DNA of 57,520 nucleotides, counting the filler, from Circinaria calcarea (taxonomy: Eukaryota): the NCBI GenBank assembly GCA_051942165.1. It is 5 parts of 5 records of this genome, joined end to end, with 100 filler letters (N's around TTAATTAATTAA, not from the genome) between each part and the next. Parts side by side here need not be neighbours in the genome. Positions count along the whole stretch, not along the records: positions 46,127 to 57,520 come from JAVECS010000687.1; 4 more parts are not named here. The stretch is one strand, 5' to 3'. The stretch's first letter is position 1, and the number at the start of each line of letters is the position of its first letter. Made by a program: the position numbers and the translations under genes. The notes under the pieces were generated by a model. It did not search any database. It saw only the letters and a list, made by a program, of their open reading frames with translations, and was not told the DNA's origin. This document shows positions 1-57,520 of the stretch, in pieces.

Positions 1-712
1 ATGATAAAGAGCTGGAAGCTATGGAGTGCGTGTGCCATCCAAGTTCCTTTTTCTATCTTCCTTCTATCTTCTGCCTCTCTCCCTCTCTCTCCATGGAAAC
101 ATCCGCGACATGGCATCCATCCATCATTCTAGCATTACAAAGTACATACAAGTCAAGCCCGATTCGCTTCTTGCAAATATCCATATCCGAACGCTCTCCG
201 GGATCGAAAATCTACCATAACCAGGCCCCCCACTACCCCTTCCCTCTTTTTGATTATTGATGCGAAATGTTGTGAATGTGAAATGTTGTAAGACTCCCGG
301 CCGGGAAAACCAGGGGGGGGAGAGAGTGTGTGTACATGTGCATGCAGGGCTCCGCAAACCTTAGGGAACAAGGTAAGGTACGCATAGTCTGCTGTGTCTA
401 AGCGCTGTGCGAGAGAATTTATTCTAGAGCAGGTGGGGGGGGGGGGGGAAGTGAGAGCCTCTGATGAAGCGTATGCCAGGAGTAGAGAAGTGGCAAACGG
501 GAGCTCGCTCCCGAGACAGAACACGCTCCCGTACATGCATTTGTTTGCCCGAGACCATGAGAATCAGTACTGACAGTAAAGACCCTCCAAAGGTTCAAGA
601 CACCATTTATTCGTCATATATCCTTCTCCTTACTCCACACGTTACGCGTATATATGCCACTCATTAACTCTGCGATTTCTTACGGTTTTTGCTCCTTATG
701 CCCGTATCAACA

Positions 713-2317
713 ATGTCGAGTGATAGTAACTCTATTCCTGCTTCTGGGGGAAGAGGATGGGGGCGGCAGAGTCATTCGAGGTTTCAATCTGTGAAAAGGG
801 GATTTGGCCGTGGCGGTGTAAACATCCCTACGCAGAGGTCTGATCCAACAAGTCAGTGGGACACCCAGGCAGAGGTTATAACCGAAATCACCGTCGAAAG
901 CCTGTCGCCAACTCAAATACCTACGACGATTAGCGATGCTGAGTACCTAGCTTCCTACAACTGGCTCGACCAGAAGAGCCCGACCATCTTAGTTCCAGGT
1001 TGGTCTCAAGGGGTTGGACGTGCAGTCTTCTTACTAACGGTTCCAGGTGCTCCACCAGTATGGGCACCGCCCGCTGAACCCAGAAGGTTTAGTGAAGATA
1101 GTGCCGACGTCTTTAGAGATCCAAATGCTGCACGATACCCAAAGTACCCTTCTGAGCCCGCTATGAGGGCCGTTATCACGATGCACCCTCAATTCCAAAC
1201 CGACCCGATTGACGTGGTGTGCTGTGGAAATACCGTGGGAAATTTACTTTGCTTCGCCAAGTCCGCCGAGAGGAGCTTTAGATTCGACGTCGAGTGCATC
1301 GGCAACTCCGTGTTCTTTGTCCGCAAGGAGAACTTCCCTACGGAGCTCATCCCAGATGTCTATGGCTATGGTCATACCTTTCCAGAGGCGTACACGCATT
1401 GGGAGGCAGATGTGAAAGGATCTGTTTCGCATCAGCGGATCGTCAGATATATGTTTGGTGGATTATGTTGTCTCGTCCGATTCGAAAGCGATGGATATCT
1501 TCGTGAGCAACTGGTTGGGAACGATGCGGCTCTTGCGAAAACCGACAGTGATACATCAACGGCTGACTACAGAAGCCAAATATCCTCGCTATCAGAAGTA
1601 GCCCATTCAGTATCCGTTACTCAGAAAGTTCCAAGCGCCAATGATTGCCTGAACGTAGAGCTCGGTGGTCGGATCATCCCCCAGGAAGTGGTCTTTGACC
1701 TCAAGACTCGTTCGGTAAGGAGAGAAATCGATATGAGAGAGATCCTGCCACGACTCTGGGTTAGCCAAACGCCAAATTTCATCATTGGATATCACAAGTT
1801 TGGATACTTTGAAGACATTCGAGTTCAATATGTGCGTGAGGAGGTCCATGGCTGGGAGAAAGGACACGAAGAAGTGCTTGCCCGTCTTAATGCTGCTATG
1901 CGGCGCATCATAGAGATAGCCGGGACATCCGCTGGGCAAAGAGTCGAAGTTAGCCGAGTCGGAAGCGGACCGCTGCTGATTCGAAAGAATCTAGACAGTG
2001 AATGGCATGCCCTACCACCTGATCTCCGCAAGCGATGGGCTCTCGGGCAGGATTTGAAAGAGATCTTACCCGTACCAGCTGCTGCTTTATCGCTGGAGGA
2101 TGAGAGTACGTCAGATACTTCCTCTTCCGGAAGTCTCAAGCAGAGCGCAAAGAAGGATCATCCGCTTGAACCAACGCCTCAGCGCCTCTCCGTCTCGGCC
2201 CTGCAAGTCATCTCGAACATCGAGCCCACCTTCGTAGGCAGTCCACACCCACACCTCCGTCTTCGAGAAGCCACAGCTGAAACCTCAGCCACAACCAAAG
2301 GGATATCTATTCCGTAG
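713..2317 (+). CDS. RAI1/DXO-like (PD-(D/E)XK-type) protein of a fungal family often mislabelled 'geranylgeranyl pyrophosphate synthetase'
   Basis: Long ORF (alternative ATG at 698) with a 48-nt intron at 999-1046 (GTTGGT...TACTAAC...CAG). Motifs SYNW, DVVCCGNTVGNLL, GYGHTFPE, VRFESDGY, FDLKTRS and LWVSQTPNFIIGYH occur in Rai1/DXO order. No DDXXD prenyltransferase motifs. Confidence 0.7.
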   Translation: MSSDSNSIPASGGRGWGRQSHSRFQSVKRGFGRGGVNIPTQRSDPTSQWDTQAEVITEITVESLSPTQIPTTISDAEYLASYNWLDQKSPTILVPGWSQGVGRAVFLLTVPGAPPVWAPPAEPRRFSEDSADVFRDPNAARYPKYPSEPAMRAVITMHPQFQTDPIDVVCCGNTVGNLLCFAKSAERSFRFDVECIGNSVFFVRKENFPTELIPDVYGYGHTFPEAYTHWEADVKGSVSHQRIVRYMFGGLCCLVRFESDGYLREQLVGNDAALAKTDSDTSTADYRSQISSLSEVAHSVSVTQKVPSANDCLNVELGGRIIPQEVVFDLKTRSVRREIDMREILPRLWVSQTPNFIIGYHKFGYFEDIRVQYVREEVHGWEKGHEEVLARLNAAMRRIIEIAGTSAGQRVEVSRVGSGPLLIRKNLDSEWHALPPDLRKRWALGQDLKEILPVPAAALSLEDESTSDTSSSGSLKQSAKKDHPLEPTPQRLSVSALQVISNIEPTFVGSPHPHLRLREATAETSATTKGISIP

Positions 2318-5300
2318 GATCCGAGAGTCGCCAAGGGCTAGAGTGAGGACGAGAAGGGTTTCTAGTCACCCAAAGCCACTTTTGTGAGTACGAGTCGGAC
2401 CAAAGTTTGGAGGAGGTTGATACGGCTTGTTCGGCCGAGGATAGTAGGTCCTATAAGCGCCGTAGGTATCAGTACTCTCGTTTGAGGTAGCGATAGGTGC
2501 CTAAAGATTTCCCTCTTATCGTAATACGAATCCCAGTCTACCAGATGACATAGCCGACCGTCTACCCGCCCCCTTGAACATATGCGGGACTTTCCCATAC
2601 CCAACTCCCCTCCACCCAGTTGCTGAGTTGAATCACCCAAACCACAACGTCAACAAAAGCCAGCTCGGCACCAAGATGCTGGCTTTATTTAGTGCTCTGT
2701 TGGCTTACTGTTGCTAACTAGGCAGGTATGCTTCCTCTTGAGTTGTATTTAGCTTCGGAAGGATGCAAAGGAGATCTTACTACAATCAAGCTTCCAACCT
2801 TAGAAGGAAGCGAGTAAGATCTTAACTGCGCTCAGGGGTTGACCTCCGTCAAAAGGAAAAGACATTTTGGATTCATTGGCTGTCATCACCTTCCACACGT
2901 TGATGTCGCTTAGGCCTCCCCGGGCCATGATAGGGCAGTAGGGTTGTTGGAAAAGCACGTGTTTCGTGCACCCTAGTACATAGGTAGCCTGTCGGGACGT
3001 TCGGATGAAAATGCATGATTACTTGACACACATGCGGCTTACCAAGACACAACTAGCTCCGCAGAGGCTCCGGCAGACAAACCGTTAGCTTTGTTTACCT
3101 CGTGGCACTGCTGATTTTAGACCTCGACACGGTATTTTAAAACAGTCATGACACTAGGCCCCTCGAAGGATCTTCGGCACTAACATTTATTCCAACGCCG
3201 GTCAGCGTTCGTAGGCTATCGACAAGGACTGCCTAGGTAATTAGTAGCTAGGCTAGAGCTCAGGTCATGTGCTTGGGTACCCCCAATTTAGGGCTTCACC
3301 CTTACGGATGTGATGAACTGCAAATAGAACAAACACCTGTTACCGGATAGTAGTAACATAAGGGCCTCTAGGGACACGTGGGTCGAAGACAATGCGCTTG
3401 TAAAAGAGAAGCCGGTTGCATTACGAGAATAATCTCACACTGCTTTCGCGCTAGGCGTGCGAGTTCTTCTTTGGCCGAGTACGAGAGATCTGGAACCGCC
3501 GTAAACTGAGGCATTTCGGAGAAGGAGAGCCCCCCTAGTAACACGAAGCCTCTCATTATGGAATATGCACCCTGAACTGGTGATATGACTGACCAATTCA
3601 GGCCGCCCGGTTTGTTGATCATGAACCAAAGCTGCAGGCAGTAGGTCATCCATGCACTCGGCTGCCTTGACGCGCAGCCTTAGTAGCTTTGCCATGAAGC
3701 CCTGAGACTGATCCTTGTGATACATTCTCCGAGGTGTCGAGACCAAGGGTAGTGAAGTCGAATAGCGGTCCGAGCCAAGGGTCTCTGGTAGCGTTCGTAG
3801 AGCATCACCTTCCATGCCGACGACCAAGGTGGCGTCCCGAGAATAAGCTTGGTAATAGGGAGCACATGCCAACGCCTCACGGAATGCGGGTGGTTGGGAA
3901 ACAACTCGAGTGGAAGATGTGACAGCCTTGTCAGCGATCTCACATCAGATCCATCCTCCAGGAAGAAATCTCGTCGTGCCTGCCAAGGGCAGCGTATGGG
4001 TCGAATGTGGCATACCTCTCTGTACTGGCACCATAATGATCCCGCGCCTGAGATATCGGCCACCATCTCTCTCTTCCGGCTGACTGCCCTAGACCGTGAC
4101 CAGAAGCGCGACGCCCTTTGTCAGGGTGGAGGTATGTGTTGACACCAATCACTTGGTTAGAGCGATTTACTCTGAGCCGCACAGTACGGAGTACCTACGC
4201 CTTTCGCTGCCCCACCAACACCCCCACTTGGTCTCGACGTCCGCAGTCCTTCCAGGCAACAGGCGAGCTGGGTGTCTGGGTGGAAAGACGGCGTAAAGGC
4301 CGCATTGTGTAAAGGTGTCGACTGCAATAATCCTATCCAATCGTCGTTTACTACTCCGGATCCATGATTGCCTGCTACAGAGTATGTGTGCTGCTGCTGT
4401 CTCGCGGTCGCCGCTACTCATCCTTACTGCTCTCGCATCCGTCGACCGACATAATCTTCCGAAAGGGCAGGCGTGCCGAACCCGAAGAGACCATCGTATC
4501 CTATGGCCTTCTACTATGTAATGATTTACGGACCTTTCGCTTTTGGGATTCGAGTGATTGGGCAGAAAAGCGGATAAGCTTATTCTACATCATTCTAACA
4601 TTAGAATATTAGTACTTCGATTCGTGCCGTCGAAGCCACCTAAAAGTGCACAGACGGGAAGATGAGATACAAAATACTTCCAACGTCCGAAGTCCGGTGA
4701 ACACAACCCCGCCTTTGCACCTCCACTCCAGAGTTCGTAGAAGAATAGCCGGGGAATGATGGCGTGTTCATGTAGTGCGCCGCCTTTGGCTGGACTAGCG
4801 AGACGATCAGAAGCAGGGCGTACACGAGCTGTTCAAGGATAGCAACAAGCTGGTCGCACACACCTGATCAATTACTTGACTTGGCAACATCATCCTATCA
4901 TTTCCAACGAGGCTGAGAATCTAGAGACATCCACGGACGCTCTATTCTAGAGGACGACACCGCAGTAAGCCAGTGAAGCCATCATCCTCTCTTTTCCGAG
5001 TCACCCTGCACTTGAAAACGCCACACGCGCTGTGTGCGTGATCACTTTCCCCGATTATGCACTTCACGCGCAATATCACTAACTGCACCTATCTGCTTCG
5101 AGAAGTGGAACTGGTAAGACTCGGATTTGGCGGAGGGATTCCGCTTGTTAATGGCATTTGTTTCTGAAGGTTGCATGAAGAGATCTGCTCACTGATTTCT
5201 ATGGCCGATTTCTTATCAAGATCCTGTTTCAGTGCCACTGAACTGTCTAGCCTTCTCAAGTCCTGTCCTCGAGTCTGCTTCTCGTCTACTGTGCTTTCGA

Positions 5301-8125
5301 ACGTTGCGGTTCTCGACCAAAAAGGCCGCCTGTAAGGTGTGGAACGGTAAATTGAAGCTTGTCTACCGCTGTCAGGACTTTCAAGTCTCACAAGCTACTA
5401 AGCTGACATTCCGTACACCTCGGCAGGAGCGTCATGTGTGCAGGTACCCGTCGTATGTTGTCGTTTACAGCACAGTACCCGCAAACGTCCCTAGCGGCTA
5501 CGCAAGCCTAGATAATTTCAAGAAACCTACCAATGACTGACGTACGTGTCCTAGACGCTATCTTAGACGGCAGATTCGATGCTCTCGATCGACACCCATT
5601 AGCAAAGATCCGACACCTCTATGGGTTCAGAAACCCCATTGTACTCAAGATCACACAGCCTCATTCGCGCTTGGGCCATGTGAGCTAGAATCGAAGCCTG
5701 CTGCAACTGGCATGGTCTCTAAGCTCAATCTTTCATCTTTGGCGGATGGGGGCCACTGGAATCTCCGTGCCTAGTCCATTCTACCAAGCGTGAAAATAAT
5801 GGTTCCTATTACCAAAGTCTCCTTCAGCGCGCCAGTGCCATTAGGAGCCCCGAGGCTTCTATTGCCGCGGTCAGGCTGACCTTTGTTGCAGTGAAGATTA
5901 CCATGTGGATGCTATCATCGAATATGCAAGGTGACAGTGGCTTTGTCAATATTGGCTCCCAAGCAGCTGGGTCGGCCTTTATTATTCACACTAGGAATAC
6001 ATCTGTCGTAGGGCAGGCTGGCATGGCTTTCTACATGGTCATCTAGGCCAAGAGAAATGTTGAGGTTGGCGGAGTGGAATATGCAGTAACGCTGCAGCTT
6101 GGGTTCTGTGATCTCAGGATCCATGGGGTCTCAAATACAGTTTTCTTGCTGGTAGCCAATCGACTGGCTTCTAATCCGTTAGCGTTCTTTTCGGAGATTC
6201 TCGTGGAGAATAGGTATGCAGAGAAGTACAGCAAAGCGTCTGCGGATGTACATACAGTAGCTACTGCTCAAATGGCCACGGGACCAAGGCTTAAGCACAT
6301 GTTTGCGCCAATCCGGTCTATTTGGTACCTTACCGCTTGGTAATGGGACATCCACCACATTCCAAGCAGGACTTGACCGAAGAATACCCTTCCACCACCG
6401 TTATGGTGTATCTTCATGATTCATGTTCGACTGAGTGTCCTCGCGTCAGCGGATGCAGCGCCAATCAGAACGGGGCTAGCTCCCCTGCAGATGCGCTTAA
6501 GCTATGTGTACCTACGACGAGAAAGCATCCAATGGATGCATTAGGGCATCATCGACTGCAACATGCTACATGCACATGGGGGCAGCTGGGTACGGAGTAG
6601 GTACATGTGGTTAGTGTATCCCCAGTATACCCTGGTTTGCGATCAACTGCACAGCCTATCAGCGCGGCAGGCGACATGCACTATCGGATCCAATGGAACG
6701 ACGGAACGTCTCTGAGTTGCATTTTGTTGGCCGACGTGTAGGTACGTACCCTGTCCACGGCTTTCTCATCCATCCCGTTGTACTTGGAAACGGCTCAGGT
6801 AAGGCGTGGAGAAAGAAAGTTCTCGGCTTGACCAAAGAATGCGACTGTGGGTTGAAAATTGATACGACGGGCTGTACTGCTGCGCTAGTGTAGGCGGCGG
6901 CAGGGGGTCATTCACCGTATTTTATTTTTTCGTCAAGTAAAGGCGAGGGCCAGGGAGGCCGGGTGGGTTACTCACCTCATGGCCGGCGACCGGTCCAGCC
7001 GTGAGTGGTGAGTTTGTGGAGGGAGAGCCGTATTCCGTAAGACGGTCAGATCTGTCGCCCTGGGATTGGATCTTTTGACCAGGTCTCGTGGCCGGCCATA
7101 CTGAACGCCCAAGGACCACCCAAGCTATCGTCCTCTGCTGCTCTCCGGGGTCGTCGTTCTAACGGGATGCGATATAGGTCCTCGCTTCTTTCTCAGCATC
7201 CTGCTTAGCTCCTGCTCCCTGGCGCCAAGCGTCGGTATTTTTAGCTGCCCGATCCCTTGTCGATGGGAAGAGACCTCACCTCTACCTTACCTTAGGTACT
7301 CTGTACAGTCCCACCTCAACAGACTCTGCCCGCAGGCCACATGATGGTCGGTATCCTCCTCGCTCCGCTCACGCACGTCTCTGGTGGGTTGGGTCTGCTT
7401 TCCGAAGGCGGGAACTATAGCCCCTAGTGAGGTGATCCCCGCAAACGTGTGCTTTTTGCCTGACGGTTGACCCGCGCCATTGGAAAAGGTCGGTGTATGA
7501 GCCTCACCGGGACACCCGGCCGCTTCGCATTCCAACCCTCAGTGTAAGGAGCACAGCAGCTACCTACTGTCGTCTCCAGCGCTCGCCATGCTCTGATTCA
7601 CGCCCCCGGCAGCGCCCTAATCTCTTTGCAGCATCCCGTCGACAAGATTTGCCCGGATCACCAGGCCCACCCTGGCCACAGTGGGATTGGCCTCGCAGCA
7701 CCGTAAGCCGCGGGGCTGCATCATGAGATGGAGCAATGTGTACTCTTTTTTCACCAGCACCGTTCCTGCTCCTACGGTCGCTCAGCCAGCTGGCCGCCCT
7801 CTTTCGTCCGGTTTAGCGTTACCCGTATTGATGTCCATCTTACTGCTCCGGTCTGGACCACCTTGGCCTGGAATACGAGCGAGCTTTAGCAAGATGACCA
7901 GACGGTGTGTACAGCATGACATCTTATTGGTGTCTATCATGTCGAGCTCCTTCGTCCGGATCCCCCAACGCAGTATATAAGCAGCAGCTTGTATCCTACC
8001 ATCTTCCTTCCTCACCAATCGTCCCTCGCTCCTTGACCTCTCGTCCCCAATCGTTTACCCAGAAGCTTATGAGCTTCAATTGTGCCCCTAATTCCTTCCT
8101 CGCTCGTTGATAGCCGCCTGTCACA

Positions 8126-10627
8126 ATGGCGGTTCAGGCACTCTCCCAGGCTGCCCTCCCGCTGTTGCTACTACTATCGTCGGTACGTACAACTCAACCC
8201 CTTCAGATCAGAGCCTACCTGCTGACATGTGACAGCTCACTTTTTTGGATGCTGCCTCCATCAGCAAACGCGCAATTCCTGCCGGCTGGGCATATCAAGG
8301 ATGCTTCGTTGACAATGTGAATGGTCGCATCCTGGGCAATACTCAACCTGCCAGCCAAACGCTCACTCACGAATCTTGCATTGCAGCTTGCATAAGAGCC
8401 GGCTTTAGGGGTGCAGGAATGGAATACGCCAACGAGTGCTTCTGCGGCAATTCCATTATCAATGGAGGAAAGCTTGCTGCGGCCGATACCGAGTGCAGTA
8501 TGAATTGTGCCGGAAATGCACAGCAGAAGTGTGGCGCAGGAAACAGGATGAGTATCTTTTCAACCGGAGGACCTCTTCCATTGGGGTCCACCGCGCCCCC
8601 CCCGCCGTCATCCAACGCTCAGACGACTGGACTACCCGGCTCATGGACGTACCAGGGATGTCTTACGTAAGTCAAAGTCCATCAAATACCCCATCCTGAA
8701 CCTATTTCGGTATTGACGAAACGACAACAGGGAGGGCACCAACAACGGAAGAACGTTTCCAAACCAGCTTATCCTTGACTCGACCAACAGCGCGACGAAC
8801 TGCCTTAGCCAATGTTCAAAGTACGGGTACGGCGCTGGCGGAATGGAGTACGGCCGCGAATGCTGTCCGTATGCTCTGGCTGATCACTCTCGCATCTGCT
8901 GACATCGCAATATAGATTGCGGAGACGTTACGGACATTGCAGCAGCCGGGGCTACAATCAGGCCTGAAAGCGAGTGCGCTACCACTTGCTCTGGAGACCC
9001 TAACTACGTTTGCGGTGGTGGCAATAGGCTTAGTTATTACACCTGGACCGGCGCATCATTGACGAACTGGGCCAAACCAACCGGGAACGCCGCAGGTAGT
9101 TATAATTATTTGATCGGTGGCGTCGTCATACCTCTCATGGCCCAACATGGCGTCAACGGCAAGATCACTTTCGTTGAAAAGTATGGCACCGGGCCTCCTA
9201 ACTCCACTGGTTCGTACGAATTGGATGTTACTCAGGTAAACAACCTCGCCAGAGCTTGGCGCCCGCTGCACGTCAAAACCGACGTATTCTGCTCGGCAGG
9301 GCTGATCCTCCCGGACAAGGTTGGAAGACAGATTAACGTTGGCGGATGGTCTGGCGACTCGACTTTCGGTGTCAGACTGTACTGGCCCGATGGATCCCCT
9401 GGCGTTCCGGGCGTACGAGACTGGCAAGAGAACAAGAATGAAGTCGCGCTCCAAGCTGGACGGTGGTACCCAAGTGCTATGATCATGTCAAACGGATCGA
9501 TTTTGGTCGTCGGAGGAGAAAATGGGTCCAACGGGGCGCCTGTTCCCTCGATCGAAGTTCTCCCGAAACCGGCTGGCGGCAGCACGCTCCTTACCCAGGA
9601 CTGGCTACTACGCACGGATCCTTACAATCTCTATCCGTTCCTAGCTGTCATGCCCTCGGGTGGTATCTTTGTTCAATATTACAACGAGGCGAGGATTCTA
9701 GACCCGGTCACCTTTGCAACCATCAAATTACTCCCGAACGTTCCCGGATCTGTCATCTATCCTACCGCAAGCGGACGTACATATCCGTTCCAAGGGACGG
9801 CGGTCTTGTTTCCCCAACGTCCGCCCTATGCGAGTGCAGACTTTACGGTCCTTATCTGTGGTGGATCCAACCCAGGACCGGCGATTGCGCTTGATAACTG
9901 CGTGACCATTCAACCCGACACGGCCAATCCGCAGTGGGTGATTGAGCGCATGCCCTCGCGGCGTGTTATGCCGTGCATCAGCGCACTTCCGGACGGCACC
10001 TATCTTATCCTCAACGGCGCCAAGCAAGGTACTGCCGGCTTCGGTCTTGCCACGCAGCCCAACCTTAACGCTATCCTCTATGACCCCAGTAAGCCAGTCA
10101 ACTCGCGCTATTCTATCCTGGCGAACACGATCGTCAGTCGACTCTACCATTCCGAGTCGATCCTCCTCCCAGATGGGCGTGTCCTCGTTTCTGGCTCGGA
10201 CCCGCAGGATGGCGTCAATCCCCAAGAATACCGTGTCGAGACTTTCTCCCCTCCGTACTTGTTGTCTGGTGCTGCAAGGCCGTCTTTCACAATCACGAAC
10301 AAAGACTGGTCATACGGCCAGAATGTCGCGATTACCATTACAGCGGGTAACGCTGCCAACATTAGGGTTTCACTCTTGGGCGCCGAATCTAGCACTCACG
10401 GGAACAGCATGGGCCAAAGGACAATTTTCCCGGCCGTCTCCTGCGCCGGAAATACATGTACCATCACGGCGCCACCGAACAACAGGGTCTGCCCGCCAGG
10501 CTGGTTCCAAGTGTTCGTTCTCGATGGTGGCACTCCCTCGGTCTCGACCTGGGTTCGGATTGGCGGAGACCCCGCGAAACTTGGGAACTGGCCCAACACC
10601 CCCACCTTCAGCCTTCCCGGCCTTTGA
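8126..10627 (+). CDS. Secreted WSC-domain copper radical oxidase (glyoxal oxidase-like, CAZy AA5_1)
   Basis: Signal peptide MAVQALSQAALPLLLLLSS. Introns at 8183-8235, 8667-8730 and 8865-8915. Two Cys-rich WSC domains (W.YQGC...GMEY..EC.CG). Catalytic motifs FCSAG, RWYPS, RLYHSES and STHGNSM. Confidence 0.93.
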
Positions 10628-11215
10628 GCAATCACGTTGTAACTGGAATATTTTACAGTGTGCGCACGTCCCGGGGTTTTATCATGGGAGGAGGATCTGG
10701 TTTCCCTTGGGAGTTGCCGCGGGACCGAAACATCTCTTACATTTGCGTTCTCACGATGGTCAAGATTTGAAACTAATAATATTTAATCACTATATTAGCT
10801 AATGTTTACCTCCTTTTGATATTAGTGCAGGATTTCTCTACTATCAGCACGGCCAGGGATTCATCAGTGGTTAATCAAAGTGATTAGAGGATTAGAAGGA
10901 TATATACAATAAGACAATCAGATGGGAACCTTTCCAACAAAAATAAAAATATTAAACTTCTATTCGCATTTTTGGGATTTTTGCATCATGTGACCGTTAC
11001 GAAAATTCTTTGATCATTCCCTACTTATTGTGATACCGTAGAAGCCAACAAAGATTCGAGCGACGAGACGAAACGAAACGAAACGAAACCGGGAAAAAAA
11101 GTCCCCTTTTCCCCCTCCTCGGTTTCTTTTCTCTCCCCCCGGGATTTCATCCTTTGCAGAAATCACAAAAACCAGGAACCCCGAAAAAAAAAGGAACCCC
11201 CTGATAAGGAGTGAG

Positions 11216-11340
11216 CTGACAGAAATCTGACATTTGCTGACGTGGTCTGACAGAAATCTGACGCCGAGGGGGAGGAAAAGGGGACGGTTGGATGTGAAAT
11301 GTGAAGTGTGAAATGTGAAGTGTGAAATGTGAAAATGTGA
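11216..11340. repeat. Direct repeat CTGACAGAAATCTGAC (11216-11231, 11247-11262) and a tandem (TGTGAAA/TGTGAAG)n array (~11293-11340)
   Basis: Read directly from the sequence. Confidence 0.8.
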
Positions 11341-11359
11341 TGCATGACGCCCCTTATCT

Positions 11360-11450
11360 ATCTCGCCTACTGACGTGGGGGGGGGGAACTACCCGTAAGC
11401 CGAATCCGCTAAAAATTTCCCTCCTCCCCCCCCACGTCAGTAGGCGAGAT
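11360..11450. repeat. Perfect 25-bp inverted repeat with a 41-bp spacer at the contig end
   Basis: ATCTCGCCTACTGACGTGGGGGGGG at 11360-11384 is the exact reverse complement of 11426-11450. Confidence 0.9.
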
Positions 11451-11550
11451 NNNNNNNNNNNNNNNNNNNNNNNNNNNNNNNNNNNNNNNNNNNNTTAATT
11501 AATTAANNNNNNNNNNNNNNNNNNNNNNNNNNNNNNNNNNNNNNNNNNNN
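11451..11550. other. Artificial contig linker N44-TTAATTAATTAA-N44
   Basis: 100-bp spacer with a palindromic six-frame stop sequence, identical to the other three linkers. Confidence 0.98.
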
Positions 11551-12578
11551 TGCTGGTGCATGTAGTCATACACCGCCAGCAATGCCTCCCCCAAGACCTT
11601 CCAGGTCTGGCTTTGCCCGTTCGAGTTCCACGTATGGATACTCAGGCCGTGAGGTCCTAACCAGTTGAAAACCAGACCGGAACCTTCCTCGACCACTCCG
11701 TCACCCCAATGCATTACGTGATCTCGGATGACTCCGTATGCTTCGACCAGTAACGGGGGGATGCTGGCGCTAGCAGCCACCGGTATAAACTTGAGAGTAA
11801 CATACGTTTTTCCGTGCGCTGCGCACCACAGTATTGGCTTGGAACTACTTCGCTGCGTGATAGGATTGAAGGCATTGGCATGGCGACACTCTGGGGAACT
11901 GAGGATAAAACCAATTGTGTCAGCCAATTCTTCCTTTTTACTCAACGTTTCTCGTGCCAACCCCATTATTGTCGTGACCCTGGAAAACGAAATCTGCTCG
12001 TCCAAAGGAAGTACACTGCAAGCACTCATACGAGGCTATTGTCGAGTTACATAACATGCTCAGGGCTACTTGACGGGCATTAGGTGCCACGCACGCCAGA
12101 AAAAATAAAGGCCACATAACCAGCTTCAGAGATCACTCCCTCTCCTGCCCCATACGCCTCGGACAGGAGAAGTTGTATCGCATTCTCAACCAGTCACATG
12201 ATCAGAAAGGGTTCTCACATACGTTTGCCCGTGCTCAGCACATACACTTGACGCAGGATCCGAATTTTCACGAGGTACAGGACTCCGAGGACGGATACTA
12301 GAGGTAAATGAAGAACGTCAGGCACTGTTTGGACTTCACGAGACGGGTTATGGGCCTTACCTTCCAGCTACAACTTTGGGAGCATTGGGGCAATCGGCAC
12401 CACTCCGGCGAAGCAGAGGATCTGCCACGGTTCTAACTATAGCTGGTCGTGTGTCGTCTTTGGCTATGTCATTGTTGGCTAATTCCTGATCTGGGGAATG
12501 GGAGACTGGCACAGCTAGGCCGAGGGCGACAAATAGAGTCAAGGCGGTAATGCCTGAAAAGCAGCCGAAAGCTCGCAT
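11551..12578 (-). CDS. Putative secreted protein of a lineage-restricted family (3'-truncated at the contig end; exon chain unresolved, possibly disrupted)
   Basis: Signal peptide MRAFGCFSGITALTLFVALGLAVP and a GTAAGG donor at 12360. The downstream ORF carries GDG...FNWLGPHGLSIHTWNSNGQSQTWKVLGEALLAVYDYM. Confidence 0.45.
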
Positions 12579-13974
12579 GTCAATGATGAGTGTTGTGATC
12601 AGATTGCAAAACCGTCAGAGAGGATGATGACATGAATTGATCCGGCTTAAGAGTCCGGTGGAACGTTGCCACGTGACCTGCAATCATGGCTTTCGTTTCA
12701 GAAATATCGGCACAGATGGAGCGAGAAGACGCCCCTGTTCAAAGTTTCAATGGAGCGTTTCTGCTATGAGTGATAGCCGCAAGGGCATGCGCTTACGCTT
12801 GCGCATCAAACAGCAAGCAGAAAGCAGAGATAAGATAAAGCACAGCGTGGCCCAAATTCCTTTATCTAAAACTCTTGCACGAAGAGATTGCCCCCAATTC
12901 ATCATCTTGAGACGAGCTGATTCTGTTTGGGGCAGCGCGGGAATATAGCCTTGTCATCTTAACCGGCTGCAGTCGGCGAGAATCTGAGCCTCTCACGGGG
13001 GCAACGGTATACGGATAAGCTAATGGATGAAGCGTATATAGGTTGATTCTGGCGCAAGGCGTCCCTTCGGCGTAGGCTTAGGTCTTAGGTGGCCCACTGT
13101 AAAAGTGCTATATTTAACTGTATAGGTGATTGGTTTTACGAGCTGGGTTTAGTTGAATCCTCGTACAAACCCCACAGGCTTGCTTCTGGCTAGTATATTG
13201 CGGATAAATAGTCCGAGACTAATACATGTCCATCATGGAATATTGTAGAACGGAGAGAAGAAACGCAAGCCAAACGTAGCGTATAGGAGAGAAGAAGAAA
13301 GCTGTCTGGCCAGATCAACTCAGAAATATCGAGTACTCTTGCTATACTTTGACCGTGGCACCAAAATTGCCTTTTGTCCTGGCAAATATGACCATTGAGA
13401 CATCTAAGGACCACTGGGCTCGTTCTATAGGGATATCATCCGGCGGGGGGGTTTCGTATGCCTTCGTTCCAAGTATCCGCGCAATCCATGACAGATAGTT
13501 CGGAACCGAGGAAATGGGCTAGGAGACATTCATCGTGGTATGACCGCTCAACCGGGTGTTCTGCCAGACAGGACTTCCCCGTTTCCTTTAGGATAAAGGT
13601 ACGGCGACGTGCTGCTAGGCCCAATTATTCTATTCCTAAAAAGTCAATATTAATAGCATCTTGGCTCGAAAGGACAGATTGACCCAGTTGCCTCGTCCCT
13701 TTGGGTTTTGCGCCTTACCATGGAATAATTCTGCCCTGTCAAAACGGAACGGCCCGCTGCCCGTCATCAATAAGGCTGACTGGCGTCTTGGCAAAATCAC
13801 AGTGAGAAGCTACATCCTCACTGTCGAAGTTCATGCACGTTCGGTGGTTGGACATTGTCATGGGAGCATATCTCATCTGATCTAGAATCTTATTCGAAGC
13901 CTCATGCCTTGGAGTTCATCTCCTGCTGCATTTCAGAAAGTAAAACATCGGCCAAGAGTGTTATATCGGGCCCA

Positions 13975-16900
13975 ATGGCTTCTGGATTTCTTACATACCC
14001 TGGCTCCTCTGCACTCTCAGAGTTCCGCAGGCAGCTACTGGCGAGCAAGATAGGTGCTACGCATGTACGAGCTCAGTATTTGCACTACGTTGCCCTTAAT
14101 GAAGTGGACAGGCATGACGAGGAGGTTTTGAAGCAACTGCTCTCGTCTGCAGAGGCCGAAGATGCTATGAGCGAGTCTAACACTCCTTTAGCGAGGTATG
14201 AGCATATCCCTACTTGCATTCCCTTAGGTCTATCCACAGCAATTACTGGCACGGCGATTGGGTTCCCCCTATCTTGCTGCTGTAAGGATGGTCCACGGAC
14301 CTTATGCTGAAATGGGCCATGCTAGGTCTACGAAAAGGACATATCACGTGTCACCCCGGGTAGGTACAATATCGCCCTGGAGCTCAAAGGCTACGAGTAT
14401 AGCCCATGTGTGTGGACTTGGGAAGAGCGTAAAGCGGATTGAGCGCTGCACTGTCATTACCATCGTCTTCGACGGAGGCAGCCCAGATCCATCTATCTTT
14501 GCAGATTTGTTTTACGACCGAATGACACAGGACTTCACGACATCGCCGCCAGACCTGCAAGCAATGTTTGCCGAACATGAACCATTACCAGTCAATGTCA
14601 TTCAGACTCATGGCAAAGAGGTTGATCCACGTCATGCGCTTTACGAGGCGAACAATTCGCTTGGGCTGGCCCTCGATGATTCAGAAATTGACTACTTGCT
14701 CCAAGCATATGCCACCGATGGACCTCTAGCGAGATCCCCTTTCGATGTGGAGCTCTTCATGTTTGCTCAAGTCAACTCGGAGCACTGTCGCCATAAGCAG
14801 TTCAACGCAACGTGGACCATTGACGGAGTGAAGAAGCGGCATACTCTTTTTGACATGATTCGAAACACCCATAAAATAAATCCCAAGTACACGATCAGCG
14901 CTTATAGTGATAATGCGGCTGTTCTCGAAGGCGTTAAAGGAACCTTCTTAGCACCCAATAGATCGACGGGGGAGTGGATACAGACTAAGGAAGAGGTGCA
15001 CTATCTTGCCAAAGTCGAAACGCACAACCATCCTACCGCGGTCTCTCCGTATCCCGGGGCCGCAACAGGATCAGGCGGCGAGATCAGGGACGAAGGTGCA
15101 GTCGGGCGAGGATCGAGACCTAAAGCAGGTCTATGTGGTTTCAGTGTCTCTGACTTATTGATACCCAATTTCCGTCAACCTTGGGAACTAGATGTGGGCA
15201 AGCCATGCCACATTGCCAGCAGCCTAGACATCATGCTTGAAGCGCCCCTTGGTAGTGCAGCGTTCAACAATGAGTTTGGCCGGCCGTGTATAACTGGGTA
15301 CTTCCGGACTCTACTCACACGTATACCACTTGGGGATGGTAAACAAGAAATCAGAGGTTATCATAAGCCTATCATGATAGCTGGTGGAGTTGGTACCGTT
15401 CGACCTCAACATGCGCTGAAGGATCCAGATATTGTAGAGGCAGGCGCGTATATCATTGTACTTGGAGGTCCAGCCATGCTCATTGGGCTGGGAGGAGGAG
15501 CGGCCTCGAGTGTGACCTCAGGAGAGGGTTCCGCAGATCTGGATTTTGCTAGTGTACAAAGAGGCAATGCAGAAATGCAACGACGTGCTCAGGAGGTTAT
15601 CAACGCCTGCGTGGCTATGGGATCTGAAAATCCAATCAAGTTTATACACGATGTCGGAGCAGGCGGCTTGTCAAATGCATTACCTGAGCTGGTTCACGAT
15701 GCTGGCTTGGGTGCGACGTTTGAGTTGCGCGAGATTGAAAACGCCGACAAGAGTATGAGTCCGATGCAGATATGGTGCTGCGAAGCACAGGAGAGATATG
15801 TTATGGCTATAGCGCAAGACGGGCTGAACGTTTTCAAAAGCATAGCGGATCGAGAACGATGTGGATATTCGGTTGTAGGAAGAGCCAAGGGAGATAAAAA
15901 AGAAAAGAACAGACTTGTCCTGACGGATCGAGACTCAAAGGATCATCCAAAGCCTATTGACCTTCCAATGTCTGTTCTGTTCGGCAAACCTCCAAAGATG
16001 TCCAGGACCGTGAACTCGAGAAAGTTGCAATTGCCTGGGTTTGATAGCAGTCTCTCGTTGTATCTGCCGAAACCCCCATCTCACGGTCTCCTAGAAGAAG
16101 CTATCCAACGTGTTTTAGCGTTGCCAGCGGTGGGTTCCAAGTCATTTCTCATTACTATTGGCGATCGAACGGTAGGCGGACTAACAGCTCGAGATCAAAT
16201 GGTTGGACCTTGGCAAGTACCAGTCGCTGATGTCTCGGTAACAGCGACGTCTCTTACACTTGGTATGGAAACAGGTGAAGCAATGGCGATTGGGGAGAAG
16301 CCGAGCCTAGCGCTCATTTCGCCTGCTGCATCTGCTCGGATGGCTGTAGCCGAATCATTAATGAACATCGCTGCTGCTGATGTTCTTAATGGACTGGAAA
16401 GGATTCGATTGTCCGCAAATTGGATGGCTGCTAGTAGTCACCTTGGTGAGGGTGCAGCATTGTATGAGGCTGTTGAGGCAATTGGGATGGAGCTTTGCCC
16501 AAAGCTGGGTATCAGCATACCTGTTGGAAAAGACTCAATGTCAATGAAAATGAGATGGTCAGATTCAGAAACGAATGACCCAATAGAAGTTACTGCTCCA
16601 CTATCCGTGGTCATCTCGGCTTTCGCCCCTGTTGCCCACATCAGCAAAACATGGACACCTACTCTCTGTAGACCGGAAGACGTAGGAGAGACTATACTAT
16701 TATTGGTGGATCTAGCAGAAGGTCGAAAAGCTCTTGGAGGTTCTGCTCTTGCTCAAGTTTTCAATCAAGTTGGAGATACTGCGCCTGATGTGCATGATGT
16801 TGGGCTTATCAAAGACTTCTTTGATGCGCTCTCGCAATTGCAAGAGGCTGGCATAGTACTTGCATATCACGATCGCTCGGACGGCGGTCTATTTACAACT

Positions 16901-18175
16901 CTTGTGGAGATGATGTTTGCCGGTCGATGTGGACTCCAAATACTACTCGACGATCTCTGTCATAGTACTGATGTACAAGTTATCAATGAGACTTTGTTCA
17001 ATGAAGAGCTGGGAGCAGTATTTCAAGTTCGCAAGCGCGATGAGATCGAATTCCATCGATGCTTCGCCACCTGTGGACCTCCTCACGGAATGATCAGAAA
17101 GATTGGGCGTGTTCCTTCGGCGTCTAAGCAAGACCTGATCATCCATTGCGGTGCCAATGTCGTCTATCAAGCTTCGAGATCATCTCTCCAGCAGCGTTGG
17201 TCTTCCACTTCGTATCAGATGCAGTGCCTTCGGGACAATCCTCATTGCGCTGATATAGAACACAATCTCATCCTTGACTCGTCTAACCCAGGACTCTTCT
17301 ATAATCTCACTTTCAATCCATCAGCCAACATACTTTCGTTAAAAACCAGTCTTACAAGCTCCTTGCCTCTGTCTGCCAAACCTCGCGTCGCGATTCTCCG
17401 CGAGCAAGGCGTGAATGGCCATGCAGAGATGGCCTTCGCATTCATGAGCGCGGGTTTCTCCGCAATAGATGTGCATATGACTGACCTCCTCTCTGGACGC
17501 GTATCACTCTCAACCTTTGTTGGCCTAGCTGCCTGCGGTGGGTTTTCTTATGGAGATGTTCTCGGCGCAGGACAAGGATGGGCGAAATCGGTTCTCCTTC
17601 ATCCTGGCACACGAAAGGAGTTCAAAGATTTCTTTGAGCGCAAGGACACATTTACCCTTGGCGTTTGTAACGGCTGTCAGTTCTTAAGTCGACTAAAGGA
17701 GCTAATACCAGGAGCCCAGAGGTGGCCATCTTTCGAAAGAAACGCTAGTGAGCAATATGAAGCTCGGATATGTATGGTCGAAATCATAGACAACAAATCC
17801 TCTCCATCGGTGTTTTTACATGGAATGTCCGGTTCTACATTCCCGGTTGTGACTGCTCATGGTGAAGGCAGGGCATACTTCGCTGAGCACAGCAACTCCG
17901 CGGACGCCCTTGCAGAGCAGAACATGGTGGCGGTACGATATGTCGACAACTATTTAAACCCGACGGAACAATTCCCAGCAAATCCTAATGGAAGTCCAAA
18001 AGGGATCACAGGCGTTCGAACACCGGATGGAAGGGTATTGGCAATGATGCCACATCCAGAACGAACAATCTTAGCCGGCGTTGGAAGTTGGATACCTGCT
18101 GGAAAAGCTGAAGAGTGGGGCAACGTGGGACCTTGGGCAAGAGTATTTCAGAGCGCAAGGAGATGGGTTGGATAA
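13975..18175 (+). CDS. ADE6: Phosphoribosylformylglycinamidine synthase (FGAM synthase, large PurL)
   Basis: Exon 1 is MASGFLTYPGSSALSEFR..., followed by intron 14196-14325. Motifs FAQVNSEHCRH, KVETHNHPT, GATGSGGEIRDEG, IHDVGAGG, GVCNGCQ and MMPHPER. Confidence 0.97.
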
Positions 18176-18274
18176 TTCCGTGGGAGACGATAGGATAAGG
18201 GGGAAACTTCTTATATAGTAAATATCGGTTCAAATGATGTCCAAGTTAACATCTGTTTACGCTACGTTGCGATA

Positions 18275-18292
18275 TGTGTGTGTGTGTGTGTG
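18275..18292. repeat. (TG)9 microsatellite
   Basis: Read directly from the sequence. Confidence 0.85.
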
Positions 18293-18612
18293 TATGTAGT
18301 ACTTCTAGGAGAGGGAGGTAGAAGGACGTAGGTAGCCGCCAAGTAGGGGTTATTCTAGGATGCAAGCCAGCACACTTAGCTGTATCTCATATGCTAAGTC
18401 ATGAGTAGCTAGAAGTTCATGCACAACTCAGAAACGAGTCATATGTGGTACCGTAAAATTCTTCTGGGGTAACGCTAAGAAGGCAGATGTACAGTCGACA
18501 AGACCTTTGGAGTAAAATCTCGCTTTGGAGGAAGGCGTATCCTATGAATATCATGTACTGTCGCCCTGGGTCGTTGACTATCTTGCCTTTAGCAATTCCG
18601 ATTCAAAACCCC

Positions 18613-19602
18613 TTAGCCCTCCAGTTGATCCAGTAGAGAATCTGGATATCTTTCTCCACTGACTTGAAAGGAGCGTAACACCTTGTCGACCTCCTCGAGT
18701 TCTGAAGAGCTCAAGGAAATTAGCCTTGTATTCTCTTCTACCCTCGCGACCGTAGTGGCTCCCGGAAGAGGAATAATAGTCGGCATGCCCGCTCCTTGTT
18801 GCAATTGCTTGACCCAGCCAAGAGCAAGCTGTGCCGGCGTACAGGCTTTTTTCCTCGCAATGGCTTTGAGACGATCCACGAGTTCAATGTTCTTTGCAAA
18901 GTTTTCCGGGAAGAAACGAGGGTATTGATGTCGAAAATCGCCTTTGGGGATATCTTCGGGTCCTTTGATTTGGCCGGTTAAGAAACCTCGACCCAGAGGC
19001 GAGTACGCAATAATCGGAATACCATGCTCCGCACAGGTGCTTGCCACGCCATTTCTCAAACAGTTGCTTTCCCACAAGGAGAGTTCCACCTCAACCGAAG
19101 CAATGGGGTGGACCTTGACAGCCCTTTGGATCGTTTGCGCATTACACTCACTCAAGCCAATCCCGCCAATCTTACCCTCTTGGACTAGTTTGGCGAGAGC
19201 GGAGATGGTGGTCTCGATCGGTACATTCCTATCGACCCGTGCACACTCGAAGATGTCGATCTTCTTCTTGCCATCAAGAACTCGGACGCAATTCTCCACA
19301 CTGGCACGCACGAAAGCCTCATCACCGTGCGGCTCCAGACCCTCGTCGTTGCCACCTTTGATATTCAGGATGACTTTGTCGGCATCTTGGGGGTACTTGG
19401 TAAAATATCGGTTGAGCAGGTGAAGGGAATTAGATTCTCGAGGACCGTAGAATTCGCCTCCGTTCCAGAGATTTGCACCGCCAGCTAGAGCCGCCTTCAT
19501 TGCAGCAAAGGCTTGTTCATCAGGAGTTTGTGTGGGGCGCCAGGTCATACCCATCAATCCTAAGCCGCATGAGCCTATTTGCCTGCTGAGTTGAGTAGCC
19601 AT
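18613..19602 (-). CDS. Aldo-keto reductase (pyridoxal reductase-like)
   Basis: Single-exon 329-aa ORF. Motifs GLGLMGMTW, NGGEFYG, IDIFECARVD, GKIGGIGLSE, AYSPLGRGFLTG and IPLPGATT. Confidence 0.92.
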   Translation of the reverse strand: MATQLSRQIGSCGLGLMGMTWRPTQTPDEQAFAAMKAALAGGANLWNGGEFYGPRESNSLHLLNRYFTKYPQDADKVILNIKGGNDEGLEPHGDEAFVRASVENCVRVLDGKKKIDIFECARVDRNVPIETTISALAKLVQEGKIGGIGLSECNAQTIQRAVKVHPIASVEVELSLWESNCLRNGVASTCAEHGIPIIAYSPLGRGFLTGQIKGPEDIPKGDFRHQYPRFFPENFAKNIELVDRLKAIARKKACTPAQLALGWVKQLQQGAGMPTIIPLPGATTVARVEENTRLISLSSSELEEVDKVLRSFQVSGERYPDSLLDQLEG

Positions 19603-20656
19603 CTTGGTGCGTTGCTTGATTTTTGATAACTAGGAAAGAGTAATCTTATGGGGTTTGGCTTTTGACGCGAGTGTCATAAGATCTCGAATTCTGATGCGTT
19701 ATCCAACAAAGGTATAGCTATATATTAAGATATGAAATAGCATACGGGAAAAATGTTCTCCATGTTATATGTATACGAGCTAGGACTCTAAAATATTTAC
19801 CAGCCATCACGCTTGTCAATAATATGCAGTACGTTAGAGAAGCCGATGATCGAGATCGAAGAGCAATATGCTCTACTCATCTTACAGAGGAAAGCTGAAA
19901 GGACCGGAGTATTCCAGGTACAAACAATGGCGCGCGCTGGGGTCGCGATTATTGTCTGCGGCTAACGGCTGCACCTAATTCTAGAGGACGCTAGAATAGA
20001 CACGAAATTTTCTCAAAAACGAGCCATTGAATCATTAATTGATAGCAGCCGTATCTCCGAAGTCCTGTCCCAAGGCGTGGGAATATCACATTGGAAATGT
20101 TTGAGCTCTTAACTATCCTTTACCACATATCACTAAGCAATCTTGGCGTGCCATCATTGCCGTCTCCCCAGCTTTCAGAGCGAACAAGAATAGTCTACTC
20201 GGTCAACGGTCCCAAAGCGCATTGTAACCCGGAGTAACTGCAATTAACCATCCAGACTTTGCTTCAACGCCTGGGCGGAAACCGGAGTCCAATATCGGCG
20301 TGGTGCCTCTATACCCTGTACTCTTTTCGGGGGGGAATCGTTCGGCCCTGCCACTAGCATTCTACCATTATACTATCTACCACGACAAGCATCATAAGGA
20401 GCATTCAATATGCCCTAGTTCAGTAGGGGATTTACGTACATCATCCAGCCGTGTGTCCTAGAGACGTCTGTGGGTACAAAGTCTCTCAAATATATGACTT
20501 TCTATATACTAGATAATGTAAGTTATAGGGTATATAATAGATGCTCGATAATAGGTCTTCTCTTTCCTGTCCTTCGTCGTAGGTGATAGAAGTTCTAGCG
20601 ACTTTTTTATCAAATCATTTTATTCCGGCTATCGTGGATCGCTCTTACTTGGAGAC

Positions 20657-22741
20657 ATGTTGTTATTTCGACTTCTAGTACCTGCTCTATTGACTTTGCT
20701 TGCAGCTGAGGGAAGCCATGTTCAAATCTCCCTTAACCTAACATGGGAAGTCGCAGCTCCAGACGGAAACTCTCGAGAGGTGATCCTTACCAACGGCGGG
20801 TTTCCTGGTCCGCAATTGCTCTTTGACGAAGACGATGATGTTGAGGTGCGTTGTCAATGCAGTTAATTTCGGGCTTTACTCACAATAGCCTAGATAGTGG
20901 TTCATAACAACCTGCCCTTCAATACTACTATGCATTGGCACGGCATTGAGTACGGCTTTCCACAAACATTTCCATGAAGTAGAAGCTGATAATCTATCTA
21001 TATAGGCAACATGGCACACCATGGTCCGATGGCGTCCCTGGACTATCGCAGAATTACATTGTGCCGGAGTCTTCATTCACTTACAGCTTCACTGCTAGCC
21101 CGCCAGGCACTTATTGGTATATCAATCTCACTCTCACAAGAACTCTCATAACATATATATATAGGTACCACTCTCATGCGCGGGGATTAATCCAGGATGG
21201 ACAGTATGGTGCAATTTTCATCCGGTTCGTAATTTGCATATTGACTTTATTACAACATACTAGATAGTACTAACCAACAATCCAGGCGTAAACTAGGCAC
21301 ACCGACGCCTTTCAAACTTATAACAAACGATTCGGAAGACCTAAGTAGAATAGATGTTGCGGCAGCTACTCCCAGACTTGTTCTTCTCTCTGATTGGACC
21401 AATTTCAGCTCATCGAGCTACTACGACGCTCAAGTGAAGATAAACCTGGACCTTTTGTACGTAAGCCTCACGAATCTCCATTTTGTAGCTCACGTAATAT
21501 AGTTGCGTGGACAGCGTGCTCTTTAATGGCAAGGGAGCTGTCAACTGCCAATCACAATCTTTCCTGGAAAGCTTGGTTGGGCCTGTCCTTGCATCGTTGC
21601 TCGATGGCTCCAAGGTTACAGACAAGGGGTATGGCTCTCTTTGCCTCTCAAAATGGTCATCAACTTGACGCTGGACAGATGCCTGATGCCCGCTCTTCCA
21701 GATGTCCAAGGTAAATACTGGAACGACGGTGATCTTTCGAAGCTCCCCCCGGGGCTAAATTCCGGGTGCCAGGCCACTCAGGGAAGCATGGAAATCTTTG
21801 AAGTCGACGCCCGCGATGGCTGGGTGAGTCTCAATTTCATTGGGGCCCAGTCACTTGCAGACATAATCGTTTCCTTGGATGGACACTCAATGTGGATCTA
21901 TGAAGTGGATGGATCATATGTCGAGCCGCGTCTCGTCGACACCCTCAGCGTTTACCATGGAGAACGTTACGCGGCAATGATACAATTGAACAAGACCCCT
22001 GGAAATTATACACTCCGGGCGGGAGTCCAGAATCCAGATCAACTTCTATCCGGGTATTCAACCTTCGCGTACAAAGATGGGAGCGATATAGAAGCGGTAC
22101 CTCCTTACCTCGATTACGGTGGCACAAACACAAGTGCAAACGTCCGATCAAGCGACAGGGAAGCATTCATCCCATATCAGGTGGTGCCGCCGTCTCTTTC
22201 GGCGCAGTCGATCCATTTCACCCAGCTCGGCCGACTGGGTGCCGCATGGAAATGGACTCTGAATGGTCACGCCCGTTATACCGTCGACCGCTTTGACACC
22301 GCTCCGCTGCTCTACAATCCCAACTCCCTGGAAGCGCTGGACGAGAATCTCGTCATCAGGACCCTGTACGACAGCTGGGCCGACATCGTCATCCAGACCG
22401 TCTGGGACGACCAGACTCCCACACAGCCGCCGCATCCCATCCACAAGCATTCCAACAAGGCCTACGTCATCGGCCAAGGCACGGGCATCTTCGCATGGGA
22501 ATCGACCGCGGATGCGATCGAGGCCGTGCCGGCATCTTTCAATCTCATCAACCCACCCTACCGCGATACCTTTGTGACTTCGCCCGCCACCGAGGCATGG
22601 ATCGTGATCCGATATCACGTCATCACGCCCGGCGCCTTTCTGCTGCACTGCCACATCGATACCCATCTCGAATCGGGCATGGCCATGGCGTTGCTGGACG
22701 GGGTGGATCAATGGCCCCAGCTTCCTTGGCCGCCTCGCTAG
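20657..22741 (+). CDS. Secreted multicopper oxidase / laccase (AA1; Abr2/yA-like)
   Basis: Signal peptide and several short introns in the 5' half. Copper motifs HWHG (~20932), WYHSH (~21170), HPIHKH and [12 protein letters not shown]. Confidence 0.92.
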
Positions 22742-22762
22742 ATGGATGAGAGGAGGAAATTT

Positions 22763-22780
22763 TATATATATATATATATA
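22763..22780. repeat. (TA)9 microsatellite
   Basis: Read directly from the sequence. Confidence 0.85.
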
Positions 22781-22993
22781 ATTTTTTTAAATATATACAC
22801 ACAAAAAGAAGTAGAGTGAGCGCCTAGCTAGGGGTAGCAAGCAAGCATAAAACAGAGTATCAGACACAGCTCAGCTCGGGGGCTTAGGATCTACAGTTTT
22901 GGGAGGAGGGGGGTGGGGAGCCTTGTACTTTTTCAAAATAAATCACTGAAAACGAAAACCCTGGTCCCTGACTAACTGACTGACTGAATCCCC

Positions 22994-23093
22994 NNNNNNN
23001 NNNNNNNNNNNNNNNNNNNNNNNNNNNNNNNNNNNNNTTAATTAATTAANNNNNNNNNNNNNNNNNNNNNNNNNNNNNNNNNNNNNNNNNNNN
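22994..23093. other. Artificial contig linker
   Basis: N44-TTAATTAATTAA-N44. Confidence 0.98.
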
Positions 23094-23564
23094 ACCGTAA
23101 CATAGTTCCCAGATGTTCTCCCGAGCGCACCACGATCCCCGGCCTTCTCTTCAACGTTGGTCATGACGGTACCTTCGGGTACAGAGCCAAGAGGTAGGAC
23201 GTTCCCCACAGTTAGAGTTGCATTCTTCCCAGCGTAGATGAACTGGCCAGTGTACATGCCTTCATTTGCAATGAACGTTTCGGTGTGGAGCTTGAATCGG
23301 TACGGGTCACGGAATACGACCTTTGCGAGAGGTGCGCCTCGGCCAGGATCGTGAATGATATCCCTAACTACTCCTCGTATGTACCCATGCCTCTCCGCAT
23401 AATCGAGGGTTCGGAACTGCGCCGGAGCTTTGTTGAGACGAGTGTGGGCCGCTGAAGCTATGCGTTAGAAACTCGCTGACCTATATCATACCGAGACCTT
23501 GGGGCAGCAACTGACTGAAAATGGATCCACGACCCTTCCTCTGGTTGCGAATCACCCGACCCAT
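23094..23564 (-). CDS. RPL2: 60S ribosomal protein uL2 (L2/L8), 3'-truncated by the contig end
   Basis: [16 protein letters not shown], then intron 23515-23452, then [24 protein letters not shown]...[12 protein letters not shown]...[13 protein letters not shown]. Confidence 0.97.
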
Positions 23565-25053
23565 TGTAGCCTTGAGAGATTTAGTACTCAGTTACCTGGA
23601 TGTGGGAACAATGAGTTTTGATTGCTTACCGCAGTGCTTCGTAATTTTTACTGTGGTTGAATCTCAGACTGACCTAGAATTTGTGGGTGACAGGGCTGGA
23701 ATTTCGCTTACTTAGCTTCGTCTCTAGCGCCATGGCAAAGCCAACCTCTCCTCTCGCTGGGCCATGACTATCTGCTTTGGATCATCACGTCCACATCATC
23801 CCGCGAAGAGCAACATGCACGTTGATGTGGATGCTCAATCCTTGTGCAGCGATGATTGACCTGTTTGGCTTTCATGGATGGGCGATACTGCCTAGCTGGA
23901 TTCCGTATTTAGGTTTATCTATGATCTCTCGATGGATGTTAGATGTGGACAATGGGTGCTATTGGTTTGGCTTTTTGTTCTCCATGCTGCTTCCATTATA
24001 TTCATTTTTAATGAGTTCCAAGATATCACTACGGAATTGTGGAGCTGGTGAAGCCGTTCAACTTCCTTCAACGACGTCAGATAGCCTTTCCTATCCGCCA
24101 CACTCTCTGCAATATGCTATTATCTACATGACAACCACGTCTCCTACTGGCGTCAATAGAAAACTGCTTACAACGTGTTCTAACTTCTTCTGGCCGCCGT
24201 GCTTGCCTCGCACCCCCGGTTCTGAAATATACAGCGAGAGATGTTCATTATATCCCTCGATGCTCTATACATGCTCATGTTACTGCAGTTATCTCCAACT
24301 ACATTACTATCGTTGAAGTTTGAATCGTCCTAGTTAGCCATTTGAGTCCGCGTTTTTCGATGTATTTACAAGTTATCTTGTCAGAAGATGAATTTCAAGC
24401 TGCTTGAGGTGCAAATTCTCATTAAAGTTTTTGTTAGGATGAAGAGTCGAGTAACAGGTAATTCGTTGCTCCAATTACGTGCAGATGTCCTCGGGCGCAA
24501 TGTGGAAGCCTCGGGGTTTGCAAGTTCCCCCATTCCTGGTCGCAAGTCCTTCGAACCCCAAAGGAACCGCAAACCATAGAATCATGGCAGCTATCATCAG
24601 CAAATTCTGTCTTGAGGGGACCGCAGTATTGCTCTGGCCACAAGGTGCGTTCTCTAAACAGCTTGAGCGCTTCGGTCTGTGTGGGTGGTATTAGCATAGC
24701 TTGAAGATGGAACCATTTTAAAAGAGAGGGGAATTGGGATTAAAGAAAACTCTACGAGATACATCATCAAAACCTTGCCCATGATCAGAATTACCTCATG
24801 CAACACACTCCTGTTGTTCGAATCTCTCTCGAGCAGTGCTCTACGAGAGCACTTCAAATTCCAATTGCTCTACGGCCTGCCCATGAAGCCCCAACTCAAA
24901 CGTGAATGCTAGACGAATAAATAGCGCAGTTCTTATGGCGCTTGTCCGTAGCTGTGTAGCCCATTCTGTTCGATTTCATCGTTCACCTATAATCATTTCC
25001 CGCACCCGATTCGACCCCAACCCCAACCCCAGCCCAAGCTGTAGCTGTCGGCC

Positions 25054-27115
25054 ATGGCCCCTTCAGATAGCTCATCACTTTCTTCAGGACTTTCTGATGT
25101 CAGTGACAACGATTTATCGTCTCCCGATTCGATCGCAGGGGGTAGTCTGGATCGTTACTTCAAGCAAGACTCCAAACCGGCATCACCATCCCAAGGCAAG
25201 AGGAAGCGGCCAGCGTCTCCACCTCATGAATATGTCCTGGCTGATAATGCGGACATCGCCGTAAGTAAAATCGTTGCTTGACCTGGTCTTGTTTGACCAC
25301 CGCACGGAAATCGCGTTACTAACTCGTTTCACACGCAGTTCATCGTCATGTTCCGCTCGCGTTTCAGCGCCGCATTCCCGAAGTCACTCCCACACTATGG
25401 TCCCCAAGACATAGAGAGAGGCGTAGCAGACTCTTTACCTGATGAACAGGTGGAGAAATTGCTGTGTGCGTTGCTCGGACTGGTCCTGAACCGGAAGAAA
25501 GATGTGGAGTAAGGCCCCTACCAGCGAGAGTTATGCAGGACCATTTCTCCCATACCTGTCATAGAGCGTGCATAGTATACCAAGCTTACGACTCCAACAA
25601 CAGGAGAGGACATTATCAGCGAGCTTTGGAAGAAGCGGTTCAGTCTCATACTAGTCAATGGCCCCTGATATGGAATGGCAAAAATCCTCTTCATGGCGGC
25701 GGGAATTTCAACAACATGGCTCCTGAGCGGAGGGTATGAACCTCATTCTCTATATTATTTCTTCTGTCACTGACTTTGTTACCCAAGCTCGCCTTGCTAA
25801 AAGCCCTGATTATATGGTCTCTTAGTTCCTCGGAAGTGATTCAAGCTATTCTTAAAGAATCCTACAAGCAACAGCGCCATGACGATGATCTCAACCAGCC
25901 TCTATCAGTGCAACCGTGGGGCAGAGATGGTGATAAGCGCAGATACTGGCTTATCGAGGGACAAGATGACACCCACTTTCGTTTATACAGAGAGAGTAAC
26001 CCAGTATTGAAAACCAACACGTGGAGAGCTTTAGCAGGTAGCATTGACGAGCTTAAGCTTGTCGCAGACCGTCTTGAGGAAGAAGGTAGTCAAGCTTCTC
26101 GTCGACTGAAAGAACGAATAGTGCTTGCTGTACCCAGGTTCGAGGCATCTGAAGAGGTCAGTCCCTCAGTCCCAACTTTGGGAATCCACCGTTTCTTCAA
26201 GAAGCAACTGACACGTTCTAGAAACGCAAACGACGTGATTACCGCAATTCACGAAAGGCACAATTTACCCGTCCTGAACCTGGATTCTCCCTCTACGAAG
26301 GTCGCACCCGTGGCAAACGGATCAGGTACAACTATTCCGACGAGGAAGAAGTGGGATCTGATGCGGTCTCAACGAAACGCTCAAACCGACCGTCAGGCGT
26401 ATCAACCCCCGCTGAGCCAGCCGGGCCTACCTTCACCGCCAGTGGACGTCAGGTCAGGTCGAGAGTGGGCGGAACATATGGCGAGACAGTGTTGAGTGGC
26501 AAACAAGAACAGCACCATCAGACTTATGGTGGAGATGGCACCAAGGATGACGGAAACCAACCCTTGCCACGTACCCGTACACGAGGCTCAGCTCCACACA
26601 ACGCAACCAACAACCGAAGCCGGAAACACATCGAAGGCTATAATGCTCTAGACGACATGGACGATGAAAGCGACGCAACATCGAGTGGGGTCGGTTGGGA
26701 TGGAGGGGACGATGAAGACGTCGACGGCCATATTGCCGAAGATGAAGACGAAGAGGACGTTGATATGAGCGATACCGGAGACAGTGCAGGGGAAGCAGAC
26801 AATGACCAGGTTGAGAAGAAAAGTCTTCTAGTATCTCTGAAATACCAAAAGACGCCTAGGAGTCAGGGAGCAGAGAACCTGTCGAGGTATCATAGCCCAA
26901 ACGGGGTCAATGGGTTCTCAGATGTGTCCACGCCATCCATCGAAATCGCCAACCAGACTTCATATCAGAATTCCAATGTCCAGAAAGGTGTCAATGGCCA
27001 TCGATTCACCGCCAGTCACGATCTATCTCCAAGCTTGATACCTCAAGGAACTAGTCTTACCCAAGCACCATCGACGACGCTTTCGACCGGCTCCCTGCTT
27101 CCGCAAACGTCTTAG
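25054..27115 (+). CDS. WHIM1-domain chromatin-associated protein (ISWI accessory-like)
   Basis: Introns at 25261-25338, 25509-25603, 25734-25787 and 26157-26221 give a continuous frame. LALLKALIIWSL helix, PWGRDGDKRRYW motif, YEGRTRGKR and an acidic tail. Confidence 0.8.
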
Positions 27116-27643
27116 GATTACGTCTTACGAGTACCCGAGCAATGTAAGCGATTCGCAGATAGCAGACTCCCTCTTCTTCGGAGGCTGTATTGCCTGGAGT
27201 TGTGTGTAACGCTTCAGCTTCTTTGTTAGCATGATACCAACGGTGTTGCCACTCTTAGATGGAGAGATGACACAGATAGATTCATAGCATGCAGCCGCTC
27301 TAGCTGTCGCTTGCTTGGAATAAATTTTCTATGCCTAGCTACACCCTAATCGGTCTTCTAAGTGCAGAACTCTGAGACGTGTAGCGGCAGCTTTCTGAGT
27401 AGCTTAAGATTTACTGCAACATAACATCTGAGCTAGTTCATGACTTTGGATGGATGTTTCAGAACGGAGAGTAGATTAGAGGGAAGAAAATAAGCAAATA
27501 AACATTTTACTGTAATTATTTTTCAATATCCGTTGTAAGTTACCAAACTCACGTGCCTACTCGATTATACATTGTGGCAAGCCTAGTTTCTCACCATCCA
27601 GCGCCATTTCTCCCACTTCCCTCTATCCAACAAATAACAAAAT

Positions 27644-28274
27644 ATGGCGTCATCTTTGCCCATTGAAATTGCCTCGGCCATCCAATCTGCCTCGCTGAAC
27701 CGCTCGCCCTCCCCTCACCACGATCTCAACCCGTCAACCGCAGCCTCCACCAAACAACCCGTTCGGATCTCCTTCCCTCCTCCTTCTCCCGAATCACCCA
27801 CATCAAGCCGATCCCGTAAAAGTACCAACGAAATCCCATACTCGGCCATCGAGCCCCTTCCTCGACGTTCCACGCTTCCTCCACTCCCGGATCTCCGCTT
27901 CGAACAATCATACCTCGCCTCCCTGCAAGGCAAATCGGATTGGAAGAGTATCACATATATCACAATCCGTGACCAGGTGTTATTTCCGCTACTGCAGGGC
28001 ACCTTGTGGACACTGGCGTTGAGTGGGTGGAGAGTTTGGAACCAGAGGGCGGAGTTTCGAGGGGCGAGTGTGGGGAGTCGAATAAGGAGATGGTGGTGGG
28101 AGGTCAACGGGTGGGAGATCCCGAGTAAAGGGGAAGCGGGAATAGGTGAAGAAAGATTGGCTAGAGAGGTAGGGGAGGTAAGTTTTACGAGGTAGAAGGG
28201 GAGTGCCAGGGGCTACGGCATTGACGGGTTGGTAGTTCTATAAGGAGCAGTTTGGAAGTGCCGGTATGGATTGA
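27644..28274 (+). CDS. DUF1770 family fungal protein
   Basis: LPPLPDLRFEQSYLASL...ITIRDQVLFPLLQGTLW...RRWWWEVN. Intron 28178-28235, then last exon FYKEQFGSAGMD*. Confidence 0.8.
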
Positions 28275-29444
28275 ATGGTCCTGCGAGAGGATGCAAGGAT
28301 ATAAACATAAGATTTGGGACACGTTCATGGGTGTATGAGAAAGACTTTAACGGCGTGGAACACTTAGCTGCTGACCGTCTCCTAGGATGTTTAGACATGC
28401 TCGGATTTCTCCTGCAACTACGGCAAGCACTGGATTTGAAGTGCCAACGTCTCCTCGCAGACAAAAGCAAATCTTGGATTGATCAACCGAAGCATGGTGG
28501 AGATACACCTATTGCAATTGCAGTCTTTTTCGGACAGTATCTCGCCGGTTAGGGATGAAAGCTGCGTCAAAGCAACCACATCCGGGATTGTACAAGCTAG
28601 TTGTATATGGCTAGGATCGAACAGATTCTGATACGACCTTTAAAAATACTTTATCGAGAAAAAGCACTTCACTTGTGTTGGTTACCATCGATAGAAAATG
28701 AGGCGCATAATTCATGATTACCCGCTTCTAGTTTGGGAAAATTCTAAGCCTACTACATGTATATATATGTGTGTGCCTGGCACTTTTTCAAGCAAAATCT
28801 GTGTCCATGTTTTTTGACCAAACACTCCCCTTCATCTTTTTATCAAACCAAAACTCGTTCCGTGCCCTTCGAGGCATTCTCGATGTTCCGATGCTAGACA
28901 TGATGCTATGACGACCGGCGCCAAAACTTAAAACGAAACTGCCGTGCACACTGGACATGGAGATTAAGAAGTTTGGAATACCAGACCACACTGTGGACAA
29001 AGCGATAGTACGGCAGAACCCGAATCATCTCACTCTTTTCTACGGGATACGTTGCTACATCTATGTTAAAAGCAAACGATTCCTCTCGTGTTTAATCCCT
29101 TCTATAGCCATGATGCTACTAGTGGCTTCAAACCATAAAAGGCTTCAAACGGCCGGCTGCGTGTTGGTGAATCTGTAGAGTACTTGGGATTGGGTCGGCA
29201 CCTAACCTTCACAATATAGGGCGTAGATATACATGCTAAAACTGGTCGAGTGTAAGAGGAATGTGGACATTGCATAAAAGTAGGCTAGTATCCGTTTACG
29301 AACCCTAAGTTCATTCTGTGCCGAGCTCTAGGCGAGAAGTTAGACCCCTCAGACGTCATTTCCATAATTTTATCAGGCTTCACAACTCCGAAGTGCTAGA
29401 TCTCTTAATCTGAGATCCCCGTGTTTATCGCCTTCATTGTGAAG

Positions 29445-30864
29445 ATGCCTCGTAAGAAGTGGATGTAAGTTTCGATCACCAAAGTTTCCCCCCCTCCACC
29501 CCAAAGGCCATTCGACTAATTATCATCCAATACCCAGTGATAAGTCCGCGTCCACGACTTACACCCTCGTTCACCGACCCCAAAATGATCCAAAAATCCA
29601 CGATGCCTCATCTTCGTCTATGGTCTTTCAGGAACTTGCCCCCTCTCAAGCGCATAAGGTCAAGAACCGTGGCGACCTCGAGTCGGAACTCTTTGGCAGT
29701 TCGGAGTACGGCGACGATGCGCCCAGCCTAAGAGATAACGAAGGTGAGGCGGCGGAGTACGGAATCTACTATGATGATACGGAGTACGACTATATGCAGC
29801 ACATGCGGAATCTGAATGGTGGCGATGGTAGTGGGGAAAGCTATTTCGTGGAAGCGCCATCTAAGAAAAAGGAGGGAAAGGGCAAAGGGAAAGTGAGTCT
29901 GGAGGATGCTTTGAGGGAAGCTAGCCTTCAGGATGATCCAAGTAACAGAAATGGGGAGCCTAGGAAGCCATTGCTTGATGAGGATGTCCTTCCATCCAAG
30001 AATCTGAGGAGAACTACATATCAGGACCAGCAAGATATCCCTGATGTCATTTCAGGGTTCCAACCGGATATGGATCCCCGATTACGTGAAGTCTTGGAAG
30101 CATTGGAAGATGAAGCATACGTAGACGACGAAGAAGATATTTTCGGGGAACTTGCTAAAGAGCGTCAAGAACTAAGTCTTGAAGAGTTCGAAGAATTGGG
30201 CTTCGTCGGTCATGAAGGCCAAGTCGACGACGAAGGTCGGGAATCTGACGATACAGCAAAGCCCAGGAAAGAATACAAGGATCCTGTTTCGGCTGTGCCT
30301 CGAATTCCTAGCACTGTTGATGTTCCTATGGACGAAGGACCAGACCATGGTGATGGGAATTGGATGGCCCAATTCAGCAAATTCAAGAAAGCTGAAAAGC
30401 TAACCAAGGATGAAAAGATTGCTGCATCTAACGCTCAGTCCTCAGTCCTGACTGGTGCCTCATCTACTCTCAGCGGTCGTCACAAAAAGCGAAAAGGTGC
30501 CCTGACGTCTAGCACAGGATACTCTATGAGTAGCTCCTCCCTCCTAAGAACTGAAGGTCTGACACTCCTCGACGCACGGTTTGATAAGATCGAGGAAGAA
30601 TATGCTGAAGACATTGAAATGGATGATGATGAAGATGGAGGGGCTTCAGTAATGACGGGAACCATGTCGACGACGTCGAGCAAAGTACTAACCTTGGTCA
30701 TGAGGGAAGACTTTGATAGCATTATGGATGAGTTCCTGGATGGATATTCGATGAGTGGGAAGAAGAGGGTCAAGAAAGGGGGCTACCAGAGTGGAATGGA
30801 GCAATTGGCAGAGATCAGGAGGGATCTGGGGAAGCCTCACATTAGGTCACAAAAGGCATCATAG
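29445..30864 (+). CDS. LTV1: 40S ribosome biogenesis factor Ltv1
   Basis: MPRKKWI, then intron 29465-29537, then [18 protein letters not shown]. Motifs [42 protein letters not shown] and [20 protein letters not shown]. Confidence 0.93.
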
Positions 30865-31263
30865 GGTACATTATTGGTAAAATTGGTGTCCAGCATATGG
30901 ATCGTAGGGAAAGATTGCATTCGGGAATTATGGATAGTAGATACCCCTGGCTGGATATGCACGACATTTTAGAGGAGCTTTACAAGACCATTATTCTCCC
31001 ATTTTCTCATATGCACTAATATTGACACATGAGATTTTTTCTTCTATTCTGAGCAACGGCTAGTGGCATCGAAGTGTGTATGTAGGTCTTCGGCTGTGAA
31101 GGACATGGAATAACTGTACTTCGAAGCCTAATGTGGGGTTGTGTGGGGAAGACCCTTCGGACCCTGATCACCGTTGCCCGAAATAAAAATCTCAGCTGAC
31201 AATCAATAAATACACCATCGAACGTGCCTGAACAAAATATATACTACTCCCAACACATTGAGG

Positions 31264-32837
31264 ATGACCAAAGGCAGGGAATATGCGTTGCTCTGTCTGG
31301 GTAACCCTCTCCTCGGTACAGTCACCACTCCTCCCATCATTCGACCCTCATGCTAACCACGATCCTTTTACTATGAAGACATTCAAGGCCAAGGGTCAGT
31401 AAGCTCTGAGCTTACCTTCTCAAATCTCTAAGATAACCTAAGCTGATTTACCGTTCGAGGGATGCCGCCATGCTCGAGAAATACGGCGTCAAGCCCAATG
31501 ATGCCATCCTCGCCGAGGAGAAACATATGGGTCTCTACGACGACCTGATCAATAACCACAATGCGAAGCTCATCGCGGGTGGAGCTGCCCAGAATACAGC
31601 CAGAGGCGCCCAGGTATATTATTGTCCTCGCTCCTCCTTCTCCTTTGCAAACATCTCCTCCCAACTGCCATCTCCCCAACCTTTGCCTCTCCCAAACAAC
31701 TTCCAAAAACCCCCCCTCCTTTCCCGACTAACCACTTCCTCCCCAAAACACAGTACATCCTCCCCCCCTCCTCTGTCCTCTACATCGGCTGCGTCGGTTC
31801 CGACTCCTACGCCGAGACCCTCCGCAACTCCTGCACCGCCGCCGGCGTCCGCGCCGAATACCTCGTCGACGCCTCGGTGCCCACTGGCCGCTGTGGCGTC
31901 ATCATCACCGGCCACGACCGAAGCATGATCACGCACCTGGCCGCCGCCAACGAGTACAAAGCCGACCACTTGAAATCTCCCGACATCTGGAAATTGATCC
32001 GGCAGGCCCAAGTCTACTTTGTCGGCGGCTACCACCTGACTGTCTGCGTGCCCGCCATCATGGCCTTGGCCGAGGAGGCGGCACAGGAGGACAAGGTCTT
32101 TATCCTCAGCCTCAGCGCGCCCTTCATCCCGCAATTTTTCAAGGATGCCCTCGAGCAGACGAGCGGGTACTGGGATTACGTGATTGGGAACGAGACGGAG
32201 GCGAGGACCTGGGCCGAGAGCCAGGGACTCCAGGAGACCAACGATATCTCGACGATTGCGCGGAAGCTGGCGGAGCTGCCCAAGGTCAATCAGAGCCGGA
32301 AACGGGTGGCGATTGTGACGCAAGGGACGGATCCGACGGTGGTGGCGGTGCAGGGCGAGAAGGAGGTGCGGGAGTATCCGGTGCGGGCGATTGGAATGGA
32401 GGAGATTTGCGATACTACTGGTGCTGGGTATGTTTCCATTCGGCTTTCCTATGGAAGATACATAGTAGAGTCATTCCCGTGGTATCACAAAAGGCTGACG
32501 GATGACTATTTTAGGGACGCCTTTGCTGGCGGTTTCGTCGCAGGTATTGTCGAGGGGAAAACTCTTGAAGAGTCCATTGACATGGGACACTGGCTTGCAA
32601 GTCTCAGCATAAGGGAGTTGGGTCCATCGTATGTAATCCCCCCATCCCATACCCAGGCGTCTTTCCACCGACTTCAAAATCACAAGACATCCGAAAATAG
32701 CCTCCCACTCCTTCCTCCTCATTCCCAGATATCATTCCAATACCCTCCTCCTCTCCTCCCATTTCTCCCTAGCTAACGAACCAACCAGCTATCCCTTCCC
32801 CAAACACACTTACCAGCCCTCCGACCCGAAAGCATAA
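31264..32837 (+). CDS. ADO1: Adenosine kinase (PfkB family)
   Basis: LGNPLLDI, AGGAAQNTARGAQ, TGRCGVII, GNETEA and DTTGAG|DAFAGGF. Five introns. Last exon YPFPKHTYQPSDPKA*. Confidence 0.95.
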
Positions 32838-33235
32838 GTCTTCTTCTCCTTCTTCCTTGCAGCAAGGCGTTTCAGGGGAGTAACAACCAGTCTTCAACAA
32901 CTGGGGGTATTCAACTACCGGGGCAAAAAGCGGATTTCGGTGGGCTTGGGCTTTAGAAGACACAGGCATGGAGCCGTACCGTACGTAGATGGGGGCTTTT
33001 GAACGATGGATGATCCTCCACAATCGAAACGATAGAGCATGATTTTTTTATGCAATGATAGAGGTCTAGATGTGATAGATGGCTTCTTTGGAGACTAATC
33101 CCGCAGATCCTATGCTGTATTTATTGAGCCGTAAGATCGCCCTAGATCCCGTTCGGTGGTAGGACTGGAAGGCCGACGGACGCCCTTTGTCCATACATTT
33201 CCTGGCTGGGAATCCTCTGGGAATCCTCACGACCT

Positions 33236-34521
33236 TCAGCCGCCATCCTGACCGTTCGGCGGTGTCTGCCCCACAAACGAAGCCTGGAGTCCGGATTTCC
33301 TGCCACTACCCCACGGGCTGCCGTTGCAGACCAGCGGACTCACAAAGGCCCCTTCGAAAAAGCCATTCCCGTTGGCGTACACCGTCGATGGGCCTCGCCC
33401 CGTCGTGGTCCCTGTGGTCCCGGCGTTCCAGGTTTTCTGGGGCGAGAACATGCTGCTCGGGTCTTGCATGCTGCTGACACTCGACTGCAAGCTGTACTCC
33501 ATGCGTTGCTGCTCTAGCGGAAGACGCTTGGCCGTCCCCGGACGAGATGGAGAACCGCCCGTTGCAGGGGCGAAAGGCGAACTGGACACGCTCGGCACCA
33601 GAGGCCGTGGCGTACTACCGAGCTGCACCTCCCGAGGCGAATAGGAGCGCATTTCTTGGACCAGGTCGTGAGCGGTCAGCGTGCCGATGACGCCATAGCT
33701 GGTGTCGTTGCCGATATCCTTGAGCGGGGATTCTTCAAAGGAGTAACTGGGCGGAGTTGGGGGCGCTCGATTCTCTATGGTAGGAGGACGAGGGGATTCG
33801 TCAAGGTGTTCGGGGTCGTTGCTCGCTTCTGAGCCGACGATGTCGTCGACCATGCGCTTCATGGCTGGATTGGCGGAGATGGACACCGAGGCTGATTGCG
33901 AGGCTCTATCATCGACCGTCGAGGCGGCATCAGGTGCGGTCATTTTGGCTTGAGCAATGTCTTCGCGCTCGATACTGGTAGACGAGAGCGTGGCGTGATG
34001 ACCTTCCGGACTGGCGAGGAGCTCGGATGGCATCCCTTCCTCGCGATAGACAAAAGTGGTCCCGTCGATTAGGTCGATGGGAATGTTCTGCGGATATCGT
34101 CAGCGTTATCTCAGTATAGGGTTATTGACTGACTTCATATTGTACTGCCAGTTCCAGCCCATCGGTTAGGAAATCTCGAACTCTACTGAGCATCTCGATA
34201 TTCGGATGATGCCGTTCTATACCATGGTCATGATATTTAGGCATACGATCCCTGTTCGCTTGGATGTCGTATCTACTGCTATTAGGATCCTTCTCGAAGG
34301 GTTTGAACCCCAGAGTATCCTCGTCTTCTTCAAGGAGGTAGTCAATAGAAGGTAGGTCAGGCACAGCAAAAGATGCTGCTAATAACGTCAAAGTGTTTGC
34401 GTAGATTTTCCACAGTTCTTTGATCTGTATATTAAGAGAGTTATCCCCCATATCTGCTGCCAGGAGGGCCGGATTCGACATCAACCATGAACTATAATGA
34501 CGTAGTCCGGGAAGCACGCGG
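33236..34521 (-). CDS. Est1/Ebs1/SMG7-like protein, C-terminal part (5'-truncated)
   Basis: LPGLRHYSSWL...LWKIYANTLTLL...YLLEEDEDTLGFKPF...HHPNIEMLSRVRD. One intron at ~34088-34133 and an S/P-rich tail. Confidence 0.75.
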
Positions 34522-34621
34522 NNNNNNNNNNNNNNNNNNNNNNNNNNNNNNNNNNNNNNNNNNNNTTAATTAATTAANNNNNNNNNNNNNNNNNNNNNNN
34601 NNNNNNNNNNNNNNNNNNNNN
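34522..34621. other. Artificial contig linker
   Basis: N44-TTAATTAATTAA-N44. Confidence 0.98.
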
Positions 34622-36037
34622 GAAATCTTGCGTCGTCACCCAGGTGCTGGCGTCGCGATCAGGTACGATCAATTCATGGACGAACAGCTTGGAATAGTTA
34701 GCTTTCATGGCGGCTCGGAGCTGGGTGAGGATACGCAGGCACGATTCGGTGGGCCAGTTGTGTAGGCATTGTCGGATGTAGTAGGCACGGGCACCTAGGA
34801 TATAGTATTAACTCCGGGGATAGATGAGGGTGTCCCTGGGCGATGTAGGAGCGCGAGTATAATAAACGAAGAGCAACGTCATAAGGTAAAGGGAAGGTTT
34901 AAAATCGAGTATCCTGATACTGTAGGTAAACATACCTTTGATTGGCTGCTCGGTGAAGAAGTCATGGCCTATCATTTCAATCCCATCAACCTTGGGCGCA
35001 TTTTTTATCGTACCAGGCAAGTCTTCCACGATAAATCGTCCCGGTAACTCAGGGCACGCCTTTTTAAGTGCAATAGTCTTCTGGCCATACCCACCCCCGA
35101 CATCGACAAACATAACTTGGTCGCCGGAGGCTTCAAAGCCCTTGGGGAGAATATCGTTGACAGGATAGAGGTCTTGGATTAATGAGTTTCCTTCGCCCCA
35201 AGTGCTCATCAAGGTACCGAATCCGCGAGCTGAATCAGGCTTTTCCGTCAAGATACCGATCAGATCTTTGCCCTCGATGCCAAAGGCCTTCTGAACTACG
35301 GTGTTACACGGGTCGCTTGGAGCTCGGTAGTCATTCGAGGCAAGATAGCCAGGCAGAGCTTGATAGACTGGGTTCAGAAAATCGGCACTAGAGATTATAC
35401 ATCAGCAAAAGCTAGCATATGGGATAGTGCGGACCTACCAGCTCGCAAGACCAGATGCAAACATCGGGTTCACAAACAGCTCATACGACGGCGACAAGGC
35501 ATACGTCAGGGACTCGCCTGAGCCTACTTCTTTCACGGCACCAAAGGCAGCCAAGCTGCGAAGAACGCGGCCTTGGAAAAACGGTTAACATTTTAGAGGG
35601 TCATTGGCCTACTGAACAGTTCAGCTCACTAAGGAGAACCCGATCGGCAACTTTGGTAGCATTAACCAACTGCTCCAGGGATTTTGGTCCACTTGTTTCA
35701 GCAAGAATAGTGAATAGCTTAAGATCGATGGCGATCCTGACAGTGATGCCTTCTACGGGCTTTGAATAGATTAACCTTGGACTAATCCGAAAGCAAGTAG
35801 GGGCCGTCCACCGCAAAAACGGATGTGTACAGTAAACCTGCACAGTAGCCATGAGCTCACCTGCGACAGTAGCACACGTGCGACGACATCCTCCGGTTTT
35901 TCCAGCAAAAGATAGACCTCCTTGGCCGCGCGACAGACCTTGGTGCGGAGACCAGGGTCCGACGAGAATTCTGCAGGTGGATGTGATTTCAGAGCTTGGA
36001 GCTCAGCAAGCAGCTCGGTAGGTGATAGATTAGCCAT
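34622..36037 (-). CDS. SAM-dependent O-methyltransferase (Methyltransf_2, secondary-metabolite type), 3'-truncated
   Basis: Five exons with open frames. Motifs VRIAIDLKLF, RVLRSLAAFG, FVDVGGGYG, HDFFTEQPIKGARAYY and LHNW. Confidence 0.9.
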
Positions 36038-36445
36038 TACTATGGCGTAGGGTGGATGATGAGAGTGTAAGGCTATCTTTCGGGAAGAAATGGTTCGAGG
36101 TTGGAAGAAGGATCGAAGTGCAGGGAATAGACAGTTCCTTTATAATGGTCTGCCTCCGCCCTGCCCTGCTTTGCCTCGCCCATGAGACATCGAGCGGGTC
36201 AACTGCCGTAGCATCAACAAATTTACCAGGCATAAGAGATGGGAGTAGGTAGAGCGAGACAAGCAGTCCTTACATTTGGAAGATTGAACAGCTTCATCAA
36301 TTATATTATGGTACCTTGCCGTTGAGATGCCATGTTCAATTTTAGACCGAGTACACGCCTTCTACTACTATGGTACCATATGTTGCGGAAGCTAAATTAC
36401 GCGCGCCTCATCTAACTAAAGCCAGCCTAGCGTATTTACCTTATT

Positions 36446-39020
36446 TCATGCGGCTTGCCATATCCCTGACTGACATAGATTGACCGTATAAATCTGTAAC
36501 GTTAACAAACGGTTCCAAACGTGTCTGGTTCTCTGTGACAGCAGCTTGGATAAGTCACTCATGATTACACCAAGACAGCGTCGTTCATGTTCCGCTATCC
36601 AGAGAAGGTCTTCTCTTAATGCCGCTTCGGTTGGTGCAGTGTACCCAGCCTTTCCACCGCCAAGACCGGTATCATCTCTTCGATGTGGACCTCCGGGGAG
36701 CTTATGAGACAGTTGAAGAAGACAAAGTAATAGGGACAGCTGGTATGATCGCCAGAGGTTGTACGCACCCAAGTGAAATGGCTGCTGCGCGGGGACGAGA
36801 AGGAGATGGCCCGTCTAGCTCCATTTGGTGAGCGAGGCTCTTTGGAAGTCGAGCATTGTCTTCTCCAGTGCGTGATGTAGGCCAACAGCCAAGAGGCAAG
36901 TTCTTGGTGGAGAAGGCTTTGCAGCGCAGACGAGGCTTGTTTGACTTTAGGATGGTTAAGCGCGTGGCTCATAACCCTCTTAGAGTATTGTCAGCACGCC
37001 ATGCGCAGGAGAGGTTGAAGACCTCGCATAAACTTCAACCAAGGGTTAGACGCAATATTCGATGCCAAGTCTACTCGTCCGTTCCAAGTATGACCGTTGA
37101 CAGGAGCAATACCGTGGACATAAGAAGTACTGTTAACTCAAGTCATGCCGTTGGCCTCTGGAGTATCATTGGTTTGAGGGGACTGACGGCAATAGTCTTG
37201 AGTCATCAGTTTGACATCCTACAGGTCTGAACCGTGTAGCTTGCTAACTACGGCCTCCATATATTCGTCTACTTGGCAATTCAGCATTGATATGATCATT
37301 ATGTCGAGGATGTTTTGATTCAACGAACCCTCCCCCCCAGGTTCGATGCCCTCAGATTTGTACATGCAGTGCAGGTGAACGGGATGTATTCCAAGTACTT
37401 ATCTTTCACCATGTTCTCTGGTGGAAAGATGGCGAACCTGCGACGCCGCAATTGGGGGTAAACAGACAACTTTCGAGGATAGATGCTCTCAGCTTCCACC
37501 GAGGCCGGTTGGCAAACAAGGGTAGTCTAGAGAGGAACCGAGAGTATTCTTCAACTCCTGATATACTTATACTGGCCATATTTTAGACCGTCGGGGCCCA
37601 CTGGTACATGGGCTATGCGATGTTCATGGCCAGCAAGCAATAGGCCTTAGATAAGACAGGCGATCTGTAAGTGATTTTTCAACCCAGAAATAGTTTGCCT
37701 TGAACCAATTCTCTTGATGCGCCTCTAGGAACTCTTTGCCACCTTCAAACGCAGTCATCCCGTCGGCCTCAAATACTCTAAGCCATAGGAGAGAATGGAC
37801 TGTCGCAAGCGTTAGCACAGTATAGGCTGTGACTTCAACGGCGTCGTACTTCTACCCCCAAGTACCATTGGCGGTCCGATTTTGGAGTGTCCAAATTAAA
37901 ATTTGGCAGAAAGGTTGTTGGGATTTGCTCATGCATTACCGAGCGCGGAATTGCTGTTATATATCCTCGATCCTAGAGAAGAAGTAACCGGACAAGAACT
38001 TGGGCGAGTAGCATAGTAGAATATTCTAACGTGGCATTTCATTTGTCTCTAGCCGTACCGGTAAACTAAGCCTCGCAGAGAAATATAGATACTTTGATAA
38101 TTGGAGATGCGTGTACATCGACATTCGGTGAATGGAGAAGTTCCATAAAACATTGCAGTTAGCACTAAAGCTGGGATTTCGCTCTAGATTGTACGTTTTG
38201 AAGTGGCTGTCAGCTCCAAATTGTGCGATCATGCTGTCCAGAGAAGGCTTCCTGCCTAAATGGCTAAGAGATTCTATAGTTTTTGTAGTGTTATCTGTAT
38301 CTGCTGGCAGCCCTGATGCGAACTCAACAGAGCCATGTTGAGTCGGTAAGCAAGTCTCCATGACATTTGCTACCGTTTGAAGATCAGATGCATTGAATGC
38401 TGTTATCTCGTAAGCATTATCAAGCAATATTGATAGTACCTAGCCATAGATGAGCGTGTGAGCTGAATAATTGGATCTGATACATACCCAAGGCCGGCCA
38501 CGCAGTGTCGTATACCACTGGCGACGTGAATTCGAGTCCTTGGCTTTGGAGACATCCTTGGGCCAGAGATCCTAGGAGTCCGTTGGCTCTTCCGGTCAGA
38601 AACTACTCTGGAAGCATCGTTCAAACTCAAGGCTAGGGGGGAAACCGTATACGGCATCAAGGCTCGAGACGATAGAAATGGACGGCTCACTGATTAGGAT
38701 GCCAGAAAAGCCTAGTTTACATCCCACCCACGTGGTCCCTGCGGCACAAGACTGGCAAATATATCTCCACCACCACCTTCAACGAATATGTTGAGCAGCA
38801 TATATAGCGAGTATGTGTTTATTACCATGTAGTTAACTTTCCAAACCAAATATACAGTGAAAAATGCTTTGATGGGGCGTGGAGGAGGCGTGGAGCATGG
38901 ACCTCGCGTAATACGTGAATTACACGTGACTCGGTAAGCCCTGTTCCAACCTGATAGCCATCCTCGGACAATCGCCATTCAGGTACTAGGCCGCTGTGCA
39001 ATGGAACCTTCTACTAAGTT
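36446..39020 (-). pseudogene. Bifunctional copalyl diphosphate / ent-kaurene synthase-type diterpene cyclase pseudogene
   Basis: Collinear fragments: GS..TAA*YL, VLSILLD, DTDNTTK (degenerate DXDD), HFKTYNLERNPSFSANCNVL, DK*N, QN..NGTWG*..EVTAY, FWVEK, DKYLEYIPFT, MIISMLNCQVDEYME, WVRTTSGDHTSCPY and AEHERRCL. Multiple stops, frameshifts and deletions. Confidence 0.88.
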
Positions 39021-39171
39021 TGGATTGCTCGGTCAGGATTGCCGGAAAGAGGGAATAGCATCGAGAGTCCAACTTGTCCAAGCTGTAAAAACACACGTTA
39101 TGAATCCTGTTTTTAATTCGGTCCGTCAACTTCCTAGCAATAGGACCCAACTTTGTCTTGCAGCAGCCCCA

Positions 39172-41092
39172 TCATGTCCGCGGAACGAAAGAAACCTGCC
39201 ACTCGTCGTATTGCATTTCGAAAACATCCCGACCCTTTAAATTTCCGGGTGCGCTTATCAGGGACCAGTTGCGTACAATCTGCTACCATATCAGGCTTTT
39301 GTTCTACATAAAACAGCGAGTGTGGCCGAAATATAACAAAGGGGCTTACTTACAGCTGCAATGGCTTTCTCGATCACAATCCACGCTAGATCTTTCCCAA
39401 TACAGCCTCGACTTCCTCGACCGAAAATGCAAAACACATCATCCATCCGTTTCACTTGCTCCGAGGAGCTACGCAACCACCTCTCAGGTCCAAATTCATG
39501 AACATTGCTACCAAAGATTGATTCTGATCGACATATCACGTACTGACTGCTCCAGACTCTCGTTCCCTCTGACAGCGGTTTGGAATTTGAAATTAAAGTT
39601 TCACCGCCAGGGCCAATAACGCGCTCAAATGGGCCTGTAAAAGGTAGATGCAATCGCAGCGATTCCTTGATTAGAGCTTGGAGAGTGGATAGCTTGGAAA
39701 GATGCGCGCTCGAGAGGTAAACGTCTTCTGGGAGGCTACTCAGTTCCGAATAAAGATGGGACTGCCAATCGGAATGGGTGGCAATCTCGTAGAGAATTGC
39801 AATTAGTCCGGCAGCCGTGGTACCTGTACCAGCAAACACAAAGTCTACGTATGAAGTCTCATGAGCCCCGACGGTAAGCGCATATATCTTATCTTAGACT
39901 TACTGAAGCACTCATACCGTATCATATTGCCATCGCTTTCATCAATCTCAAGTAAGTTCCTTAGAACGCAGGTTGCAGATCATGATTGCCCTGGACAGCG
40001 CGACTGAGAATTCGACGAGACCACTGATGAGGTTGGTAGCGTCAGTAAATGTTGCTGTTTATAACGATATCAATCAATGCAACTAACCACACCAGCAGCG
40101 GACAGACCCTTCGGTTGGCCATTCTCATCAAATCTTGGCTTTCTAATGAAAGAGCCTACCGCAGGCGAAGCCATGAGCCTGGCAAGCCATGGCACCTGAC
40201 CGGGCCCAATGGTGAGTGGCCAGAGTTTCTAGCGATTATATGTAATTAGCTAGGAAAAGAAGAGCGTTTGGACAGTAAACGATAAGTACCTTTTTGGAAG
40301 CAATAACGCCTGCTCGATCACCATGAGAAGTCAATCCCATTGAGCTTCCGTATGTCAACTCGAGCACTTGAACGTTAGGATGCCACACGGTGATAAATGT
40401 GGAGAACCATACCGATATCAAAAACCAAACGCTCAATACCAGGTGTTATGTTAAGTTTACCCCCACCGACTTTGACCTCCCCCTGAAGCTTTGCCATGTA
40501 GGTTTAAAATTTATCCATTATGGACGATTCGTACTGTGTAATATTCTTCGGCGTAAACTATACCAAATGTAAGTGTCTAGACGGGCGTCCAACAGCTCCG
40601 CCAAGAGACCCACAGCTGCTGAGACCAGTTTCTTTTTCGCCTCTCGATGCAGCAGCTCGGTCCTAGCTGCAAAGACATTGGGATCTTCAGGATTTCCATA
40701 AGACGTGATGACGTAGAAGTCGCCTTTCCGGACTGTGTTTGTAAAGCCGTAGATGGCTTTGAAAGCGTCAATGTCGGAGATGAGCAAACTGCTAGGCCCA
40801 TCACGAACGAAGCTTCCGTATCGCTCATGGAGCTGAAGATCGGAAAGACGCTGGGAGCCTCGAAGGAAGGAAAAGAATCTCCTATGTCTAGAGGTTAGCC
40901 GGGCTCTCCGTCCTGAGGATGGATGCAAACTAGAAATATGTTAACTTTGTGAGTAAAGGTCCCGGATATGAAGCCAAAGGATGGAAGACAAGCAAGTAGA
41001 CGACTCGAGATAGAACAAGGCTACACAACAGCAGCACAGCATTAACGCCGGAAGAAATCGCGGTGAGCTTGGAGATAGCAGTGGATGGGCAT
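39172..41092 (-). pseudogene. Cytochrome P450, probably pseudogenised
   Basis: Motifs FHPLASYPGP, LHERYGSFVR, FAGTGTTA, KESLR, PERW and FGRGSRGCIG. In-frame TAA at 40504-40506. The ATG is out of frame with the TM anchor. The first splice donor is defective or creates a stop near 40930. Confidence 0.8.
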
Positions 41093-41986
41093 CTGTGGTA
41101 TACCTAACTTGCAAGGCTCAGGGGGGATTCGAAGTGGGGCATTTGTGGATTGAAAACCGCCCCCATAGAATCAGTCCGAAATCGATGCTGATTGGCGTCT
41201 TCTCTGTAGGCACTGTAAGTACAGCATCGACATGTGCCGCTGTAAAGTGTTTAGTGCCGTGGTACCCTCGCATGCCTTAGGCACCTACGGAGCACTCATA
41301 CCTTTACCTGCCCTTCTTTCTGACTCGCATATATGCCATATCCAGACACATCCGATGAAGAAATAACGAGGCCCATTCATCCGAAGACCGATTGACATCC
41401 ACGAAGCTCGTAATCTTTCTGCAAGGGACGACGGAGTATCAAGCGACTAAGCTACTTTCGGCTTCTCCTCAATCGAAACATGCCCACGCCTCCGCACACG
41501 CCCCCGTGAAGATCAATGAGCCGAGCCGAGCCGTCTTTGCTGTAGTAAAATACTCCGATGCCATATTGATCCGTTGGTACACATTGGGCATGATGAGATG
41601 CGGATGCAACCCTACCCCATCTTGGAAACTTCTTACTCGTCCACTGGGGCCAGCCATGCCGTTGATCAAGCCTGTATGGCCGTTGATCATTACGTCGACC
41701 TTTCTAGTGGTGTGGTCAGTACCTAACTCTAGCCATAATGCTGGACGGCACAGGTCCATCAGATTTCAGTGGTACAGTCTAGGCTACTCAAGCCCTGGCG
41801 GATGCTGCATCGATGTATCATGTTTGGGGTGACACTCTTTTTATCCGCCTCAGCGATTGAAATTACCAGTCTATATGTATAGTAGCCTCCAGCTACCCAT
41901 CCGCAGATGCACATTTCCTGTCCTATTTTACAAGCTTTTCAAAATTTGCGCTGTACCAAACGCCGTGATAAAGCGCGAGAAACGTT

Positions 41987-43340
41987 ATGGAGACTCTGCC
42001 TGCCCCTGGGGAAACCCTTGGCCCTATGCTGCTGAAGTTTATATGGGCAGGGGCTGGATTCGCAACTATATTCTTGGGTTTCAGGGTACTCGCTCAAGTG
42101 AAGGTCACGAACCAGCTTCATCTGGATGATTACTTGATGATTCTAGCTCTGGTAAATGAGAGCTTGATATCCATATAATGTCAGTACCTGACATGGAAGT
42201 TAGATTTTTGGGACTGTCTCCGGAATAACTACTACAATATCTGCTCATTGGGGATTCGGGGGCCACATTTACTATCTCAGCAATAAACAGATATCCCAGG
42301 CTATCAAGTACCAATACATGACACAACCTTTTGCGTACTTGGCCCTTGTTTTTGGACGAGTATCGTTTGCCGTCTCCCTGCTTACAATAATCGGCACAAC
42401 CAAGACACGACGCTGGATTCTATACGGTCTCATACTAGGCCAGTTTTCAATAAATCTGGTTTTTATCGGACTCGAGTTGGGCCAGTGTAATCCTCCAGAG
42501 AAGTACTGGAACCCAACGATAGCAGGTACATGTCTTCTAAGCCCTCAGGTAATAGAAGTTTCTGGATATGTGCAAGGATGTGAGGATTCCGGTAGCGCTT
42601 ACACTTTGCCCAGCAGATAGTACTGATCTTCTATTTGTCTAGGTTGGAATATATTCACTGACTTCGCACTTGCTGTACTTCCCGGTGTTGTGATTTCGGA
42701 CCTGAACATGAAACTCCGAACGAGACTGGGCTTAATCTTCTTAATGGGGTTAGGGATCGTGTACGCTTTCTATACCACCGCTGTGGAGACGAGCTAAATT
42801 CTTTGTGGTCCAGTAACATGGCGGCTGCAATTGTCACCATAGTAGAGATCTCAAAAATCGGAGCTGAGCACGATTTTACCTGTAGGTTGTGCTGGAATCA
42901 GAGTTCACCCTAACTTCCTATGCGACTAGTTGACTGATCCTCTCAATAGATGCTTACGTTACTGTGGAAATATGGGGAGTGTAAGATCAGTCTGCCGAGG
43001 TGCTCTGCCTGTGGAAGACGGAAGCACTAACAGACACTCACCCAGAGTCCAAACCTATCTCGCCATAATCATTGCCTCGATCCCGTTCATCAGACCACTA
43101 TTTCACAAATCGAAAATCTTCAGCTTGTCCTTCTATCGTTCTTTCCTGGAGAGATACTCTCGCCGAAGCCGACATTCTGATCAGGCCAGGTCTTATCATC
43201 GTCGCATAGATGAGGGGTATACTGCACAAGAGGAGAAGAGTTCTAACCTTCGGTTGGGTAAGGTTCCGAGAGACCTTTTTATCACCACGACGCTGCGCAA
43301 CGTAATGGCCGATGACTTTGATGGATCCAGAACACTGTGA
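41987..43340 (+). CDS. PTH11-like / fungal rhodopsin-domain integral membrane protein (no CFEM)
   Basis: Motifs LDDYLMILAL, GFGGHI, GRVSFAVSLL, QCNPPEKYWNP, TDFALAVLP, LMGLG and IIIASIPFIRP. Five introns give an open frame. Confidence 0.85.
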
Positions 43341-44254
43341 GGCGAAGACATGTCCTGAGCCTGATCATCAGTGGACGGACACATGTTGAGGTCTTATACT
43401 AAGTAAGCCAAAAATCCATGGCTACCATATGGACCTTATACCACATACAATAGCTGCTATATGGGAATAAGCCTACAAGTGGATATCCATAGCACGGGAT
43501 GGGTACGGAAGGGTATACAGAGGGCTATTAAGCCACGGAATAAGTGGAAATCATATTTACTACGTGATTCGTTTCATTATCATTTTCGAAGTACGTATTA
43601 AAACTCTACAAAATAAAGCCAAAAAGAGCACAACTGTTTGACAGGCTAATGGGTTTCTACTCCGTACCGCATCACTAGTACATACTGAAAGGAATAATTT
43701 TCATTGTCACTGTGATGAAATGGGTGAAGGTCTAAGCGACAAATTGGAAGGTACCTATAAATAACCGAATAGCGTGCCAATATATACGCTTCACAGCACC
43801 CAGGATAAAGAGATCGTCCCCACTGGATCTAAGATTGAGGATACCGTCAATCCGACCGCGTAAAGATAGGACTTCCTCGAACTGAGTATTGGATCGTTTT
43901 TAGGTAAGGCCGGACATATTAAAGATGTACATAAAACAACGCTTAATGACAATCAGTGAGCCGCATCTATCCTAGAGCTATGGCTAGGAATAGAGCCATG
44001 GGTCCGTACCTTGATGAGTTTCCAATCGGTTTCATGATTATTCTGTTCTCGCGGTGTGGTCAGACTCTATATATGTCTCTTTACATGAGATCGCCGTATT
44101 TTCTGTAATGAATTTACTGTCTTTTGCATTCTACTAGCTTCTGCTACTCTATTCGACCCTTCAACTTTAAGGAATTATCAATCCTATAGGGCTCTACCTC
44201 TAATTTTCTGAATTCATTCAACTCTAGCAGCCTTCTCAACCTCTTTGGAGTATC

Positions 44255-45744
44255 ATGGCGCTCCAAAATGGTCTGGGCCTACCATCTATTCCGCCGACAC
44301 CACCGGACTTTTATTTCTGTGATAGGATTTATGGAGAGGTTACCGCTAACGATTGCCTTGCTGCCGCAAGGCAAATGCCCACGGGTGCTGATCCAGTTAC
44401 GTGGACTTCTGACCTTACAGATCTCCATCACATCGAATGGGTGGGTGCGTTTGGTTAGCAATCTCGGTGCTCACAAGGTATGAGCCTCTGCTGACACATT
44501 TTAAGGCAATTGCATGATTCAGATCGGGCTGGGTGGTTTTTATTATCAGCAGCTGTCGCGCGCCATAAGGCCGGATACCTTTCGTGGCATGGCGGGATGG
44601 CTGATTGATGAGTGTGCTACCGGACCGGGTATAGGAGGAATGGTTACGTTGAGTATTGGTGACTTCCTGGGCTGGATTACTCGGACGGATGATGTGTTTC
44701 AGACAACGCGTAGGTCTTTTAGTCTACCGAAGTTGATTCTGCTGTTTTTGCACAAACCATACCAATTTAACACACTTTTTGTTAGCAATGGAACACTTGT
44801 TCTTCACGGTCTCTATCCGTAACCCGACAAGTCCTGTGAATTTGCCGGGATCCGAGGATCCAGCAATCGGAGAGGTTATTGCCGACACGCTACGCTCAGC
44901 CGCGGAAAGAGCACCTCCAGGAAGTGAACTCCAGCGACACTATCAGGAATCAGAATCTCAAGTGGCGGCCCAGATTCTCTGGATGTCAAGAGGAGGGGAC
45001 ATAGCCTGGTTTGAGGTTGCCTTGGGGCCTAAAGAGGAGACCATGACCTACGTATGTGATCCGAACTTGGGAGCCCCAACTCAGGTGGACTGCTCCAAGC
45101 TAGAGTATGCTCAACTCGGTGCGTCGAGCGACAATCTGCACGTTGGACCTGGGGTGGTGAAATTTCTCTCGTCCGGTAAGCGCACCTTGGATTCTCAATT
45201 GGCTGCAGCAAGCGCATCATTATTGACCACAGCACAGAGACCTGCAACGTTGCCATCACCGCGACAAAAGCTCTTGCCCTCAATTGGGCACAGATCAAAA
45301 CCGCCATCGCGAGCTTATCCAACATCTGCGTCGCTCACCCACTTCATCCCGCTCGTGGCGGCAGGGCTTACTACGGTGCTCAGAATCCTCTTAGCATCGG
45401 TGGTCGGAGTGCAAAGAAAATCCCAACGCTCACCGGTAAGTTTTTTTATTTTATCCATGTGTTAACAGTTTTTCCACCCACCAGTGTGCGCGAAGCAACA
45501 CCATGTTCTCTTCCGCGCAACGTACCTTCTTCCACTCGCCCGAGGCCTAATTCTCTCCCTTTTTGGCAATCTAGGTCTCAACGCCCTTCCCCCCCACGCC
45601 AACGTTACAATCTTCCAGCAAATCGAGCCGGTTCCCCCAAACGCGGCCGCCAAGGTTAGCAGTTGCACCTGGTACCAAGTCCTCTCCGGCGGCAATGTCG
45701 CCTCCTGCGTCAAGGGGCCCCGTGGCCGAAAACCCACCGGATGA
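44255..45744 (+). CDS. Cys-rich two-domain hypothetical protein (multi-exon)
   Basis: Spliced frames join FYFCDRIYG..DCLAAARQMP..GNCMI..GMAGWLIDEC..GGMVT with YVCDPNLGAPTQVDC..TCNVAI..WAQI..ICV..GGRAYY..GLNALPPHANVTIFQQ..CTW. The start codon is uncertain. Confidence 0.65.
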
Positions 45745-46026
45745 ATTTCCCCAGGTGCCTTGATGATGTTCGCCGGTAACGCAGTGTGATGGCCTCCATG
45801 CAATGACACTGGCCCGGTTGCACTATGCGGTCGTATCTACCATGTGTGGTATGCAGGAGATTCGCTCGGCAGTATAAATCATTCCAATGAAAACCCCGTT
45901 CTGGGGAGATTGTGTTGGGACGATGAACCCCGGAGGTTTCTGGGAGAAAAGGAGACGTTTGAGGGAGAGAGAGGGATACCGTACCGGGCCTTGTATATCC
46001 ATCCTTTCAACAAACCCCCCCCCCCC

Positions 46027-46126
46027 NNNNNNNNNNNNNNNNNNNNNNNNNNNNNNNNNNNNNNNNNNNNTTAATTAATTAANNNNNNNNNNNNNNNNNN
46101 NNNNNNNNNNNNNNNNNNNNNNNNNN
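46027..46126. other. Artificial contig linker
   Basis: N44-TTAATTAATTAA-N44. Confidence 0.98.
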
Positions 46127-46313
46127 AGAAAGCTTTCGTAGGGATTCAGCATATCATAGCTACTCGGTGCGTGATTTGTTTACTGATTTTCTACTGCCAA
46201 AAATTTGAGTGGAATGATTTCTATTTTCCAGCCGGGAACCCCTCGTCTAATACTACAAAAATAGCGTTCTTTTCCCTAATGAAAAGGAAGTCGCTCTACA
46301 GCGGTTGTTTATT

Positions 46314-46547
46314 CTACTTTGGTCGCATGGGAAATAATCTATAGCTCGGCGCTAAAAGCACTAAAATCCTTACTCAGATTATTAAGATTTTCCCGGTATT
46401 TTACTCCCATCTCCTATTCTGATTGGTGCAAATGGCATGCATACGAGATACTAGAAGTAAATAACAAAGCGTTTCCGGAGTTTAACTGAATTAAGTATTG
46501 ATCTACTAGCGCCGAGCTATGAATTATTTCCCATCCGACCATAGTAG
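46314..46547. mobile_element. MITE-like non-autonomous TIR element (TA-flanked, Tc1/mariner-like)
   Basis: 46314-46354 matches the reverse complement of 46507-46547 at 37/41 nt. TA dinucleotides at 46315-16 and 46545-46. The interior is AT-rich and non-coding. Confidence 0.6.
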
Positions 46548-48170
46548 CTGTTTGTAAGGGCTCTACCCGAGAACCCCTACGAACCCTACGGGTGAACTAT
46601 ACACCGAGGTCACGAGGTACTAGCTTAGCGAGAAAGGTTTTCTTCGCGAAGCGTTACACTAGAATTCTTTAGCAATAATTCATACGCTTACGCGAACCCA
46701 TTGAGCTCATTATCACACAGTTTACCGACCCTTATCGTAAGATCATCATACTATTCGTAGAGGATCCTTACACTGTTTTATTTCCTACGCCAGAAAACTA
46801 TAAAAGACCTGCTACATGCAGAAGTCTCTGCGTTTGCCTCGAGGCTCTTCTTCTTTTTTTTCTCGAGGCGATCTCCGTAAAGGCGGCTTAGACGGAGCAG
46901 CCACTCTAGATAGCGAGTAGCCATAAAAACGATAAGTTCATTAATACAGTTTATAAATTAATATACTCCTGAGAAGCTAATCGGAAAACCCCCCCCCCTG
47001 GGCTAGAAAGTAAAATATTTCATCGCCTTACTCCGTGAGATAGCGTTTACTTCGTACTAGCAAATTACTAGAGTACTGTTGCAATTAGGCGATTACGAAC
47101 AATAATTACGAGATAATTACTTGAGCGAAATACCAAACGATTACTTGGCATGCATGTAATCAGTGGCAAATACCGAATTGGGCATGATTCAGGGGCGGGG
47201 AAAACTCTGCAATACAGGCATAAATTACCTGTGTTCCCCACATATATTCTATCGCCAAAAAAGAAAAAAAGGAGGACCCTCAAAAAACGAATAGACTGTT
47301 GACACCAACTTTATCGACCTGACGGCGTTTTTTCCTTAAACCTCTCCCCCCGGCCCCCAGGAATTCGTTAGCACTCCTTGGACTAACGAAGTGCTGCCAC
47401 CACTGGTATGACCCAGTGCACCTCTCGTTTTGATGTCTATTGAACAGTGGTAGGAGGCTCTAACTCCCGAGGAAGGCAGGAAATGTCGCCCAGTGTAAAT
47501 CACCATTTTGCAAGTAGCAGGCACTGTGCCGCGCTCAGTTGTATAGACTCTCTTGCCAGTAGAGATCTTCTAAAGAAAGAGTGATCTCAGTTTCATTGCA
47601 TACACTCCGAAGCTACGTATTGTAGGTTGAGTGTGCAGATCAGAGGTTGAGATAGGGTTCCCCCTAGTCTAAAGAGCTAAGATGGTATCCTGAGGCATGC
47701 TTGAGGCCATCTGCATGCTTCTACGCAGCTTTGAGATATCGCTCTAGGAGGCGTGCGGTACTCTGGTGAGGTGTATATGTGGCGATCCCGAACAGAGCCA
47801 GCCACTAGGATCGTCATCAGACAGTTTTGACAGGTGATCGGTTGATCCGCAGCCCACTGTGTAACAGCATCGTTTGGTACTTGAGATTCGGAGGCGACCG
47901 AGTGCATTTCCCATCCCAAAAGATCGATTGAGATTATCACCCTAGGTCAGAGACCTTGGAGGGAGTGCAGGTGAGCTATCGAGAGCTGCAGTAAGGATAC
48001 CAGGTCGGTATGGAATCAGGAACTGGTTCTGGAATAAACCTAAGGACACGGATTAGCTTCCAGCATTTCACTATTGTGGATTTTATTTCGAGGGTGGTCT
48101 CGCTTCTTACCATGACATTCTTGTTATCTCGCTCCAATTTAATAACCCATATTGATCAAGTAACGGTAGG

Positions 48171-50952
48171 TCAATCCTTTCCACCGGTTAAGTCAGGCGT
48201 ATTTCCGGTGTTTTGACTTGTGCTCCCATGAGTGGCAGACGCAGGCCATGACAGAATTCGTGGCTGAACTGGACTGGGCGAGAGTATACTCTCGCTGACA
48301 GAGCTTTGTCGGCTGTGTTGGCTTGAACGTGAGGATCTTATTTCGATAGGAGAAACCGTGAGCTGACCCTCGAGAGTAGCATCTTGTAGTATAGCGGAGC
48401 TCAGAGGTACGCCAGAAGAGGGAAGATATGTAGCTGGCAGCATTTGCGAATCCTCATAAGGAGACCCCGGGTCGGATGGCTCAGGGTTTCCACGGACAGG
48501 CGTTTGCAGGGACAAGCGAGGAAGCGGGATGCTTTTGGTGTCGATACTTATCTTTGTCGAACTATCTTTGGCACGGTTCAAGTCGACTTTCTTTTGCTCA
48601 ACGATTCTATTCAAAGTGTCCCACAGATCAAGAGCAATTATCCTTGTGCTTCTATTGATATCAAGCATTCTCTCGATTAATTCAACCACTTCCTTAAATG
48701 GCTCTGCCACGCCGTGTAAAACTTCGTTCCGTAGATTCTTGATTTGGCGTTCCACAGCGTCACGACGGATTGGCTTGTCATCTTTCTTTATTTGCCAGAA
48801 GGTATCGTCCTTGCCCTCATCAATTTGAGAGTCTGGAAATCGTCTGGCTACCCTTTCGTTTGCGAAGCTCTTCACGGCTTCATCGTCAAATACAGCCCAT
48901 ATCAAAAGCTCAAGGAACACACATCCGAGCGACCAAACATCGTACGGCCGCGACGTCGCCCCTTCCAACTTGGCTTCGGGGGGCTCATATGTTAATGTTC
49001 CATTCGGCGATCGAGTATTGACGCTGCCCGATCTATAATTTTGTATTTTGCCGGAGCCAAAATCGGTCACCCGAAAGGTTCCGTGCTTTGCACCAATATC
49101 CTGAAAGTACAGTATATTTTCGGGCTTGATATCATGATGCCAGCCTGACTTTCGTACCGGATCTGGCGCGACTAGAGTTGAAGATGGGGTTGGGCTTCGC
49201 GTGTCATCAAAGTTGTGAAGATTCCGGAGAGCTTGTGCTAGTCCACGGAGTTGCTCCAGGAACCACAAGAGGCATTCCTTGTTTGTTACATCAAACCTCG
49301 TTTGCTCCATGTATTGGCGAAGATTACACTGAGCACATGGAAACAGCATGTAGTCCTTCTTCTCATGGGTCCAAGACGCAAGATGAGTGACGATATGGTT
49401 GTGCGGGTATTTTTGAAGCTCGTTCAAGACTCTCATTTCCTGTTTGAAGTCTGTGCCATCTCGTACATCCTTGAATTCCTTCAGGGCGAAGACCGAGTCC
49501 CGGTCCTAGAGGATCGTCAGTAATGTTGGGCTAAGTCGAACACTATCATGTGTTACCTGAGAAAGCATGTGATGGTCAGGGTCTATCTTGACACAATACA
49601 CCTTGCTGTATGATCCAGAGCCACAGAAAGCTTCTTCCTTTTCGGGGTTGTCCTTATTAGTCGATTCCGAAGATGAGCGACTTATTTGCCTCTTCCCAGT
49701 TTTATTATCTGTACCACCTTTCATAATTTGCTCCCTTGGTTGGTAATGTATTGGTAATACAACACAGGGGTCAAGGATTTGATGTTCGCCGACCTTGTTG
49801 AACTCCGGCGAAATGAAGCTGCCTTGCCTATCGAGAAGATTTCGGAAATCAATGTCGCAGTCTCCGTGGCAGTGGTCCTGCTCCTCTTTGAGAGGCAGTC
49901 GCTCATCGCTCAAGCCATCATCTAAGAGCTTTTGGAGACATCTCATCTTGAGTTGTACCAGTACACATATTGCAAAGAGTTTTCTGGCCCGTTCATACAC
50001 TTTCCTAATGAATCCTTCCTTCTCATCATGACTGATTCTTAATGAATTATCCTCTTGAATGATCTGACGAATATCATCCATCGAAGTGACTCTCATGAGA
50101 TCGATGCGAGAGATGTAGAACCTGCGGCTCGAAGAACTCAATGAATTTTTCATCAGGCTGTGAATCTCACGACGCTTCGTGAGTGAGAAGGGATCTTTGT
50201 CAAGTCCACGAGTTTGTAGAGTAAAGTACTCCCTGAAAATTTCAAGACGGAGATTTTGGTGACGATAAAATATCCAGTAATCCATCAAAGTATGGCAGAC
50301 ATCCCTCCAATCCTTCTGTGACGTCAGTGTATGAGTATTTTCGAAATCTCCATCGCCGACAATTCTACAGCTGCCATAGCGAAGGTTTAACTCCCTAAAT
50401 TCGAGATACTTGGCGTCGCTATTTTTAATTTGCTGCTCGGCGAGCACCTCTATCCGGTGATAGCTGCTCACATCATTCGATGGGACTGTCCCTGAGACTG
50501 AAGTATGAAGCGCTCTTTCCTTGAAAGTAATGTGTAAGCTGTATGAGATTGTCGGAGGATGGATAAACTCTTCCACAGGTGAGTTGGGACTATTAGATCC
50601 GTCACGAAGTTGACTTTGTAGACCATTCACGTTTGAATTTGCTTCGGCGGTAATGGAGGGCTCATGTGTTGACCCGGACTCAGAAGGAAAAAGTCGAGCT
50701 TTTGATGGGGGAACAGATGCTTCCTGACCGTTGGACTCGAAGACGACAATATTCGGAACCATGTTGCTTGAGTTGTTTATATCACTACTATCTGGAGAGC
50801 GTTGGTGCACCATCTTTTGGGATGGCCGCTCTTGAGTGACCTTTGGTGTAGCTGACGATTCATCAACCGTACTGACCTGCTCTTAAAACAATAACCGTGT
50901 CAGCTCTGAGATTGTGGGCTAGGCTTCAGAGCATACTTCGGTTGGTTTCCAT
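48171..50952 (-). CDS. Ser/Thr protein kinase with a long N-terminal extension; non-RD catalytic loop
   Basis: Probable micro-exon METNR at 50952 (alternative ATG at 50813) and intron 49556-49506. Motifs GSGSYSKV, FALKEF, HHDIKPENIL, TDFG, GTLTYEPPE and YDVWSLGCVFLE. Confidence 0.9.
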
Positions 50953-51627
50953 TGGGCAATATCACGCTGTAATGAACCCGCAAATTATGGATATGTTGTT
51001 AACCAGATGTTTAAAGCTCAAGTGCAAAACATATTTTTATTCGTAAACAGATATACAATGCATGCGCAGTACTCCAGTTCTACGCAGAGAACAATAGGAA
51101 TAGTAGGGACATGGCGAATTTGAAGGGAGGGACCATGTGGGAATAAGGAAGTGACTGATTAGCTGACCATGAGGCTCCAACGTAAGGCAATAATTCGCCT
51201 GACAATGAGCCTCATACAGGGCGGTGCCTTACGCCCGAATGCAGGAGAAACTTAGTGTTATCACGAGGCCTGCAGGACCGTTAATTCCCTTCAGGGTAGC
51301 CAACCATACAAAATTGGAGTAATATAGGAATTTAGCGGTTACAAAAGGTGATTGGCTTTGAGATAAGATGATGAGCGGAGTGATAAGCACCTTTGCCGCG
51401 GGGGCTGTGACCGAAAAACGGTGGGCAGCTGCGGTCGGGCACCGATACAGGATGATTCTTGTCCACCAGACGTCTCACCGGTCCGAATTGGTTCGCCGGA
51501 CAGGGCTCGTCCATGTCTCGGCAAAGGGCGTAGTCGCACTTCAACAGCTTAATTGATTGAATCTCGTCTTGACAAATTTCTGAGAATTGGAATTAAGCGG
51601 ACCTTTTGGCAACCTTCAGGGTTGCAT

Positions 51628-53705
51628 TCACCCAAATTCAGGCATCGGTGATGTAGGCATCTCGATATGTATATCAGGGTGTCGTGATCTAGGTGCTGCA
51701 TGTCCGAATTCTTCTGGCATTTCCAATGGAAGTTCCCGCTGGTTGCGACGAGCCTTGCGTGAACTGTACAATGCTTCCCAAACATATTTTCTCCACCTAC
51801 CCGGGTTAATTTGATGCGCCTGTATCTTGACCCAAAGCCACCAAGAAAACAGTGTGACCGCTGTTAACGGAAGAGATATAGCAGCATACAACCATGCATT
51901 AGCCAATACAACCAATTTTTCTGGTTGTCCGTCTGTCTGCATCTGCTGGCTTACAAACTGTGTGGAGAAAAAATTCTGTCAATGGATATGTCAGTAACAA
52001 CCTGCTCGCTCAACATTGTCATTGATGACTAACAGATACTACCGTCGCAGGCAGGTATATCAACGTAATGATCGTAAGGACCTTGACAGCGGCAGCGTCT
52101 CTCGTGGCTTTCTCCGTAAATCCTCGCGTTGCAATATTCTCTTGCCGTGCTTCCTCTGCAAGTCGCTGAAGAGAGTGGCCAGTTCCGAGGCTCAACAGGT
52201 CGGACAACTTAGGGTGCCCAATCAGTGAATTCTCTAAAGTGAAAGCACAAGGTTTCTTACTAGACTAATGGTTCCTTGAATCTTCATGTGTAGCGCTTCT
52301 ACCTTCTTCTTGCTTAGTTGAGCCTCCTGTTGCTTCTCCCGGAGAGCAATCTGAATCGGGTCAAATTCAGCGGCAGTAGGATTTTCCAAAGGAGTGTCGA
52401 TGTTATGGGAGAATTGATTGTATTTTTCAATCATGACGGCAATTACATCCAAAATTGAGTCCAGCACGACGAGAATATCAATAATCTGGTCTTGGATATC
52501 CTTGAGCTCCTGGCGTTCTTCGTTGTCTAGCGATAGCGGTGGGCCCTTTGCGCTCATGGAAGCCATAAGAACTCGAGCAGACTGTGGGTTGGTAAACTGA
52601 ACTTTCCTTTGTAAGTTTAAGGGCAGCATGCATACTTGTGCTGTAACCTTTTCAGTAAGGTCAACAATACGTGGCCTCCAATTTGCCAAGGCAGTGTCAA
52701 AAATAATGAGGTGGATCTCAAAGGGATTGAGCCCAGCTAGGCTATCAAAAGTCTTGATATACTTCTCGAGACGTGCCTCTGCGCTTCCGGATGCTGCAAT
52801 CAAAACCCAAGTAGAGCACTGCTGATTTACTTCGTATTTGTGATAGACAGCAGTCTGCCGTATAGACCACGGTTTACCTTCTTTCCTATGATTAAGCTCT
52901 ACATACCTCAATGCGTAGGCACATTCTGGACCAGTTAGTTGCGATTCCGCGCGACCTTAGAGTATTAGTGTAGATTTACCGAAGTCGGCACTGGTTAGAT
53001 GTTCACTGTTGCAAGCATTGCCGGCAAGCCATCTGAACCGCATTTGGGGAGGCATGATCTCGTTTTCACTATGTTTCGCTCCAAACAGCAGAACAAACTC
53101 CCTAAAACGGGGAAATATCGAGAATTGAAACATTAGCGTATCAAAAAGCTCCCTTGTTATCTGGAGGCGGGCGTAAGAATGCCGCTGCCGTATAAAACTG
53201 AAAACCCGAGTTACTGACACGGATGGAAAACAATAAGCGAAGGATTGAAACCTACCACATGCGGAACTGGCGTTTGGAACTCTGGATGTGAGCGAGGTCA
53301 GCACTAAGAAGGCGTGCTGCAAGGACATATGCGCCTCACCTCAGCTATTAGCCTCAGCAGTCTCGGATCCCAAATCCTTCGAAACTGTAATCCGGGCGGC
53401 CCCACACATGGCGGTGAATGCGGCGGCGAGTAGCCATTCCGGTCGGCGGCCAGTGTCGACGCTCTGCTGAGAGAAGAACAGATTGATTCCACCTCTGCTC
53501 CCGGGGCCGACCCCCATTGCGCATCGCTTTGGAAACTCACATGTTGCAGATCATCTGATGCTGCTGGCGGCTGAACATGTATTCCGATCAAGAGATTCTC
53601 ACTGTTGACCTCGAATAGCGTGCCCGACTTCTCATCATATAACTGGCTACTGGCCGAACTCGGATCGTAGAACAGCGTTTGCTCAAAGTACATGGAAGTC
53701 TTCAT
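51628..53705 (-). CDS. Fungal CorA-like 2-TM protein (GMN motif replaced by STQ)
   Basis: Multi-exon open frame: FIRQRHSYARLQIT, ECAYALRYVELN..PWSIRQTAVYH, NPFEIHL..ANWR, a coiled coil, DAAAVKVLTIITLIYLPATVVSNFFSTQFV and NAWLYAAISLPLTAVT. Confidence 0.82.
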
Positions 53706-54181
53706 AGCTGAGACATGGGATAGCGCGGGACAGGGGACTGGGGGAATCAGTTCTGGCCGGCACTCTTAAACAATATCCAGAGAGCCCTTGGGCGGCCCGG
53801 ATGCGGAACACTCGTATGCTGTGATTATTCAAGCTTACCTTAGTAGATGAATTCGTTGGGGAAGGTGAGATAATCCCACGCTCCCCATCCACCACAGGCA
53901 GGCCGCCTATCGCCACACCCGCCTTTTAGCCTCGGGTTTCTCTGCATCTCGAATACTCTGCCAGCGTGATCGGCATTCCTTCCCTGGCGCTACCTTGACG
54001 CCGCTAACCGAGAGACAGTGCCCGATTAACATACGAACGATATAGGACCACCACTGCCCTCGCCTCATTCTCGCCTACCCAACCGGAATTTCACCCTCTG
54101 AAAGCGTCATCCTGTCGTGTCCGGCTGTACCAATCCTACTTACCGCCCGCCTTATCCGTGAGTGAGTGCACCTCGATTGGA

Positions 54182-54488
54182 ATGGCGGTGCAGCAGATTA
54201 TTGAGGATCGTTACATTGATCGAGAACGCTTGCGACTTTTCCTCCTCCGGAAGTTTGGCCCGGGCACCTTTTCGGCCGTGGTGGGTAAATTTGTTCCTTC
54301 GTCGTCTTCTTTCACGCACATCGGGCGAGGGTGTAAGCGCTTGATCCTGCTGTTCAGGTTGCAGAGCAGAGGCAATCCCTGGTACGGTATCTGACCGAGT
54401 CCCTCCACTCGGGGACTTTGGCAGGGTTCGGATTAATCCCGCAACGGAAAGCGTGGAAAAGGCAAATTGGCTGGTGACTGTCATCTAA
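54182..54488 (+). CDS. Small hypothetical protein divergent from the CorA-like gene (3' exon unresolved)
   Basis: Exon MAVQQIIEDRYIDRERLRLFLLRKFGPGTFSAV followed by a GTGGGT donor at 54281. Candidate downstream NWLVTV segment at ~54465. Confidence 0.5.
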
Positions 54489-55095
54489 TACCCACCTGAC
54501 CTTTACACGCTGGTGTAATGAAGAAGTGGCCGTTTCTCTTGTCAGGGGCTGTTTTGCATACCGACCCGATACTTTGCTACATTTAGAACAGCCGAGACAA
54601 GACGTTAGGCGCCTCGGGCCCTTCGCATACATAACTAACATACATACCTCTTACCCAGTGGAAACTTAACAGATGGATCATTAACGCTCCCCAAGCCCTG
54701 AGCGAGGTAACCGCCATCTCCTCAGTCTCACTCCTGTGTTATCCTTCGCGTCTCCATTTGGCCTAACGGTCCCACTTAGGCCGACCTCGAGAGCCTCACC
54801 ATCTAAATCACCAAAAGTACCCTCGATCTGACCGCGAAGTCTTACTAGGCAGAGATCGAAAGGGTGGAGATGCCGATGCGGACCCAAGCGATGATGTGAT
54901 GATACTGTTGCTTGGGGCCTTGGGGTGCCTTCAACGTGCGTATGTTTTGGACTTCGTGGGGGATAAGCAAATGTTACAGCCTGAGGGTTAGCAACGGAGA
55001 TCATTGGGCATTCATAGCTTGACTGATTGGTTGAATGCTAATCGGATCCTGAGTACATGGAGTGTTCTATTTTCCTATAAATCTATAGTCCGCGC

Positions 55096-57520
55096 TCAAT
55101 ACTCATCCGAATCATCGTCGTCATCGTCTGGAATCAGGGCTCTGTACCTCCTCGCTGCCAAGTCATCTTCCACACCCCCTTCGGACTCGGGATCTACGTA
55201 TCCTATACGTCAAATTAGTCTTATTCCTCTGCAACCATTTTAGGAAACTGTCGACTCACCCTCCCCCCCAAGTAGACTCAATGCTACTGGTAAGAATATC
55301 AAAGCATGTGTGGCCGCAAACGCCACCAATGCCAGCCAGACCCTAAAGTAGTACACCTCGAAAATCTTACTCCGCGTAAATGCCAAGACGCACACGCCGA
55401 GTAACTTCGTAATCGTGATGCCGCTAAACACGCTGCCGCCCACGTTCACCAATGCTGCCCAAGCCCTCGCATCTCTTCCCCGGAACTGATGCTTTGCCTT
55501 TTCCAACACACTCCGGCTAGGGAACATGAAAGCCCGGGCGATGTGCGCGCAAAACTCAACGCTAATACCCACGCAAATTACCAGATTAACCAAGGAAACA
55601 GCATTCAGAGAGACGCCCACAAGAGCCATCGTGCCAATGATATCCGTGACAGTCATGACCACGGTAATCATCACAACAGCGCCCGTGGCCAATGAGCCAA
55701 GCAGCAGAGATGTGATGAAGAGGATAAGCACCAGCGCCGCGCCGAGGAGATTGCCGGTGAGATTCACAATATTGGCGTATTGGTCGAAGAAGATATAAAA
55801 TTTCGAGTAAGGGAAAACAGATATCTGCTGCTCTCTGCTGATGTCATTGGCTATTCTTCGAGCCGAGGCGTAGGCTGATATGAAATCTTCCTGGCTGCGG
55901 AGTGGAGTGTGGCTTGTGCGGAAGTGACTGGCCGGGATTGTGGTGCGGTTAGTGTCGACTACAACTGCATTGCTGTAGGGAGCTTTGCCGCCAAGCAGAC
56001 AGTTTTCGTCTGTTGGGGTATCTAACCACTTCTTCACGTAGTGGATGAATTCTTCACCTTCGGGCATGCCGTATAGTGAGACACTCCAAGGGGGATCTCT
56101 ACCTTCAAAGCAGGTCTTGCCATTCGAAATACAGCAGGCATCATTGGTGGGATTCAGATAGTAGAAGAAATCATCGATCCAACTGGCCGTCGAGCCCGAG
56201 ATATAGGACACGTCTGATCGTTTAGATTCTTGCTCCAATACATTTGCCATGGAAAATGTATTGCAAGTCGTGAACCGCCCGCAAAGTTCCTGTTGATGCT
56301 TTCTCGCGGTAACGTTTACGTCTCTGGTGACAAAGTAAACAGGCGGGCCGGTATCAAAGTAGTCGTAGAGGTCATCAAAGTAAGGAATGAGGTACGAGTC
56401 GGCAGGTATGGCAATCCTTTGGTCGAGACCCAGGGCCACCTCGGGGGTGAGCGAAAGTCCAGCGGCGAAGAGTCCTATGAACCCTACCAGGATGGCTACC
56501 TTCATCTTACGCCCAAGTAACGCTGGGGCGTACGTCTTGCGGATGAATCGTTGAATGAGACCTTCATCTTCGACTCCGTAGGCTGAACCCCCATGGGCAT
56601 TTGCCCCATTCGCCCTCTTCACTTTAATGAAGGGAAAGCAATCTGCTCGGTTACTCTCCACCCGCTTCTGATTCAGAGCCAAGACCGATACAAACATTGT
56701 GACTTGTAGTAAAGCGTTGATGAGAACCGCCCCGGCAGCATATATGGCAAAATTTCTAACGGCAGGCATTCCGACAAATATACCCAAGGCGAATGCAACA
56801 GTCTCAGTAGATGCCGAAAGTAATATACTCGGTCCCATTCGGCCCAGTGCTTTCGCAATCCTAGTGTCGATCTCCTCGTCTGGATGGACTATATTGACCC
56901 GCTCGAATTCATGGACAATTAGGAAGATGTTATCAACACCTACGGCCAACACAAGGAAAGGAATGACTTCAGCAATGATTAGAGTGACTTTGACGCCTGC
57001 AGCCGAGAAGAGTCCTACAGATGCCGAAACAGACATCAGCACAATGACTATACCGCTGACCCCTAGAGAGAATTTGGACTGAACCAATGCACTGGCTGGA
57101 TTGTTGAGCAGTGATCTCACAGATAGTGTTGCGGATCCAAGCGCAATCGAAACATAGAGGAACATGACGATATAGCTAATCACCACTATCTTTGCATCTG
57201 TGTTTGTGGATTTGTTAAGTTCTTCTTCCAGGCTGATCTCGGTGGAGTATGATAGCCTTAGGCCTTTCTCTTTCGCTTTTTGTTGGACCGACCTGAGAAA
57301 GTGCTGGAAGGTCGCTTCCCACATCATCGCCCTTGTCTCTCCTTCGGAACCTTGAGGATAATTGTTGACTACCCATGTCACAACCAGAGCTTGGGAGTCG
57401 AGTACATTGCCGCTATCTTCCCAGCCACCAAGAATGATACGCTTGTCCACAGGCTGCTGGAAATCGGGAAGACATTCAACCTTCCCAGGCGACTCTGAGC
57501 AGTACAGAAGCTTTTCCTGC
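55096..57520 (-). CDS. NCR1: Niemann-Pick C1-like sterol transporter (5'-truncated)
   Basis: Sterol-sensing domain IIAEVIPFLVLAVGVDNIFLIV, GPSILLS, MPAVRNFAIYA, LNAVSLVNLVICVGISVEFCAHI and GGSVFSGITITK. Last intron 55259-55203, stop at 55096. Confidence 0.96.

Follow-up and report, generated by a model that had tools for sequence, protein, structure and literature searches.

Why would a protein kinase, a CorA-like membrane protein and a protein of only 57 residues be encoded side by side in the genome of Circinaria calcarea? Gene clusters without a metabolite as their product are seldom met in fungi, and the few that are understood, the NLR-HeLo and gasdermin-protease clusters, founded the study of immunity and cell death in these organisms. 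The locus in question lies within a stretch of 57,520 nucleotides drawn from GenBank assembly GCA_051942165.1 (hereafter the window), in which a first-pass annotation had noticed a candidate signalling or cell-death module. All three genes were found where it had placed them and intact, with gene models corrected here to products of 863, 580 and 57 amino acids. As judged by sequence comparison, their linkage across distantly related moulds suggests that they form a functional unit not yet described, perhaps a membrane channel or pore under the control of the kinase; we found no description of a kinase/CorA-like/microprotein module in the literature.

Results

The kinase gene occupies two exons on the minus strand (50813-49557 and 49505-48171), which together encode an intact product of 863 residues. 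Removal of the single 51-nt GT..AG intron (49506..49556, minus strand) yields exactly the public protein P0009 (Circinaria calcarea Q9187_003854; 863 aa, 100% identity). Exon 1 (49557..50813, minus strand; 419 codons), whose stop-free translation is itself 100% identical to P0009, carries the N-terminal region, a pre-kinase helical extension and the Gly-rich loop. Exon 2 (48171..49505, minus strand; 444 codons plus stop) matches the Pfam family Pkinase (PF00069, E 5e-20) and supplies the VAIK Lys, the alphaC Glu, the HHD catalytic loop, DFG and TYEPPE, followed by a Ser/Pro-rich tail. By motif reading, the catalytic Lys, the alphaC Glu, the HxD Asp and DFG are all in place, and the motif set of an active Ser/Thr-type eukaryotic protein kinase is complete both here and in the neighbour kinases of related loci; judged by its motifs, the enzyme has all catalytic residues intact and is of the active Ser/Thr type. 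As its catalytic loop reads HHD, it is a non-RD kinase, in agreement with the initial assignment. The 17 readable rows from related loci have HHD (5) or HGD (12) in this position, and DFG in all 17; HHD also occurs in P0007 and P0010-13, and HGD in P0127. HRD, the signature of RD kinases, was found neither in the window kinase nor in the 17 rows nor in any of these proteins. The N-terminal region encoded by exon 1 matches no Pfam family at E<=0.01 and could be traced no further than the closest loci (L001, L002, L009 and L013/14). Sequence profiles from Pfam for HeLo/HELL domains found no match on these 419 residues, and full-length P0007 and P0127 matched no Pfam family at all, HeLo/HELL included, beyond the kinase domain.

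The CorA-like gene (53705 to 51628, minus strand; seven exons, 580 aa) lies upstream of the kinase gene in tandem. This order had been recognised at the outset, with a distance of about 680 bp that has to be revised: the spacer from the CorA-like stop to the kinase ATG (50814..51627, minus strand) measures 814 bp. The six introns are all GT..AG and 53-58 nt in length. The public model, of 371 residues, is mis-spliced and misses exon 2, a micro-exon of 26 nt (53256..53281, minus strand); with this exon included, the corrected product aligns continuously, end to end, with its Varicellaria orthologue P0003 (54.5% over 580 aa). Running along the minus strand, exon 1 (53340..53705; 122 codons) encodes conserved N-terminal helices and a disordered loop; exon 3 (52980..53197) is followed by exon 4 (52636..52925), with the conserved beta-sheet core and its PWSIRQT and NPFEIH motifs; exon 5 (52261..52581) contributes the long helices of the cytoplasmic domain, exon 6 (52034..52207) the end of the stalk helix and most of TM1 (YLPAT), and exon 7 (51628..51975) the NFFSTQF at the end of TM1, the external loop, TM2, the C-terminal tail and the stop. 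A four-codon uORF overlaps the ATG of this gene.

The AlphaFold2 model of P0003 (pLDDT 77.4, pTM 0.68) is best defined at residues 1-50 (pLDDT 83-96), falls below 60 at about residues 55-100, and contains a helix spanning residues 373-470 that covers stalk and TM1. Its best PDB matches in Foldseek are structures of Thermotoga maritima CorA (8tmc, 2iub and 4i0u; E 7e-11, probability 1.0, target-normalised TM-score 0.55-0.59 over about 400 aligned columns). According to this model, the protein has the CorA fold: the alpha/beta domain lies in the cytoplasm, and a long stalk helix leads into a pair of TM helices at the C terminus. By comparison with CorA, the protein presumably assembles as a pentamer. 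At the level of sequence the relationship is faint. No match to any solved CorA was found; the Pfam family CorA (PF01544) yields a weak match to the TM region of P0003 (E 8e-4, 19.3 bits vs a cutoff of 27) and none to the single CorA-like exons of the window, while for some relatives further removed a PF01544 hit had been precomputed. The orthologues P0003, P0004, P0006 and P0008 carry a precomputed hit to PF26616, although a direct Pfam scan of these proteins returned no row for this family, whose carriers are named 'CorA-like transporter domain-containing protein' in the sources. Given its full-length alignment with P0003, the window protein very likely belongs to PF26616. PADLOC models did not match P0003 or P0008.

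In CorA, Alr1 and Mrs2, the GMN motif at the outer end of TM1 is essential for the selection of Mg2+. The claim that the protein is CorA-like but lacks GMN is borne out by the fold and by the alignment: GMN does not occur anywhere in the sequences of the 54 aligned relatives. Where it would be expected, the window protein reads NFFSTQ, and 52 of the 54 relatives have ST at the equivalent place, as part of S-T-(Q/S/E) within YLPxTxVxNFFST. In the alignment, the selectivity motif is thus replaced by a strongly conserved motif specific to this family.

Head to head with the CorA-like gene, at a distance of 476 bp from ATG to ATG (53706..54181; the initial estimate of about 480 bp was accurate), lies the small gene on the plus strand. 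From its sequence, the intervening region is presumed to be a bidirectional promoter. The small gene has three exons (54182-54280, 54659-54706 and 54780-54806) and encodes 57 residues; the block, originally drawn to 54488, contains it as proposed but reaches 54806, about 320 bp further. Exon 1 (54182..54280, plus strand; 33 codons) carries an invariant RY and a helix ending in F. Intron 1 (54281..54658, plus strand; GTGGGT..CAG with a CTAAC branch site) is, at 378 nt, far longer than in relatives (roughly 60-100 nt). Exon 2 (54659..54706, plus strand; 16 codons), with an NRWII-AP-ALS motif, is kept in L002, L009, L013/14, L043 and others and is present in the correctly spliced database member P0133; exon 3 (54780..54806, plus strand) adds eight codons plus stop and an acidic, ELD-type end. 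The short last exon is conserved across loci, as is the three-exon structure, and the product aligns to the likewise 57-residue P0133 without gaps (39/57 identical) and with the same exon joins.

A profile of exon 1 retrieved 209 cluster representatives at E<=1e-3, from Ascomycota. From these alignments, the small protein belongs to an ascomycete family without a name, for which there is no Pfam, NCBIfam or PADLOC family; its invariant positions are R-Y, F, P and L, and the window product shares its length of about 56-66 aa, its three exons and its phase-0 intron after the first ~33 codons. One ORF (P0273) joins a kinase C-lobe to the small domain. The AlphaFold2 model (pLDDT 81.7) predicts a beta-alpha-beta-beta-alpha fold. 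A small ORF beside an enzyme and a membrane protein might also suggest a cluster for a peptide product, in which the product of the small gene would be a peptide precursor, to be modified by the kinase and exported by the CorA-like protein. We find this hardly credible, as the small protein, conserved from end to end, is modelled as a compact folded domain, the aligned members show no signal peptide-like start, repeats or dibasic processing sites, and CorA-fold proteins are, to our knowledge, not exporters.

Are the three genes neighbours by chance or a unit? The census covered relatives on metagenome contigs that were picked out by two peptide patterns from this CorA-like subfamily; the NPFEIH pattern served in this locus scan. 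The resulting 56 loci with CorA-like relatives fall into 38 groups at >=90% nucleotide identity. A conserved neighbourhood had been set beforehand as the test, and it was found. Downstream flank of at least 2.4 kb is available for 20 groups, and in 16 of them a kinase is matched (tblastn, E<=1e-5) 1.4-2.6 kb past the CorA-like match, 15 on the same strand and one, L045, inverted; the N-terminal part of a kinase in L037, truncated by the contig end, raises the count to 17/20. These kinases are all of one non-RD subfamily (HHD/HGD), and elsewhere in all 545 kb of the 56 loci there is no kinase at E<=1e-3. Upstream of the CorA-like gene, the exon 1 profile detects the small gene in 19 of the 23 groups with at least 2.3 kb of flank; in L045 it lies elsewhere in the module. 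Where both flanks are available, all three genes are together in 14/18 groups. The linkage of the CorA-like gene to its partners persists down to 25-35% protein identity. As a control, NCR1 and the intergenic DNA of the window were compared with the 56 loci, and no match was found in any. When the flanks of 27 loci were compared all against all, no other gene recurred, and only antisense shadows of the module genes appeared; gasdermins and S8/CHAT proteases are absent from the module and from the recurring flank genes. Kinase-less CorA-like genes occur in three of the 20 groups (L003/4, L006 and the ten near-identical loci L020-28/31), and L001 has no detectable small gene; the genes are thus not invariably linked.

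Circinaria calcarea itself has a second pair, the kinase Q9187_003751 (50% identity) and the CorA-like Q9187_003752 (57-59%), with adjacent locus tags on one contig. The original suggestion that the three genes act as a unit thus finds support in their co-location in most related loci, in this duplication of the pair and in the joining of kinase and CorA-like gene into one model in two other fungi. As for kinase-CorA fusions, single models with both parts in the same order do exist in two fungi, Xylographa bjoerkii (P0007, 1273 aa) and Aspergillus fumigatus (P0127, 985 aa, 56 member sequences), but they look like merged gene models: from sequence, they are probably annotation artefacts and not proven fusions, because the P0007 junction removes the end of TM2 and because the window genes are separated by a stop codon and 814 bp, which makes them separate genes here. 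In pairwise comparisons over 17 loci, identity between CorA-like proteins correlates with identity between the kinases next to them (r 0.63, a value reached in 0/2000 permutations), although such co-divergence is also expected of any two vertically inherited neighbours. Inherited synteny or shared regulation could in principle account for the whole arrangement, with no functional coupling at all, and some synteny is indeed expected in two of the closest examples, the Xylographa and Varicellaria-type lichens, which are related to the source fungus. This we consider very improbable, since the linkage outlasts the divergence of the proteins while all other neighbours differ, the pair was duplicated as a pair, and the partner kinase is always of one subfamily.

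The arrangement itself is variable: the small gene may be single or double and lie divergently or in tandem, and L045 is inverted. On sequence grounds, the module comprises three genes, or four in many relatives, with one or two paralogous microproteins of ~57-65 aa. Such variability, the lack of conservation outside the module and the comparison of L039 with L045, whose kinases are 85% but whose CorA-like proteins are only 60% identical, would suit a narrow form of the initial idea: an allorecognition (het) or selfish toxin-antidote locus, with the membrane protein as toxin and the small protein or the kinase as antidote, whose incompatible alleles kill after hyphal fusion or in meiosis. Loci of this kind also select for tight linkage of interacting partners. 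However, young age or high polymorphism is the usual mark of meiotic drivers and het alleles, whereas the module is old and widespread, with recognisable orthologues across four classes, and in one lineage (L020-28/31) the ten copies from metagenomes hardly differ from one another. We therefore judge this version of events improbable.

In the window, the neighbours of the module are housekeeping genes, among them NCR1, whose identification is upheld by Sterol-sensing, Patched and NPC1_MLD matches. The description of one flank as repeat or MITE DNA is borne out in part: there is a single MITE-like inverted repeat (46314-46547, with 41-nt arms), as well as a scaffold gap of N (46027-46126). No NLR, HET or transposon genes were found among the 20 large ORFs scanned in the window, nor HeLo, HET, NLR or gasdermin domains in the module or these ORFs.

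Orthologues extend across Lecanoromycetes, Dothideomycetes, Leotiomycetes and Eurotiomycetes, and the module occurs in lichens, plant pathogens (Botrytis, Lasiodiplodia and Oculimacula) and Aspergillus fumigatus. Among the matches listed, copy number is one to a few per species, as against the dozens typical of HET or NLR genes, and the CorA-like family does not appear outside filamentous ascomycetes (best 120). In line with the initial surmise, none of the three is a single-copy core orthologue. A purely physiological channel-kinase pair has to be weighed against this background: the CorA-like protein would transport, or sense, a cation other than Mg2+, and kinase and microprotein would tune it for homeostasis or stress adaptation, loosely as in TRPM6/7, without any role in cell death or conflict. 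Purifying selection across the four classes, a GMN-replacing motif as conserved as a selectivity filter should be, the low copy number and the housekeeping neighbourhood all speak for it, as does the treatment of the 10 CorA-family genes of Endocarpon as Mg2+ transporters in the part of that report available (PMC3897900). Against it stand the absence of GMN from all 54 relatives, the tight clustering of three genes, unusual for fungal housekeeping transport, the loss of partners in lineages that keep the CorA-like gene (L020-28), and the restriction of the family, among the matches listed, to filamentous ascomycetes. On balance, we regard a purely physiological pair as unlikely, if a serious contender.

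Discussion

What, then, might the module do? That the three genes form a functional unit is, in our view, highly probable. The specific mechanism that we prefer, a kinase-gated CorA-type channel, is read from sequence and offered tentatively, with a chance of being right that falls a little short of even. The kinase would phosphorylate the cytoplasmic part of the CorA-like protein, the microprotein or both, and the channel would open or close accordingly; the microprotein could be a stoichiometric regulatory subunit, or a substrate or adaptor of the kinase. What results would be a controlled flow of ions or a permeabilised membrane, as distinct from ordinary Mg2+ uptake.

By analogy with gasdermin-protease clusters and CRISPR-associated CorA, a stress or conflict-type role for this gated channel appears somewhat more likely than housekeeping transport, and a role in cell death or defence is plausible; the conservation of NFFST and the low copy number suit an ordinary, selected transport function and a death effector equally. 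Among the kinases of innate immunity, the non-RD type is common. Extending the analogy, the module could be a fungal counterpart of prokaryotic CorA-type abortive-defence effectors, a pentameric GMN-less pore kept shut by, or jointly with, its microprotein subunit or subunits and opened by its own non-RD kinase when this senses danger, whether viral, bacterial, from non-self cytoplasm or from a damaged membrane, with ion collapse and regulated cell death as the consequence. We consider this extended version doubtful. If true, fungi would have a third class of executioner in addition to HeLo/MLKL-like proteins and gasdermins, and it would be the first to be set off by phosphorylation.

In the module, a fold known from Mg2+-uptake channels, but lacking their Mg2+ motif, is tied to a kinase subfamily of its own and to a microprotein family without a name, and an orphan kinase subfamily thereby gains a partner and possible substrate. 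It also provides a testable hypothesis for the true nature of many ascomycete 'CorA-like Mg2+ transporter' annotations, including the CorA family expanded in the lichen fungus Endocarpon, which the available part of the source reads as supplying Mg2+ to the alga (PMC3897900).

How does the module compare with known systems? With CorA, Mrs2 and Alr1 of the MIT superfamily, the modelled protein shares the alpha/beta domain, the very long stalk helix leading into TM1, the short outer loop and TM2. It differs from them in having NFFST in place of GMN, in a disordered loop and a further conserved segment at the N terminus, and in the linkage of its gene to a kinase and a microprotein. In the TRPM6/TRPM7 proteins of animals, a cation channel is physically and functionally joined to a protein kinase, much as CorA-like protein and kinase form one polypeptide in the two, probably merged, annotations P0007 and P0127; TRPM6/TRPM7, however, combine a TRP channel fold with an alpha-kinase fold.

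The RIPK3-MLKL pair and the fungal HeLo/HELL-kinase systems, in the portion of the account at hand (PMC12881547), offer a possible parallel in placing a kinase upstream of a membrane-active executioner, but no four-helix-bundle, HeLo or HELL domain was detected in the module; and while MLKL is soluble and inserts on activation, the CorA-like protein is an integral two-TM protein of the CorA fold. In HET-Q1/HET-Q2 of Podospora, a membrane-targeting protein is encoded beside its presumed activating enzyme, and gasdermin-protease clusters generally have two or three genes and are widespread but variably present in filamentous ascomycetes, as far as the accessible part of that work relates (PMC8851545). 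The module likewise encodes a membrane protein next to a candidate activating enzyme; it differs in having neither gasdermin nor protease, and its proposed activation would be by phosphorylation instead of cleavage.

Finally, a CorA-family membrane effector of type III CRISPR systems is activated by SAM-AMP in Bacteroides fragilis, its likeness to CorA Mg2+ transporters being confined to the C-terminal TM part, according to the section of the report available (PMC10600005). That system is prokaryotic, relies on a nucleotide second messenger from Cas10 and has an NrN or SAM-AMP lyase partner in the same account (PMC10600005), whereas the fungal module has a eukaryotic-type kinase and a microprotein as partners, no cas genes and no PADLOC match. 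The relation is one of analogy, not of demonstrated homology between the systems; what the two would have in common, so far as that partial account goes (PMC10600005), is a CorA-family protein that serves not as a nutrient transporter but as an output device under the control of a neighbouring enzyme.

Structure of the three-gene block

In this stretch of fungal DNA, the three genes that the first-pass annotation had proposed from the sequence are all real and intact, each having required an improved model. The kinase gene comprises two exons on the minus strand (50813-49557 and 49505-48171) and encodes 863 residues, identical to the public protein; the translation of exon 1 matches the entry 'MAG: Circinaria calcarea Q9187_003854' at 100% identity. 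It carries a Pkinase domain (Pfam, E 5e-20) in which HHD is found where HRD would stand, so that the kinase is of the non-RD type, as had been claimed. It keeps its lysine, αC glutamate and catalytic aspartate as well as DFG, and the enzyme looks catalytically competent. No Pfam family covers the first ~400 residues, and the protein atlas yielded no usable match for this N-terminal region. Comparison of the kinase with PDB, PADLOC and NCBIfam returned generic kinase-domain matches (PDK1, CDK4, Aurora; mad6, MkoA, PD-T4-6), which we regard as uninformative.

The CorA-like gene, separated by 814 bp from the ATG of the kinase as counted from its own stop codon, consists of seven exons running from 53705 to 51628 on the minus strand and encodes 580 residues. 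Its six introns measure 53-58 nt, all with GT..AG borders and a CTRAC-type branch site, and the product aligns over its full length with the orthologue from Varicellaria rhodocarpa (54.5% over 580 residues). The public model of this gene, Q9187_003855 (51628-53705, minus strand, 371 residues), is mis-spliced: it leaves out a 26-nt exon and the two exons after it and runs on into the last intron, where it stops, and it therefore lacks the second transmembrane helix (TM2). A four-codon upstream ORF (53702-53716, minus strand), whose TGA stop overlaps the CorA-like ATG, may serve translational control or be there by chance.

The small gene lies 476 bp from the CorA-like gene in head-to-head orientation and has three exons on the plus strand (54182-54280, 54659-54706 and 54780-54806) that encode 57 residues. 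The first-pass annotation had rightly recognized a real, intact gene here, but its true end lies about 320 bp further on than had been supposed. Intron 1 (54281-54658, plus strand) is 378 nt long, several times the length seen in relatives, the other eight introns of the module measuring 51-73 nt. NCR1, whose product has sterol-sensing, Patched and NPC1 domains, lies on the opposite strand and terminates 433 bp past the small gene. On the far side of the block from NCR1 there is a scaffold gap (46027-46126, two N runs flanking a TTAATTAATTAA linker), followed after 190 bp by a MITE-like element (46314-46547) with 41-nt inverted arms that are 90% complementary and 152 nt apart.

The CorA-like protein

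Searched against solved structures, the CorA-like profile produced flagellin coiled-coil noise only (E of at least 0.03), and the Pfam CorA match over the transmembrane region is sub-threshold. With 54 relatives in the alignment, AlphaFold2 gave a model of the orthologue (pLDDT 77.4, pTM 0.68) whose best match in the PDB is Thermotoga CorA, with E 7e-11, a probability of 1.0 and ~400 aligned columns; the TM-score, normalized by target length, is 0.55-0.59. The GMN motif, which confers Mg2+ selectivity on CorA channels, is present in none of the 54 relatives. Conserved at the outer end of TM1 is the motif YLPxTxVxNFFST, with its ST in 52 of the 54. In public sources the orthologues carry Pfam PF26616, and several are named 'CorA-like transporter domain-containing protein'. 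Two family proteins from Rutstroemia spp. (P0117, P0124) bear the source name 'cmgc cdk kinase protein', which was probably inherited from models that merge a CorA-like protein with a kinase.

The microprotein family

For the small protein, no model in Pfam, NCBIfam or PADLOC matched, and the protein atlas found only unnamed Ascomycota clusters (score 0.75-0.81), which serve as a lead only. A 33-position profile of exon 1, run against 1.84 billion proteins, retrieved 209 cluster representatives at E<=1e-3. Correctly spliced members of 56-66 residues occur in Lindgomyces, Lepidopterella, Bisporella, Melanomma, Oidiodendron, Coniothyrium and Lasiodiplodia, all hypothetical or uncharacterized; one 57-residue member (P0133) shares 39 of 57 residues with the spliced product of the window in a gapless alignment. 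The family model has a beta-alpha-beta-beta-alpha order (pLDDT 81.7). Foldseek gave a best E of 0.3; VIA-align placed a designed protein first, at Z 5.4, and behind it secretin N-domains tied with ACT-like and ferredoxin-like folds at Z 4-5. This is a common small alpha/beta arrangement, from which we draw neither a function nor a specific structural relative. A weak Pfam Secretin_N match in one family member (E 0.027) was treated as chance.

Among the loci, both the three-exon structure and the short, acidic last exon are conserved. In the clade of the window there is a single small gene, divergent from the CorA-like gene. In about nine more distant groups (L009, L012, L029, L032, L036, L039, L041, L043 and L044), two paralogous small genes stand in tandem on the CorA-like strand, ~1-2.7 kb upstream of the CorA-like match, the second type having conserved exons of its own and a basic, Cys-containing C-terminal end. 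That a second microprotein had been fused to the N-terminus of the kinase in the window's clade was considered and rejected, the small-protein profile finding nothing in the kinases or CorA-like proteins.

Linkage of the three genes in other genomes

We examined 56 metagenome contig stretches encoding CorA-like relatives, which at >=90% nucleotide identity form 38 groups. The relatives were those with two peptide patterns from the window's CorA-like subfamily, and the census thus measures linkage within this subfamily rather than across all fungal CorA-like proteins. The first-pass annotation had held that homologues neither co-located nor fused in other genomes would refute a module; in most of the groups with enough flank, they are co-located. 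Downstream flank of 2.4 kb or more is available in 20 groups, and in 16 of these a kinase match lies 1.4-2.6 kb past the CorA-like match, in 15 on the same strand and in one inverted (L045); with L037, in which the characteristic kinase N-terminal extension runs off the contig end, linkage is found in 17 of 20. Where the upstream flank reaches 2.3 kb or more (23 groups), exon 1 of the small gene precedes the CorA-like gene in 19; of the 18 groups with both flanks, 14 contain the complete set of three genes. The kinase is absent downstream in L003/4, L006 and ten near-identical loci (L020-28/31), and the small gene was not found in L001, L003/4 and L020-28. Elsewhere in the 545 kb of these loci there is no kinase match. 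As controls, NCR1 and the intergenic DNA of the window match none of the census loci, and when the flanks of 27 loci were compared all against all, no further recurring gene emerged, only opposite-strand shadows of the module genes.

The neighbouring kinases form one subfamily: 5 locus rows have HHD, 12 have HGD and none has HRD, while DFG and TYEPPE are kept. Pairwise identities of CorA-like proteins and neighbour kinases are correlated (r 0.63 over 136 pairs, reached in 0 of 2000 permutations), which would also be expected of any two co-inherited neighbours. Architecture varies in L045 (10001-14766), where the kinase gene is inverted and separated from the CorA-like gene by the small gene; the L045 and L039 kinases share 85% identity, the CorA-like proteins of the two loci just 60%. 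In L020-L028 and L031 (e.g. L022, 6528-11913), the CorA-like gene directly follows an ABC-2 transporter gene, as it does in L014. These ten copies, representing one lineage, have neither the small gene nor the kinase within 10 kb, which looks like a loss of partners at an otherwise syntenic place. Six kilobases from the orphan CorA-like gene of L004 there is a 1222-residue ORF (17269-20934, minus strand) made up almost entirely of ankyrin repeats, which does not recur at the other loci.

Within the source genome, a second pair occupies adjacent locus tags on one 11.7-kb contig, comprising kinase Q9187_003751 (50% identity) and CorA-like Q9187_003752 (57-59%), the 466-residue model of the latter being without the middle of the protein. 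Annotated models running from CorA-like into kinase exist in Xylographa bjoerkii (1273 residues) and Aspergillus fumigatus (985 residues, 56 member sequences); we read these as merged models, proving adjacency and orientation rather than fusion. P0273, a 231-residue ORF on a 1592-base metagenome contig, runs from a kinase C-lobe of the module subfamily (E 3e-4 to the A. fumigatus kinase) through a Ser/Ala-rich linker of ~90 residues into a small-protein domain. It may be a natural fusion of kinase and microprotein, and is a single weak hint of a link between the two. A predicted complex of the cytoplasmic part (residues 1-420) of the Varicellaria orthologue (P0003) with P0133, two proteins from different organisms modelled without alignments, scored 0.06 against a mark of 0.34, a value that counts neither for nor against an interaction.

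Discussion

What can be said about the biological role of the module? In the mechanism that we propose, the CorA-fold protein would be an oligomeric channel or pore with a replaced Mg2+ filter. The kinase beside it would exert control by phosphorylating either the cytoplasmic domain of the channel or the microprotein, and the latter might be a regulatory subunit, an adaptor or a substrate. As a kinase of the non-RD type, it would, as a generalization, need no phosphorylation of its activation loop.

The loss of GMN, the tight clustering, the variable architecture and the occasional loss of partners lean towards an effector in stress or conflict, of a kinase-gated type, as does the restriction to filamentous ascomycetes among the matches listed; this is the reading that we tentatively prefer. 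The same module could be a physiological, kinase-tuned channel for an ion other than Mg2+. For such a channel speak the deep conservation of the module, the strong conservation of the motif that replaced GMN, the low copy number among the matches listed and the housekeeping neighbourhood, and we regard it as rather unlikely. In the window, Pfam matches were found in 11 of the 20 large ORFs scanned, all to ordinary metabolic or housekeeping families (among them glyoxal oxidase, FGAM synthase, aldo-keto reductase, multicopper oxidase, ATG43, LTV1, PfkB kinase, P450 and NCR1), and none of the 20 has an NLR or HET domain. A narrow allorecognition or toxin-antidote locus appears very improbable to us. 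On CorA, heterokaryon incompatibility and kinases, the paper examined gives only a count for an expanded CorA family.

No description of a kinase-CorA-like-microprotein cluster was found in the literature searched, which included a 2025 review of fungal cell death that, in the sections available, leaves CorA unmentioned. Searches combining CorA-like proteins, kinases and fungal cell death found nothing relevant, those for CorA-like proteins in Pezizomycotina and for PF26616 gave no match, and those for non-RD kinases in fungi led, among the matches listed, to plant and animal work only. In the genome of Endocarpon pusillum, 10 'CorA' genes are described as an expanded family and interpreted as serving Mg2+ supply for the alga (PMC3897900). 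At least two E. pusillum proteins, which may or may not belong to those 10, are among the GMN-less relatives, and the Mg2+-supply interpretation may thus need revisiting.

For the stress or conflict effector that we prefer, known systems offer precedents. In type III CRISPR defence, a CorA-family protein is the membrane effector (PMC10600005). In fungi, ~80% of gasdermins are encoded beside proteases (PMC8851545), and in these gasdermin-protease clusters the gene of a membrane effector stands beside that of its presumed activator, just as it would in a kinase-gated CorA-like module.
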